Part shown: positions 1 to 61,042 of the stretch, one piece after another | Layout: each line of letters starts with the position of its first letter | How positions within the stretch are numbered: position 1 is the stretch's first letter | Made by a program: the position numbers and the translations under genes | Assembly (NCBI GenBank): GCA_964523425.1 | Contig: CAZFYY010000002.1 | Span: 1 to 61,042 of the forward strand | DNA length: 61,042 nucleotides | Origin: an uncultured Gammaproteobacteria bacterium | GTDB taxonomy: Bacteria > Patescibacteriota > Patescibacteriia > Patescibacteriales > Patescibacteriaceae | Direction: 5' to 3' | Notes under the pieces: generated by a model | Told to the model about the DNA's origin: nothing | Databases searched by the model: none | Seen by the model: only the letters and a program-made list of their open reading frames with translations

Positions 1-684
1 AACCTAGAGTCCTTGACTAAGGCTGTTTGTACGCTGCATGTTCCCGGTACGCTGGAAATGATTATTATTGACGATAATTCTCCTGATGGGACCGGCCGCC
101 TAGCTGACGGCTTAGCCAACATAAACTCTTGTATTAAAGTCGTGCATCGACAGAGGAAGTTGGGGCTGGGCTCGGCATATATTACTGGCTTTGGAGAGGC
201 GCTTAGCTTGGGGGCGGATATTGTTATACAGATGGATGCTGATTTTTCACATGAACCAAGCGTAATTCCCAATCTTATAAATCTTGTTCAAGGCGGAGCA
301 GACCTGGTCATCGGTTCGCGGTATGTTGCGGGGGGAAGGCTTGATGTTGAATGGGGCTGGGCGCGCCGCTTATTGAGTTGGTGGGCGAACAGGGTATGGA
401 TTAGCGCCGTACTTGGTTTGCCTGTCCGCGATGCGACGGCTGGCTTTCGCGCCTGGTCGGCCTCTGCCTTGGAGCGGATTGGGCTGGCTGGCATTAAGGC
501 CAACGGATATTATTTTCAAATTGAAATGACCTTTCTGGCGCAGGAAGCGGGCTGTAAGATTGTTGAAACGCCGATATATTTTCGTTCGCGCCGCCAAGGC
601 CGGTCAAAGATGGATTTGCGTTTACAGTTCGAAGCGGCTGTCGGTGTGTTGCTTTTGCGCTGGCGCCGCCGCTCATCGAGATAA
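1..684 (+). CDS. GT2 polyprenol-phosphate mannose synthase-like glycosyltransferase (5' truncated by window edge)
   Basis: IIDDNSPDGTG, KLGLGSAY, QMDADFSH, DATAGFRAW, GYYFQIEM motifs; the frame is open from base 1. Confidence 0.9.
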   Translation, partial: NLESLTKAVCTLHVPGTLEMIIIDDNSPDGTGRLADGLANINSCIKVVHRQRKLGLGSAYITGFGEALSLGADIVIQMDADFSHEPSVIPNLINLVQGGADLVIGSRYVAGGRLDVEWGWARRLLSWWANRVWISAVLGLPVRDATAGFRAWSASALERIGLAGIKANGYYFQIEMTFLAQEAGCKIVETPIYFRSRRQGRSKMDLRLQFEAAVGVLLLRWRRRSSR

Positions 685-689
685 TTATT

Positions 690-1277
690 ATGCATATGCC
701 CAACGAAACAAATTCTAACGTTCAACACAAAGAGATTGAAGCTCGTTTTCTGGAAATAGATAAAACCGACCTCGTAGCAAGACTAATGCATTGCGGGGCA
801 AAGGATTGTGGTGAGGCAATGCTTAAGGAATCAATTTTTTATGATCAGGCCATGACCTGGAATAAGGAGAATAAGTTTATTCGGGTTCGCCAAAATGGAA
901 AGAAAATAACTATCACCTATAAGCACCATGCCGCCTATACGATTGACGGAACAGAGGAAATAGAAGTCGAAGCTGATGACTTTGAAAAAAGCTGTTTAAT
1001 GTTGCAAAAGGCGGGCCTTCTGCTTAAACGCCGGCAGGAAAAAAAGCGACACACCTTTCTGCTTGATGGAGTTGTAATTGATATTGACACTTGGCCGCGT
1101 ATTCCGACGTACGTCGAAATAGAGGGGGCGAGCGAGTCGGCGGTCCGGGGGGTGGCTGAAAAACTTGGCTTTACATGGAGCGAAGCGGTCTTTGATAGTG
1201 CCGGAAGGATTATTGAGGATCGCTATGGCGTGCCGGTCTTATCACTGGAATACTTTATTTTTGATTCTGGCGAATAA
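690..1277 (+). CDS. CYTH domain protein (class IV adenylate cyclase/triphosphate tunnel enzyme)
   Basis: N-terminal EIEARF (ExExK-like), IRVRQ, EEIEVE, EKKRHTF, YVEIEG. Confidence 0.85.
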   Translation: MHMPNETNSNVQHKEIEARFLEIDKTDLVARLMHCGAKDCGEAMLKESIFYDQAMTWNKENKFIRVRQNGKKITITYKHHAAYTIDGTEEIEVEADDFEKSCLMLQKAGLLLKRRQEKKRHTFLLDGVVIDIDTWPRIPTYVEIEGASESAVRGVAEKLGFTWSEAVFDSAGRIIEDRYGVPVLSLEYFIFDSGE

Positions 1278-2802
1278 AAATTACACTACGCTCATCCTCG
1301 TAGACACGTTTCCAGTCAGTTGATTCCGTAAGGTATGAAACCAGAGCATCGCTCTGGTATTTTCGCAGGCCATACCCCAGAACCCATTTTTCAAACAAAT
1401 CAAACTCCGGCTCGGGACGTGGCTGTGCATAAAACACCGTAGAGATATCATATTTTTTCAACTGCTCAGCGGCCGTGTCTTTATTATTAAAAAGATTAAA
1501 TTCAGCGAGCGCGCTTTGGCCGCGCAGTGGATACTGAGGCAAGCGGCCATCAATAAAGAGACGCAGGTCTGGCCAGGCACCAATCAAAAAACCGCCAAAA
1601 TTATAATGATTAAAAAGCTGGCCACGGTTATACTCCGGATGTTCTTGAAGATAGCGCATGGCCGCACAGGGATAATTAGAGCAGTATGATTCAAAAGGAG
1701 TGTTGGTAGGGCGGGTTGACATAACAAGCACGATACATACGACACTTAGGCAGATAAGGCAGATGAGAGAAATGAGGCGCCGTTGTATGACCGAGAGACG
1801 CGGCGCGAGTTCAATAAACGCCCGCGGAGCGACTAGTACGAGGGCGGCAATAGCTAATAAGGGAAAGTGTCTCGTAGAGCGTAGGGCTAAGAACGAGAAG
1901 GAAAGCGTGACGAGGAAGGGAAGCCAGGCTTCGCGTTTTCGGGAAAAGACAAGCCAGGCGGCTAGCGCTAGACTTAGGATAATCATTGCTAATTGCGAGT
2001 AATGAACCGGGTGAGCATAAGGGGGCAGCCATTCCTGAATATGGGACATAAAATAATTATCCCGATAACCGCCCAAGAAAGAGTAGAGCTCGGTTCCATA
2101 GGGAGTGGCGAAGGTAAGAGCGATGGCGCCGCAGGCAATGCCGCTAAGTAGCCAAAGAGTTTTTCTAGGCAAGGTGGCTGTGCGCAGGTAGTTGGCTAGT
2201 TTGGGGAAAGAGAAAATAAACCATTCGAACATCAGCCAGCTGATAAGGATGATGTGGGCAATGAGGAAGCCGCCATGCAGGCAGGCCCAGAAATAACAAA
2301 GCGGCAGGGTCCAAAGCAAGTAGCGCCAACTCCCGCTGCGCCGTATTGAGTCGATAATGATAAGCAAGAGAACTAAGAAGAGAGGAGTGAACTCTTGCAT
2401 GCGGACGCCGATATGTCCGCGCATGGCGAATAGGATGGCAATCTCAAAACAAGCCAGCAGAAAACCACTCTCCGCCGACAGGTTCCAGCGCGCCTGGGCG
2501 TAGCGGTTGGCGAGCCATATAGTGAGCAGGGGGAGCAGGGCAAAGAAAAGCGTAACGGTAATATAACCACCGGCTGACCACAGGCCAAAAGTGAGGAGAT
2601 CGCTCAGCCATTCATGGTCAACCCAGGTCTTGCCGGCGAGCGTCCACATATATATCTGGTCATGTGGAACGTCTTTGGTTTGCCAGACTACTTCGCCGGA
2701 TCGCAGATGCCAGCCGAAGTCAGGGTCGAGATAGGAAAAAGAATTCCACACAATAAAGCAGAAAAGAAAAATATAAAAAAGGATCCACAGCGTTTTTTTC
2801 AT
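1255..2802 (-). CDS. Polytopic membrane protein, GT-C-like glycosyltransferase family
   Basis: About 11 hydrophobic segments; DPDFGWHLRSGE and WVDHEWLS luminal loop; WACLHGGF; C-terminal YNFGGFL..FIDGR soluble domain. Confidence 0.65.
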   Translation of the reverse strand: MKKTLWILFYIFLFCFIVWNSFSYLDPDFGWHLRSGEVVWQTKDVPHDQIYMWTLAGKTWVDHEWLSDLLTFGLWSAGGYITVTLFFALLPLLTIWLANRYAQARWNLSAESGFLLACFEIAILFAMRGHIGVRMQEFTPLFLVLLLIIIDSIRRSGSWRYLLWTLPLCYFWACLHGGFLIAHIILISWLMFEWFIFSFPKLANYLRTATLPRKTLWLLSGIACGAIALTFATPYGTELYSFLGGYRDNYFMSHIQEWLPPYAHPVHYSQLAMIILSLALAAWLVFSRKREAWLPFLVTLSFSFLALRSTRHFPLLAIAALVLVAPRAFIELAPRLSVIQRRLISLICLICLSVVCIVLVMSTRPTNTPFESYCSNYPCAAMRYLQEHPEYNRGQLFNHYNFGGFLIGAWPDLRLFIDGRLPQYPLRGQSALAEFNLFNNKDTAAEQLKKYDISTVFYAQPRPEPEFDLFEKWVLGYGLRKYQSDALVSYLTESTDWKRVYEDERSVIFIRQNQK

Positions 2803-2933
2803 AAGATGGCATTAGCTCCGGGCCGGGGGCTGGCGCTCGGTGAATATATTGTATTACTGATACGGTATATGGTAACATGTAGATAACATCTTTATAAGCA
2901 TAAAGACATGAACAATAGATGGGGGGTGACATT

Positions 2934-3347
2934 ATGAGAAAAACAATCATTGGCTTTGCTATCGCCATTTTCAGCATTTCGACCATGGCAGTCTTCGCGG
3001 CCGCTCCTCTTCCTGTCGCCGCCGTTGACAACAATCTTCTCTGGGGTAACGAGTTCAACCAGAACGCCGTTCAAGGCGAGCTCGGTTTGGGCAACCGCGA
3101 CCCGAGAGCGATCGTCGCTAGCGTCGTGCGTATCATCCTCGGCTTCCTCGGCATCGTTGCGGTTATCATCATCCTCCTCGGAGGCTTTAAGTGGATGACC
3201 GCCGGCGGTAACGAAGAAAAGGTTGGTGAAGCGCGCAAGTTGATTGTCCAGGGCATCATCGGTCTGGTCATCATCCTCGCTGCGTTCGGTATCGCCACCT
3301 TCGTCATCAACAGTCTGTTGACGGCGACAACAGTTAATAGTAACTAA
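2934..3347 (+). CDS. TrbC/VirB2-like pilin 1 (probable major pilin)
   Basis: Signal peptide, two hydrophobic helices flanking GGFKWMTAGGNEEKVGEARK; GGGGGTG SD before ATG 2934; codon usage looks highly biased (ATC/TTC/AAC). Confidence 0.85.
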   Translation: MRKTIIGFAIAIFSISTMAVFAAAPLPVAAVDNNLLWGNEFNQNAVQGELGLGNRDPRAIVASVVRIILGFLGIVAVIIILLGGFKWMTAGGNEEKVGEARKLIVQGIIGLVIILAAFGIATFVINSLLTATTVNSN

Positions 3348-3356
3348 GTGTGGTCC

Positions 3357-3419
3357 GCGGACCTGAGATTTCTCGGGTCCGTTTCCGAGGCGCTGATAGA
3401 AGGAATCCCCTATCGGCGC
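3357..3419 (+). terminator. Two tandem hairpins after pilin 1 (terminator/attenuator or RNA stabiliser)
   Basis: GCGGACCTGAG-ATTT-CTCGGGTCCGT (3357-3382) and GCGCTGATAG...CTATCGGCGC (3390-3419). Confidence 0.6.
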
Positions 3420-3430
3420 TCCAGAAACGT

Positions 3431-3808
3431 ATGAAAACGCGAACTTCATCATATTTACAACGCGCCTCACTTCTAGTCGGGGCTTTTGTTGCTTCTGTGA
3501 CAGGTGTAGCGCTGCGCGCGTACGCCGAATATGGTTTGGATACGGCAGCGCCAGACGATCTCAAGGCCTTTGACGGCTCAAAAATCCCCAGTAAGATCGG
3601 TTCTATTATCGGAACTGTTCTTGGCTATACTGGAACGGTGTTCTTTATTCTCGTGGTGTATGCCGGTATTATGTGGATGATGGCCGGCGGCAATGAGGAG
3701 AATATAAAAAAGGCGCAAGGCATATTAAAGACGGCAATTATCGGCTTGATAATTATTATGTCGGCCTATGCTATCACCCAGTTTATTGGCACGCAGGTAT
3801 TGAAATAA
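3431..3808 (+). CDS. TrbC/VirB2-like pilin 2
   Basis: YAGIMWMMAGGNEENIKKAQGILKTAIIGL motif; start moved from GTG 3350 to in-frame ATG 3431. Confidence 0.85.
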   Translation: MKTRTSSYLQRASLLVGAFVASVTGVALRAYAEYGLDTAAPDDLKAFDGSKIPSKIGSIIGTVLGYTGTVFFILVVYAGIMWMMAGGNEENIKKAQGILKTAIIGLIIIMSAYAITQFIGTQVLK

Positions 3809-3809
3809 T

Positions 3810-4163
3810 ATGCGCTTCCGTTTCGCTTTCATTCCGGCCGCTATCTCGCTCTTACTGCCCGGACTATCGCGCGCCGTAGAATTAGGCGGATTAAAAGAAA
3901 CCGCCATCAAAGCTAATATAGACATTGACAAGCAGTCCGATATCACCGCAAGTCTAGCAAGTATAATCCAATTCGCCTTATCGTTTGTCGGCGTTCTATT
4001 TCTTGTTATGCTTATTTGGGGAGGAACGGTGTGGATGACGGCGGCCGGAAACCAAGAGAACATCAAAAAGGCTCGCGGCATCGTGGTCGCGGCCGTTATC
4101 GGCCTTATTATTACACTTTCCGCTTACGCCATAACCCAATTTATCGGCACCTCTTTGAAGTAA
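3810..4163 (+). CDS. TrbC/VirB2-like pilin 3
   Basis: WGGTVWMTAAGNQENIKKARGIVVAAVIGL. Confidence 0.85.
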   Translation: MRFRFAFIPAAISLLLPGLSRAVELGGLKETAIKANIDIDKQSDITASLASIIQFALSFVGVLFLVMLIWGGTVWMTAAGNQENIKKARGIVVAAVIGLIITLSAYAITQFIGTSLK

Positions 4164-4185
4164 GGCGCTTAACATGTTTATCTAT

Positions 4186-4644
4186 ATGAAAAAAGCCATT
4201 TTCCTTTTCGCCTTTGCAGTAATTTTATTCTCGCCGCTCGCGACCCGGGCTGAGTGCACAAAAGACGCTGACTGCGGAGCGAAGATGTTTTGCTGTTCCG
4301 GAACCTGTCAGGCCGCGAAATGCGAAGCGCCCACTAAGGATTCGTATGGTTTTGGCAGTGGCAGCAAGCTTGATACGGTGGCAGGAAACTTTAAGCCATC
4401 TACGCCTCAGCCCCTTGAGCAGCGCGTTGCCAGTATTATCGCCATTGCCCTTTCGTTTCTCGGCGTAATTTTCCTCATTTTAATGATTTGGGCGGGCTTT
4501 GGCTGGATGACGGCCGCCGGAGATGAAGAAAAGATTACTAAATCAAAAGAAACGATTCGATCAGCAATTATTGGCCTAGTGATTGTTATCGCGGCCTATG
4601 CATTAAGCGTGTTTATTATCGAACGCATTTGGGGCGCAGTATAA
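4186..4644 (+). CDS. TrbC/VirB2-like pilin 4 with Cys-rich N-terminal module
   Basis: Signal peptide ending ATRA, then CTKDADCGAKMFCCSGTCQAAKC, then WAGFGWMTAAGDEEKITKSK; ATG 4174 is an alternative start. Confidence 0.85.
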   Translation: MKKAIFLFAFAVILFSPLATRAECTKDADCGAKMFCCSGTCQAAKCEAPTKDSYGFGSGSKLDTVAGNFKPSTPQPLEQRVASIIAIALSFLGVIFLILMIWAGFGWMTAAGDEEKITKSKETIRSAIIGLVIVIAAYALSVFIIERIWGAV

Positions 4645-4651
4645 AAAACAT

Positions 4652-5083
4652 ATGAAAAAAAACATTGCCGGTTTTGCTCTTGCTCTTGTTCTGTTTGCCG
4701 CTCCAGTTGTTGCAGTATTTGCACAGGCCAATGCGGCCTCATCAGTCGAATCGCCCTTGCTTGGAAAACTCAAGACCGTCGGCAAGGGAGCGGGTTATGA
4801 TACGGCTTCAAACTCCGATGTGTTTTCTACGGTCGGCACGCTCATAAGCGTTGCGCTTGGCTTGTTGGGCATGATTTTCATTATCCTTATACTCGTTGCC
4901 GGTTTCAACTGGATGACGGCGGCGGGCGATGAAGAAAAAATAAAAAAGGCCGGCTCGATGATTCGGGCTGCCGTTATCGGCTTGTTGATTGTTGTTTCCG
5001 CTTTTGCGATATGGACATTTATCAGCACGATGATTCTGCGCGACACCCCCTCCGCCTTTATCAATCTTATCTCCTACGTATGA
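4652..5083 (+). CDS. TrbC/VirB2-like pilin 5
   Basis: VAGFNWMTAAGDEEKIKKAGSMIRAAVIGL. Confidence 0.85.
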   Translation: MKKNIAGFALALVLFAAPVVAVFAQANAASSVESPLLGKLKTVGKGAGYDTASNSDVFSTVGTLISVALGLLGMIFIILILVAGFNWMTAAGDEEKIKKAGSMIRAAVIGLLIVVSAFAIWTFISTMILRDTPSAFINLISYV

Positions 5084-5466
5084 TGTCCCGCTTGCGTGCC
5101 GGCTTAGTCGGCCTACTAATCGCCTTTTTTAGCTTCGCCTTTTCGGCGCAGGCCGCTTTTCTAACCGGCAATGCCGTGCAGGATATGAATTTAAATACCG
5201 AAAAAGTTCAGCAAGCCGCCGGTTATGACGGTAGCATTACGCTTGGCGTAGCGGTTGGTTTGATTATCAAGGCATTCCTTGGCGTGCTGGGAATGATCTT
5301 TCTTATTCTTTTGCTTGTAGCTGGTTATAACTGGATGACGGCAGCCGGTGACGAGGAAAAAATAAAGAAAGCGACCACGACAATTCGCGCGGCGATTATC
5401 GGCTTGATGATTATTGTGGCTGCCTACGCTATTACGTATTTTGTCTTTGCGAACCTGCCAAAATAG
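5080..5466 (+). CDS. TrbC/VirB2-like pilin 6
   Basis: VAGYNWMTAAGDEEKIKKATTTIRAAIIGL; ATG 5080 overlaps the previous stop (ATGA). Confidence 0.85.
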   Translation: MMSRLRAGLVGLLIAFFSFAFSAQAAFLTGNAVQDMNLNTEKVQQAAGYDGSITLGVAVGLIIKAFLGVLGMIFLILLLVAGYNWMTAAGDEEKIKKATTTIRAAIIGLMIIVAAYAITYFVFANLPK

Positions 5467-5476
5467 TTTTCTGAAT

Positions 5477-5516
5477 AAAAAGAGCCCGGTCGTATGTTTA
5501 TACGATCCGGGCTTTT
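5477..5516. terminator. Bidirectional intrinsic terminator
   Basis: AAAAAG-AGCCCGGTCGTAT-GTTT-ATACGATCCGGGCT-TTT between convergent genes. Confidence 0.75.
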
Positions 5517-5534
5517 AAATATGTCGCCACAAAA

Positions 5535-6056
5535 TTAATCTATGTGGCAGGTTGAATATCCGTGGGACGGTGACTTATAATGGCAGTCGGCCGCGTTGTT
5601 GAAAAACGGCTCGACTTCGTCCTGAAATTTTTCAGGCATCATTTCCATTTCCCACCTTACCCTGAGCTGCTCGTTCTTGTCCCGCAGAAACCAAGCGGGA
5701 AAAGTCTCGTTTTTATCAACCCAGATCTTTCGTAGCAACTTGCCGTTAGACCCGTAAACAAAGCAGTTCATGGCGAACCGCGTGTTGTTTACAAGATAAA
5801 ATAACAGCTCTTTATTGCTATTTTGTATAATCTGACGTCCTTCGGCGTCGACCATAGTGACAATCTCTGTACTTCGACTGCGTTTGATATAATTCTCAAG
5901 GTCAATTTTATTTTTAACATCTTCTTCTGTTACACCATTATTTGGCACCCAAACCCAATCACCATTCTCGTCAAAGGTGGGTTGGTTGCTTGTGCAGCCA
6001 CTTAAAATGAAGGCAATAAGGGTGCATGCAAAAATTAATGAAAATATCTTTTTCAT
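5535..6056 (-). CDS. Hypothetical lipoprotein
   Basis: Lipobox ILSG-C; AAAGGAG SD; AT-rich. Confidence 0.75.
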   Translation of the reverse strand: MKKIFSLIFACTLIAFILSGCTSNQPTFDENGDWVWVPNNGVTEEDVKNKIDLENYIKRSRSTEIVTMVDAEGRQIIQNSNKELLFYLVNNTRFAMNCFVYGSNGKLLRKIWVDKNETFPAWFLRDKNEQLRVRWEMEMMPEKFQDEVEPFFNNAADCHYKSPSHGYSTCHID

Positions 6057-6140
6057 TATGTTATTCTCCTTTATATTTATTTAAAATTGTAAATGAACCG
6101 TGAGGCGTCGGAAATAAAAGGGAATCCACGCCAATATACC

Positions 6141-6169
6141 ATTATATCACTAAATTTGGTATTTGTCAA
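6141..6169 (-). promoter_or_regulatory. sigma70 promoter of lipoprotein gene
   Basis: TTGACA-17 nt-TATAAT with extended TG; exact consensus. Confidence 0.85.
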
Positions 6170-6252
6170 TAGAAGCAGAGATTATTTGTATTAAATGGCT
6201 TATATTAAACAAATAATAAGAAATTGCCTGGTAATCGTGATAAATAGGACGT

Positions 6253-6280
6253 TTGACAAAAAAGTGGCTTATGTTAAAAT
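6253..6280 (+). promoter_or_regulatory. sigma70 promoter of nusA operon
   Basis: TTGACA-16 nt-TAAAAT with extended TG. Confidence 0.7.
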
Positions 6281-6359
6281 AATTATAAGGCTAGTATTCT
6301 AAGGATACTGGCTATTTTATTAGCTTGAATATTTACTAACAATCGCTAATCAAACGTCT

Positions 6360-7715
6360 ATGAGCGATATCACTAATGCCATCAAACAGATCTGCGAAGA
6401 AAAGGGCCTCTCCTATGAGGCGGTAATTTCGACGATCGAATCTGCTTTGGCAGCCGCCTACCGCAAGGATTATGGCGAAAAGAATCAGAATATTAAGGTT
6501 GAATACGACCCCGAGAAAAATACCTCGAAGGTTTTTGATATTAAAACCGTAGTTGACGATGTTCCAGAAGAAGAGCTGGCTGCCCTCGAAGCGGAAGAAG
6601 AGGCGCCGAAAGCCGAAGGTCGTCGTCCGGAGTTTGCTCCTGCGACAGTAACTGAAACAGCGGAAGGCGAAGAGGAAAAGCATCGCTTTAACCCAAAGAC
6701 TGAAATACAGATTTCCGATGCAAAGCAGCTCGACAAGAAATACGTCATCGGCGATGAAATCAAAACTGAGTTGGAACTGCATGACGAATATGGTCGTATG
6801 GCCGCTCAGACCGCCAAACAGGTCATTATCCAGCGCCTGCGCGAAGCGGAGCGCGACATGGTCTTCGGCGAATTTAAAGACAAGGAAAAAGAAGTAATCA
6901 CCGGTTTCGTGCAGCGCCGCGAAGGTCGCGTAATTCTGGTTGACCTCGGCAAGGCGACGGGCGTCGTTCCGCCGGACGAGCAGGTGCGTGGCGAACGTTA
7001 CAACTCAGGCGAGCGCCTCAAGTTTTATGTTAAAGAGGTTAAAATCACGCCGCGCGGACCGGAGATTGTCTTGTCCCGCACCTCTGATGAAATATTGAAG
7101 AAAATTTTCTATCTGGAAATTCCGGAAATTTCTAATGGATTGGTAGAGATTAAATCGGTTTCCCGTGAAGCGGGCAGTCGTTCCAAGGTGGCGGTTTCTG
7201 CTTCGACCGATAATATCGATCCGATCGGCTCCTGCGTCGGACAGCGCGGTTCGCGTATTCAGACGATTATCCGCGAGCTTGGCGGCGAGAAAATCGACAT
7301 CATTGAATACAGCGAGGATGCGGAAACGTTTATTGCCAACGCTTTGGCCCCAGCCAAAGTTGAGGATGTTAAATTAATCGCTGAGGAACGGCAGGCATAC
7401 ATTACCGTTAAGGATGATCAGCTGTCGCTGGCAATCGGCAAGGATGGTCAGAACGTCCGACTCGCCGCCCATCTGACTGGCTGGAAGATTGATATCGCCG
7501 GCGATGGAACAGGAGCGAAGGCAAAGACAGAAGCAGAAGCGGGGGCGACTGAAGCGACGGACGAAACGGCAGACGAAGAAGTGTCTGAGTCGACTGAAGT
7601 GTCCGAAGAGAATGATGCTCCGGCTCTTTCGGCTGAAGATGCTGAGCCAAAGACCGAAGAGGCTCTGGAAAATGCTCCTGCCCAGCCACTTGTCGAAGAA
7701 GACGAAGCGGCTTAA
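6360..7715 (+). CDS. nusA: Transcription termination/antitermination factor NusA
   Basis: GRMAAQTAKQVIIQRLREAER, S1 domain, REAGSRSKVAV, GSCVGQRGSR, AIGKDGQNVRLA; acidic C-terminal tail. Confidence 0.97.
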   Translation: MSDITNAIKQICEEKGLSYEAVISTIESALAAAYRKDYGEKNQNIKVEYDPEKNTSKVFDIKTVVDDVPEEELAALEAEEEAPKAEGRRPEFAPATVTETAEGEEEKHRFNPKTEIQISDAKQLDKKYVIGDEIKTELELHDEYGRMAAQTAKQVIIQRLREAERDMVFGEFKDKEKEVITGFVQRREGRVILVDLGKATGVVPPDEQVRGERYNSGERLKFYVKEVKITPRGPEIVLSRTSDEILKKIFYLEIPEISNGLVEIKSVSREAGSRSKVAVSASTDNIDPIGSCVGQRGSRIQTIIRELGGEKIDIIEYSEDAETFIANALAPAKVEDVKLIAEERQAYITVKDDQLSLAIGKDGQNVRLAAHLTGWKIDIAGDGTGAKAKTEAEAGATEATDETADEEVSESTEVSEENDAPALSAEDAEPKTEEALENAPAQPLVEEDEAA

Positions 7716-7768
7716 TTAATCTAACCTACCCTGCCGACCACGGCCGGTCTTAGAAACATAACAATCAT

Positions 7769-9781
7769 ATGGATTACACAGTTCTCTCAATCCTCGGTGC
7801 GGCGGTCATCGCCCTGCTGTACGGTATTATTTATATAAACGTCATTTTGCGTTTGCCGGACGGCAATGAAAAAATGCGCCAGATTGCTTCGGCAATTCAG
7901 GAAGGTGCCAAGGCGTATTTGAACCGCCAATATCGAACAGTTGCCATTGTCGCCGTTGTCCTATTCTTAGTTATTGGCCTCATCCCGGCGCTTGGTTGGT
8001 TGACGGCCCTCGCCTTTATTATCGGCGCCTTCCTTTCGGCGGTGGCTGGTTATATCGGTATGAATATTTCAGTGCGCGCCAATGTTCGCACAACCGAAGC
8101 AGCTCGTCATGGCATGGCCCGCGCGCTTGACGTCGCCGTTAAAGGCGGCAGCGTTACCGGCATGCTGGTGGTTGGCTTGGCCTTACTTGGTACGGCTGGT
8201 TTTTATTTCGCAACACATGATACCGCAGCTCTTATCGGGCTCGGTTTCGGCGGTTCACTTATTTCTGTCTTTGCTCGTTTGGGCGGCGGTATCTTTACGA
8301 AGGCGGCCGACGTCGGCGCTGACCTGGTCGGCAAAGTAGAGGCTGGCATTCCGGAAGACGACCCGCGCAATCCGGCAGTTATCGCTGACAACGTCGGTGA
8401 CAACGTCGGTGACTGCGCCGGCATGGCAGCTGACTTGTTTGAGACTTATGTTGTGACAGCAATTGCCGCGATTCTGCTCGGCAATTTAATCTTCCCTAAC
8501 TTCGCCAACGCAACGCTGTATCCGCTCGTGCTGGGTGCCGCTTCGATTATTACTTCCATCATCGGCATCTACTTTATCCGTCTGCCAAAGAGCGGCAATA
8601 TCATGGCGGCATTGTATAAGGGATTGGGCGCGGCCGGCCTTATTGCCGCTATCGCTTTTTATCCGATTACGAAGTGGTTCATGACTGGCAATGGTCTGTA
8701 CTCGGCTACAAATATTTATTTTGCTTCATTGATCGGCTTAGCTGTAACGGCGGCTATGGTTGTGATTACCGAATATTATACTTCTACTAAATATAAGCCT
8801 GTTAAGGATATCGCAGAATCTTCGACGACTGGCCACGGCACCAACATCATCACCGGCTTGGCGGTTTCCATGAAATCTACCATGTTGCCGATTCTGGTTA
8901 TCGCCGCTTCTATCTGGGGAGCCTATGCGCTGGCCGGACTATATGGTATCGCCATCGCGGCCGCTGCCATGCTTTCCATGGCTGGTATTATCGTGACGAT
9001 TGACGCGTATGGCCCGATCACGGACAACGCCGGCGGCATTGCCGAGATGGCTGAGTTGGACGAGAGCGTACGCAATGTTACTGATCCGCTCGACGCCGTC
9101 GGCAACACTACGAAGGCAGTTACCAAGGGCTATGCCATTGGTTCTGCGGCCTTGGCTGCGCTGGTTCTTTTCGCGGACTACTCCCATAAAGTTTCTGAAA
9201 AACTCATCGGCTCAGGGCATGTCGTAAACTTCTCGATCGACAATCCAAGCGTTGTTATTGGTTTGCTTATCGGAGGCATGCTGCCATACTACTTTGGCGC
9301 CTTGTCTATGCAGGCCGTGAGCCGAGCAGCGGGTAGCGTCGTTGAAGACGTTCGCGCGCAGTTCAAGGAGAAGCCGGGAATTATGTCGGGTACGCAGATG
9401 CCTGATTACGGACGTACGGTCGACATCGTTACCAAGGCCGCTATCAGCCGTATGACTATTCCAGCTCTGATTCCGGTGGTTGCTCCGATTTTGGTCGGCT
9501 GGCTGCTTGGCGTCGAGGCGCTTGGCGGACTGCTCATTGGCTGTATTGTTACCGGTATCTTTGTGGCTATTTCGATGACTTCCGGCGGCGGTGCCTGGGA
9601 TAATGCCAAGAAATACATTGAAAATGGTTTCTTTGGCGGCAAGGGATCTGACGCTCACAAAGCAGCCGTTACGGGCGACACGGTCGGCGATCCATACAAG
9701 GATACGGCTGGTCCAGCTATTAATCCGATGATTAAGATTGTGAACATTATTGCCCTTCTGATCGTTGGCCTTCTTCTATAA
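7769..9781 (+). CDS. hppA: Membrane-bound proton-translocating pyrophosphatase (K+-independent type)
   Basis: [39 protein letters not shown] (Lys at the K+-dependence position), [10 protein letters not shown]. Confidence 0.96.
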
Positions 9782-9790
9782 TCTACTCAC

Positions 9791-11140
9791 ATGCAGGTAA
9801 CCCGCAATAACATAAGTGCCAATCGCGTCGAGCTGACGGTTGAGATTCCCGCCGAAGAAGCAGCAAAATTTGCCGAGCGCGCTGCTGTAAAAATTTCCGA
9901 AGGAGTTTCCATTGAAGGTTTTCGTCCGGGAAAGGCGCCATACGATCGCGTTAAGGCTAAAGTTGGCGAGATGGCTATTCTTGAAGAAGCTTCCCGATTG
10001 GCCGTTTCAAAAACGATCGACCGCGCCTTAACGGAAAATATTACAGAAGAATGGATTGGTCAGCCGGAAATCAGCGTCACAAAGTTAGCGCCGGGCAATG
10101 CTATGGAATACCGCATCTTGGTTTCCTTGTTGCCGAGCGTGAAGCTGGGCGCTTATAAGGGGTTAGGCATCGAGCCGGCCGAGGTTGAAGTAAAAGAAGA
10201 AGAGGTCGACAAGATGATTGAACAGCTGCGCGATTTCCGCGTCAAAGAAGCGGCTGTCGATCGTCCCTGCGCTGATGGCGACAAGCTGGTGGCTGACGTT
10301 AATTTGTTTCTGGACAAAGTTCCAGTTGAAGGCGGTCAGGCGCGCGAAACGACGATTATTGTCGGTAAGGATTATTTCGTTCCTGGTTTTGATGAGCAGG
10401 TAAAAGGAATGAAGGCGGGTGATACGCGTGAATTTTTTGTCACATATCCAGCTGGCCATCACCAAAAGCATTTAGCGGGAAAAAAAGTGGAATTTAGCGT
10501 TGTCGCCAAGCAGGTCTACAGCCGCGAGCTGCCGGAGTTGGACGAAGAATTTGTCAGTGCCTTCGGCTTGAAGAATGCCGAGGAGCTACGTACAAATATT
10601 CGCCGCAGCATCGAAGAAGAAAAGAAGGGCGAAGAGGCGTCTAAGCATGAGCGTCGTTTACTGGAACGTATCGCCGCTGATTCAACCATTGGTGAACTGC
10701 CGGAGAACCTCATTGAGAGCGAAACGCATTCCATGATTCATGAATTGGAACACAATGTCACTCGTTCCGGCGGCAGCTTCGCTGATTACCTCGCTAGCAT
10801 CAATAAGCGCCTCGAACAGCTTAAGGCTGATTTTCGCGAGCAGGCGATTGAGCGGCTGAAAGTGACGCTTGTCATTCGGGCAATTGTGGCTGCGGAAAAA
10901 ATTGAAGTGATAGACGAAGAAGTGAAGAATGAGCTGGCTACGCTCAAGAGTCGCTACCACGCCGATCCGAAGGCAATGGAAGCCTTAAATAATCCGTCGT
11001 ATCCTCGCCAGCTGCGCAGCATCCTTTTGAATCGCCGTGTAATTGAAAAATTACGCCGCTGGAATTCCACTAAAACAGCTGCCGAAGTCGCCGAACCAGC
11101 GACAGCGGCCGAGCCGTCTGCCCCTGGGGAGGCTGTATGA
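9791..11140 (+). CDS. tig: Trigger factor
   Basis: GFRPGKAP ribosome-binding signature, FKBP-like middle domain. Confidence 0.95.
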   Translation: MQVTRNNISANRVELTVEIPAEEAAKFAERAAVKISEGVSIEGFRPGKAPYDRVKAKVGEMAILEEASRLAVSKTIDRALTENITEEWIGQPEISVTKLAPGNAMEYRILVSLLPSVKLGAYKGLGIEPAEVEVKEEEVDKMIEQLRDFRVKEAAVDRPCADGDKLVADVNLFLDKVPVEGGQARETTIIVGKDYFVPGFDEQVKGMKAGDTREFFVTYPAGHHQKHLAGKKVEFSVVAKQVYSRELPELDEEFVSAFGLKNAEELRTNIRRSIEEEKKGEEASKHERRLLERIAADSTIGELPENLIESETHSMIHELEHNVTRSGGSFADYLASINKRLEQLKADFREQAIERLKVTLVIRAIVAAEKIEVIDEEVKNELATLKSRYHADPKAMEALNNPSYPRQLRSILLNRRVIEKLRRWNSTKTAAEVAEPATAAEPSAPGEAV

Positions 11141-11601
11141 GCGTCCTGGCGCTGAATAAGAGGGCCCGTTTTGATTACGAGCTCCTGGAAACCTTCAGCG
11201 CCGGGTTAGTGTTGAGCGGACAGGAAGTGAAGTCCGCCAAGGCGGGGCAGGCCAGCTTAAAAGGCAGTTTTGTTGTTTTTAAGACTGTCCAAGGAAAGGC
11301 TCTCCCATACCTCATGAATGGGTATATTTCTCCGTATAAGTATGCCGGGAAATTGGAAGGTTATCTGCCGGATCAGCCGCGTCTATTGCTCTTGCGAAAG
11401 CGGGAAATCAGCTACTTATTGGGAAAACGCCAGGAAAAAGGCTTGACATTAGTGCCGGTCAAACTGTACACTGAGAGAAGTCTTGTGAAGCTCGAATTCG
11501 CTGTAGCTCGCGGAAAAAAGGCTTATGACAAGCGAGAAGATATTAAGCGTCGCGACCTCAAGCGTCAATTAGCTCGGCTGCCTGATAGCGGACGCGCCTA
11601 G
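11137..11601 (+). CDS. smpB: SsrA-binding protein
   Basis: NKRARFDYE, GLVLSGQEVKS, LLLRKREI, RGKKAYDKR. Confidence 0.96.
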   Translation: MSVLALNKRARFDYELLETFSAGLVLSGQEVKSAKAGQASLKGSFVVFKTVQGKALPYLMNGYISPYKYAGKLEGYLPDQPRLLLLRKREISYLLGKRQEKGLTLVPVKLYTERSLVKLEFAVARGKKAYDKREDIKRRDLKRQLARLPDSGRA

Positions 11602-11620
11602 TTCTTAGACAAGAAAAGCC

Positions 11621-11997
11621 GGGGATGCCAGGCTTTGACAATAAATTTTGCCTATTCACGCAGAAGGCGCTGGTCCCGCCCAAAAAGACCAACCTACAGT
11701 TGCAAAAACTGCCAAAGCCGAATCGCCTGCTTTCTCTTGGAAAGTAGCGACTCTCGCTTACGCTGCCGCCTAAGGGCCGCAGCCATCCGCCCAGCTTGCT
11801 CGCGCGCTGGTTCACGGGTGTCATTCAGCGAGCTAAGTTAACGGAGGCCGTTTGAGCCCGTTAGACGAAAACCTTCAAGCTAATCCTTTTCTTTCTTGTC
11901 AGGCCCTAAGGAAAAGGATGAAATACCGGACCTGACTAATTCTGTAGCCGTGTTTGGGTCGATTTATTAGACAGGGGTTCAACTCCCCTCATCTCCA
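11621..11997 (+). ncRNA. ssrA: tmRNA
   Basis: 5' GGGGATG pairs with 3' CATCTCC-A with a G3-U pair; T arm AGGGGTTCAACTCCCCT; tag ORF 11711-11773 AKAESPAFSWKVATLAYAAA*; directly after smpB. Confidence 0.93.
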
Positions 11998-12019
11998 CAA
12001 GCCACAATGGCTTCAGATC

Positions 12020-12105
12020 GCCGGAGTGGCGGAACTGGTAGACGCGGCGGACTTAAAATCCGCTTGTACTAACCTGCAGTGAGGGTTCGAGTCCCTCCTC
12101 CGGCA
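12020..12105 (+). tRNA. tRNA-Leu(TAA)
   Basis: GCCGGAG/CTCCGGC-A acceptor stem, anticodon arm GCGGA-CTTAAAA-TCCGC, long variable arm, GTTCGAG. Confidence 0.93.
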
Positions 12106-12109
12106 CTGA

Positions 12110-12160
12110 ATAATTAATAAATTAAAAAATTAATTAATTAATTAATTAATTCATTTATTT
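12110..12160. repeat. AT-rich (TAAT)n low-complexity palindromic spacer
   Basis: AATTAATTAATTAATTAATTAATT run between tRNA-Leu and tRNA-Gly. Confidence 0.7.
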
Positions 12161-12161
12161 T

Positions 12162-12236
12162 GCGGGTATCGTATAATGGTTATTATATTGCCTTGCCAAG
12201 GCAGAGATACGGGTTCGATTCCCGTTACCCGCTCCA
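12162..12236 (+). tRNA. tRNA-Gly(GCC)
   Basis: GCGGGTA/TACCCGC-TCCA, anticodon loop TTGCCAA, GGTTCGATTCCC. Confidence 0.93.
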
Positions 12237-12246
12237 AGAAAAAACT

Positions 12247-12807
12247 ATGCGCCGAACACATCGCCGACCGAAACATCAAGAACCGGATAAGAAATTCCGT
12301 TTCAACCAAGGAATCCATACGCCTACTGTCACATTGATCGACGAGGAGGGGCATAATCATGGCGAAATCGACACCACTAAGGCCCTTGCCATGGCTGAGG
12401 AAGCTGGCCTTGATCTCGTCGAGGTCAATCCTACGTCCGTTCCTCCCATGGCGAAAATCATGGATTTTGGACAGTTTAAGTATGAACGCGATAAGAAGTT
12501 CCAAAAACAAAAAGCCCATCACAAAAAACAGGAAACTAAGGGAATTCGTCTGTCGATTCGCATCGGTGACCATGATTTGGGCGTACGCCGAGAACAGGCC
12601 AAGAAATTCTTAGGAAAGGGCGATAAACTGCGTATTGAACTTGCTTTGCGCGGTCGCGAGCGCCAGCACCCGGAATTAGCCCGCGAAGTAGTCAATAAGT
12701 TCGTTGCCTCGCTGGAGGCTGATCCCGAGCTTTCTCTCGCCGTCGAGGAAGGCTTGACAAGCCAGGGGGGAAAGTTTACTATGATACTGACCAGCAAAAA
12801 AGTCTAA
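12247..12807 (+). CDS. infC: Translation initiation factor IF-3
   Basis: GLDLVEV, PPMAKIMDFGQFKYE, IGDHDL, RGRERQHPE; the track start at 12160 lies inside tRNA-Gly, so ATG 12247 is used. Confidence 0.93.
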   Translation: MRRTHRRPKHQEPDKKFRFNQGIHTPTVTLIDEEGHNHGEIDTTKALAMAEEAGLDLVEVNPTSVPPMAKIMDFGQFKYERDKKFQKQKAHHKKQETKGIRLSIRIGDHDLGVRREQAKKFLGKGDKLRIELALRGRERQHPELAREVVNKFVASLEADPELSLAVEEGLTSQGGKFTMILTSKKV

Positions 12808-12836
12808 ATTTTGCCTAAGATAATTGAATTTTTAGT

Positions 12837-13040
12837 ATGCCCAAGATCAAGACCCATAAAGCCACTGACAAGCGTTTTAGCTTGACCAAGGGCAAGAAAC
12901 TGCGCCGCCGCAAGGCCGGCCAGGCCCATTTCAACTCCCGCGAACCGGGCAAGGTTGTCCGTAACAAGCGCCGTGATATCTCAGCCCATGCAACTGACGA
13001 TAAGAACATCCGGAGCTTTATCCCTTACCAGAAGAACTAA
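12837..13040 (+). CDS. rpmI: 50S ribosomal protein L35
   Basis: MPKIKTHKATDKRF; infC-rpmI-rplT order. Confidence 0.95.
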   Translation: MPKIKTHKATDKRFSLTKGKKLRRRKAGQAHFNSREPGKVVRNKRRDISAHATDDKNIRSFIPYQKN

Positions 13041-13049
13041 CATAACTGT

Positions 13050-13445
13050 ATGCCACGAGTAAAAAGAGGAACTACCCACGTCAAGAAGCGCAAGAAGCTC
13101 TTAGCTAAGACTAAAGGTTATAAATGGGGTCGTAAGAACCGCATCCGCTTAGCGACGACTGCTGTTTTGAAGGCCGGTGTTAATGCGTATGTTGACCGCA
13201 AGACCAAGAAGCGTACCCGTCGCGCCCTTTGGCAGATTAAGATTGGCGCGTTCGTTAAGGAGCGCGGTCTGTCCTACTCCCGTTTCATTGGTCTTTTGAA
13301 GGCTGGAAACGTTGAAATCGATCGCAAAATCCTAGCTGATCTCGCTGTCAATCATCCAGCGGCCCTTGAATCTATTCTTGAGCAGGTAAAGGACGCCAAG
13401 GGAAATAAGGCTGTTAAGGAACCAAAGTCTCCAAAAGCTGAGTAA
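13050..13445 (+). CDS. rplT: 50S ribosomal protein L20
   Basis: MPRVKRG, KGYKWGR, SYSRFI, IDRKILADLAV. Confidence 0.97.
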   Translation: MPRVKRGTTHVKKRKKLLAKTKGYKWGRKNRIRLATTAVLKAGVNAYVDRKTKKRTRRALWQIKIGAFVKERGLSYSRFIGLLKAGNVEIDRKILADLAVNHPAALESILEQVKDAKGNKAVKEPKSPKAE

Positions 13446-13446
13446 T

Positions 13447-13668
13447 ATGGATATCCGCATCATTCAGGTCGCCCAGCTTGTTATTTCAGTGCTTTTAATT
13501 GCTGCCGTTCTCATGCAGAACCGTGGTACTGGGCTGTCTGGCGTATTCGGTGGCTCGAGCGGCGTGTATCGAACGAAGCGCGGCGTCGAGAAGATGCTCT
13601 TTACGGGTACTATCATTTTAGCCGTGCTCTTCTTTGGGCTTTCTATCGCCCGTTTATTCCTTAGCTAA
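13447..13668 (+). CDS. secG: Preprotein translocase subunit SecG
   Basis: Two TMs with VLMQNRGTGLSGVFGG and TKRGVEK. Confidence 0.92.
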   Translation: MDIRIIQVAQLVISVLLIAAVLMQNRGTGLSGVFGGSSGVYRTKRGVEKMLFTGTIILAVLFFGLSIARLFLS

Positions 13669-13713
13669 ACCGGCCTTGCCGGGGGCTAGCAGAGGGATTA
13701 TAATAAAGCGTAT

Positions 13714-13995
13714 ATGAATAAAGCAGGCCTTACCGAAAAGATTTCCGAAGCAACCTCGCTTTCTAAGAAGCAGGTTGAAGATGTTATTGAAAAGCTCGTC
13801 GATACGATTATCGAAGAGTTGAAAGCCGGACGCAAGGTTAATCTGGTCGGGTTTGGAACTTTCGAAGCCCGCAAGCGCCATACCCGCGGCGGCGTTAACC
13901 CGCAGCACCCGACCGAACGGATTCAGATCCCGGAGGTAACGGTGGCGAAGTTCAAAACCGGCAAGACCCTGAAGGACGCGCTGAAAGGAAAGTAA
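13714..13995 (+). CDS. hup: HU family DNA-binding protein
   Basis: MNKAGL, VNLVGFGTFE, GVNPQ, KFKTGKTLKDA. Confidence 0.93.
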   Translation: MNKAGLTEKISEATSLSKKQVEDVIEKLVDTIIEELKAGRKVNLVGFGTFEARKRHTRGGVNPQHPTERIQIPEVTVAKFKTGKTLKDALKGK

Positions 13996-14000
13996 GCTCG

Positions 14001-14073
14001 GCACCCGTAGCTCAATGGATAGAGCACTTGGCTTCGGACCAAGGGGTTGTGGGTTCGAATCCTGCCGGGTGCA
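14001..14073 (+). tRNA. tRNA-Arg(TCG)
   Basis: GCACCCG/CGGGTGC-A, anticodon arm CTTGG-CTTCGGA-CCAAG. Confidence 0.92.
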
Positions 14074-14090
14074 CAGGTGAAGCTAATAAG

Positions 14091-14130
14091 TTAACTAATG
14101 AATAAATTTCCGAATTTGTTCATTAGTTAA
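14091..14130 (+). repeat. AT-rich inverted repeat in tRNA spacer
   Basis: TTAACTAATGAATAAATT-TCCG-AATTTGTTCATTAGTTAA, 18-bp stem with one G-U. Confidence 0.8.
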
Positions 14131-14155
14131 TTTGTTAATTGAAACATTTTATACT

Positions 14156-14227
14156 GCACCCATAGCTCAGCGGTAGAGCAGTCGCCTCTTAAGCGAATGG
14201 TCGTAGGTTCGATCCCTACTGGGTGCA
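14156..14227 (+). tRNA. tRNA-Lys(CTT)
   Basis: GCACCCA/TGGGTGC-A, anticodon loop CTCTTAA, GGTTCGATCCC. Confidence 0.9.
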
Positions 14228-14231
14228 CAGA

Positions 14232-14304
14232 ACAATTAAAAAATTAATAAATTAAAGAATGAACTAATTATTTCATTAGTTAATTTATTATTTAGTTAAT
14301 TTGT
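14232..14304 (+). repeat. AT-rich imperfect inverted repeat in tRNA spacer
   Basis: TAATAAATTAA-AG-AATGAA ... TTCATT-AG-TTAATTTATTA. Confidence 0.65.
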
Positions 14305-14308
14305 ATTT

Positions 14309-14382
14309 GGCTGGGTAGCTCAGTTGGTTAGAGCGTAGCACTCATAACGCTAAGGTCGAGAGTTCGAGCCTCTCCCCAGCTA
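14309..14382 (+). tRNA. tRNA-Met(CAT), probably elongator (Ile2 not excluded)
   Basis: GGCTGGG/CCCAGCT-A, loop CTCATAA; lacks the initiator 3 G-C anticodon pairs and C1:A72 mismatch. Confidence 0.88.
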
Positions 14383-14387
14383 CTCAT

Positions 14388-15206
14388 ATGAAATCCCCTG
14401 AATGGAAGCCAGGCGTTACGGTTTTGAACGAGAAGTGGGAAGCGCGCAAGCCGCGGCTTTTTCCTCGGGAATATTTCGAGCTCCAGTTTGAGTTTGCCAA
14501 AGCGCTGCAGGAAAAAACTGGCGACAACTTGTTTGATATTATCAAAACGCGGACTTCGAGTCTGCGTTTTGGGTTATTTGTGTATGAGGGGTATGTTTGT
14601 AAGGGAGAAAAGCCGGGAGTAAGCGCTTTGTCCGAAGAAGCGCTGACTGATTTTGCCTATGCAGATTATCTTAAGACTGATGGCGAGCAGGAGCCGGCGG
14701 AATACCATCCGAAGGAGAGCACACGCTTCGGGTGCTTTTATTATGACAAGAATGATAAGGATGATTCTCTGCGGATCCATTTTGTAAATGCGGAGAATGA
14801 TCAGACTGGGCCTCTTGATAAGGATAAGATTAATGAACGCAAGCGTGAGATAAAAGATCTGTTGCTTGATATTAAGCAACAGTATCCTGACAAAAAAGAA
14901 ATCAGTGGCCTGTCTTGGCTCTATAATCTCGAGGCATATACGCGTTTATTCCCCGATACGTATACAGCTGCCCTACGGGAGAATAAGGACCAGTTTCAAT
15001 GGGCGCGCGGTACGACGATTTGGGGACAATTTCTTGATAATAAAATGGAGCTCAAAAAAGATATGGTGCAAGAGCTTTTAAGACGCGTGCGAAATCTTGA
15101 GCCTGGCGAAGAGTTAGGCGCGGTTTTTGCGGAAGGAGCGCCGCTCATGTCGCCGCTCGAAACACGCGGCCGATTGCAAGATTTTTACGAGATGTATGGC
15201 GTTTGA
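14388..15206 (+). CDS. Hypothetical protein
   Basis: 272-aa ORF starting 5 nt after tRNA-Met; no motif recognised with confidence. Confidence 0.7.
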   Translation: MKSPEWKPGVTVLNEKWEARKPRLFPREYFELQFEFAKALQEKTGDNLFDIIKTRTSSLRFGLFVYEGYVCKGEKPGVSALSEEALTDFAYADYLKTDGEQEPAEYHPKESTRFGCFYYDKNDKDDSLRIHFVNAENDQTGPLDKDKINERKREIKDLLLDIKQQYPDKKEISGLSWLYNLEAYTRLFPDTYTAALRENKDQFQWARGTTIWGQFLDNKMELKKDMVQELLRRVRNLEPGEELGAVFAEGAPLMSPLETRGRLQDFYEMYGV

Positions 15207-15256
15207 TATCGCTTGCATGGTGAATATTTACCATTAAGTTAAGACGCATAATTTAT

Positions 15257-15454
15257 ATGAAAAAACTCATTTTATCTTTTTGTTTGCCGCTCATGGTATT
15301 CGCTTTCACGCCCACGTCCTACGCGACGGTGCAGCTGACTAAGGCGGCTAAACGCTGCTGCTCAGTCTGCAGCACTGGTAAGGCTTGTGGTAATTCTTGT
15401 ATCGCTCGGAATAAGGTCTGTCATAAAGCTCCGGGCTGCGCCTGTAATCGTTAA
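15257..15454 (+). CDS. Small secreted cysteine-rich cationic protein
   Basis: Signal peptide ending TSYA; 8 Cys in CCSVCSTGKACGNSCIARNKVCHKAPGCAC; followed by a terminator. Confidence 0.8.
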   Translation: MKKLILSFCLPLMVFAFTPTSYATVQLTKAAKRCCSVCSTGKACGNSCIARNKVCHKAPGCACNR

Positions 15455-15464
15455 GAAGAAATAT

Positions 15465-15491
15465 AAAAGAGATGGCTAGGCCATCTCTTTT
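15465..15491. terminator. Bidirectional intrinsic terminator
   Basis: AAAAGAGATGGC-TAG-GCCATCTCTTTT. Confidence 0.8.
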
Positions 15492-15496
15492 AAGTT

Positions 15497-16321
15497 TTAA
15501 AATATTTTTTTGAAAATTCGGCGTAATTTGTCTGCTTTACGCTCATTACGATAAATGACGAGCTTGTTTCTCCCCTTCTGTTTTATGATATCGAGCAATT
15601 CTTGTTTGGCGGTTTCATCAAGAACATTATGACGGGTATAGAAAGCATCGATAGCATCAGCAACCTTCGGATCGAGCCAGACTTCGATAAGATAATCATT
15701 GAAGATATTGAGATAGTAGTTCGGCTTGGGAAAAATCGCTTCGGGTGAAGCGTAGTAGTTAAGGATTGTGCCGTCGAAATGCTGCTGAGCGGTGATGTCG
15801 AGCGGATCGCGATGCCCGGCCAGGACATAGAGTTTTTTGTTGATTTCTTTAAGGCGGTTAAAAAGGAATAATTCGCTTTCCGGGCGGGCGAGAAGGAACC
15901 ATTCATGGGGGTTATAGAGATAGATCGCTTCAGTCGGTGGAATGACGTCAGAGAGAATGTCGAAGGCATGCGCCCAGAACATATCGGTCGCTTCGAAGGT
16001 CTTAAACCAGTATGTAATCTTTTCGCCGTTCTTGAGGGAGAGGAAGTCGACGCTTGGTGCATCGTCGAGGCGATAGTTTTTCTGGGCGTTCTGGATGAAG
16101 CTGCTTAGCTTTTTTAGCCAGACGCTGGAGAGGGCGGCTTCGCCGCGGGTTTGGACGATAAGCTCGACTGCTCTTAGGCCGCGCAAGGCCTTATAGACCG
16201 CTTGCTTGGTCGTTCCGGGGCGGATCTGGGTGAGGGCGGCTATGAGATCAGAAATAGCCTGCGGGCCATCGCCGAGGCGCTCTAGAATGAGATCGTCGAG
16301 GTATGTGTCTTTGCTGAACAT
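15497..16321 (-). CDS. Winged-HTH transcriptional regulator, TrmB-like architecture
   Basis: N-terminal TKQAVYKALRGL..ELIV wHTH; C-terminal YLNIFNDYLIEV resembles a TrmB effector domain; start set at ATG 16321. Confidence 0.6.
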   Translation of the reverse strand: MFSKDTYLDDLILERLGDGPQAISDLIAALTQIRPGTTKQAVYKALRGLRAVELIVQTRGEAALSSVWLKKLSSFIQNAQKNYRLDDAPSVDFLSLKNGEKITYWFKTFEATDMFWAHAFDILSDVIPPTEAIYLYNPHEWFLLARPESELFLFNRLKEINKKLYVLAGHRDPLDITAQQHFDGTILNYYASPEAIFPKPNYYLNIFNDYLIEVWLDPKVADAIDAFYTRHNVLDETAKQELLDIIKQKGRNKLVIYRNERKADKLRRIFKKIF

Positions 16322-16393
16322 GCTTCCAGGATAGCACAAAACGGCTTAAAAGTAAACTAGTAGGATAATATTATGCTTATTTATATAATATTA

Positions 16394-16422
16394 TTGACAA
16401 ATATAGTAAAATAATGTATTAT
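16394..16422 (+). promoter_or_regulatory. sigma70 promoter of orphan cassette
   Basis: TTGACA-17 nt-TATTAT. Confidence 0.8.
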
Positions 16423-16485
16423 GGAGTTATTAAGATTACTTTAAAAATTTATTAATTAAAAGGCTAAAGGCCAAGGAAATATATA

Positions 16486-16704
16486 ATGGAACGGCAAGCT
16501 ATATATCAACCACAATACATTAGTAAAAATGCAGCAATCCTGCTGCTTGTAGTTCAAATTTCACTCATGATATTTTTTATCGGGATAATTGTGTGGATGG
16601 GATTCTATTTTTGGCCTTTTCTGATAATAGGACTGCTTCTATCGGCTTTCTGGTTGATATCATTACATAGCCAGTTAGTAATATTTAAGAAAAGATATAA
16701 GTAG
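16486..16704 (+). CDS. Small two-TM membrane protein
   Basis: 72 aa, two hydrophobic segments, AAGGA SD. Confidence 0.6.
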   Translation: MERQAIYQPQYISKNAAILLLVVQISLMIFFIGIIVWMGFYFWPFLIIGLLLSAFWLISLHSQLVIFKKRYK

Positions 16705-16785
16705 CTGAATTAGTCTCAAACCTAAAACGAAGCTTGAAAATGTTATTTAAAAAAAATAAACAACGTCCAAAGGAGGGCAACCAAA

Positions 16786-17250
16786 ATGAATATATTAATA
16801 ATAGACGATAGTCAGAATAACCGCGATGCGGCAATAAATCAATTAGTTGGCCATGAGTTAACGGTCTGCGCTTCTTATAAAGAAGCGGAAGATATGATTC
16901 GAACTGGCCAGGGAGACAAGCCGTATTTTGAGGCAGTTTTGATTGATCTATTTATGCCGGCTAGTGAAGAATTCAAGAATATTGAAACTCCTTACGGATT
17001 AGCTTTCGCTATCGGAGCAATAGCGAGAGGAGCTAAGTATGTTGCTATACTTACTGCCGGCGAGAGTCATCACGACCACCCTATATTTTCTGCTTTATAT
17101 AGCAGCATTAAATATAGCCGTGTAAATTTAAGAGAGGCGTTTAAGGTGATGGAGATCGGAAATGCGAGATTCGTATGCTGTTCCGCGTGGGATGCTTATG
17201 AAACAAAGAATAAAGGTTGGAAAAAAGTTCTTGACGCTTTAATAGGTTAA
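16786..17250 (+). CDS. Stand-alone receiver-like (CheY-like) domain protein
   Basis: NILIIDD and AVLIDLFMP motifs; AAAGGAGG SD. Confidence 0.65.
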   Translation: MNILIIDDSQNNRDAAINQLVGHELTVCASYKEAEDMIRTGQGDKPYFEAVLIDLFMPASEEFKNIETPYGLAFAIGAIARGAKYVAILTAGESHHDHPIFSALYSSIKYSRVNLREAFKVMEIGNARFVCCSAWDAYETKNKGWKKVLDALIG

Positions 17251-17374
17251 ATCACTACACCATGCGCCTTATAAAAATAAGGCGTTTTTTATTATTTCTA
17301 AGCTAAAGCGTAGGAGGCGAGCACCCTTGCCATAACCTATTTTTTCTTGTATACTGGGTAAGATAATTAAAACT

Positions 17375-20209
17375 ATGCCCTCCTCAAAAACCCCCTCCAA
17401 GAGCGTTGCTAAGCAGCAGCATAATTTCATCAGAATCAAGGGCGCCCGCGTGCACAACCTGAAGAATATTGACGTCGAGATTCCCCGCGACCAACTGGTC
17501 GTCATCACCGGTTTGTCCGGTTCCGGCAAGTCGTCGCTTGCCTTTGATACAATCTATGCCGAAGGTCAGCGCCGCTATGTTGAGTCGCTCTCGGCCTATG
17601 CTCGACAGTTCGTCGGGCTGATTGATAAACCAGATGTCGATCTTATCGAAGGTCTGTCGCCGGCCATTTCCATCGACCAGAAATCAACTTCGCATAATCC
17701 CCGATCGACCGTCGGGACGGTTACGGAAATTTATGACTATCTACGCTTGCTCTACGCCCGTATTGGCGTGCCATATTGTCCGAACTGTGGTGAAAAGGTA
17801 AAGCCCTACTCACTCGACGAAATCATCAACCAGATCACGACGACCTGTCTTGGTTGTGAAATTGTTATCCTTGCCCCAATCATCCGCGATAAGAAAGGCG
17901 AACATAAATCCGTCCTGCCGAGTATTCAGCGCGCCGGTTTTAGCCGCCTGCGTTTCGATGGCACGATTTACACCATCGAAGAGTTCGAAGATCTCCAGGT
18001 TGACAAGCAGAAGCGGCATACGCTGGAAATCGTCATCGACCGCGTCACTGTTTCTAAGGACAAAGAAGACTTGTCACGTATGACCGAAGCCGTCGAGCGC
18101 GCCCTCGATCTCGGTGAAGGGCTGGTTTATATCTGGCAGGTTAAAGAAGAGATTCTAAAAGTTTTCTCTCGTCTCCTAGCTTGTCCGAATTGTGGCCTGA
18201 CAATCAACGAACCGGAACCGCATAATTTTTCATTCAACTCGCCGCATGGCGCCTGTACGGAATGTTCCGGTCTCGGTACGAAACTGGAAATTGATCCGGA
18301 ATTAGTTTTTAATGATAAATTAACCGTCGCGCAGGGCGGAATCAAGCCGTGGATTTTTAATAACATGAACGGCCAGATGGGACTGATGCGCCAGCTTGGC
18401 GCCGCCGCCCAGCGCTATGGCTTCGATCTCAATACTCCCCTCAGCCAGCTTAATGCCAAGCAGCGGCAGATGGTTCTGCTGGGTGACAGCGACAGCGAAT
18501 TCGAAGGCGTCGTACCGAATCTGATGCGCCGCTATCAGCAGACCGAATCGGATTATATCCGCCGCGAGATTGAGGGCTATATGCGCGTGTTGGAATGCCC
18601 GGCCTGCCATGGCCAGCGCTTGAAGCCGGAGAGCCTGGCGGTGAAGATTGCCGGCCGCTCGATTCACGAAGCAACAGCTACGTCGCTCGATGACTCGGCC
18701 ATATTCTTTCATGAGCTAGAAAGCTCGAAGCTGCTTGGTGCCCGCGAAAAGAAAATCGCCGCGCAGATCTTGAAAGAAATTAATCTTCGCTTGAAATTCC
18801 TTCTGAATGTCGGTCTTAATTATTTAACATTAGCCCGGGCGGCCAATACCCTTTCCGGCGGTGAAGCCCAGCGCATTCGCCTGGCAACCCAGATCGGTTC
18901 GGCCTTGATGGGCGTCCTCTATATCCTTGATGAACCATCCATTGGTTTGCACCAGCGCGATAACGATAAATTAATCGAGACGTTGAAGCGCCTGCGCGAT
19001 CTCGGCAACACGGTCATCGTCGTCGAGCATGATGCGGCTACCATGGAAGCGTCTGATTATATTATTGATATCGGTCCCGGTGCCGGTGAGCACGGCGGCA
19101 TGGTCGTCGCGGCTGGAACGATTGATCAGATTAAGAAAAACCCCAAGTCATTAACCGGCCAGTATCTCACCGGCAAGAAGACTATTCCGGCGCCGGCTTC
19201 TTACCGCGCCGGCAATGGCCAGTCGTTGACGATTGTTAATGCCAGCGAGCATAACTTGAAGAATGTCACTGTTGAATTCCCACTCGGCAAACTCGTCGCC
19301 GTGACCGGCGTTTCCGGTTCAGGTAAGTCTACCCTTATTACCGACATTCTTGCCAAGTCCCTGACGCACCATTTTTATGGCGCCAAGGACTTGCCCGGCA
19401 AGCACGAGCGCATCGAGGGACTGGACAACCTGGATAAGGTCATCGATATCGACCAGTCGCCGATCGGCCGCACGCAGCGTTCCAATCCGGCGACCTATAC
19501 CGGCCTTTTCACCCCGATCCGCGACCTCTTCGCCGGCTTGCCGGAAGCGAAATTGCGCGGCTACCAGCCGGGACGTTTTTCCTTTAACGTTGTCGGCGGA
19601 CGCTGTGAAGCTTGCTCGGGAGACGGTATTATTAAGATCGAGATGCAGTTCTTGCCTGATGTGTACGTCGAATGCGATGTCTGCCATGGCCAGCGCTACC
19701 AGCGAGAAGTTCTTGAAATCCACTACAAAGAAAAGAATATTGCCGATATCCTCAATATGACTGTTGAGGAAGCGATGTATTTCTTTAAGAATTTGCCAGC
19801 TATCCATCAGAAGTTGGAAACATTGACCGAAGTTGGTCTCGGCTATATTAAGCTCGGCCAGTCGGCAACCACGCTGTCCGGCGGCGAAGCGCAGCGTATT
19901 AAGTTGGCAACCGAATTATCGCGCCGCCCGACCGGCCAGACGCTTTATATTCTCGACGAACCGACCACTGGCCTCCACTTCGAAGACATCCGCCGCCTGC
20001 TCGGCATTCTCAATCGCCTTGTCGATCGTGGCAATACGGTCATGATCATTGAGCATAACCTCGATGTTATCCGCGCCGTTGACTGGATTATCGACATGGG
20101 TCCGGAAGGCGGCGATAAGGGCGGCACGGTCGTTGCTACCGGCACGCCGAAGCAGGTCGCCAAAGTTAAGGGAAGTTATACGGGGAAATACTTGGCGGAG
20201 ATTGTATAA
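17375..20209 (+). CDS. uvrA: Excinuclease ABC subunit A
   Basis: GARVHNLKN, two ABC modules ([27 protein letters not shown] x2), Zn fingers. Confidence 0.98.
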
Positions 20210-20228
20210 AATTTTTTTCACTAGTGAG

Positions 20229-20256
20229 AAAAGCGAGCGCGCAAGCGTTCGTTTTT
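20229..20256 (+). terminator. uvrA intrinsic terminator
   Basis: AAAAGCGAGCGC-GCAA-GCGTTCGTTTTT. Confidence 0.75.
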
Positions 20257-20362
20257 CATTATATATTCGACTATATTTCTCGTGTCTACAGGAGAGTTTG
20301 GCAGAGAAAAGCTAACATGCTAAAATTGCTTCTACGCCCTCCTTTATTCCTAAAGGAGATCT

Positions 20363-20683
20363 ATGTTTGATGAAACCGTTACCACCATGGAAGTCATGGA
20401 AATACTCGTAAAAGTGTACGATCGTCTGGAAGCGCTATCCGATTCGATGGATCGGCGTTTTGCGGCGGTTGAGGAGAGGCTTGACCGGATTGAAGGACGC
20501 TTGGATCGTGTCGAAGCGCGGCTCGATAAGGTTGAGCAGCAGCTTAATTATCATACGACCTGGTTGAACCGGATCGAAGATAATATGGCTACAACGACTC
20601 AATTAAACCGCCTCGTTCGCGTCTTGCGGCACAATGGCGTTATCTCCGCGTTTGATGCCAGTCATGTAATTGTCCAGGGGTAA
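20363..20683 (+). CDS. Small coiled-coil heptad-repeat protein
   Basis: RFAAVEE RLDRIEG RLDRVEA RLDKVEQ; AAAGGAG SD. Confidence 0.7.
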   Translation: MFDETVTTMEVMEILVKVYDRLEALSDSMDRRFAAVEERLDRIEGRLDRVEARLDKVEQQLNYHTTWLNRIEDNMATTTQLNRLVRVLRHNGVISAFDASHVIVQG

Positions 20684-20722
20684 TATAAAACACATAACAG
20701 TAAAACCGGCTGAGGGCCGGTT

Positions 20723-21211
20723 TTATGATAGACGAGCGGTTTGTTTCAATTCGGGGAGCGGCATAGTCGTATCCCAGAAAGCAAAGGTCGAGGGAGTAAA
20801 TACTCCGCCAAGCGTGCCGGGGTTGATGATCGCAATGCCGTTTCGCTCGTCGATCCAGGGCTTATGCGTATGGCCATGGAAGATGATATCAGGCGATTCG
20901 CCGAGGAGGCGTTCGATATAGCGCGGCTCATGGCAGAGGCCGATTTTCTTCCCGCCTAGCTCGACGCAACCGTAACGGCCTAAATAATGAAGATTAACGA
21001 ACTTCTTAAAAGCGCTATCTTCGAATAGTTCAGCATTCCCGCGGATGAGATAGACGGGCAAGTCAGAGGCATTGAGGAGTTTGAGAGTGGCTGTGCTGGT
21101 GACGTCTCCGCAGATGAGAATTGTTTCGGCGGAGTGAGTGCCGCACCAGGCGAGGAACATCTCTAGATACGCTTCATTATCATGGATGTCTGCGCAGATA
21201 GCCACTTTCAT
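20723..21211 (-). CDS. Metallophosphoesterase, YfcE/Vps29-like
   Basis: ADIHDN, CGD, RGN, HGHTH, INPG. Confidence 0.9.
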   Translation of the reverse strand: MKVAICADIHDNEAYLEMFLAWCGTHSAETILICGDVTSTATLKLLNASDLPVYLIRGNAELFEDSAFKKFVNLHYLGRYGCVELGGKKIGLCHEPRYIERLLGESPDIIFHGHTHKPWIDERNGIAIINPGTLGGVFTPSTFAFWDTTMPLPELKQTARLS

Positions 21212-21217
21212 ATCGCG

Positions 21218-22357
21218 TTAGCCGAACAGTTCCCAGAGCTGGTAGCCGACGCCGCCGAGAAAAAGAAGAGTTAGGGTGTGGGCGATAAGCGGAGTAAGGA
21301 GCGGACGAACAGCTGATTTCTTTTCCGGGTTGGAGCGGACGCGCAAGGCGATGGCCAAAGAGAAGGCGCCTAATAATCCACCGGAAACGGCGCCGGCCAG
21401 TCCGACAACTTTGGTGATGTCGTGCGCGCCAAATAAATAGAGAATGTAGGGTACGGCTGCGACCAAAAGCCAGGCCAGGCCGCGCGGCAGGCCGAGATCC
21501 CAGATATACATTTCTTCTAAGGCTTCGGCGACAATGAGGAATGAAGTGGTGACGGTTACGAGGCCAATGAGCAGGAGTATGGCGTAAACAGCCGGGGGTA
21601 CAGCTGCGCCCAGACCCGAGAGGGCATCAGGAGAGGTGGTACTACCCGACAGGCTCATAATCATAATGCTGAAAAAGGCCATGATGAAAATTGAGATAAC
21701 CAGGCCGCTGCGTAGCGCGCTTTTAATATGCTTGCTTTCTTTTTTCATGATAAGGCAGACGTTATTGACGGCAATCAGGCCGTTAACGGCAAAGAATACT
21801 GCTCCATATGGAAAAAATATTTGCGCCGGTTGCCAGAGGACGATATTGGAGAGACTGGCGTGTTCTCCTAAAAAGGCGGCAATAACGACAATCGTGCCGA
21901 GGAGGCCGGCCGTAAGAACCGTCTCAACCCGCGTAATCCACTTCAAGCCGAAGGCGATAACGGCGCTGCGCAGGGCCATAAGAATAGAGGTGTAAAAGAA
22001 AACCGTCCCTCCCCAATACGGGCGCAACAACTGAAAAAGAAAGTCGCCGCCAATAAGGGTATAGGCAAGCAAGCTGCCGTAGCTGGCGACGACTACCAGC
22101 AAAGTCATTGCTTTCTTACTTTTGGATCCGAGGTAAATTCCGGCATAGCCAGGCAGCCGGTGAGGCTGCTTAGTTGAGAGAACAATCTCAGCGTAAATTT
22201 TATGTAGCCAGTGCTGGATAATGCCGAGGCCGACAAAATAGCCGAGGAGTATCAATAACCCGGCCTGGGTTCCGGCATACGGCAAAGTAAACATGCCGAC
22301 GCCGACGATGGCGGCGATCATTGTCAGCACGGCGGAAATGTAACTGCGTGAAGGCAT
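21218..22357 (-). CDS. Aromatic amino acid permease (TyrP/Mtr, HAAAP-like)
   Basis: AAIVGVGMFTLPY, YGSLLAY, PYGAVFFA, TTSFL; about 11 TMs. Confidence 0.8.
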   Translation of the reverse strand: MPSRSYISAVLTMIAAIVGVGMFTLPYAGTQAGLLILLGYFVGLGIIQHWLHKIYAEIVLSTKQPHRLPGYAGIYLGSKSKKAMTLLVVVASYGSLLAYTLIGGDFLFQLLRPYWGGTVFFYTSILMALRSAVIAFGLKWITRVETVLTAGLLGTIVVIAAFLGEHASLSNIVLWQPAQIFFPYGAVFFAVNGLIAVNNVCLIMKKESKHIKSALRSGLVISIFIMAFFSIMIMSLSGSTTSPDALSGLGAAVPPAVYAILLLIGLVTVTTSFLIVAEALEEMYIWDLGLPRGLAWLLVAAVPYILYLFGAHDITKVVGLAGAVSGGLLGAFSLAIALRVRSNPEKKSAVRPLLTPLIAHTLTLLFLGGVGYQLWELFG

Positions 22358-22468
22358 ATTGTATTCGTGTATGGTAAGTATATATGTTTGGATGCTTTTT
22401 TAAAAGCGTTGCCAAGCAAAAAACGGCTGAAGCCGTTTTTTAATCATCGCTGAAATGAGGCAATCCCT

Positions 22469-25400
22469 TTAGGCGGCGACGCGGAAGACTTCCTCAAGAG
22501 TGGTTTCGCCTTGAGATGCCTTAAGTATTCCGTCATGAATCATGAGGGTAGCGCCCTGTTCAACGGCTAGTTTTTCAATATCATCTTCAGTAAGAAGCGG
22601 CGATTGGATGAGTTTCTGCATTTCGCTGCTCATGTTAACCGCTTCATATATGCCGAGACGACCCTTGTAGCCGAGGCCTCCGCAGGCCGGGCAGCCGACC
22701 GCTTTATAGAAATGCAAGTCATCAACCGCTGGGATTCCGGCACGTCCGCTGAGTTGGGCGAGGGCGGTCCGGGCGTTATTTAGCAGATCGGCGGACGGAA
22801 CTGCTGGTTGTTTGCAGCTCGGGCAGAGCCTGCGAACGAGACGCTGACCGATGGTGCATTCAATGGCACTGGAAAGCAGTGACTTTTCAATGCCTAATCC
22901 GACGAAACGCGAAATAGCGCCGGCGGCGCTGTTGGCGTGGATGGTTGAAAGGACTAAGTGGCCCGTGAGGGCGGCTTCAACAGCTACTTTAGCAGTTTCT
23001 TGGTCGCGTATTTCGCCAACCATGATGACGTTTGGATTTTGGCGCAACAGCGAGCGCAGGGCCGTGGCAAAACTGTAGCCTTCTTCGGTGTTAATTTGCG
23101 TCTGAATGATACCGGCGAGATTATATTCGATTGGGTCTTCAATAGTAATGATTTTAATGCTCGGATCGTTGAGGGTGTTGAGAAGGCTGTAGAGCGTAGT
23201 GGTTTTTCCTGAGCCGGTCGGACCGCTCGTGAAGATAATGCCCTTAGTTTTATGAATGGCCTTGGTAATAATATCAGCGGCCGGCGGAACGACTCCGAGA
23301 TTTTTCATGTCCAGATTTTTTGCCTGGCTTGAGAGCAGGCGAATAGCAGCGGTTTCACCGTAGCCGCCGCTGATGATGGAGACGCGACAGTCCATGCTGC
23401 TGTCTGGCAAATGGACGCTAAAGCGGCCATCGAGGGTCGGTTTTTTCAAATTGGACGGGAAGCCGGCAGACGTTTTGATCTCGCCAAGCAGTGGGATGTA
23501 ATATTCTTTACCGAGGGTCGCAATGTCATGGATAATTCCGTCGATGCGGTAGCGTACCTTAACATTGTTTTCCTCCGGGTCAACGTTGACGTCGCCGGCT
23601 TCGGCGGCGATTGCTCCGGCCATGACCAGTGATAAAATCTCTCTCGTGTGGTGTCCTTGCAATTGCGCGCCATGGTCGACGGTCAAATCTTTTATCAGTC
23701 CTTGGCCAATTGTCAGCTGTTCGGCTGTCAGTTCAATGCCGCGGCCGATTGTCTGCGACACGGCAATGTCGTACAGCTCGTCGACATACTGCATTTCGCC
23801 GGCGACAGCATACACTTCCTCCAGACTTGTAATGCCCTCTAAACATTTCAGAACGCCGTCCTGAAGCATGGTGACCATGCCATTTTCAATCGCCTGCTGG
23901 AGAATCTTAAAGCCAGGGGCGCTCTCATTAGCCAGGGTCTTAATTTTTTCATCCATGACGAGAATTTCAAAAATACCGCTGCGGCCTTTGTAGCCGAGGC
24001 CATGACATTCATCGCAGCCGACGGCCGTATAGACGTTATCGAGATTTTCCGGAACATCGATACCGGCTTTCGGGCTCATAACTGCCAGAATTTTCTTGAC
24101 CTTGGCGGCTTCGTCGCTACTGAGGATATGTTTTGTCTTGCAGTGCGGACAGAGATTGCGCACCAGGCGCTGGCCGACTATGGCATTGATGGCTGGCGTA
24201 AGGAGATATGGTTTAATGCCAAGGTCGAGCATGCGCGGGATGGCGCCGGCGGCATCGTTGGTGTGAACAGTTGATAGAACAAGGTGGCCGGTCAGGGCGG
24301 CGCGAACGCTTATTTCCGCAGTTTCTAAGTCGCGCATTTCGCCAATCATCACGACATCAGGATCCTGACGCAAAACAGACCGTAAGCCGGTTGAGAAGGT
24401 GTAGCCTTTCGCTTCTTCGACTTGGCTCTGGTTGATGTTTTCCAACTGGTATTCAATCGGGTCTTCCAGGGTAATAATTTTCGTACCCGGGCGGTTGAGG
24501 TAGTTAAGCAGAGCGTAGAGGGTTGTCGTTTTTCCTGAGCCAGTCGGACCAGTTATAAGAATAAGACCATTTGGCTTGTCTACTTCTTCTTTTAATATTT
24601 CCAGGGGCCGCGGCCTGATGCCCAGTGTGTCAAAGGAAAAAGAAGCCGCGCTGGCATATAATAAGCGCATTACAACGCTTTCGCCATAAGCGGTGGGCAG
24701 GAAGGAAGCGCGAATGGCAATTTTTTCATTATTGGTAAAAACCGTAAAGCGGCCATCCTGCGGCTTGTCATCAATGTTAATCTTAACTTTAGAGAGAATC
24801 TTAAGACGGGAAATGACCTGATGCCATCGTTCGCGGCTGATGACGGCGGCATTTTGCAGGGTGCCGTCGACGCGGAGGCGGACGGTAACGCCGGTCTCCT
24901 CGGCTTCGATATGAATATCGCTCGAGTTAATTTTTAGCGAGGTGGCAATAAGCAGGACGATAACATCGCTCATGCTTACTTCGTTTATTTTCTGTTCCAA
25001 GCTGCGAAAATCGCTTATTTCCGCTTTGTACTTTTCTAAGTCCTTCTCCTTGATTTCGACTCCAGGCGGGACTGGCTTAACCTTAGGGAGGCTGGCGTAT
25101 AACTTCAGCCCGTGGGCTAGGCTGCGTGACGAGACAAGATAGATTTCGCCATCTTCAATAAATAGTTTTTGCTGCAGCTGGCGGAACTTTTCGCGCACGT
25201 TTGTGGCCATGGGATCGGCGGCGGCCAGCCGCAGCTTGCTGCCGTTGAAGAAAAAGCAGACCGCCCCAAGCTCACGCGCTTCTTTTTCGTCAATCAACGC
25301 CAACGCTTCCTGGCTTATCGGGAAGCCAGTTAGGTCAATATATGGCAGGCCGGTACTTTGCGCTTTGCCGGCGGTCAAACGTTCGAGATCGCGGTCGTGG

Positions 25401-25507
25401 ATTTCCTGTTCTTTCTTATGGAATTTTCCTTCGGTACTCTCGTCGTCTGAGGCGCCCGCATGCGCGGCGGCAATGAGATCATTGATGGATTGCGTAGGAT
25501 CGCTCAT
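22469..25507 (-). CDS. PilB/GspE-family secretion ATPase with two tandem ATPase units
   Basis: Two copies each of GPTGSGKTTTLY, EDPIEY, LRQ(D/N)P..GE.RD, His box and CxxC..CxxC Zn site. Confidence 0.92.
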   Translation of the reverse strand: MSDPTQSINDLIAAAHAGASDDESTEGKFHKKEQEIHDRDLERLTAGKAQSTGLPYIDLTGFPISQEALALIDEKEARELGAVCFFFNGSKLRLAAADPMATNVREKFRQLQQKLFIEDGEIYLVSSRSLAHGLKLYASLPKVKPVPPGVEIKEKDLEKYKAEISDFRSLEQKINEVSMSDVIVLLIATSLKINSSDIHIEAEETGVTVRLRVDGTLQNAAVISRERWHQVISRLKILSKVKINIDDKPQDGRFTVFTNNEKIAIRASFLPTAYGESVVMRLLYASAASFSFDTLGIRPRPLEILKEEVDKPNGLILITGPTGSGKTTTLYALLNYLNRPGTKIITLEDPIEYQLENINQSQVEEAKGYTFSTGLRSVLRQDPDVVMIGEMRDLETAEISVRAALTGHLVLSTVHTNDAAGAIPRMLDLGIKPYLLTPAINAIVGQRLVRNLCPHCKTKHILSSDEAAKVKKILAVMSPKAGIDVPENLDNVYTAVGCDECHGLGYKGRSGIFEILVMDEKIKTLANESAPGFKILQQAIENGMVTMLQDGVLKCLEGITSLEEVYAVAGEMQYVDELYDIAVSQTIGRGIELTAEQLTIGQGLIKDLTVDHGAQLQGHHTREILSLVMAGAIAAEAGDVNVDPEENNVKVRYRIDGIIHDIATLGKEYYIPLLGEIKTSAGFPSNLKKPTLDGRFSVHLPDSSMDCRVSIISGGYGETAAIRLLSSQAKNLDMKNLGVVPPAADIITKAIHKTKGIIFTSGPTGSGKTTTLYSLLNTLNDPSIKIITIEDPIEYNLAGIIQTQINTEEGYSFATALRSLLRQNPNVIMVGEIRDQETAKVAVEAALTGHLVLSTIHANSAAGAISRFVGLGIEKSLLSSAIECTIGQRLVRRLCPSCKQPAVPSADLLNNARTALAQLSGRAGIPAVDDLHFYKAVGCPACGGLGYKGRLGIYEAVNMSSEMQKLIQSPLLTEDDIEKLAVEQGATLMIHDGILKASQGETTLEEVFRVAA

Positions 25508-25614
25508 GGCCTTAGTGTATCATTTTAAGAGGGGGAATTCAATTGTGAAATGGTCAGAAATATGCTATAGTCGGTATAGATTACCGGCCTTCAAACCGCC
25601 ATGCCTTTTTCTCT

Positions 25615-26058
25615 ATGAAACGATTTTTTAAGCTGATCGGACGCCAGGTTTCGCCAAGCGCTCCGCTCGTCCTACACAACCCTGAGCAGCCATCAAGCGA
25701 CTGGCCGGGCTTTGGTGAAGAAGAAGGACAGCTGTCGGTTGATATTTATCAGACGGAGGATGCGGTTATTGTGAAATCGACCATTGCCGGAGCAACGACT
25801 GATGATATAGACATATCGCTCGTGGAAGATATGCTTACTATTCGCGGCAAACGTGAGCAGTCGGAGGCTGTGGCGAACGACGCGTATCTCTACCGCGAAT
25901 GCTATTGGGGTAAGTTTTCCCGTTCGATTGTCCTGCCGGTGGAAATCAAGAGCGATAAGGTCATGGCTTCAATTCATAACGGGGTTTTGACGATAACGTT
26001 GCCAAAAGCCCACCGCTCTAAGACAACAACTATCCGCGTTAAGCAGAATAAAGACTAG
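25615..26058 (+). CDS. Hsp20/alpha-crystallin small heat-shock protein
   Basis: LSVDIYQT, ECYWGKFSRSIVLP, NGVLTITLPK. Confidence 0.93.
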   Translation: MKRFFKLIGRQVSPSAPLVLHNPEQPSSDWPGFGEEEGQLSVDIYQTEDAVIVKSTIAGATTDDIDISLVEDMLTIRGKREQSEAVANDAYLYRECYWGKFSRSIVLPVEIKSDKVMASIHNGVLTITLPKAHRSKTTTIRVKQNKD

Positions 26059-26059
26059 T

Positions 26060-26281
26060 ATGGCTCTATCCGTTTCCTTAGAATCGATTGATGACAACGC
26101 TACTCTCAAGGCGGCGGATGGTTCGTTGATTTCTTGCCCCATAGATTTATTGCCGGCCGGCGCCTTTATTGGTCAAAAGCTTTGGCTTGATCTCAGTCTG
26201 ACTGAGCCGCTCGAAGCGGCTCCGGCGGCCATTTTGAATGAAATACTCAAACCTCATGACGACGTGGAAAAAACTACATAA
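26060..26281 (+). CDS. Small hypothetical protein (DUF3006-like)
   Basis: 73 aa tightly packed between hsp20 and vanW; PIDLLPAGA..G pattern. Confidence 0.55.
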   Translation: MALSVSLESIDDNATLKAADGSLISCPIDLLPAGAFIGQKLWLDLSLTEPLEAAPAAILNEILKPHDDVEKTT

Positions 26282-28115
26282 TTCCCTGCCGGATTGGTTG
26301 CTGATAGTAATCACCGTCTTTGTCGCGGTCTTTTTTTTAAGTGCTTTGCTGGCTGGCGGTCTGCTGTTTGCCTATCAGGATCGCATGCTGCCTAATCTGA
26401 GCGTGGGCGGAGCGTATGTCGGCGGCATGGATTTCCCGGCGGCCCGCGAAGCGGTTGCCCGCAAGGTTTCCGCTCTGGAAAAGGGCGTCTCTGTGCGGTT
26501 CAATACTAATGAATATCTACTTTCGCCTGAAGTTGGCTCGCTTGACCCCGACCTTGCCCCGTCGATCGTGTTTGATGATGAGGCAAGCTTTGTTCACGCC
26601 GCGGCAATTGGACATAGCGGAAAATACCTGTCTGATGCTTTCGTGACCCTCGGAGCAATGCTGCAAGGTAGACAGTTACCGTTGGCCGTTTTGCTTGATA
26701 AGGAGAGGGTTGCGGCGGAACTTAAGACGGCCTTTGTTCAGTACGAACAGCCCTCCGTTGATGCGCATCTAGCAATCAATGCTCAGGGAGAGGCGAAAAT
26801 TATTGCCGAAGTTGACGGAGAGGTTTTTGATTACGCAAAGGCGGCTATTGCGGCAGAAGAGCGTTTTGCCACCGGCAACACTGCGCCTATCGAATTGCGA
26901 CTGCAGCCTATCAGGCCCACTATCATGCTGTCGGAAATCGACCAGCGTACCGTCCAAGAACAAGTGGATCGCCTGCTTGAAACACCGTCCGCTCGTTTGA
27001 TATTTGAAAAGAAAGAATGGCTTTTAGATAAAAAAGTATTACGTTCGTTGTTGGGGTTAGTGAAAATCGATGGGACGGTTCGGGTAGGAATCGACCCGGT
27101 ATTAGCCAAGGCATATATCGAGAAGGAGGTAGTGCCGGCTGTTGATCGAGAGCCGATTCAGGCGCGCCTCGCTATTGAAAACGGCCGAGTTTCAGTATGG
27201 CAGGAAGGTAAGGATGGGATTGCAGTTGATCGCGATGGTACAATTGCGGCGATTGTCGCCTGGCCGGCTAGCGGAATTTCTGAAGTTTCCGTCGCGGTTT
27301 CGCGAACCCCGGCTAAGTCGGCAGACGAGAGTGCCGAAGAGATGGGCATTAGGGAAATCATTGGTACGGGTACTTCTAAGTTCTCTGGCTCTCCGGCAAA
27401 TCGTCGCCACAATATTAAAACAGGCGCCATGGCCCTGCACGGCTTGCTTATTAAACCGGGAGAAGAGTTTTCTCTTTTGAAGGCGCTGGGCAATATCGAT
27501 GCCAGCAATGGATACCGCACCGAATTGGTTATCAAGGGAAATAAGACAATACCGGAATATGGCGGCGGGCTTTGCCAGATTGGCACAACGGTTTTCCGGG
27601 CGACGTTCAATACGGGATTGCCGGTAACTCAGCGGCGCAATCATTCTTATCGAGTTTCGTATTACGAGCCGGCCGGCACCGATGCTACGATTTACGATCC
27701 GGCCCCCGATTATCGCTTCGTTAACGATACCGGACACTATATTTTAATTCAGGCACGCCTAGGTACTAACGAGTTATCCTTTGATTTTTGGGGAACCAAG
27801 GACGGCCGTCAGGTGGAAGTCACAAAACCGACAATTTATAATATAGTCGCGCCAAAGCCGACCAAGATTGTGGAAACTCCTGATTTGCCGGTTGGCCAGA
27901 AGAAGTGCACGGAAAGCGCTCATGCCGGCGCCGATGCCTTCTTTGACAGTAAGGTTACCTACGCGGACGGAACTGTAAAAGAGAAGCGATTTACTTCGCA
28001 TTATGTTCCATGGCAGGCGGTTTGTTTAGTGGGAGCGAAGAAGGCGGAGACCACTGTTCCGCCGGCCGGAACCCCTACATCGACAGTTTCGCCAACCGCT
28101 ACGCCCGTCCAATAA
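26256..28115 (+). CDS. VanW family protein with peptidoglycan-binding repeats
   Basis: N-terminal TM; NRRHNI, PGEEFS, GGGLCQIGTTVF, RRNHSY, GTDATI; G5-like tail. Confidence 0.9.
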   Translation: MTTWKKLHNSLPDWLLIVITVFVAVFFLSALLAGGLLFAYQDRMLPNLSVGGAYVGGMDFPAAREAVARKVSALEKGVSVRFNTNEYLLSPEVGSLDPDLAPSIVFDDEASFVHAAAIGHSGKYLSDAFVTLGAMLQGRQLPLAVLLDKERVAAELKTAFVQYEQPSVDAHLAINAQGEAKIIAEVDGEVFDYAKAAIAAEERFATGNTAPIELRLQPIRPTIMLSEIDQRTVQEQVDRLLETPSARLIFEKKEWLLDKKVLRSLLGLVKIDGTVRVGIDPVLAKAYIEKEVVPAVDREPIQARLAIENGRVSVWQEGKDGIAVDRDGTIAAIVAWPASGISEVSVAVSRTPAKSADESAEEMGIREIIGTGTSKFSGSPANRRHNIKTGAMALHGLLIKPGEEFSLLKALGNIDASNGYRTELVIKGNKTIPEYGGGLCQIGTTVFRATFNTGLPVTQRRNHSYRVSYYEPAGTDATIYDPAPDYRFVNDTGHYILIQARLGTNELSFDFWGTKDGRQVEVTKPTIYNIVAPKPTKIVETPDLPVGQKKCTESAHAGADAFFDSKVTYADGTVKEKRFTSHYVPWQAVCLVGAKKAETTVPPAGTPTSTVSPTATPVQ

Positions 28116-28121
28116 AAGAAT

Positions 28122-28154
28122 AAAAAAACCGCCGCTCCGAGGAGCGGCGGTTTT
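28122..28154. terminator. Bidirectional intrinsic terminator
   Basis: AAAAAAACCGCCGCTC-CGAG-GAGCGGCGGTTTT. Confidence 0.85.
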
Positions 28155-28313
28155 GTAAAGTCCACCTAAAGCGGGTAGGCAAGAAATTTTCATCAGAAGG
28201 AACCTAGTCGTAACCGAGTTTTTTCTGACGAAGAAATCCCCATGCTTGTCGTGCCTAGCCCGCTTCAGCCGGACTTTATTTTGAGTGGTCATGTATTACC
28301 TCCTTAAGGTAAT
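28122..28313 (-). ncRNA. Candidate structured small RNA (~190 nt), family unassigned
   Basis: Own promoter and terminator; 5' 7-bp hairpin; 123-nt rod (28156-28278) with G-U pairs on the minus strand and a UACG terminal loop. Confidence 0.6.
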
Positions 28314-28318
28314 TTACG

Positions 28319-28347
28319 AGTATAGCACAGCTAATTTTATTTGTCAA
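28319..28347 (-). promoter_or_regulatory. sigma70 promoter of candidate sRNA
   Basis: TTGACA-17 nt-TATACT with extended TG. Confidence 0.8.
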
Positions 28348-28474
28348 TACCTGGGCGGGATAACGTTATATTTTGTCTAATATTAGCTAATTTATTATGT
28401 AAAGAGGGTGATTTCCTGATAATTTCCTAAAGCAATAAAAAACGGGACGCAGGGGTCCCGTTATGGTATGTAAC

Positions 28475-29224
28475 TTATGTAGTGCTTTGTTTCGTTCGTC
28501 GGAAAAAGGTGTTTATGGCGATAATTCCCGTCATGAGAATGAATTCATCTTGGATATTGTCGACATGATGCGGCTCAATGCGAGCCGAGGCATCTCCTTC
28601 TTTAAAGGCGGAGACGTGGAAACTGCGCGCCGATCCGTCTGCTAGGCCAAGATATATGCCTGAGCGAAAAAGGTGAACACACATATCCTCTTCGTCGTAG
28701 CCATATATCTGTAGGTGCGCTTTGCGCATCCAGCTCTCTACTGACGAGCTCAATTCGCGCAAAACTTCCGAAGGGGCGTTGCGAATAAAACCGAGCAGAG
28801 GTGCGTAGAGATGGCCAATTCCGCCGCTCCGGTCGGAGAAGTCAAAGGATTGGTTGTGGCGTATTTTTAATGCGCTCTCGTGCGTGTCATGCCACAGATA
28901 TATTTCATGAATAAATGACATGAGCTCAGCGAGTTCATCTGCTTTGGCCCGCTTGATAACTGTTTGTCCGCCGCAGAGCGGACAGTTTTTGCCATGGGCA
29001 TGACGGACTTGGCAGGCGAGGTGCTCCTGAGCGGGCCAGGGCCACGCCTGAGAAAATATGTTGGACTGGCCGCTAGCCAGAGCTTCGTGTTGCGTGGCGA
29101 GAAAGCGCTGTTTCTTTTCATCAGGCACGGCGGCAATGTAGTCGTTAATGAAATCAGCCGCAAAGCCAAAAATTAGTTTTGTCCCGGTTTCATCCCCGGG
29201 GTGGAGAACGATATCTACGAGCAT
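28475..29224 (-). CDS. Hypothetical protein with CxxC/His putative metal site
   Basis: HLACQVRHAHGKNCPLCGG; start set at ATG 29224. Confidence 0.6.
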   Translation of the reverse strand: MLVDIVLHPGDETGTKLIFGFAADFINDYIAAVPDEKKQRFLATQHEALASGQSNIFSQAWPWPAQEHLACQVRHAHGKNCPLCGGQTVIKRAKADELAELMSFIHEIYLWHDTHESALKIRHNQSFDFSDRSGGIGHLYAPLLGFIRNAPSEVLRELSSSVESWMRKAHLQIYGYDEEDMCVHLFRSGIYLGLADGSARSFHVSAFKEGDASARIEPHHVDNIQDEFILMTGIIAINTFFRRTKQSTT

Positions 29225-29333
29225 AGCCTGTATATTTAATTTTGAAATAACTGGTATCGTGCCTCTATTAAACAGCAAGACCGGCTAATAGTCAATTGCC
29301 GGCCAAAAGCTGAAGAAGGAAGCCTTTATTGGA

Positions 29334-30383
29334 TTAATCGGAGGAATGCGAGGCGATGATTGAATCCAATTTCTTAAAGAGAGCGGCCGTACCTTCTTTT
29401 GGATTTTTTTTCAGCTGGCGGCGATACTTTTCCAGATTCTGCAAAAACTTTTTTCCGCGCGCCGGGGAAAATGTTTCCGCCCAATCGCCGAAGCCTAGTT
29501 TTTTGATATAGATAGCATTAATAGTCTGTTCCACTTGCTTGGCGACCGGGAGGGCGAAATATGGCTTGTCGAGACGGATAGCTTCGGAAATCAGGCTAAG
29601 GCCGGCGGTGGCGATAATGGCGCGACAATCTTTAAGGTAGCGCAGGAAGGCTTCCGGATTATGGCGCTTGAGCAGTAAGTTGCCGTCGCGAATTTCTTCG
29701 GGTCGGCTGCTAAAGACGATAAATTTCTGCGGGGCAAGTTTTTTTAGCTGGGGCAGGATGTAGTCAAAATCCGAGTTCTGGTAAACGAGGATATAATCTT
29801 TAATCGACGGCTTAAGGCGCGTTACCTGGCGCCGAACAACCGGCGGGAAGAGAAAGGTTTCCGGCTTGTTGGCAGGCGTTGGGAAAAAAGTGGTAATCAG
29901 ATAGTGATCGGCTCCCCAGACAAAGGATCGGGTTACTAATTTAGCGGCGATAAAGTCGCGGCGGTATTTTGGTGGCACGCTAATTTTAGTATTGGTCATC
30001 TGGTGCTGGTTGTCGAAAGAAATAAGCGGCAGATTCTCCAGATGGGCGAAGGCAGCCGACAGCGGCTCATAATCAGAGATAACCAAATCGGCTTTGAAGC
30101 GCTTTATTTTTCGCAGTAGGGAGGGCCAGCTTTTGCCGCTGCGAACGAGCATGGCGGCGTTGTCGTAGAAGGTCCGCAGGTAATCCACTTTATTATTCTG
30201 GTAGTTGAGCCCAAGGCCGGGAATTTCTAGCGTTGGAAAGTCAGGCTTCATAACGGCTAGGGCCTGGGCATAGGTCAGGACAAGCAGCTCATGTCCTCTT
30301 TTTTTAAGATGAGTAAGGACTTCGTGGCCGCGGGCGGAATGGCCGAAGCCTTGTCCAGATAAGCCGTAAATGATTCGTGACAT
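29334..30383 (-). CDS. GT-B glycosyltransferase, MJ1255/VC2487-like
   Basis: YGLSGQGFGHSAR, ISDYEP, DNQH, TAGLSLISEA, QVEQTINA. Confidence 0.85.
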   Translation of the reverse strand: MSRIIYGLSGQGFGHSARGHEVLTHLKKRGHELLVLTYAQALAVMKPDFPTLEIPGLGLNYQNNKVDYLRTFYDNAAMLVRSGKSWPSLLRKIKRFKADLVISDYEPLSAAFAHLENLPLISFDNQHQMTNTKISVPPKYRRDFIAAKLVTRSFVWGADHYLITTFFPTPANKPETFLFPPVVRRQVTRLKPSIKDYILVYQNSDFDYILPQLKKLAPQKFIVFSSRPEEIRDGNLLLKRHNPEAFLRYLKDCRAIIATAGLSLISEAIRLDKPYFALPVAKQVEQTINAIYIKKLGFGDWAETFSPARGKKFLQNLEKYRRQLKKNPKEGTAALFKKLDSIIASHSSD

Positions 30384-30385
30384 AG

Positions 30386-30997
30386 TTAGGATTTACGAAT
30401 GAAGCGCAGATACCGCCAGGAGAAATGGAGGGCGCAGAGGGCAATGAGGGACCAGAGTGCGTTCGTTGTTTGTTCGGTGGTCCAGAAGTTTTTCCAGTCG
30501 CCGGCTAAAATCAAGAGAAAGGCAATCTTGTAGGCTGTCAGCTGCGCCCGCGGTTTTATGAGCCAATCGCTCGGAAGTCTTTCATTTTTAGCAACGGCGA
30601 CCATGAGATATGTCGCCGGTATAAGAAGGGCGAGAAAGGCCAGTGGCAGGGACTGTGCCGTCCAGATACGGATCATACCGACGGCCAGCAGTGAGAAAGT
30701 TATTTGATCAGCCAGCACGTCGATAAATTTGCCGCGGTCGCTGTCTTTTTTGGCGTAGCGAGCCACGGCTCCGTCAAGCGCGTCAAGCGCAATCGATACT
30801 CCCATGCACCACCAGGCGAGCTGTGGTCGGGTAGTAATTAACCAGGGAAAGGCAGCGGCGAGTATGATGCGAAACGTCGAGATGTCATTGGCGCTTACAT
30901 GCAGGGCGAGTAGCAGCTTCAATAATGGCTTAAACAGGCGTTCGCGCCACTCTTCCGTTTTGCGCTGCAACTGTTCAAAATCTGGTCCGAAAGTCAT
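30386..30997 (-). CDS. CDP-alcohol phosphatidyltransferase family protein
   Basis: DALDGAVAR...GKFIDVLAD signature. Confidence 0.9.
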   Translation of the reverse strand: MTFGPDFEQLQRKTEEWRERLFKPLLKLLLALHVSANDISTFRIILAAAFPWLITTRPQLAWWCMGVSIALDALDGAVARYAKKDSDRGKFIDVLADQITFSLLAVGMIRIWTAQSLPLAFLALLIPATYLMVAVAKNERLPSDWLIKPRAQLTAYKIAFLLILAGDWKNFWTTEQTTNALWSLIALCALHFSWRYLRFIRKS

Positions 30998-30998
30998 A

Positions 30999-31487
30999 CT
31001 ACTTTTTTCGTAAGCTTTCGATCGTCTTGGAAAGCTGCTGTAGTTCTTCCTGGATTTGGTTGAGCGTCAGAATATGCTGGCGCTCATTCGATTCTGCTTC
31101 TTTCTCTTCTTCGGCAATGTCGTCGACGTCTTCTTGGATTTCGTCAACATCCTCTTGGATGTCATCAATATCTTCCTGGATTTCATCAATATCTTCCTGG
31201 ATCTCATCAATATTTTCTTCCACTTCAACGAGGCTTTCGGTATTCTTGTTAACTGTCATCTGAATGAAGATGGCCAGATAGATAGCTTCCAGTGAGACGA
31301 GGGTTGTCAGAATGAGCAGCAGGCGATTCCAGTCAAAGCCGAGAAGCCCGAGTATGAAAAAAACTAAAAAGAGAATAGTATGTATGACGATGGAAGCAAG
31401 CGAGCCGATGCGGGCTATGATGGCGAACGCGCCGCGCTCGAGCAGCTTGCTTGGTGCCTTTTTCTTTTTTGCCTGTTTCCTTTTCAT
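30999..31487 (-). CDS. DUF1003-like membrane protein with acidic heptad coiled coil
   Basis: LLILTTLVSLEAIYLAIFIQM, then (IDEIQED)-type repeats. Confidence 0.8.
   Translation of the reverse strand: MKRKQAKKKKAPSKLLERGAFAIIARIGSLASIVIHTILFLVFFILGLLGFDWNRLLLILTTLVSLEAIYLAIFIQMTVNKNTESLVEVEENIDEIQEDIDEIQEDIDDIQEDVDEIQEDVDDIAEEEKEAESNERQHILTLNQIQEELQQLSKTIESLRKK
31115..31217 (-). repeat. Imperfect 21-bp tandem repeat, about 5 copies, in-frame
   Basis: Units like GAAGATATTGATGAAATCCAG. Confidence 0.75.
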
Positions 31488-31533
31488 TCCCTTATTATAC
31501 CACAGCCTTGCGCCGTGGATCGCCGGAAAAGAC

Positions 31534-32259
31534 CTAGCTGAGGCGTGAGACTAGGAAGATTAGGGCGGCCCCGGCCACGGTCAGGGCGATGGTCTTGTAG
31601 GAGCTGTGCGAACTATGCGCTTCCGGTAGAATGTCGGTCGCTCCGATATACAAGAGGAAGCCGGCAAAGAAGCCGAGATAGATGACAAGCAGCTGGGCGG
31701 AGACGCTAAAGAAAAGCGTTACGGCCGCTCCGAGAATCGGCGCCAGCGCGTCGATGAGGAGAAAGAGCTTAGCTTTTTTGTCGCTATTCTTATGCGTTAG
31801 CATGAGCGCTACTGTGTTCATCCCGTCGGTGAAGTCATGTGAAATAACGGCAATGGCCACTAAAATGCCGACAGCTTCATTAACCTGAAAGGCCAAGCCG
31901 ATGCCAACGCCGTCAAGGAAGCTATGGCCGGCCAACGCTAAGGCCGAGAAGGACCCCACTTTTGGGTGTTTATGAGCGGCGTATTCATCTTCGTGCGCAT
32001 GGTGGATAAGCAGGGTCTTCTCCAGGATATGGAAAAGCAGAAAGCCAATGACGAGGGCAACCATGATTGGCGAGGAGGAGAAATTATGTTCCTTAATCAA
32101 TTCGATAATTTCCGGAAGTATTTCAAAAGCGACCACGCCGAGCAAAACGCCGGCAGTAAAGCCCATGATGAGGTTAAGCTTTGTTCGGAAACGGACAACA
32201 AATAGGCCGCCGATATACGTGGCGGCAAAGGCGGCGACAGCTAATAGAATCTGGGACAT
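31534..32259 (-). CDS. ZIP family zinc/metal transporter
   Basis: His-rich loop HHAHEDEYAAHKH, HSFLDG, HDFTDG, DILPEAH. Confidence 0.9.
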   Translation of the reverse strand: MSQILLAVAAFAATYIGGLFVVRFRTKLNLIMGFTAGVLLGVVAFEILPEIIELIKEHNFSSSPIMVALVIGFLLFHILEKTLLIHHAHEDEYAAHKHPKVGSFSALALAGHSFLDGVGIGLAFQVNEAVGILVAIAVISHDFTDGMNTVALMLTHKNSDKKAKLFLLIDALAPILGAAVTLFFSVSAQLLVIYLGFFAGFLLYIGATDILPEAHSSHSSYKTIALTVAGAALIFLVSRLS

Positions 32260-32291
32260 AGGCAGGTATAATACGCAACTCAGTTGCGTTA

Positions 32292-33206
32292 TTATGATAG
32301 CACGTGAAAGGTGGCTGTCAACTGCTGGTTCTTTACGCAGAGCAGATTGACATACCCGGTGGGGCCAAGTCGGGCAATGAGCTTTTTTGGAAATATAACT
32401 TCGCGTAGTGCTTGGCGCGAAGCGTCTATTTCATAACAGATAAAACCGCGTCCGGTCAGATCATCTAAAAATTCCTGCGGATCGAATGAGCCGTTGCGCA
32501 GCGAGCCAGGCGAAAATTCAACAAACAGTCTGACCGAAGGCGAGGTCAGGGACTTATGCAGTCCGGCTAAGACAAGCGGTTCAGCGCCCTCGACGTCGAT
32601 TTTGATAACGTCGGGCGTTGCGCCCAGTTCGGCAAGAAGGTCGTCGCCGCGGCGCACCGGCACGGAAATGGCCTGGGCGTTGCTTTTACTGCCGAAGAGG
32701 GAGTGGCTGCCCTTATTGTCCGTACTGAGGTACAGATTCAGCGTGCCGTCGTTGTCGGCCAAGGCACAGGCGCATACCGAAATATTCTGTGCTTGAACGC
32801 CGAGGGCATTGTGGTGAAGCAGAGCGAGATTGTCTGGTTCGGGTTCGCAGGCGATAACCCGACCAGTCGGTCCGGTTCGGTGGGCGCCGATAATACTGTA
32901 GAGGCCGATATTAGCCCCAACATCCAGTACGGTTTCTCCTGGCTTTATGAGGGAGCGAAAAAGCTGCAGTTCGAAGTTCTCGTAAACGCCCAGAGCCAAA
33001 GCTCCGGAGACGACGGGGTCCCGCTGATTGAGTGCAAGCTCCCCCTCAGGGAGCGTGACGGTTGGCGGTACGAGGGTGAGAAGGAAACGATCGGTTACCC
33101 GACGCAGCGGAGCGGGCCGCAAAATTTTGGTATATATAAGAGCCGGCATTCCGGCGGGCAACAAGCGGAAGGCTGTAGAAACTGCGCCGCGCAATATTTT
33201 CTTCAT
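32292..33206 (-). CDS. FkbM family methyltransferase
   Basis: LDVGANIGLYS, EPEP, KIDVEGAE. Confidence 0.9.
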   Translation of the reverse strand: MKKILRGAVSTAFRLLPAGMPALIYTKILRPAPLRRVTDRFLLTLVPPTVTLPEGELALNQRDPVVSGALALGVYENFELQLFRSLIKPGETVLDVGANIGLYSIIGAHRTGPTGRVIACEPEPDNLALLHHNALGVQAQNISVCACALADNDGTLNLYLSTDNKGSHSLFGSKSNAQAISVPVRRGDDLLAELGATPDVIKIDVEGAEPLVLAGLHKSLTSPSVRLFVEFSPGSLRNGSFDPQEFLDDLTGRGFICYEIDASRQALREVIFPKKLIARLGPTGYVNLLCVKNQQLTATFHVLS

Positions 33207-33227
33207 AGAGGTGGCGCGTTGTCGGGT

Positions 33228-33995
33228 TTAGCGGTTAATGACGAAGGAGGCTTTGACGACGGCGGTCACTTTCTTTTCCAGGGCGGTCGTATCGTAGGCG
33301 CCGTAGTCGCTTACTTCGGCCGAGTTCTTCGCCGTTACCTGGACGACGCCGAGGCTGGCGGATTGCAGGACACCGATCCGAGTGTTAGTGGCTTCGCCGA
33401 TCTTGGCGGCGCGGGCTTCGGCATCCTTGGTTGCTGCACCAGTTAGTTCAATCTTCAGTTCGTTGAGCTTGCTGTAATAGTATTCAAGATTCTGGCTGGA
33501 GAAAATAATGTCCTTGGCGATGAGGGCGCTCGGGGCTTTCTGCGAAAGGTCGGTGACTTTCTTGACGTCTGTTGAGTCGATAACGATGGTCTGCTGCAAT
33601 GAATAGCCGAAAGGCTTGCCGGAGCCGCAGGTCTGGTTGCCGAATTTGTCATACATGACATTGCCCTGGTTTTCGCAGACCGGGCTAACCATAACCGGAT
33701 TAACGGTCATCTCCTCGTCTTTGATTCCCGACGTCCGGAAGTAATCACGGGTGGCGGCAATGTCTTTCTTAATCTGCTCGCTGGCCGTTTTCAGGCTGGC
33801 GGAATCAGCGTTGCGCGAGACATTGCTTGTCCATTTAGCAACGTCGGAGCTGACAATTTTTTCCGCCGAGCCAGTGACAGCCAGGGTATCAACTGGCCGC
33901 TTGGCCTGATAGAAGCTGACGGAGCCGATGATAGCGGCGATGACGAGGGCGCTGCCGGCGATGAGGGCAGAACGTGAGGTAGATGAGGTGTCCAT
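33228..33995 (-). CDS. SIMPL (DUF541) domain protein
   Basis: N-terminal anchor, VTGSAEK..SD.A.W, ATKDAEARA, YGAYDT. Confidence 0.85.
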   Translation of the reverse strand: MDTSSTSRSALIAGSALVIAAIIGSVSFYQAKRPVDTLAVTGSAEKIVSSDVAKWTSNVSRNADSASLKTASEQIKKDIAATRDYFRTSGIKDEEMTVNPVMVSPVCENQGNVMYDKFGNQTCGSGKPFGYSLQQTIVIDSTDVKKVTDLSQKAPSALIAKDIIFSSQNLEYYYSKLNELKIELTGAATKDAEARAAKIGEATNTRIGVLQSASLGVVQVTAKNSAEVSDYGAYDTTALEKKVTAVVKASFVINR

Positions 33996-34042
33996 AGGGG
34001 TGATGATTAATTAAATAATTAACTAATTAAATAGTTAAATAA

Positions 34043-35107
34043 TTATTTTTTATAAATAACTTCGTTGTCGTCGAAGTAATTGCGGTTATTGAAATAGTCA
34101 TCGGCGCGGCGCAGGATCTTTTGCATCATAGTAACGGTTTGCAGAGGGTAGCGGCCGATGGCAGTTTCATCGGAAAGCATCAGGGCGTCAGCGCCGTCAA
34201 AAATCGCGTTGGCGACATCGCCGACTTCGGCGCGGGTTGGTCGGTCATGCTCTAGCATTGATGTCATCATTTCTGTGGCAACAATGGCCGGCTTATCGTG
34301 CCAATGGGCATGACGGATAAGATTTTTCTGAATAATAGGCAGGTCTTCAAGCGGTGCTTCGATGCCGAGATCGCCGCGGGCGACCATGATGCCGTCGGCC
34401 GCTTTGATAATTTCGTCGATGACGGGCAGGGCGGTGGCCCGTTCGATCTTGGCAATAATTTTTGGCAGCGGCAGCTGAGAAGCCTGAGCACTTTCGCTGA
34501 GAAACTGGCGCATGCGGCTGATATCGGCTTGTGATTGGACAAAAGAAAGCGCGATGAAATCGGCGCCGTTCTCCAGTCCGAAACGGGCGTCGGTCAGATC
34601 CTTCTCGGTGATCCCGCCTTGCCGGAGGTTGGTCTGCGGGAGATTGATGCCTTTGCGGGATAAGACGAGACCGCCTCGTTCGACGCGGGCAAAGATACGG
34701 TTATCGCGCACCTCGGTGACGATCATTTCAATGGCTCCATTGGAAATATAGAAGTGTTCGCCGGGCTTGATGTCTTCGATTAGTTCGCGATGGTCAATAG
34801 GTATTTCCAGGTTGTCGATATTGCCTTCGTTATACATGAAGGCGTAGATTTCGTCCGGCTTCATATCAACTTCATGCGTGAGATGGCCGATGCGGATACG
34901 CGGTCCCTGCAGGTCCTGCAGAATGAGGGTGGCTTTGCCGGTTTCTTGTTTGATGCGGTTGAGGCTGTCGCGAATGCGCAGGTACTGTTCTTGGGTGGCA
35001 TGAGAAAAGTTGATGCGGACAATATCGACTCCTTCTTCAATAAGTGCTTTGAGCTTCTCGTAACTTTCGCAGGCCGGACCGACGGTGGCAATGATCTTTG
35101 TGTTCAT
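34043..35107 (-). CDS. pyk: Pyruvate kinase (lacks C-terminal regulatory domain)
   Basis: TKIIATVGPA, RINFSH, DLQGPRIR, IIAKIER, MVARGDLG, PTRAE, MLSDETA; only 354 aa. Confidence 0.93.
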   Translation of the reverse strand: MNTKIIATVGPACESYEKLKALIEEGVDIVRINFSHATQEQYLRIRDSLNRIKQETGKATLILQDLQGPRIRIGHLTHEVDMKPDEIYAFMYNEGNIDNLEIPIDHRELIEDIKPGEHFYISNGAIEMIVTEVRDNRIFARVERGGLVLSRKGINLPQTNLRQGGITEKDLTDARFGLENGADFIALSFVQSQADISRMRQFLSESAQASQLPLPKIIAKIERATALPVIDEIIKAADGIMVARGDLGIEAPLEDLPIIQKNLIRHAHWHDKPAIVATEMMTSMLEHDRPTRAEVGDVANAIFDGADALMLSDETAIGRYPLQTVTMMQKILRRADDYFNNRNYFDDNEVIYKK

Positions 35108-35155
35108 AGGAATGATGAGGAATTAGGCGGATGAGTATAGCTATAGTATAGGGTT

Positions 35156-35905
35156 TTATTGGCTCTTTTTCCAATGGTCGTCAAACACGGTTTTGAGGAG
35201 CTGGACGATAGCCTTGTTCTCGATCTTCACGCCGACATTATCGACATATGAGAAAAGATAGGCGCTGTCCCCCGCCATATACATTCCAGCTTCCTGGGGC
35301 GCCATGTCGATTCTTTTTATATCGCGGCCCTGGGCGGCCGTGTCGCCGGTGGCGGAAAAATCATCCGGCGCGTCGGCTATGAAGAGTTTGGTGGCCACGC
35401 CGCACTCACCGCGTTTTGTAACGAATTCATAAAGATAATCACCGAGAAATTGGTGGAAGCTGTTGATGCCATAGCCGCGGAAGGTATGGCTGAGGCCTTT
35501 TTGGTAGAGGGTAAGAATATTTTCAAAGAGTCGCTTGAGGCCGTTCTCGCCTTCGTAATAACGAATCTTAGGTAGCGCTGCTGCACTTTTAGCGCCTGCT
35601 AGGAGTTTGGGCAGTTCGCTGTCGAGTTCCCGGGCACTGTCTTCTAGAAGACGTTTCTTCTTCTCTAACAAGGGTCGAAGGGCGTCGGGATCGGCCAAAA
35701 AGTGTTTTACTCCCCGCTTATCACTTTGTTCGACGAATCCTTCGGCGATTAGTTTTTCTAAAATACTGTAGACCGTTTGCCGGGGGAAGGCCACGCGAGC
35801 GGCTAAGGCGGAGGCGCTGCTGAGTCCATTGGTTAGCAGATCCAGATACGTGTCCGATTCTTTTTCAGACAATCCGAGTTTTTTGAGAGTTGTGATAATG
35901 GCCAT
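35156..35905 (-). CDS. TrmB family transcriptional regulator
   Basis: LKKLGLSEKESDTYL, RQTVYSILEKL, PKIRYYEGENGLK; start set at ATG 35905. Confidence 0.85.
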   Translation of the reverse strand: MAIITTLKKLGLSEKESDTYLDLLTNGLSSASALAARVAFPRQTVYSILEKLIAEGFVEQSDKRGVKHFLADPDALRPLLEKKKRLLEDSARELDSELPKLLAGAKSAAALPKIRYYEGENGLKRLFENILTLYQKGLSHTFRGYGINSFHQFLGDYLYEFVTKRGECGVATKLFIADAPDDFSATGDTAAQGRDIKRIDMAPQEAGMYMAGDSAYLFSYVDNVGVKIENKAIVQLLKTVFDDHWKKSQ

Positions 35906-35928
35906 AACTGGCAGAATATGAGTCATGA

Positions 35929-35946
35929 TGACGAAAAATTTCGTCA
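35929..35946. promoter_or_regulatory. Palindromic operator candidate
   Basis: TGACGAAA-AA-TTTCGTCA; the half-site TGACGAAA recurs at 35991. Confidence 0.55.
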
Positions 35947-36003
35947 GTAATATAAATATAGCAAATTTTAATAATAAAATCAAGTATTTATGACGAAATA
36001 TAC

Positions 36004-36032
36004 TTGACAAAATGGTTTAGATATGATAGGCT
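36004..36032 (+). promoter_or_regulatory. sigma70 promoter of orphan cassette
   Basis: TTGACA-17 nt-TAGGCT with extended TG. Confidence 0.6.
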
Positions 36033-36074
36033 GGGATATTCATTAAAAAAAATATTTAAAAAGGAGAAATAGAA

Positions 36075-36515
36075 ATGAAGAAACTACGTACTGTAGTTTG
36101 GTATATTTATGATGAATATCTTCGTTTTTTAGGTAGGGGGCTCTGGGTAATTCTGGCATTGTTTCATCTTGCATTTATTGTATTGGTTGCCATTTTCCTA
36201 CAAGAGGTAGTTAAGAAACTGGACAGCAATACAACTACCTCGTTTATTGAAAAGAAATTACCGTTATGGCGATTGTTTTTTATCGGTTGGCGGCGCACGC
36301 CACTATCAAGTTTTTTTCTTTATATCGTTTGTCCCTTACTTTGCATCGGTTTTGTTCCTTATGTAGCAAAGGAATTTAAATTTGTTTGTCCGGATACGTG
36401 GATTTGCCTCGGAATTGGGCTAATCTCTTATAGCATTGCACTGTGGTGGTCTCTTGAAATGTGTCGGGATGCAGCGGAGGATGGAAGCTTGTATCGATCT
36501 AGGCGTTTAGATTAA
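36075..36515 (+). CDS. Hypothetical membrane protein
   Basis: AT-rich, 3 hydrophobic segments, AAAGGAG SD. Confidence 0.65.
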   Translation: MKKLRTVVWYIYDEYLRFLGRGLWVILALFHLAFIVLVAIFLQEVVKKLDSNTTTSFIEKKLPLWRLFFIGWRRTPLSSFFLYIVCPLLCIGFVPYVAKEFKFVCPDTWICLGIGLISYSIALWWSLEMCRDAAEDGSLYRSRRLD

Positions 36516-36533
36516 TCAAAAAACATAAAAAAA

Positions 36534-37205
36534 ATGAAAAGAAAAAAAGTCGTACCTTGGTTTAAAAACGAAAACATACTCCTTGTCATCTTCACGGTAT
36601 GTGTAGCTGTCATTGCATTTATCATTTTGATATGCCGAGGAGCGTCAGTGTTTTCTCTATGGTTAGGTGGTCTGGGATTAGCATATGCCGGATTTGTATT
36701 TATAGTCTCCTGGCAGATATTTACTGACAAGAAGATTGCAGAAAAAACAGACTGGGGAGGTCAATTATCGGGTAGTATGTTTTTTGTTCTCATCGTGTGG
36801 ATGGTTATAGGGGGAGGAAGAGAGGGATTCTGGTTTTCGGACATAGGCTTGGTCATATTATCCTGTATTACTGTCTTCATAGGATTCTTGGGATATCTGC
36901 TTTTTAAGTACTATAGGAAAGATTATCTTTATGGGTTAAGAGCGTGGACCCTTAAGATGATGCGCAAATCTGAGCGAGTAGTTGAATATTGTTCAATGAA
37001 GATTGTCTTGGGAGTAATCTTCCTTGTTCTGGTATTCCTTACTATTATGTGTGCATGTGCCGAGTTAATAAGATTTTCGCTTTTTCCTTGGTATTCGCTA
37101 AGAATAAAAGCGTGCTTAAAAAATTATTGGAAAAGAAATCTTAAGGCAATATTAGAGCACCAGGGAGAAAAACTTTATTTTGGGAAAAAGTACGACCATG
37201 TTTGA
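36534..37205 (+). CDS. Hypothetical membrane protein
   Basis: AT-rich, about 5 hydrophobic segments. Confidence 0.65.
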   Translation: MKRKKVVPWFKNENILLVIFTVCVAVIAFIILICRGASVFSLWLGGLGLAYAGFVFIVSWQIFTDKKIAEKTDWGGQLSGSMFFVLIVWMVIGGGREGFWFSDIGLVILSCITVFIGFLGYLLFKYYRKDYLYGLRAWTLKMMRKSERVVEYCSMKIVLGVIFLVLVFLTIMCACAELIRFSLFPWYSLRIKACLKNYWKRNLKAILEHQGEKLYFGKKYDHV

Positions 37206-37240
37206 ATAAGGAATTTTTTTACATAAGAGCCGCCTGTGTG

Positions 37241-37957
37241 TCAGCGGCTCTTCTTTAATAAGTAATATTTCCTTTGTTTTTCCGGCAATCTTTCTATGGC
37301 ATACCTGAGCATTGTCCGAGGCATCGTGGCGGCGTGAATGTCGAGAAAGCCCAGCAGGTCTTTTTCGGAAACACGTTTGCCGAGCTCACGCAGCATCCAG
37401 CCGACCGCCTTGTGCATGAGGTCATGCCTATCGTTCAACAATACTTTGGCAAGGCGCAGGGCTGGCCGGCCATCGCCATGATTAATGAAGGCGAAGGTAG
37501 CGAGAACGGCGATGCGCCGTTCCCAGAGATTCTTAGAGAGAACTAATTTGTCGAGCAATGTAAGCGGTTGGCCGGAAAGATAGAGATATTCGCCGACGAT
37601 TTTATGAGCTGATAAATCGACGAGATCCCAATTGTTGATACGCGCCGTTTGCTTTAAGTAAAAATTAAAAATTTGTTTCTGTTCTGCTGGCGCCGCTTTC
37701 TTAAAACGGGCGACGAGAATAAGGAGAGCGATAAGGCGCTCTTCGTGAATTTGCGAGTCTAGAAGTTTTTTAATGTCGGCCAGCGGCAATGAAAAAAATT
37801 CTTTGGCGATTTCCCGGCACATCGGCACGGTCAGGCCGGCAAAGACATCGCCTTCGCCGTATTGGCCTGGCCCGGTCTTGAAATAACGCGCGCAGTTGGC
37901 GGCGCGCGTTTTATTGGATAAGCGTTTAACTGCTAGAGAAAGAGTAGCGGCAGTCAT
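37241..37957 (-). CDS. AlkD-like DNA alkylation repair protein
   Basis: YFKTGPGQYGEGD, HEERL, INNWDLVD, WERR, HKAVGWMLRE. Confidence 0.9.
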   Translation of the reverse strand: MTAATLSLAVKRLSNKTRAANCARYFKTGPGQYGEGDVFAGLTVPMCREIAKEFFSLPLADIKKLLDSQIHEERLIALLILVARFKKAAPAEQKQIFNFYLKQTARINNWDLVDLSAHKIVGEYLYLSGQPLTLLDKLVLSKNLWERRIAVLATFAFINHGDGRPALRLAKVLLNDRHDLMHKAVGWMLRELGKRVSEKDLLGFLDIHAATMPRTMLRYAIERLPEKQRKYYLLKKSR

Positions 37958-37972
37958 GGCCGAAGAGAGATA

Positions 37973-38677
37973 TTAGCGCTTGACGGTTAGGGCGACGGCG
38001 CGAGACTGTTCGACCGTTCCGTCGCCAATCGGGTGGATCACCAGAATGGCGCGTTGGTTGGCGGTGCTGAGATCGACGACAAAGAAGACGGCTTCGCTCT
38101 TAGTATTAAAAGCTTCCGGACCGATCGCCTTCTCTTCTTTCTGAAGAGTGAGGGTGTAGGCGGAGAGGCCAGATGTGAGCGCGAGCGGTTTGCTGGAGAG
38201 TTTTTTTGGACAGCTGACTGATACGCCGCCGCCGTCGGCATCGCACAACAGTTTTACTTTCTGGAAAATAAAGTCATCCATCCCCATTTTCTTTTCCGCG
38301 GCATTGGCGGCACTAATGGCGCGCAGGGCAACTTTACCGTCAACGGTTTCCGTATCACCGCTGCCGCTAATCAGGCCAATACTAGCGTTCTCCGGATTAT
38401 AGACTTTTAGCTGAAGGCTTGCCGGATATGTCAGGCTGTAGCCGAAATTAGTGTTTGTGTAATTGTCGTCAGCGGAAGCGACCGGTGCCTCTGGCTGCGT
38501 CGTCGGCGTCTTTTCTGGGGATGGAGTTGAGACAGGAGGCGTAGCGTTTTCCAGGGCGGCAATACGTTTCTCAAGACGGGCGGTAACGGAATAATGGTAG
38601 ATGCTGCCGAGCACAAGCACAACAACGAGTACAAGGGCCCAGGCAAGATGATGACGGCGATGGAGAAGGTGCGACAT
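37973..38677 (-). CDS. Membrane-anchored secreted hypothetical protein
   Basis: N-terminal TM, Pro/Thr linker, YTNTNFGYSLTYP (PsbP-like start), one Cys pair. Confidence 0.7.
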   Translation of the reverse strand: MSHLLHRRHHLAWALVLVVVLVLGSIYHYSVTARLEKRIAALENATPPVSTPSPEKTPTTQPEAPVASADDNYTNTNFGYSLTYPASLQLKVYNPENASIGLISGSGDTETVDGKVALRAISAANAAEKKMGMDDFIFQKVKLLCDADGGGVSVSCPKKLSSKPLALTSGLSAYTLTLQKEEKAIGPEAFNTKSEAVFFVVDLSTANQRAILVIHPIGDGTVEQSRAVALTVKR

Positions 38678-38787
38678 AGGAATGTATGTGATTAATAGTC
38701 CCTTAATAATAGCACTTTGCCGATGACGCTAATAGTGGGAGGTTTCCTAAAGATATTCTGGCTGTGCGGAGGGGTGCAAGCTTATTA

Positions 38788-38816
38788 TTGACTTTTTGTT
38801 AATTATGTGTTATTTT
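38788..38816 (+). promoter_or_regulatory. sigma70 promoter of orphan gene
   Basis: TTGACT-17 nt-TATTTT with extended TG. Confidence 0.65.
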
Positions 38817-38852
38817 GCAGGGAGAAACAAGAACATTTAAAAAAATATAACA

Positions 38853-39383
38853 ATGCAAGAAAAAGACACCGTAAAACAGGAAGTTATACACAATAACCAA
38901 ACAACTGATAAGAGAAACATTAGTATTCTTTTTGAGGGACAGCTTCTGCATTATAAGCACCCGGTTTTTCGCGGACTCTTTCTAACAGGGCTTACGCTGC
39001 CAATCCTTGAGACAATAACCGATCTAGCGAGACAGCCTGTTGGAATCGAAGATATTGCTGCCTATTTTGTTTCCCAGGAAATGATTGGCAATGCCAATCC
39101 TGACTCATTGCGCAAGTTATGGCAGTGTTTTAGAAAGTATGGCATGGAATACGAAAGGTTTGATAAGCTTGTGCAGTATGGCTTTGTTCGCGCGGCTGAT
39201 AAAGCGGTTAAAGTGGGCATGTTTCCCGAGATGCTGAATAAGGTCCGTGAAAAGGCGAATGAATGGGAAGTGGTAGAGAATGAAATATTTGAATGGATTG
39301 ATAATTTATCTACGGTCACAAATGTTAGTGACGATGAGGATGGAATGAACTTTCTGTCTGTTCCGGCCACGAAGGCTAGTTAG
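38853..39383 (+). CDS. Hypothetical protein
   Basis: 176-aa ORF with own promoter and a terminator at about 39397-39427. Confidence 0.65.
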   Translation: MQEKDTVKQEVIHNNQTTDKRNISILFEGQLLHYKHPVFRGLFLTGLTLPILETITDLARQPVGIEDIAAYFVSQEMIGNANPDSLRKLWQCFRKYGMEYERFDKLVQYGFVRAADKAVKVGMFPEMLNKVREKANEWEVVENEIFEWIDNLSTVTNVSDDEDGMNFLSVPATKAS

Positions 39384-39427
39384 AATTTTTAATAATAAAC
39401 CTCGCTACATATGTGGCGAGGATTTTT

Positions 39428-40558
39428 TTACTTAAAAGGAAATTCTTCAATCAAGTCCCCTGAATAATAGAATTCATAGGCGAGCGATCCGAAAAAATAT
39501 TTTTCGCCGTTAATATGGATAGTTGATCCGCCGACGGCCGGATCCTTTTTGGGGTGTGAATTGTTGAAACCGATATTAAAGAGCGTCGCCACAACTTCCG
39601 GCCGATAGCTAATTGGGTAGCCGGCCTTTTCCCATTGCGATTCAAACTGCCGCAGTATGAGCGCGCCGTAGAGATATGAATAATAATGATCGCGTTCGTC
39701 CGTCAGGCGATGATAGCGTTCCTGGCTTTTATCGCTGCCGGCCGGAAAGTCAAGCAGACCCGAAGCCTTATTCCCTAAAAAATAAGGTGAACGGCTGTCA
39801 TGCAGATGACCCTCTGTTTCAATGGCCATCTTCTCTTTTATTGACATTACGCCCCAGGCCATTTTGTTGGCGTTGGCAAGTATTTCCAGCGGCTTGAAAA
39901 TCTTTTCAAATAATTCGCGTTGCGTGTAATAGAGGCGCAGTTGTTCCACGATAACGACTGAGACAAGCAGTCTGGGTTGCACGCCGGCTGCTGCCGCTGC
40001 CCGTTCGATGGCAGGTTTGTCTTTAAGGAGACCGCGGCGGATGATGCTCCAGGGTTCATAATTTTGCCAGGAATACAGATTTGCTCCTTGTGGCGAGGCA
40101 AGCCGTTCATTGAGGGTGGCCAGGCTGGGCGCGACTGCTCCGGGTTTTTCGCAGTCAGCAAGTTTTTTCAAAAAGGCTGACTGATTGCCGCTGCGAAAAC
40201 TGAGAGCTAATAACATCCGTCGTAAGAGGGTTTCTGAGCGCGTCGTCCGGAAGGCACGCAAAATAGATGAGGCGTTATAGGGACTAAGATCGGCGGCCAA
40301 GGCAATTTTACACCAGGCCGCACCTTCATTCTCGCCATAGATGGAGGTATTGCGCGGGAGGGATGGCATGGTCGCTTCAGGAGCGGCATCGGGTACAGCA
40401 GCCGCTTCGGCATTATAGAGAGCGGAGTTAGGGTCGCTTTCACCTTCAACTTTAGTCCAGCCAAAGCGAACGGCAAAAAAGCCTGATGCCAGCACTAATA
40501 AGGCAGCGATAATCAGGAAACTTATGAGCCAAGCGGCTATTTTCCAATGACGTTTCAT
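39428..40558 (-). CDS. Membrane-anchored protein with lytic transglycosylase/lysozyme-like C-terminal domain
   Basis: AIERAAAAAGVQPRLLVSVVIVE (catalytic Glu position), GVMSIK (GLMQ-like), ATLFNIG (AYNAG-like). Confidence 0.55.
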   Translation of the reverse strand: MKRHWKIAAWLISFLIIAALLVLASGFFAVRFGWTKVEGESDPNSALYNAEAAAVPDAAPEATMPSLPRNTSIYGENEGAAWCKIALAADLSPYNASSILRAFRTTRSETLLRRMLLALSFRSGNQSAFLKKLADCEKPGAVAPSLATLNERLASPQGANLYSWQNYEPWSIIRRGLLKDKPAIERAAAAAGVQPRLLVSVVIVEQLRLYYTQRELFEKIFKPLEILANANKMAWGVMSIKEKMAIETEGHLHDSRSPYFLGNKASGLLDFPAGSDKSQERYHRLTDERDHYYSYLYGALILRQFESQWEKAGYPISYRPEVVATLFNIGFNNSHPKKDPAVGGSTIHINGEKYFFGSLAYEFYYSGDLIEEFPFK

Positions 40559-40582
40559 GACCTTAGTATACCATGGCGAGTA

Positions 40583-41359
40583 TTAAGACCGATCAGAAGG
40601 GAGGGGTGAATATACATACAATACAAAGAACAGTACGGCGATGACGGCCACATACGGAATGTCGCCGAGCCATGGGAAAATAATTCTTAGTCCGAAGCGG
40701 ACAAAAGCGATAAGGACAGCGGCTAGCCAGGCTGCACTAATTTTTCTTTCGCGGACAAGCAGGGCGACGACTAATGAGGCAAAGGCAAAATCGCCGAGCC
40801 CTAGTGAATAATCGCCAACACTGATAATGCCGTTAAGAAAAAGAGCGGAATCATCAAACGCGGGCGTGATTCGCGAGAGCCAGACGGAATATATGTCAGC
40901 CAGCGCTCCGAGGCCGATGGCTACTAAGAGATATGGAGTGGAGAATTTCAGGCGCTGAACGAGTGACGGTCCAACCCAGAGCAGGCTGATGGCCATAAGT
41001 AGATTCTGGCTCCATGGACCAGTGGTGGTGAAGAATAGCAGGCAGATACCCAGGCCGCTGACGAGAAGTAGGCGGCGCACGAAGGGTTTGTCCGAAAGCA
41101 CAATGGCATTAAGAAAGATTCCGCTAAGAAAAAGCAGGTAGTACAAAATCTGCAGCCAGGGCGCGGTGCCGAAGTTCACTATGATAAAGGAAGCAGCCGC
41201 AAAAAGGGCGCTTATGCTCAGGACGAGGCCATAAAATAAAGAGGGCGAGAGTTTGATGGGCTTAGCCTGAAATGAAAATGGCTTGAGCGAAATTGAAAAC
41301 GAGATAACGCCTACAAGAAAAATAAAGAGAAGAAGCGAGAGAACAAGAGAAGTTGCCAT
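40583..41359 (-). CDS. GxGD intramembrane aspartyl protease, presenilin/SPP (A22)-like
   Basis: About 9 TMs; ADIYSVW and LGLGDF in adjacent TMs; start set at ATG 41359. Confidence 0.6.
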   Translation of the reverse strand: MATSLVLSLLLFIFLVGVISFSISLKPFSFQAKPIKLSPSLFYGLVLSISALFAAASFIIVNFGTAPWLQILYYLLFLSGIFLNAIVLSDKPFVRRLLLVSGLGICLLFFTTTGPWSQNLLMAISLLWVGPSLVQRLKFSTPYLLVAIGLGALADIYSVWLSRITPAFDDSALFLNGIISVGDYSLGLGDFAFASLVVALLVRERKISAAWLAAVLIAFVRFGLRIIFPWLGDIPYVAVIAVLFFVLYVYSPLPSDRS

Positions 41360-41366
41360 ACCAGGA

Positions 41367-41918
41367 CTAGCGCCGTAGTTCTGTCTTTTTTGACCACAGT
41401 CCGCCCGCGAGTAGAAGAAGTGAAGCAATCCAGCCAAAGACAATAAAGCCTGACAATTGACCGATGCGATTCTCGGTTTCACGCAGTGAGCGTCCGGAGA
41501 CGGCAAAGCCTTTGGCGCCCGCTTTCGTAATAACTAGTGCCTGACGCAGGCCGGGGCGCGGTTGCCAGGTAATGCGGTTTTGACCCTTCTCGCCGGCGGT
41601 CGTCAGGACGCCGAGTGGTAGAGCCGGCAACATGGAATCAAGATAGCCATTGCCGCTGATTGGCTGGCCATCAGTTGAATATAAAACGACATATGGAGCC
41701 AGGCTCGTCGCAACATCGATACTTCCGTTAGTAAGCGGCTGAGCCGCTTCAGCTGAAATTTCTAGTTTCTGAGCGGCGTCTTCGGACAGTTGGATTTGCG
41801 GATCATCGGCTGATTGTCGAAGGATATAGTGGCCGCAGCCATACATAGTTCCAAGCAACAGGGTAAGCAGCACGGCTGGGATAGCGAGTCCGGTCAATGA
41901 TCGGTAAGAGAGTGACAT
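41367..41918 (-). CDS. Two-TM protein with periplasmic sensor-like domain, no output domain
   Basis: LRQSADDPQIQL, SLAPYVVLY, TWQPRPGLRQA, GRSLRE; start set at ATG 41918. Confidence 0.65.
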   Translation of the reverse strand: MSLSYRSLTGLAIPAVLLTLLLGTMYGCGHYILRQSADDPQIQLSEDAAQKLEISAEAAQPLTNGSIDVATSLAPYVVLYSTDGQPISGNGYLDSMLPALPLGVLTTAGEKGQNRITWQPRPGLRQALVITKAGAKGFAVSGRSLRETENRIGQLSGFIVFGWIASLLLLAGGLWSKKTELRR

Positions 41919-42003
41919 ATATATCATGTATGAGTAATAACTATAGTATATCACCGCTATAAAAAAATAACCCGTTTGGGTTATTTTTTTGAGTAGCCTG
42001 AAT

Positions 42004-42318
42004 TTAGGTAATCTTTTTATTTCGCCAGAGCTTATGGAGGATGACGCAGGGTTCGATAATATCCGGGTTAACGATTGTATAATAGACATTTAAGCCTTGT
42101 TTGCGGGCCCGGACGAGGCGGCTGTGCCGAAGCAGAGCCAGATGCTGAGAAAGATTTGCTTTTGGCAGTCGAGTAATCTTTAGCAGCTGCTCGACGGAAA
42201 GCTCGCGGTGCTTAATGTTATTCAAAATCTCCAGCCGTTTTTCATTGGCCAGGATTTTATATAATTTTGCGTTCTGCTCGAAAGCAATTTTTGGCAGGAC
42301 GGCAGTTAATTTAGACAT
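42004..42318 (-). CDS. ArsR/SmtB family transcriptional regulator
   Basis: YKILANEKRLEIL, ANLSQHLALLR, RKQGLNVYY; start set at ATG 42318. Confidence 0.9.
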   Translation of the reverse strand: MSKLTAVLPKIAFEQNAKLYKILANEKRLEILNNIKHRELSVEQLLKITRLPKANLSQHLALLRHSRLVRARKQGLNVYYTIVNPDIIEPCVILHKLWRNKKIT

Positions 42319-42349
42319 ACGGCTATAGTATACCCGGCAAGACGAAAAA

Positions 42350-42913
42350 TCAACTGTACTGCGGCGGAGTTTCGATGATGCCATGGGACTGATTGGCGTA
42401 CCGGACAAGGACGTATAAAAGACTGGAAAGCCGGTTCAGATAGGCGGCGGCCGGTGCTAATCCGGGGATGATGCGCGTGTCGGCAATGTTCCATAGCAGG
42501 CGTTCGGCGTGGCGGGCGACCGTGCGGGCAATATCGAGCTGGGCGCTCAGTCGGCAGCCGCCGGGCAAATAAAAGCTATTGGGCAGCGGCAGGGTTTTGC
42601 CAAGCTGCTCTATGGTTTTTTCTTGCGTTTCGATGTGCTCAAGGCTGACGTGCTTGGCGGCTCCGGCCACTTGTGCCTGAAGCGTGAAGAGGACATGTTG
42701 GGCTTGTTCCAGGGGTTCGGCGATACGTTCTGTCTGTTCTTCTGACTGGCCGGGAATTTTTGCTTCCGCCCGGCACAGTCCAAGCCAGGCATTCAATTCG
42801 TCGAGAGTGCCAAGCAATTCAAAAATAGGGTCCTGTTTAGGAACACGCACGCCGCTGCCAAACAAACAGGATCGGCCGTCATCGCCCCGACCAGTATAGA
42901 AGGGGGCTAGCAT
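42350..42913 (-). CDS. pduO: ATP:cob(I)alamin adenosyltransferase, PduO type
   Basis: YTGRGDDG, GTLDELNAWLG, ARTVARHAER, YLNRLS. Confidence 0.92.
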   Translation of the reverse strand: MLAPFYTGRGDDGRSCLFGSGVRVPKQDPIFELLGTLDELNAWLGLCRAEAKIPGQSEEQTERIAEPLEQAQHVLFTLQAQVAGAAKHVSLEHIETQEKTIEQLGKTLPLPNSFYLPGGCRLSAQLDIARTVARHAERLLWNIADTRIIPGLAPAAAYLNRLSSLLYVLVRYANQSHGIIETPPQYS

Positions 42914-42914
42914 A

Positions 42915-45215
42915 TTACAATTCGCAGCTGCCGCCCATGCAGGCCAGCTCGCGTTTCATCTCCGTCTCATCTTCGGCTTCATAACTGACGATTTTGGCGA
43001 AGTCGATATTCTCAAAGTTCTTCTTGAGCGCCTGGTAACGGGCCGCGTTTATTTCTTCATATGGGGCGAGTTGATAGACGTGGTTGGAGCGAGGCAGGAA
43101 TGACAAGCCGCCGACGATGTCCCAGTTTTCGTAGACCCAGTTGGCGACGCTAATCCATTCGTCTTCTCCGACAGAAACCGTAACGGACGGGTTGTGTTCG
43201 GTATATGAGAGCTTAACTTCTTTCCAGTAGGCGAGAAGTTCGAGAGCGGACAGCTTATTTTTATAGATTGAACCCTCGGGTGATTTTACCGGGAATTCAA
43301 AGACGAAGGTGGTGGCGCTGTCGGCTGACTGGCCGACTTCCGGAAGAGTGGGGACGCCTTGGTCGCGCAGCATCTTATAGAGCGCGTCGGTCGCTGAGAT
43401 GCGAATGCGGCGGATATAATACGGCGCATGTCGCGGATGCATGCCCGAAGCGCAATCGACCAGCTGGGAGACGGTGCCGGAGGGCTTAACGCAGGTGACA
43501 CAGGTTGAAGCGTTGATGCCGAAGCGTTTGGCATAGAGCACGCTGGCCTGAAGCGCGGCTTTTTTTAATGCAGCCAAGATGGCAGGCTGACGGACGAGCG
43601 GGCAGTCCCATTGGCCGGTGATGGAAACGCCGAGTAGGCGTTCCGCCTCACAGTTCTCTTTCCATTCCTTGGAAAGATAGGGAAAGTCAGTCAGGGTGGA
43701 CTGGTACGCGCCGAGCAGGGCGGCTAATTTTGCCTTGCGGAGGAGGGTGGCTCGGGTATCGTTCGAGCGGGCGACAACCTCAGACAGATTACAGAACTGT
43801 TTAGATTGCAAAATTATTTCACCGCAGGGATTGGTTCCAATGAGGCCAATAATTGTTTTACCGGAGGCGTCAAACATGCCTTTTTTACGGCGCAAAAGTT
43901 TCAGGCGGCGTTCCGGAAGACTGCGGGCCAGCGAGCCGCGATTAAAAATCCCACGTTCGCCCGACCCTGATTTAGCAAGCGCCATCCACTCGTCCAAGAA
44001 TTCTTCACTGGTTGGCTTTCGGCCGTAGACGGCAGAGTTATTTGCTAATGACCGCTGCGGATCAGTCAGATAGAACTGGCCCTTTTTTGCGTCGCGAATA
44101 TCCTGGTCGTCAAGATCGGAAAGCGAAATCATGGCGCTGCGACGCACTCCGCCGGCCACGACGCAATCGCCGATTGTACAGATAATATCGTGCAGGTCGA
44201 TGTTGCGCAGTCGCTTGCCTTGTCGGCTAAGCATTTTGCGGCGAGTAAATTCGAGTAGGCGGCGAAGCGGTTCAGGACCGGAGCTTTTGCCGCCCATCGT
44301 TTTCAGACGGGCGCCGGCCGGACGCAGCTGCGAGAAATCAAAATCGATATCATGTCCGGCGGCCCAGGTCTTCATGCCGAGTACGAGAGCATCGGCCCAG
44401 CCTTCTTTGCTGTCAGCGATGACGTGAAGAGGAAGCGTATTTCCGTCTTGTGCTTCAATTTGCGGAAAGCGCTGGACATTCTGACTTTCGACTGACCAGC
44501 CAACGCCCGTGCCGCACATCGAGATGTACATAATTTCGGCAATGTCGCGGAAATTTTCCGGCGCGATGTAGGAGCAGTTATAGGCACACACATTGCTGGC
44601 ATTGGCGGCGCTGCCGGCAAACTGGAGAAGGCGCATCGAAGGCATAACTTCTTGCTTAAGGATTGCCTGACGCAGTTCGGCGTATTCGCTCGGTCGTAGC
44701 TTTTTACCAAGGCGCTCCCGCATAAAGTTTATGTAGCGGTCGACTGTCTCGATCCAGGTCTCGCGTCGACGTTCGGCGTCGATCCACCGGGCATAGGTGC
44801 GGTAGTAGACAAATTCCGCCAGCGGATTGCGGAAATACGTTTTGCTTTCTTCCGATAGCCGGCGCACGTGTTCAGGGATAGTGCCGCCCTGCCGCCTCGC
44901 TTCCTGCCTTTCCTGCCGGTAGATGATATAGGCCTTAGCGACTTTATGAAAACCCTGGTCCATGAGGGCCTCCTCGACTATGTCTTGAATAAGTTCGACT
45001 GTCGGTAGGAAGTCTTTGTTATGTGATACTTTTAGCAAATGGGCCAAATCACGTTCGACCTGTCGGGCGACTTTGAGCGGAAAGCCGTCAGCGGTTTCTT
45101 TTACGGCATTAAAGGCTTTGGCGACAGCCTGTTCAATTCGTCCAGCGTCAAAAGGAACAATCCGGCCGTCACGCTTGCGCAGTCGGGATGGAACGCTTGT
45201 GGGGTATTTTGTCAT
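42915..45215 (-). CDS. nrdJ: Class II (adenosylcobalamin-dependent) ribonucleotide reductase with N-terminal ATP cone
   Basis: KRDGRIVPFD ATP cone; YNCSY; TNPCGEI; CVKPSGT; C-terminal LACMGGSCEL. Confidence 0.92.
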   Translation of the reverse strand: MTKYPTSVPSRLRKRDGRIVPFDAGRIEQAVAKAFNAVKETADGFPLKVARQVERDLAHLLKVSHNKDFLPTVELIQDIVEEALMDQGFHKVAKAYIIYRQERQEARRQGGTIPEHVRRLSEESKTYFRNPLAEFVYYRTYARWIDAERRRETWIETVDRYINFMRERLGKKLRPSEYAELRQAILKQEVMPSMRLLQFAGSAANASNVCAYNCSYIAPENFRDIAEIMYISMCGTGVGWSVESQNVQRFPQIEAQDGNTLPLHVIADSKEGWADALVLGMKTWAAGHDIDFDFSQLRPAGARLKTMGGKSSGPEPLRRLLEFTRRKMLSRQGKRLRNIDLHDIICTIGDCVVAGGVRRSAMISLSDLDDQDIRDAKKGQFYLTDPQRSLANNSAVYGRKPTSEEFLDEWMALAKSGSGERGIFNRGSLARSLPERRLKLLRRKKGMFDASGKTIIGLIGTNPCGEIILQSKQFCNLSEVVARSNDTRATLLRKAKLAALLGAYQSTLTDFPYLSKEWKENCEAERLLGVSITGQWDCPLVRQPAILAALKKAALQASVLYAKRFGINASTCVTCVKPSGTVSQLVDCASGMHPRHAPYYIRRIRISATDALYKMLRDQGVPTLPEVGQSADSATTFVFEFPVKSPEGSIYKNKLSALELLAYWKEVKLSYTEHNPSVTVSVGEDEWISVANWVYENWDIVGGLSFLPRSNHVYQLAPYEEINAARYQALKKNFENIDFAKIVSYEAEDETEMKRELACMGGSCEL

Positions 45216-45769
45216 AGGGGTGCTTTAGTGCGAAAAATAAGCTGGCGGAGAGCGCCCGTTTCAAAACGAGGATTGGCAGCCACCCAGCGGAAAATAACCG
45301 GACTGACGATTGCCCCCAGGGCGATATTTCCGATGAGGTGATAAACCGTAAAAGGAATCTGTCCGAAGAAGGCTTCACTGAGGCTCTGTCCGAAAAAGAG
45401 CGGTCCGATGCTCAGGCCGGTAACAGCGTCGTACAGCAGGGTTGCATACACGGCGTGGACGGCGTATTGCAGGGCGGTACCGGAACGATGGCGGAAATAC
45501 CAGGCGGAAAAAATGGCAAGCAAGCCGTAGCATGCAGCCGTGATAAAGGTCCATTGTCCGAGTTTGCCCGTGACGGCATCAAACAGAACTATATTAACGA
45601 AGGCAAAGGCAAACCCAATGACGACGCCGAAGCGACGGGTAAAAGGCATCTGCACGGCGAGGATTGGTTCGAGGTTCGGCGGCCGAAATGGTATGGCGCG
45701 CAGGGCAAAGGACAGGGCCCAGCCCACGATTAGCTTGAACCAGCCGGAACGCACGGACGTGACAGACAT
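45212..45769 (-). CDS. ECF-type S component, probable cobalamin uptake
   Basis: 185 aa, 5-6 TMs, RAIPFRPPNLEP and QIPF...HLIGN motifs; stop overlaps the nrdJ ATG. Confidence 0.7.
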   Translation of the reverse strand: MSVTSVRSGWFKLIVGWALSFALRAIPFRPPNLEPILAVQMPFTRRFGVVIGFAFAFVNIVLFDAVTGKLGQWTFITAACYGLLAIFSAWYFRHRSGTALQYAVHAVYATLLYDAVTGLSIGPLFFGQSLSEAFFGQIPFTVYHLIGNIALGAIVSPVIFRWVAANPRFETGALRQLIFRTKAPL

Positions 45770-45881
45770 ATCGTTTTATGATAGTTTATTAATATCGAAA
45801 CAATGCAACTATTATACCAAGTCGACTGGTCCGCGTCGAGATGGTATTATCTCCAGTAAATTCAGCCTTTCTGGAAGATAT

Positions 45882-45929
45882 GCACAACATGTAGTGGTGC
45901 AAAAGATGTTTATCAACAACATATGGATT
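45882..45929. promoter_or_regulatory. Tandem NrdR-box candidates
   Basis: GCACAACATGTAGTGG (45882-45897) and CAACAACATATGGATT (45914-45929), 32 bp apart, upstream of the nrdJ operon. Confidence 0.7.
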
Positions 45930-47071
45930 CTTGGAAAACCCTGCGTGACTCAGTTTTCAGCCTTGCGTATCGACGGCTTCTCAAGCCGATTCTCTTTCGC
46001 ATCGATCCGGAGCGCATTCATGCAGCAGCTCTTTCCTTAGGCGAAGGCTTAGGAGAGAGGGCCGTGGCGCGGCGAATAGCCTCGCTTTTTTTTAGTTATT
46101 CCAATGTTTCTTTGCGGCAAACCGTGGCTGGAATGCGCTTTGAAAACCCGGTCGGTTTGGCGGCTGGTTTCGACAAGGATGCGCGGTTGAGCCGACTGCT
46201 TCCGGAAATGGGCTTCGGGTTCATGGAATTAGGATCGGTCACCGGTGAGGCCTGTGCCGGCAACCCGGGACGCTGGCTCTGGCGCCTGCCTAAATCAAAG
46301 AGCATTCTGGTAAATATCGGCTTAAAAAATTCGGGCGCTCGGGTTATCGCCGCCCGCTTAGCTGAACGCCCCTGCGCTATTCCGCTGGGCATCAGCTTGG
46401 CCCGAACTAATTGTCCCGAAACAGTTGAGTTAAAGGCGGGTATTGATGATTTCGTTAAGGCCTATGCCGCTTTTGCGCGCCGCGGACTGGGCAGCTACTT
46501 CACGCTTAATATCAGCTGCCCAAACGCATTTGGCGGAGAATCGTTTCTGGAGGCCCAGCCGCTCGATGATTTGCTTGCAGCCATTACCTTTGCCAGACTG
46601 GCCCTGCGCTGCGCTCGGCCAATCTTTTTAAAATTACCGGCTGCTCTTCCTTCGGAGCACATTAATTCAATTATTGAAACGGCCCGCCGCTATCATATTG
46701 CCGGATTTATCTGTACCAATCTTCTTAAGGGCCGGCCAGATACCTTAGCCGATCAAAATGTGCCAGCCGTAGGCTCTCTAAGCGGGCTGCCCGTGCAGAA
46801 GCACTCTGATGAACTAATACGGTATATATATGAACGCTGCGGCCAGGAGTTCGTTCTCATCGGCTGTGGCGGAATTTTCAGCGCGGAAGATGCTTATCGC
46901 AAGATTCGCTCCGGCGCGTCCTTGCTCCAGCTCATTACCGGCCTAATCTATGAAGGTCCTCAGCTTGTTCCGCAGATTAATCGCGGCTTGGTCCGGCTTC
47001 TCCGCCGCGACGGCTATTCCTCAATTTCTCAAGCAGTCGGAGCTGATGTCGCATCGCGTCGTTCATCATAG
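45923..47071 (+). CDS. pyrD: Dihydroorotate dehydrogenase, class 2 (quinone-type)
   Basis: DPERIH, NPVGLAAGFDKD, LNISCPN, FLKL, LSG.P, GCGGIFSAEDA, LITGLIYEGP. Confidence 0.92.
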   Translation: MDSWKTLRDSVFSLAYRRLLKPILFRIDPERIHAAALSLGEGLGERAVARRIASLFFSYSNVSLRQTVAGMRFENPVGLAAGFDKDARLSRLLPEMGFGFMELGSVTGEACAGNPGRWLWRLPKSKSILVNIGLKNSGARVIAARLAERPCAIPLGISLARTNCPETVELKAGIDDFVKAYAAFARRGLGSYFTLNISCPNAFGGESFLEAQPLDDLLAAITFARLALRCARPIFLKLPAALPSEHINSIIETARRYHIAGFICTNLLKGRPDTLADQNVPAVGSLSGLPVQKHSDELIRYIYERCGQEFVLIGCGGIFSAEDAYRKIRSGASLLQLITGLIYEGPQLVPQINRGLVRLLRRDGYSSISQAVGADVASRRSS

Positions 47072-47139
47072 ATATCTTGTGATAAGGGCTAGTGGACTGC
47101 TATTATAAAGGAATAGTTGTTTCGTTATAATAATTCATT

Positions 47140-47643
47140 ATGAAAAAAACTTCCTCTTCTGTTTCGGCTGAGGATCAGACATTCATCCGTAACTTTGTCT
47201 TTGGCGCTGAGGATAGTCTGGTTTCGACTGTCGGATTACTTTCTGGCGTTGCAATTGCCGGTGTTGCCCGTCCAACGCTCGTTTTGACCGGAGTCGTACT
47301 TATTTTCGTTGAGGCGTTTTCTATGGGCATTGGCAGCTATCTGTCAGAGGCAATCACTCATGACGAGAATCATGGCGAGCGACGCATCTCGATGGATGCC
47401 GCCTTTATCATGCTTGGCTCCTATATTGTTGCCGGGTTAATTCCCCTTCTGCCATATTTCTTTTGGGAGGGAATTACCGGCTTGTCCATCTCAATTAGTT
47501 GTTCTCTTCTGGCCCTTGCCCTGCTAGGCATTATCAGTAGTCGCTTATCGCGGACAAATGTCCGGCGCAATACCGTTCGCATGATTCTTTTGGGCGGGTC
47601 GGCCATTGCAGTTGGTATAATTGTCAGTTTCTTTGTTAAATAG
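47140..47643 (+). CDS. VIT1/CCC1 family Fe/Mn transporter
   Basis: NFVFGAEDSLVST, EAFSMGIGSYLSE, GLIPLLPY. Confidence 0.88.
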   Translation: MKKTSSSVSAEDQTFIRNFVFGAEDSLVSTVGLLSGVAIAGVARPTLVLTGVVLIFVEAFSMGIGSYLSEAITHDENHGERRISMDAAFIMLGSYIVAGLIPLLPYFFWEGITGLSISISCSLLALALLGIISSRLSRTNVRRNTVRMILLGGSAIAVGIIVSFFVK

Positions 47644-47782
47644 GAGATACGGCCAGAATGTGAAAAAAACAGCCTTTTCAGGCTGTTTTTTAGTTGGAGT
47701 TGCTGGTAACGTCGGCGGGCGGCTAACGTATACTATATAGAAGGAAACAAACATTCCTCATTTATTGATTATACCTACGCAT

Positions 47783-49606
47783 ATGAAGGAATGGTTTAAA
47801 AGCAGCTTAAAGCGTTATTGGCTACTGGCCGTCTGCTTTATTGTTTTTGCCGGCGGTACAGCCTTGGCGAGTCGCCTTATAGATATAAATCGTCAGGAAC
47901 TGACAGCCGAACAGCGCATTAGTGAGATGGTTGCTCGCATGAGTCTTCCGGAAAAAATCGGTCAGATGGTCCTTGTCGACAAGAACGCAGTGACGCCAGA
48001 AGAGGTAAAAGACAAGGCAATTGGCGGCGTGCTGTCAGGCGGCGGCGGAAATCCTAAAGACAATACTCCGGAAGAATGGCGTCGTATGGTGGCTGATTAC
48101 CAGGATGCCGCGCTTGATTCCGAACAAGAAATTCCCATACTCTATGGCGTCGATGCCGTCCACGGTAATGGCAACGTCAAAGATGCGGTAATTTTTCCGC
48201 ATAATATCGGGTTGGGCGCTTCGCGAAATGCGGCTCTCGTAGAAACCATCTCGCGCATAACAGCGGAAGAAATCAGGGCGACCGGAGCTAACTGGAATTT
48301 TGCGCCGGTGCTTTCGCTGCCGAGCGATTTGCGCTGGGGGCGGGTGTATGAATGTTTTAGCAGTGATCGGGAGATTGTGACTGAGTTAGGCGTGGCTGCT
48401 ATTCGCGGCCTGCAGACGGGCGGTGTCCTGGCTACTCCTAAACATTTTATTGGCGAGGGCGCGGAAGAATGGAACACATCGAAAGATTATAAGCTCGATC
48501 AGGGCGACATCCGTCTCAGCAAGGCGGACATTGAGGCCGCGTATCTAAAACCTTTTAGCGAGGCGGTTAAGGCCGGCGCGATGAGCATTATGGTGTCGCG
48601 CAGCTCAATCAATGGACAGAAAATTAGTGCCGACAAAGACCTGCTAACAGGCAGGCTTAAGGGTGATCTCGGCTTTCGCGGTTTTCTGGTTTCCGATTGG
48701 GGTGCGGTCGATCAGATTCCCGGCGATTATTATAGCGATATAGTGACGGCGATTAATGCCGGTCTCGACATGGTGATGCTGCCGGGCGAATACCAGGATT
48801 TTATCGACAAGCTTTCGGCAGCGGTTGCCAACGGAGCGATCTCTCAGGAACGGATTGATGACGCGGTAACTCGTATACTGCGCGCCAAACAATCGATCGG
48901 GCTATTCGAAAAAGCGCTCCCGCCGATGGGCGAAACAGATGATGTCGGCGCGACCGATCGCCGTGAGTTGGGCCGGCAGGCCGTACGCGAATCGCTCGTT
49001 TTATTAAAAAATGAGAATTCAGCCTTACCAATTAAAGAAAAACAGAAGATTTTGGTAGTGGGACGCGCCGCTGACGATGTCGGGATGCAATCGGGCGGAT
49101 GGACGATTGAATGGCAGGGCGGACAGGGAGCAACTACCCCCGGGACGTCGCTATTACAGGCTCTCAAAGACCGTTTCGGAGCGGAACATATCACGTACGA
49201 TCCGCTGGCCACCCAGAAGCTGTCCAAGAAGGCAGACTATGCCATTGCGGTGGTTGGCGAGCAGCCATACGCCGAAGGCAAGGGTGATCGGGAGAACTTA
49301 GCTCTATCACCGGAAGATATCGCGCGCGTAGCCAGCGCCAAGAAAAATGGCAAACGGGTAATTATCTTGATTATGGCCGGCCGCCCGCTGGTTATGACTG
49401 ACGCGATTGCGGAGGCCGATGCGGTTGTTATGGCCTGGCTTCCGGGTACGGAAGGCGCCGGACTAGCCGATGTCTTGTCCGGTACGTATAATTTTAGCGG
49501 CAAGCTGCCGCTGGCCTGGCCGCGGGACATGGGCCAGGTGGAACGTCGTGATACGAAAAACCCGCTCTACCCTATTGGCAGCGGATTGCGGTACGAAAAA
49601 AAATAA
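47783..49606 (+). CDS. Glycoside hydrolase family 3 (beta-glucosidase/exo-glucanase), membrane-anchored
   Basis: EKIGQM, GVDAVHG, FPHNIGLGA, RWGRVYE, KHF, VSDW nucleophile, AWLPGTEG. Confidence 0.93.
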   Translation: MKEWFKSSLKRYWLLAVCFIVFAGGTALASRLIDINRQELTAEQRISEMVARMSLPEKIGQMVLVDKNAVTPEEVKDKAIGGVLSGGGGNPKDNTPEEWRRMVADYQDAALDSEQEIPILYGVDAVHGNGNVKDAVIFPHNIGLGASRNAALVETISRITAEEIRATGANWNFAPVLSLPSDLRWGRVYECFSSDREIVTELGVAAIRGLQTGGVLATPKHFIGEGAEEWNTSKDYKLDQGDIRLSKADIEAAYLKPFSEAVKAGAMSIMVSRSSINGQKISADKDLLTGRLKGDLGFRGFLVSDWGAVDQIPGDYYSDIVTAINAGLDMVMLPGEYQDFIDKLSAAVANGAISQERIDDAVTRILRAKQSIGLFEKALPPMGETDDVGATDRRELGRQAVRESLVLLKNENSALPIKEKQKILVVGRAADDVGMQSGGWTIEWQGGQGATTPGTSLLQALKDRFGAEHITYDPLATQKLSKKADYAIAVVGEQPYAEGKGDRENLALSPEDIARVASAKKNGKRVIILIMAGRPLVMTDAIAEADAVVMAWLPGTEGAGLADVLSGTYNFSGKLPLAWPRDMGQVERRDTKNPLYPIGSGLRYEKK

Positions 49607-49608
49607 TT

Positions 49609-50067
49609 TTAGCGAAGTTGTCGGCGCTTAGCTGGCTTCGCTGCTGACTTGGCAGTAAGTGCTCTGATTTCTTCGCGAATTTCTGCGATGGCGCCGACTT
49701 CGGTACGGACTTCAGTCTCAGTTTTTTCCGAAAGCTTTTTTTCGCCGCGTAATCCCGACATGATAATTTCGTTACCAATAAAATTTGAGACAAAAAGTCC
49801 GGTGATAAGCAGAAGAAGGCTGCCGACAATGAACGACAAAGGCCCGTCCCACCAAATTTCCTGCGCTAAATCGGTGGATGAAAGGCCGCTATTAACTCGT
49901 ACCAACAACATAGCATAGTCGGCCGAGTGCCACACTCCGCGCCAGAAAAGTACAATACCAATACCGCCAATAAAGCCGTAGGGAATCGGGAAATGACTGA
50001 GGCGACCACGACAGACGTCTTCCAGTCGGTCAAACATGCCTTTTTTTCTTGCTTCCTTCTGTGACAT
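49609..50067 (-). CDS. Conserved hypothetical membrane protein
   Basis: GGIGIVLFWRGVWH, two TMs, coiled-coil tail. Confidence 0.7.
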   Translation of the reverse strand: MSQKEARKKGMFDRLEDVCRGRLSHFPIPYGFIGGIGIVLFWRGVWHSADYAMLLVRVNSGLSSTDLAQEIWWDGPLSFIVGSLLLLITGLFVSNFIGNEIIMSGLRGEKKLSEKTETEVRTEVGAIAEIREEIRALTAKSAAKPAKRRQLR

Positions 50068-50072
50068 ATGGC

Positions 50073-50525
50073 TTAGGAGTGATTGGCGCGTTCCAGCACT
50101 TTTTTCAGATTAGTAATCATTTCATCCATATCGCGATCGTTAGCGGCGATGATTGTTTCGGCGACCAGATGCCGAACCAGGCCGTCCGGTATTGTGTAGT
50201 CGATGGTTAGGGCATAGAGCGAGCCCTCGGCGCTAGGCGAAACCTCTTGCGTCCAGTGGCTCTCGCTCAGGCCTTTGGTGTGGCTGCGATACAGGCGGGG
50301 AGGCTTTATTTCATCGACGCTCCAGGTTCCGGCAATCTCCGTACCAACCATTCGATATTTGTAGTCGAAACTGGATCCTTTTTCCAGGGGGAGCGGGCTG
50401 ATGTTGGTAATGCCGATGAGCCCCGGCAGGAGCGCGGTAAAAGAGGTGGGATCGCTAATAAGGGCGAAGACCTGTTCGGGCGTGGCACGTATTTCAATGC
50501 GCTTGGCGATGCGAGCAGTTTCCAT
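50073..50525 (-). CDS. SRPBCC/START-like (polyketide cyclase) domain protein
   Basis: IEIRATPEQVFALISDP, C-terminal helix NLKKVLE. Confidence 0.85.
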   Translation of the reverse strand: METARIAKRIEIRATPEQVFALISDPTSFTALLPGLIGITNISPLPLEKGSSFDYKYRMVGTEIAGTWSVDEIKPPRLYRSHTKGLSESHWTQEVSPSAEGSLYALTIDYTIPDGLVRHLVAETIIAANDRDMDEMITNLKKVLERANHS

Positions 50526-50632
50526 AGAATGAGATAAAGTAAGCTATTCCTAGTATAGCAATAAATCGCCAGTTCCGCTGCCGCTGGCCGGCAGTTTGAA
50601 TTGCCGGACACTTAGTATATACTGAGGGGCAT

Positions 50633-51487
50633 ATGATTGACCCTATGCTATCCACCCATCATTCCGTTCCGGCGCGCCCTCGCTGGAAAGAGTTGCTAGT
50701 GGGGATGTACCAAGCTTTGTTTTGTCGCCCCTTTTTCTATCCGTTGAACCGGCGGCTTTTTCTGATGTCCCTGCGGGGAATTGGCGTGTTGAATAGCGGG
50801 CCGGCCGTAGCCGAGAGCGAAAGACGGTTGGTAGGTAAAATCTTCAAGTTAGACCCACACTCTCTTATCATGGATGTGGGGGCTCACATCGGCGAATATA
50901 GCACTCTGATTTTACAGGCATTTCCGGAAGCACAGCTTCATGCCTTTGAACCGCATCCTGACTCGTTCAAGAAGCTCGAGCTGCTTCTCCCCGGACACCC
51001 AAACTTCCGGGTGGTGAATGCCGCGTTGGGCGCTACGAACGGAAAAGTTTCTTTTTATGATTATGAGAATTCAGGCGGGTCGGCGCATGCCAGTCTGTAT
51101 CAGGCGGTTATCGAAGACGTTCATCATGGTATGGCGAAGGAAATAGAAGTAGAGCGACAGACCATCGACGAGTATTGCTCAACCCGCTCGCTTGAGACAA
51201 TTAGTTTGCTGAAGATTGATACGGAAGGTAGTGAATTGGATGTCTTGCGTGGTGCCAGGCACATGCTGGCCAGCGGGGCAATCTTTGTTATTCAATTTGA
51301 GTTTAATGAGATGAATATTATCAGCCGCACCTTCTTACGTGATTTTCAGGAACTGCTTAAAGACTATTCGCTCTTCCGGTCTTTACCTGGCGGCTTTGTT
51401 CCCTTTGATTACCTCAGCGTATTTGAGATTTTTGGTTACCAGAATTTCGTGGCCGTCCGCAAGGGTCACGAAGCATTGCTTGATTAA
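50633..51487 (+). CDS. FkbM family methyltransferase
   Basis: MDVGAHIGEYS, AFEP, LKIDTEGSE, IQFEF. Confidence 0.9.
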   Translation: MIDPMLSTHHSVPARPRWKELLVGMYQALFCRPFFYPLNRRLFLMSLRGIGVLNSGPAVAESERRLVGKIFKLDPHSLIMDVGAHIGEYSTLILQAFPEAQLHAFEPHPDSFKKLELLLPGHPNFRVVNAALGATNGKVSFYDYENSGGSAHASLYQAVIEDVHHGMAKEIEVERQTIDEYCSTRSLETISLLKIDTEGSELDVLRGARHMLASGAIFVIQFEFNEMNIISRTFLRDFQELLKDYSLFRSLPGGFVPFDYLSVFEIFGYQNFVAVRKGHEALLD

Positions 51488-51517
51488 GCTTTGTCTGACT
51501 GAAGTAATCAGCAAGCC

Positions 51518-51546
51518 TTGACAAAGTACGTTTGATATAGTATTTT
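51518..51546 (+). promoter_or_regulatory. sigma70 promoter of orphan gene
   Basis: TTGACA-17 nt-TATTTT. Confidence 0.65.
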
Positions 51547-51621
51547 GATTAATTCGCTCTTTTCCAGACAAAGCGCCAATTATAAAACAATAATAATCAA
51601 GCAACAGGGAGAAAATAGAAC

Positions 51622-52182
51622 ATGGAACAACAAGTTACATCGTCGTTGTGTCATACAGATCTCAAGGTAGGACATATCTACAACCGAGAACGCCTCGGCT
51701 GTGATGACAAAGAAATAGATTCAAGCAGCAAGACTACTTTTGAGCTCGTTGCTATAAAGGACAGGGGTTATGAAGTCCAGGAGTTATTTACCATCGGCGG
51801 TAACGAAGCGCACCCGCAGGTACGCGGCAATATCGGGTATTTTCCAAATCCGGAAAGCATCTGTAAAAACCATCATGTATACGAGTGCAGCGATCCGGCT
51901 AAATGGCATAAGCACAAAGTGGTGATGGACATTGAAGAGGCATATGCCCAGAAGCTCATATCTCGAAAGGATATTCAGACAATTTTTCGTAGTCAGGCGG
52001 GAAACTTTATGCGAAAGGATCCGGTAGCATATTATGACAACGGAAAAAGATGCTTTAGCATGGGGGCAAAACCGACTAAAGAGAATCCTCTTTTGCATTC
52101 AATCGGCTTCACCTTTAAGAACAGCGCTGAGTTGAAAAAGAAAATACGAAAAATATACCCGCAGGCCTGGTTTATGAGTTAA
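51622..52182 (+). CDS. Hypothetical protein
   Basis: 186 aa, AGGGAG SD, terminator at about 52199-52226. Confidence 0.65.
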   Translation: MEQQVTSSLCHTDLKVGHIYNRERLGCDDKEIDSSSKTTFELVAIKDRGYEVQELFTIGGNEAHPQVRGNIGYFPNPESICKNHHVYECSDPAKWHKHKVVMDIEEAYAQKLISRKDIQTIFRSQAGNFMRKDPVAYYDNGKRCFSMGAKPTKENPLLHSIGFTFKNSAELKKKIRKIYPQAWFMS

Positions 52183-52225
52183 CCAAGTATGGGTATGCAA
52201 GATGGTCAGACATGGCCATCTTTTT

Positions 52226-52746
52226 TTAATTCTTCTTAGTTATAATAATCTCCGGCCTAGCTTTTGGCGTAATGATTATTTGAGGATCAGTCACTTTAAG
52301 ACCCATGAAAATTGTATGAACTTTTCCAACATCCTGAAAGTCATTCTCTAGGGATTGCTGGCTAACTACGCTCGGTGCTGTCGCCATAGAGTCGAGATTC
52401 ACCCAATCCTGTTCATCGAGCCGGGCGAAGCTGACGTAGTGAAAATCCTTATTACGGATCAGCATGTCAGAGTTTTTAATCGTATCAGTCACTTTGTTTG
52501 AGGGAATGCTGGCGAGCGAGAAGCGGTTGCCGGTAATTTCAATATTTGTTTCCGCAGCAAGCCTTTCCAGGATATTTGAGATATGGAGCGTGTTTAAGAC
52601 ATAATTGTCCTTAGCGATATCGGAGGTGTTGGGAAAGCCATGAAGGGTATTCTCTTATCCTTGAGATAAAAAATCCGGCTAATTGATTCTTTGGGCAAGG
52701 GATCTTTGTCTGCAGGTGATCCGGGAAATTTTTCATGGATGTTCAT
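52226..52746 (-). pseudogene. Frameshifted hypothetical gene (~173 aa if repaired)
   Basis: ATG 52746 MNIHEKFPGSP..YLKD; a -1 shift at AAGGATAAGAGAAT (~52657) joins an open frame ENTLHGFPN...KVTDTIK running to stop 52226. Confidence 0.6.
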
Positions 52747-52810
52747 ATGTCATAAGTATAGCACTGCGCCCTGCCATCTCGAAAATGCAGCAATTCTTGA
52801 TATATTTCTA

Positions 52811-52839
52811 TTGACTTTTGACTAAATATGTGCTATTAT
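52811..52839 (+). promoter_or_regulatory. sigma70 promoter of CARDB gene
   Basis: TTGACT-17 nt-TATTAT with extended TG. Confidence 0.7.
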
Positions 52840-52867
52840 TAAGAAATATTCATATTAATGATACTTT

Positions 52868-54466
52868 ATGAGAAAGATTCACATCTTTTTTCTGGCAGGA
52901 ATCATGTGCTTGTCTGGAGTAGTTGGTCCGAAGGTGCAAGCGACCAGTCCTGATTTATCAATTAGTGGTGTCCAGGTAATGCCCGTTATGGGAGAACCGG
53001 ACATGAAGGAAGTCGGCGTTTATTTAAACGGCGGCTGTTTTGCTGGGTATCGTAATTATGAAGTAAAGTTTACCAACCGAACGACGGGCCAGGAGTTTTT
53101 CCAGCGTATTTCGGCTTGCATGCAGAATCCAGTTTCATTCATGATGTGCCCGGGCGAATACGAGGGCCGTTTTATGGTTGATAGTGAAAATATAATTCGC
53201 GAATCGAACGAGAACAACAATGAGGCCCAGTTGAATTTTACGATTGAGGGCGATGCCGGGAATTGTATCCAAAATCCTTACAAACACGTTGACCCAGTAG
53301 AGACTCAGACCGATTTGCGAATCGACAATGTCTTTACTGATCCTACGCCGGGTCAAACCGATAAGCTGCGAATGAACATTTTTGCCTCCACTCCGCCTAG
53401 CGTGAACCCGAAGGTGAAAGTAAGCGTTCCGAGCTTGAATCTTTCGTATACTGCCACTATTCCGTATTTCAGTACGTCGATGGAGGTTGTGGCGCCAGGC
53501 AATCCGTGGCCATCCGGCACCTATGAAGTCGTTTCGACGATTGATCCTGATAATACGATTGCTGAGTCGGACGAAAGCAATAATACCTTTACCCGCACTT
53601 TGACGGTTATCGGCAACGAAGCTAGATTCAATAACAAGGTGCTCGACACGTCCTATCGCCTGCCGGTTAATCCGGTCATGGCCGGTAATAAGGTTACTCT
53701 CGCCAATCTTTCCCTCAAAGCCAAGCTAGATATTTTTCAGCCCCCAGTTTCGGTTAATGAGCCTCTTACCGTCCAAAAGATCAAGCTTTCGATGTACAAG
53801 ACCGAAGGGGTAAACATGTTTAATATTAAATTGTATGACGGAAATACGCTGATCGGCAGTACCTACAACTGGCCGTTAGGCGGAAATGGTTATGAATATA
53901 CGGTCAATCTGGCTTCGCCGCTGACCTTCAGGAATGGCGATAGCAAGACTTTAAAACTGACCGCTGACGTGAGCGGCGACGGCTATTTCATTCTGCTTAA
54001 GCCGGAACTGACATTTGCCTATCCATTGCCTCGTGTTACGGAAGGTAATAATAGCGACAAGATATATATTCAATCCAAGCCGTCTTCGACCTTTGGTCCG
54101 CAGACTTCTACGCCAACCTCAACTCAAACGCCCGAAGTTGCCGGACCCGTGTCGTCAAATAATGACAGTGAAGCGCAGGCCATTGTGTCGAGCGGCAAAG
54201 ATTTAGGAAAGTTCCTGACATATCGCAAGCGCATGCGCAGCAATAGGGACCAGGAATGGGCATTCAATTCCTATACGCTTCCCTTGAGCGGCCAGAATGG
54301 CGCGACAATTTCGGAAAAGTACGCCATCAATAACTTCATCGTTTATGGCACGCCCCGTACGGAAAAGCTTAGCGCCCGTCAGCGCTATGAATTAGTCGTT
54401 AAGTTCAAGAAGGCTAACCGTGCTCTGCCAAAGACAGAGGCGGACTGGAAAAAACTTTTGCAGTAA
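52868..54466 (+). CDS. Secreted surface protein with two CARDB-like Ig domains
   Basis: Signal peptide; PDLSI...VDSENIIRESNENNN and TDLRI...IDPDNTIAESDESNN; S/T/P linker; basic C-terminal domain. Confidence 0.8.
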   Translation: MRKIHIFFLAGIMCLSGVVGPKVQATSPDLSISGVQVMPVMGEPDMKEVGVYLNGGCFAGYRNYEVKFTNRTTGQEFFQRISACMQNPVSFMMCPGEYEGRFMVDSENIIRESNENNNEAQLNFTIEGDAGNCIQNPYKHVDPVETQTDLRIDNVFTDPTPGQTDKLRMNIFASTPPSVNPKVKVSVPSLNLSYTATIPYFSTSMEVVAPGNPWPSGTYEVVSTIDPDNTIAESDESNNTFTRTLTVIGNEARFNNKVLDTSYRLPVNPVMAGNKVTLANLSLKAKLDIFQPPVSVNEPLTVQKIKLSMYKTEGVNMFNIKLYDGNTLIGSTYNWPLGGNGYEYTVNLASPLTFRNGDSKTLKLTADVSGDGYFILLKPELTFAYPLPRVTEGNNSDKIYIQSKPSSTFGPQTSTPTSTQTPEVAGPVSSNNDSEAQAIVSSGKDLGKFLTYRKRMRSNRDQEWAFNSYTLPLSGQNGATISEKYAINNFIVYGTPRTEKLSARQRYELVVKFKKANRALPKTEADWKKLLQ

Positions 54467-54588
54467 TAAGCCATTCGAAAGAAAAGAGGCCAAGAAAGGC
54501 ATAGCGCCGATAGCGCTATGCCTTTTCAAATACAATAAAAAAGAGCGGAACAGTGCCGCTCTTTTTATGTGGAAACATGCCACGTTAA

Positions 54589-56508
54589 TTATTCTAAAAT
54601 CGCCTTAATTCTTCTGACGCCAGCCGAAGACGATTCTTCTTTCTGAATCTTAAAGTGCCCCATAATGCCGGTATGTTCGACATGTGGTCCGCCGCAAATT
54701 TCCTTGCTAAACAATACGCCATCTTTTTCGATCGTGTAGACGGTTACTATATCGCCATACTTCGCATCAAAGATGCCCATGGCGCCGCTTGTTTTAGCCT
54801 CGATCAGGGGCATTTCTTCTCGGCGAACTGTTGCATCTGCTGCAATCGCCTCATTTACATATTGTTCTACCGCTTTTATTTGCTCATCGGTCATTTTTTC
54901 ATTATGCAGAAAATCAAAGCGAAGCCTTTCGGCGGTGATATTTGAGCCTTTCTGGAAAATACCGTCTCCTAAAACTTTTCGCAGGCCGGCGAGCATTAAA
55001 TGAGCAGCGGTATGCAGTTTTGTGGTTTCAAGACTCGTGTCCGCCAGGCCGCCTTTGAACAGTCCGGCGGAAGCGGTTCGGGAAAGCGCTTGATGCTTTT
55101 TGAACTCTTCATTAAAAATTTTAATAATTTCGTCTTTGCTAAATTCCTTGAAATTTTTATTTTGCAATTCCTCCAAAATTAATTCCAGAGGGAAGCCGTG
55201 CGTTTGGAACAAATCGAAAATTCGTTTGGCGAACGCCTGAGTATTATCAGATTTGTCCGCACCTTCCGGCATAATCTCGGAGAGGTTATTGATTGTTTTA
55301 TTAAGCATCTCCAGCCCTTTAATGAGGGTTTTTCGGAATTTATTTTCCTCTTTTTCCAATTCATCAAAAATCAAGCGGCTATGTTCCTCTAAAATCGAGT
55401 ATTTATTTTTATAGAGCTCGATGACTACCTCGGAAATTACGCCCGTAAAATTATCAGTTATTCCCAGTAAGTGCCCATAGCGGATAGCGCGGCGAATCAA
55501 ACGGCGCAACACATAGCCCTGCTGCGTGTTGCTCGGCACGACTCCGTCGGCCATTAAAAATGTGGCGGCTTTCAAATGATCAGTGATGACGCGCATGGCA
55601 AAAATACTCGACGCTTCGTCGTAGGTCTTACCTGATAGCTTCTCAATTTTTTCGATAATCGGCTGGAACAGGTTGGTCTTGAAGATATCCGGATCGCCAT
55701 TCTGGGCGGCTAATACTCTTTCCAGGCCGCCGCCGAAGTCAATATTTCCCTTAGGCAAAACTTCAAAGCCTTTTTCGGTTTTTACGTATTGCATGAAAAC
55801 GTTGTTGCCGATTTCTAAAAATCGTCCGCAATCGCAGTTCACATGACAGGGCTGATCTTTGAATTCGGAATGTTCGTGCAATTTCAGCTCCAAGCCGAAA
55901 TCCCAGAACATCTCGCTATCCGGACCGCCCGGCTCGCCCAAAGGCATGTTATTCGGAACGCCGGAACGGGACCACCAATTTTTCTCAACGCCGTAATAAA
56001 AAATCCGGCCGTTTTGCATCCCGTTTTTCTCTGACAGATCAATCACCTCAGCGTCAATGCCCGCTTCTTGGAATAATCCCTGCCAGATTTGCGCCGCCTC
56101 GGTATCGCGCGGGATGTTCAGCGCCTCATCACCGGTGAAAACAGTAACGTACAGATTCCGAGGATCAAGTCCCACTTCTTTCGTTAAAAATTCGAACATC
56201 CAGGTAATCTGTTCTTTTTTAAAGTAATCGCCCAGCGACCAGTTTCCCAGCATTTCAAACATGGTGGTGTGTCGGTTGTCGCCAATTTCTTCAATATCGA
56301 CAGCCCGAAAACATTTTTGTGAATCAACGATTCTGGTTCCCATGGGGTGCTTTTCGCCTAGTAAAAATGGCACCATAGGCTGCATGCCGGAGCTGGTGAA
56401 AAGCGTCGTTGGATCATTTTCGGGAATCAAAGAGGCTGAAGGGATAATGGTATGCCCCTTGGATTTAAAAAATTCCAGGTATTTTTCTCGTAATTCATGT
56501 CCTTTCAT
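54589..56508 (-). CDS. alaS: Alanine--tRNA ligase, short form without C-Ala domain
   Basis: DPTTLFTSSGMQP, HTTMFEMLGNWSLGDYFK, GGGLER, HTAAH, EICGGPH, ends RRIKAILE; start set at ATG 56508. Confidence 0.96.
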   Translation of the reverse strand: MKGHELREKYLEFFKSKGHTIIPSASLIPENDPTTLFTSSGMQPMVPFLLGEKHPMGTRIVDSQKCFRAVDIEEIGDNRHTTMFEMLGNWSLGDYFKKEQITWMFEFLTKEVGLDPRNLYVTVFTGDEALNIPRDTEAAQIWQGLFQEAGIDAEVIDLSEKNGMQNGRIFYYGVEKNWWSRSGVPNNMPLGEPGGPDSEMFWDFGLELKLHEHSEFKDQPCHVNCDCGRFLEIGNNVFMQYVKTEKGFEVLPKGNIDFGGGLERVLAAQNGDPDIFKTNLFQPIIEKIEKLSGKTYDEASSIFAMRVITDHLKAATFLMADGVVPSNTQQGYVLRRLIRRAIRYGHLLGITDNFTGVISEVVIELYKNKYSILEEHSRLIFDELEKEENKFRKTLIKGLEMLNKTINNLSEIMPEGADKSDNTQAFAKRIFDLFQTHGFPLELILEELQNKNFKEFSKDEIIKIFNEEFKKHQALSRTASAGLFKGGLADTSLETTKLHTAAHLMLAGLRKVLGDGIFQKGSNITAERLRFDFLHNEKMTDEQIKAVEQYVNEAIAADATVRREEMPLIEAKTSGAMGIFDAKYGDIVTVYTIEKDGVLFSKEICGGPHVEHTGIMGHFKIQKEESSSAGVRRIKAILE

Positions 56509-56772
56509 AGTGGTTGTGCGGTCATTAATTTCCAATAGGGCAACTATTTGATATATCAATAATGCCTATTGTCTTGTTAGTATAATAACGAAGTTGAGTT
56601 GTTTTGTAAATCAATAGTTTTGAGGCTTCTTGGCGTTACGTAAAAGAAAAAACAGGCCTTTTGGGCCTGAATTTTCTGACAGTAAACTTCGGCCAAGGCA
56701 TGGCCTGGTTGTAGAATGTTATAAAAAGTCCTACTATTTAAATAGCTCTAAGAACTGCGTAAAACCCCTCTT

Positions 56773-58629
56773 ATGAATCTTTTTAAGATGTTTAGAACCG
56801 AAGCTGGTGGCCAATCACCGAAGACAGAGTCTGCTTCTGAGGAAACCGGGCAGCTTATGGGCATTACCGAGCGCCTCAAGGCTGATAATACAATTCGCCG
56901 GTCTCTGGCCATTCAGCTAAGTGAACGCCATAAGGATATGTTTGAGACTCCTCGAGAGGTGGAAGATTATATTAAATCCATAGGCAGCGACAGCGAGGCT
57001 TTGGGGCTGGCAAGATTAGTCGATCAGACGCTCGGCGAGGGCACGTTCCGAACTTTAAGTTTTCTCGGCAATAATCCTCAGGCCAATAGGAATGTTGCCA
57101 AGCTTTTGAAAAATAATATCGACGGCACAAGCTTTGAAAAGCAGGTTGAGAAAGGACATTATCTAAATCTCCTGGAAACATATGGCGTGAACTGGGATTT
57201 GGAAAAAGTGAGCCGGGACGTGTTGCAGAACTTCTTTGACGCTAACGGCCAAACGCTGGACGGAGTAAGTATAAATACCAGTATTGAAGAAGTAGCGACC
57301 AAGGAAGGAGAAAAGAAAGTCGGCAAGGTTCGATTCGAGGCACCGCAGGATTATGATTGGCGCGAACTTATCCATTTCGGCGGAACTACGAAAACTGATT
57401 CAGAAACGTCTGTCGGCGGTTTCGGCGAAGGCTTGAAGATTGCCGCCTTCGTGCTGCTTAAGGAACATGGCGCCAAGCGAGTTAAAGCCGCCTCGCGCGA
57501 CTGGGAGATAGACTATTATTTTGATGACGTTAATTCTGAAGCCTACCGAAAATCGATTCAGGGACTTTATGCCAAGAAAGGCAAGCGAAAAGAAGAGAAA
57601 GGGAATTATCTGGAAATAGTTTTCGAGGGCGATGAAGCCGAGGAAAAGCTTAAATTATTTGATAAGGCCAAAGAACTGTTTTATAGCAGCGAAAACCCAG
57701 ACTTTTATAATCCCAGCTTCAACGATAAGAGTAGCGGTGGTTTTCAGATTTTGCCGTATAATGAGAAATCGACATCATGGAACAAACATACTAAGGGTAA
57801 TGTATATCTGGCCGGACAGCGCATTCACTATGATACCCGGGATAAGTGGGAAAATATCAGCGATTTGAATATCTGGACCTGGAAAAAAATTCAGCCAAAG
57901 GACAGAGACCGGGGTATGATCACTCGCCAAGAGATGACAAAAGACGTGCTTCCCTTGATAATCTCTTCCATGACGGAAACAGACCTGAAAAAATCTGTCT
58001 ATGATTTTAAGTCGCTCTGGCCGCATGTGGACATCTATTCTGTGAGTGATGAATTATTGGAGCAAATGGTCAACAAATTAGCGCAAAGCAAGACGACTCT
58101 GGAATTTGAAAATGAATATGTCGCCAGCGACGTGCCGCAGGGGGCGGACTGGATTCGCGACGCGCTGAAGAGCCAGGGCTTCAAATTCTGCCGCGGGTAT
58201 ATGAAAAAAATCGGCATGAAGGGAGCGATGGACCAATTTAGGATTTGGCAGGCGCATAGCCGGGTGGAGACACGACCTGATGAAGAGAAGAAGATCGCCA
58301 TCCTAAAGAAAGCCTCGCGGCTACTGCAGCTTCCTGAGGATGAATTGAAGGACGTCTGGATCTTTAGCGCCAAGGAAGAACAGAGTACGCTGGCCGGGCA
58401 GTACAATTCTCTGTATTATTGGATGTCGCGTGAGTCGTTCGACCAGCCCCTTTCCGATGCCCTCCATACCTACGTACACGAAGCGGCCCACAAAGAAGGA
58501 CCGCATGGCAATGCTAAATTCGACTACGCTTTACAGGATCGTATCCAAAGAATTCATCGCTTTATCCTTGATAACCGCGCCGAATGGGAAAAGCTGGAAG
58601 AAGAGTGGAAATCGATTAAGAAGGATTAA
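56773..58629 (+). CDS. GHKL-type ATPase fused to a C-terminal HExxH metallopeptidase-like domain
   Basis: RDVLQNFFDA (N box), FGGTTK and GGFGEGLKIAA (G boxes); YVHEAAH...HG. Confidence 0.65.
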   Translation: MNLFKMFRTEAGGQSPKTESASEETGQLMGITERLKADNTIRRSLAIQLSERHKDMFETPREVEDYIKSIGSDSEALGLARLVDQTLGEGTFRTLSFLGNNPQANRNVAKLLKNNIDGTSFEKQVEKGHYLNLLETYGVNWDLEKVSRDVLQNFFDANGQTLDGVSINTSIEEVATKEGEKKVGKVRFEAPQDYDWRELIHFGGTTKTDSETSVGGFGEGLKIAAFVLLKEHGAKRVKAASRDWEIDYYFDDVNSEAYRKSIQGLYAKKGKRKEEKGNYLEIVFEGDEAEEKLKLFDKAKELFYSSENPDFYNPSFNDKSSGGFQILPYNEKSTSWNKHTKGNVYLAGQRIHYDTRDKWENISDLNIWTWKKIQPKDRDRGMITRQEMTKDVLPLIISSMTETDLKKSVYDFKSLWPHVDIYSVSDELLEQMVNKLAQSKTTLEFENEYVASDVPQGADWIRDALKSQGFKFCRGYMKKIGMKGAMDQFRIWQAHSRVETRPDEEKKIAILKKASRLLQLPEDELKDVWIFSAKEEQSTLAGQYNSLYYWMSRESFDQPLSDALHTYVHEAAHKEGPHGNAKFDYALQDRIQRIHRFILDNRAEWEKLEEEWKSIKKD

Positions 58630-59135
58630 ATGATTTCCTGAGCTTTCTTCAAGAAGGCCAAATCGCGGGCCAGAATATATTGGCTGTATAAGCGTTCGGG
58701 CGGAGGCGTATTCTCCATAAGCCGTATTGCTTCGGTCAAAGAGACCCAGACAATAACGCAATTTCTCTCCGCCTCATTCTCATCGCCGACTAGCAGTCGT
58801 TCGCCTTTCTTCCCTCTAATCTTCCCTATATAGCCCACCGATTCATTGAGAATGCTATGTTTTTTGCGGTACTCAAGTGTTCTGCCTAATTCGGCGGTTA
58901 TTTCAATATCGCAGCCGATCTCTTCCCGGCATTCTCGGATGAGGCCCTGGCGCGTATCTTCGCCCTTCTCTACGCCGCCGCCTGGGAGATTGTAGTAGCC
59001 TTTTGATTCTATGTGAAGGAGGGCTATATTGTGTTTGTCGTCAAAAATAACGCCGCGGGTTTTTTGCCTGCGCTGAAAAACGGCGATCTCTGCTTCTGAA
59101 ACCGCTTCATCGTTATACGTAGCAATTATATTCAT
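58626..59135 (-). CDS. NUDIX hydrolase
   Basis: PGGGVEKGEDTRQGLIRECREEIG Nudix box. Confidence 0.92.
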   Translation of the reverse strand: MNIIATYNDEAVSEAEIAVFQRRQKTRGVIFDDKHNIALLHIESKGYYNLPGGGVEKGEDTRQGLIRECREEIGCDIEITAELGRTLEYRKKHSILNESVGYIGKIRGKKGERLLVGDENEAERNCVIVWVSLTEAIRLMENTPPPERLYSQYILARDLAFLKKAQEII

Positions 59136-59171
59136 GGCGGTTAGGAACGCAGATAGATAGCTGATTCATGG

Positions 59172-60734
59172 TTAACTATTTTTTAGACAACGTACCGAAG
59201 CTTTGATGTGGTCGTTTAATGCCTTGCGGTCGATTGAATCGCTTAGTTCATAGCCCGGAGAAGTTATTCTTCGAGCCCACGCCAAGTCGCTACCCGTAAA
59301 AAAATCTTTTTCGGGTGAGAACGAAGAAGACCATATATAGCCGTACTCTCCGTATTCGGCAAAGAAACGTTTTTCTCTAAACTCGCCATAGAAACCGGCT
59401 AGCAACCAATTAAAGCCAGAAGGCCCGCCCGCCCTGAGGGCCTTCGCTCCCGGGTCACAGTTTTTGGCAGAGATTTCGCTGCGATTCGGGTCACAGGGGA
59501 CCTTTTTATCGCTAACTAACTGGTCAAGAATATTCATTTCGGCATCTTTCGGGATATGCCAGCCTGTTGGACAAATTCCCTGAGCGCCTTCGCTGGTGGC
59601 ATTGTTCATGGCCGCCCTCCAGGTATATAAGGCATAGCCCGCCTGGCAGTCGGCTTCCGTGCCCCGTGTATTGCTCGATGCAATGCAATCACGTTCTGCT
59701 TCATCGGCTAGGTTTGTTAAGAGAATGCCGTCCGGTTTAGTTTTTGTTTTCAGGTTTTCCGCCAACCAGCATTGCGGACCGATTTTAACTGTTTTATAAG
59801 AAAAGCCGTCGCGGTCAATAATGGCATCGCCGCAGTTTTTAATGCCGACTTCTTTTCCTGTGAAGACTACCGCTGGGACGCTGGGGGCGGTGGTGGTGGT
59901 AACCGGACTACTTATCCGATTATCCGGCTGTTCGAGCGCGTTGGCATCGAGAGGGTTGTTTTGACTTGTTGATTGGGTCTCAAGCGGCGCTATAGGCGAG
60001 CTGTTTCCAAACAACGAGGCGACTTTAAAGAGTCCGGCAACAAGGCAGACGCCGGCAATAATAACGCCGATAATGGCCGTCAGGATGGTATTGCTTATAC
60101 CGAGCTTGATGCTGCGGCCGATCGGCAAGACATAGAGCCGTGCCAAGAGCCAGAAGGAGCCGATATAGGTAAGAAGTGACAGCAGTCCGGTAATTACGAG
60201 AGGCGTATGGACTAGCGTTAACAAGAGTTCAAGCGCTAACGCTAAGCCGACGGTTCCGGTAAATACCAAGGCCTTGCCGAGCGAATGGTTCTCTATTTTA
60301 AACAGTCTGGTTAAACCGAAAAGGACTAAGCTTGCCAGAAGGCCGAGCACTAATTCAAAGACGGCTATTCCGATGGCTAAAGGGGCAGACAGAGCATGGT
60401 TATAATACCCAAAAAAGATTATGGCGCTCAGAAGAATTCCGCCAAGCCCCGCCCAGACATAGTATTTTTCAAATGAAGAAAACGAAAAGCCGGTCGAAGG
60501 GATTATTGCCGACGCGTCGGCTGGGATTGGCTGGGCTTGCGCTGGTACGCCCGATGGAGCAAGAGCAATGCCGGGAGTGGACTGGACAACTCCGCCGGAG
60601 ACAACCGCAACGGCTTCTTGGATGGCTGCAGCTTGCCAGCCGACAGCCAGAAGGTTTTTATGTATTTCGTCTTGGGAAATACCTCTTTTAGAAGCCTCTC
60701 GCACGTAATTTAAAAGGCCGTCATTGACTGGCAT
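59172..60734 (-). CDS. Membrane protein with C-terminal FISUMP (Fibrobacter succinogenes major paralogous) domain
   Basis: 5 TMs, P/T linker, DRDGFSYKTVKIGPQCWLAENL, LYTW.AA, QGICPTGWHIP, SVRCLKN. Confidence 0.88.
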   Translation of the reverse strand: MPVNDGLLNYVREASKRGISQDEIHKNLLAVGWQAAAIQEAVAVVSGGVVQSTPGIALAPSGVPAQAQPIPADASAIIPSTGFSFSSFEKYYVWAGLGGILLSAIIFFGYYNHALSAPLAIGIAVFELVLGLLASLVLFGLTRLFKIENHSLGKALVFTGTVGLALALELLLTLVHTPLVITGLLSLLTYIGSFWLLARLYVLPIGRSIKLGISNTILTAIIGVIIAGVCLVAGLFKVASLFGNSSPIAPLETQSTSQNNPLDANALEQPDNRISSPVTTTTAPSVPAVVFTGKEVGIKNCGDAIIDRDGFSYKTVKIGPQCWLAENLKTKTKPDGILLTNLADEAERDCIASSNTRGTEADCQAGYALYTWRAAMNNATSEGAQGICPTGWHIPKDAEMNILDQLVSDKKVPCDPNRSEISAKNCDPGAKALRAGGPSGFNWLLAGFYGEFREKRFFAEYGEYGYIWSSSFSPEKDFFTGSDLAWARRITSPGYELSDSIDRKALNDHIKASVRCLKNS

Positions 60735-61042
60735 ACATTTTTAGAAAGGGTAATTATACTAAAATAATAACTCTTTCCACTGCAAAGGGCAATGAGATTA
60801 TGCTAAAAACAGACCAAAAAGGTCTGTTTGTATGGGGATAGATTTTATTGCATCTTTTTTGACAGATTCGACACTGTACATCTATGAATTTTTGAATTTC
60901 TTAATTTTCTTTATTCCCACCTTCATTCTCTTGACTATTATATATGTAATTATATATTTTTAAATAAAATATTTTAGAAAAAAGAGAGAAGAGTTGCCAG
61001 TAAAATATTGTTATTAAAATCAAAAACGACCCCCAACACGGG

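Follow-up and report, generated by a model that had tools for sequence, protein, structure and literature searches.

We identified, on the minus strand of the window (the whole stretch of 61,042 nucleotides that was analysed), a small gene for a rod-shaped RNA that is conserved across its class as a stand-alone unit, and we are somewhat inclined to regard its product as a protein-binding decoy or scaffold. The conserved unit is a rod of about 125 nt; the hairpin with a Shine-Dalgarno (SD) sequence that precedes it in the source genome is a variable 5' leader. Conservation, covariation and the possession of its own promoter and terminator support the proposal of the first-pass annotation that this is a new small RNA family, and one without a counterpart in Rfam. 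A scan of the region against Rfam returned no family at gathering level, and its matches at E<=10 were those expected by chance; scans extended to the whole window and to 20 diverged loci likewise stayed at chance level. A literature search, covering mostly open-access main texts, found no paper on this RNA.

The gene begins with a sigma70-type promoter, TTGACA-17-TG-TATACT (28347-28319, minus strand), which matches the consensus at 11 of 12 positions and was the best among eight sites scanned in 5 kb. The leader (28313-28279) contains a small hairpin with arms at 28313-28307 and 28301-28295 (minus strand), enclosing AAGGAGGU. The 123-nt rod (28278-28156, minus strand) folds at -59.5 kcal/mol (z -8.6), a value equalled by none of 200 shuffled sequences, whereas the plus strand reaches -47.4 kcal/mol (z -6.3). 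Its helices and UACG terminal loop are as first described, and the asymmetric bulge proves to be one-sided and 10 nt long (CGACAAGCAU, 28251-28242). An intrinsic terminator (28154-28122, minus strand), with a stem of 13 pairs (28154-28125) followed by U7, faces the 3' end of the convergent neighbour vanW, a gene for a VanW-domain/PG_binding_4/G5 protein (26238-28115, plus strand) that lies outside the RNA gene. Promoter, hairpin, rod and terminator had all been predicted by the first-pass annotation and are confirmed. On the other side, a terminator-like site (28441-28462, minus strand) isolates the gene from a 267-aa ORF (28475-29278, minus strand) that separates a glycosyltransferase gene from the rod gene and matched nothing in Pfam or NCBIfam. 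Two relatives from the same genus have the glycosyltransferase gene directly upstream of the RNA, with no such ORF between. The promoter and terminator suggest that the rod gene is transcribed. In one metatranscriptome (X1, a single RNA run), four contigs of relatives lie over 28123-28277 and two in vanW; they give neither strand nor ends and are no evidence of transcription. No contig of relatives lies over the leader.

By blastn, 93 of 101 relatives have the RNA. We built a covariance model (R1) on 75 dereplicated copies, and it matched 140 of the 150 genomes examined in the class (ABY1), 138 of them at E<=0.001, nearly always in single copy. The core motif occurs in records labelled Ca. Falkowbacteria, Uhrbacteria, Kerfeldbacteria or Patescibacteria. 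Before alignment, 12 of 153 core matches were left out (11 without a 3' partner and one incomplete), and a further 22 with longer spacing, four of them probably due to chance, were set aside. Tandem duplicates of the rod gene were found in four genomes (G291:C2, G384:C29, G309:C3 and G345:C6); in some of them the upper stem is shared and the lower stem differs.

A gene with a VanW domain flanks 38 of 50 homologous loci, and the unit terminates after the rod, usually converging on vanW. Upstream of the rod gene, tig or clpP was found at 10 of the 50 loci; no genes for RNA-binding proteins were present among the conserved neighbours. In a sample of the phylum, R1 matched all seven genomes of the class and three of 143 others, two of the three convincingly. 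The match L195 looks spurious, and the same genome carries a real copy beside vanW (L327). Among 70 loci behind vanW in other classes we found further, diverged copies that share the lower stem and have a variable bulge of 2-11 nt (L329, L328, L327, L309, L306, L352, L355 and L360, with weaker ones besides). A strict descriptor scan of 73 vanW-side loci recovered L193 alone; fold and promoter scans and R1 gave more. Also behind vanW, L300 (G178) is possibly a distant member of the family: a rod preceded by a promoter, with a CGCCAAGC bulge and branching in its upper part.

The helices of the rod are free in sequence and constrained in pairing. In the alignment of 99 copies, both partners vary in 46 of the 51 pairs, the compensatory pattern that the first-pass annotation had proposed to look for, and 86.6% of pairing cells are filled by pairs, against 58.5% in shuffled and 39-53% in slid alignments; these counts lean towards the model because the alignment was fitted to it. 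In an unfitted alignment, two-sided changes occur in 12 of 17 predicted pairs. G-U outnumbers A-C on the minus strand across homologues (376 vs 190). Of 247 distinct homologues, 195 have a promoter within the preceding 150 nt, compared with 22 in shuffled controls, and a U-tract, or a hairpin followed by U, comes after the rod in 206 of 246.

Three features of the rod hardly vary. The first is the junction CA-CGACAAGCAU-GG, near-invariant in the 99 copies, which stands opposite the conserved 3' strand YYCUUG (28186-28180, minus strand); below the bulge this strand forms pairs with C-A, and above it with GGRR (28241-28238) in a helix rich in wobble pairs. Single-sequence and consensus folds agree on a bulge of 10 x 0 nt. 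Variants including L055 and L127 speak against an alternative CAAG/CUUG register. The second feature is the apical element (28215-28206, minus strand), in which the G28215-U28206 wobble is kept in 99 of 99 copies and the adjoining G28214-C28207 pair in 98. The loop beyond these pairs (UACG here) is free, and the apex accepts long insertions. The third feature is the spacing: measured on the 3' strand, the bulge junction and the apical step are 25 nt apart in 75 of the 99 copies (range 24-27).

Within the bulge, the pattern C-GANRA-G is found in 98 of the 99 copies, and the remaining copy (L241) reads C-GAAA-G, a plain tetraloop from which the N is missing. In this C-GA(N)RA-G pattern, C, G, A, A and G are nearly unchanging, and the N position is filled by C, A or U or lost; all 99 copies fit the substitutions that a GNRA-like loop with a single looped-out base would show. 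We predict that the lone pair C28251-G28245 closes a GNRA-like GACAA loop with C28248 looped out; the pair never varies and so receives no support from covariation. By analogy, the bulge may fold as C-(GACAA)-G in the manner of the boxB loop of phage P22. That loop is a GACAA pentaloop with a GNRA-like fold, which binds an arginine-containing peptide and whose looped-out C is bound by an arginine (PMC12550061). The loop sequence is the same in both RNAs, and the variable third base of the rod falls at the position that is looped out in boxB. Unlike the boxB hairpin with its stem, the predicted loop would be closed by a single C-G inside the bulge of a long rod, and no N-like protein was found. 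The vanW-side homologues in other classes, L193 included, have shorter or different bulges, so the GACAA loop is not a feature of every family member.

The core pattern was also matched by five viral contigs, whose viral status rests on the label of the collection and a few phage-type genes. They hold three distinct elements scoring 33-55 bits (L374, 54.7 bits; L372, 33.7; L373/L375, 33.3), all with the bulge and the apical GG/CU retained and the AGG/CCU of the mid-stem lost. A blastn search of the INPHARED phages returned no match to the rod. Two of the three viral elements are near groEL, one beside groES-groEL and the other 1.8 kb from groEL (L374:2975-5116 and L372:2449-5551).

Since helix sequence is free, and two invariant features at a fixed spacing are kept even in viral copies, we propose that the rod is contacted by protein at two sites. 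The GNRA-like loop jutting from the one-sided bulge would be the first contact point and the invariant G-U/G-C step some 25 nt away the second, together forming a two-point binding site for one core host protein or complex, for which the RNA, acting in trans, would serve as decoy or scaffold. If the rod does bind a protein, RNA polymerase is the first candidate partner, a tentative choice, and an RNA that bound it would be an analogue of 6S RNA and not its orthologue. Reduced Patescibacteria genomes retain few non-coding RNAs. The rod RNA is kept in about 93% of the class, compared with 32 of 150 genomes in which 6S was found and none in which SRP was, and this retention suggests a core job. 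A more specific version, which we hold to be possible but rather doubtful, is a hitherto unrecognized housekeeping ribonucleoprotein of Patescibacteria, in which the RNA serves as a ruler replacing lost SRP or 6S in a novel way; viruses would then carry copies to seize or titrate its partner, the partner system being important enough for that. The small size of the RNA, its two invariant sites and their fixed spacing make the partner directly testable.

The first-pass annotation had also suggested a divergent 6S RNA. Several traits of the rod recall 6S (ssrS; RF00013): it is a stand-alone rod with closing and apical stems and its own sigma70 promoter, it has unpaired bases on the 5' side at its centre, and its conserved apical element lies at a constant spacing. 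In contrast to 6S, its bulge is one-sided, with neither a 3' bubble nor a mimic of a -10 element, no 6S model gives it a score, and it lies beside vanW, whereas 6S lies beside peptidase M50 and tRNA-Pro. A two-sided bubble is described as the defining feature of 6S, and some bacteria are reported to carry two 6S genes (PMC8876501). RF00013 gave the rod no score at E<=10, and matched neither the source genome nor any of 150 class genomes.

The canonical 6S loci of Patescibacteria (L165-L185, L272-L296 and L502-L513) are usually located between a peptidase M50 gene and tRNA-Pro(GGG). In the phylum sample, RF00013 found 6S in 21 of 150 genomes, five of them above the cut-off, and 15 of the 21 positive loci are directly behind an M50 gene. 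A model trained only on Patescibacteria 6S RNAs from other classes (R2) found 66 of 150 phylum genomes, including 15 that had contributed to its training, and in the class 20 of 150; 19 of those 20 also carry the rod at another locus. The 6S loci of the class have a GGGA...CCGUGG...CCCAC anatomy and often a visible promoter, with M50 as neighbour at four of 15 loci and tRNA-Pro at 11, and RF00013 recognized none of the 15. The true 6S of the phylum (M50 - 6S - tRNA-Pro), mostly missed by Rfam, can now be modelled. A refined model that includes eight class sequences (R3) identified canonical 6S in 32 of 150 class genomes, 29 of which have the rod elsewhere too. Neither R2 nor R3 matches the rod, and R1 had no match at the 6S position of 22 loci bearing 6S. 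Because 29 genomes carry both RNAs at different loci, the rod is a gene separate from 6S, and orthology with 6S is unsupported; it may nevertheless do a 6S-like job.

Canonical 6S in the class is patchy or too diverged to see. R3 found it in none of 101 genomes of the order to which the source genome belongs, which suggests loss. In the source genome (94% complete) we looked behind M50 and upstream of all tRNAs, and searched with nhmmer, a motif scan and R2/R3, finding none; two single-contig relatives of the genus likewise yielded none. The M50 stop (G000:C42:11234) and tRNA-Pro GGG (G000:C27:4294-4365) of the source genome are unlinked and have no adjoining 6S.

The rod might be a 6S paralogue, a second and strongly derived copy imitating an open promoter, with the bulge templating short product RNAs and the wobble helix melting on sigma70-RNA polymerase, and its presence might have allowed this order to lose the canonical gene. 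We regard this as unlikely. It would fit the rod shape, the strong promoter, the single copy, the failure to find canonical 6S in the 101 relatives or the source genome, and the existence of two 6S genes in some bacteria (PMC8876501). On a four-part profile of the rod family, E. coli ssrS (L164) also outscores 200 of 200 shuffles, its segments lying at matching places. However, this likeness was first seen by eye and is absent from nine other 6S RNAs, and one of five SRP RNAs also reaches 0/200 shuffles by chance, in an unrelated register. The bubble is one-sided at 10 x 0 nt (opening of the wobble helix would make it roughly 15 x 5), the rod lacks the GGGA...CCCAC motif found in Patescibacteria 6S, and the reciprocal silence of the models and the co-occurrence in 29 genomes count against a derived 6S. 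Moreover, neither RNA was seen in many families of other classes.

A relic of SRP (4.5S) RNA, repurposed after the loss of Ffh and FtsY and bound by another membrane-targeting or nascent-chain factor, is in our view quite improbable. The Ffh M domain (PF02978) and RF00169 were each found in none of 150 genomes of a phylum sample that includes G101-G249, PF00448 is below the cut-off in the source genome, and loss of SRP subunits has been noted in the CPR (PMC8080830). In size and two-site geometry the rod recalls 4.5S RNA (PMC5454536, PMC4091067). Like 4.5S RNA (ffs; RF00169), the rod measures some 115-125 nt, is single-copy and has two sites about 25 nt apart. In five SRP RNAs a CR/UG step lies, by eye, 22-26 nt from the G of the symmetric loop, similar to the 24-27 nt of the rod, and some members of the rod family have UCAGG opposite CUCGA. 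The tig or clpP genes upstream at 10 of 50 loci and groEL near two viral copies would also suit an SRP relic. Described features of SRP RNA include symmetric and asymmetric Ffh-binding loops and a GNRA or URRC apex (PMC4091067). The rod has no such symmetric or asymmetric loops, no ACCA asymmetric loop near its apex and a GNRA apical loop in only four of 99 copies, and it possesses an extra invariant bulge of 10 nt; moreover, no Ffh was detected in the phylum sample. The A-C mismatch of SRP RNA is shared by only 11 of 99 copies, and the rod has G-U and G-C where SRP RNA has its G-G and G-A pairs. RF00169 gave it no score even at E<=10, there is no profile similarity in the homologous register, and the step in common is only 2 bp.

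More improbable still is an antisense or guide function in trans, in which the bulge would base-pair with a conserved target, for example 16S rRNA around positions 1040-1055. The bulge region is complementary to CAUGG(U/C)UGUCGU of 16S rRNA at 11 of 12 positions in three of four class 16S genes, and the best duplex, at -16.3 kcal/mol, forms at that site. Yet a central G-G mismatch is fixed, the fourth 16S gene matches at 10 of 12 positions, and the target sits in a paired helix, helix 34. Natural variation in the bulge (C replaced by A or U, a deletion, or absence of AU) disrupts the pairing with 16S rRNA and preserves the loop pattern. No other candidate target of the bulge stood out in the source genome.

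Finally, an mRNA that encodes a small basic or toxic peptide and is locked against translation, akin to the type I toxin mRNA put forward in the first-pass annotation, or a cis-regulatory leader, has a negligible probability and is refuted as a trait of the family: a perfect SD and ATG (28292) do precede an 88-codon frame in the source genome (to 28026), stop-free up to the terminator as had been claimed, but this frame has no Pfam or NCBIfam match, is interrupted by a stop in 175 of 247 homologues and belongs to a unit that ends behind the rod, in most cases facing a convergent vanW. The leader is variable, with an SD-like sequence in nine of 195 homologues, and SD, ATG and open frame coincide in one of 246, so the reading as a toxin mRNA fails; a conserved reading frame, which the first-pass annotation had weighed against conserved pairing, was not found in the homologues.

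The window further contains an ordinary tmRNA and five tRNA genes (11621-12233 and 14001-14382), and the tmRNA and RNase P RNA of the source genome (G000) both lie away from the rod locus. Upstream of the rod gene, a near-palindromic GCTAATATTAG (28387-28376, minus strand) lies 28 nt before the -35 box and is a candidate operator or activator site. A similar element was found upstream of 43 of 195 homologue promoters. In the source genome, AATATTAG precedes six of 218 promoters, and GCTAATATTAG(C)-like palindromes are located 28-37 nt upstream of the -35 box at several strong promoters (window 28376-28387; G000:C1:73678, C23:10000 and C42:1992), one of which drives a Sigma70_r4 and HARE-HTH protein. 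It is possible that these palindromes mark a small regulon.
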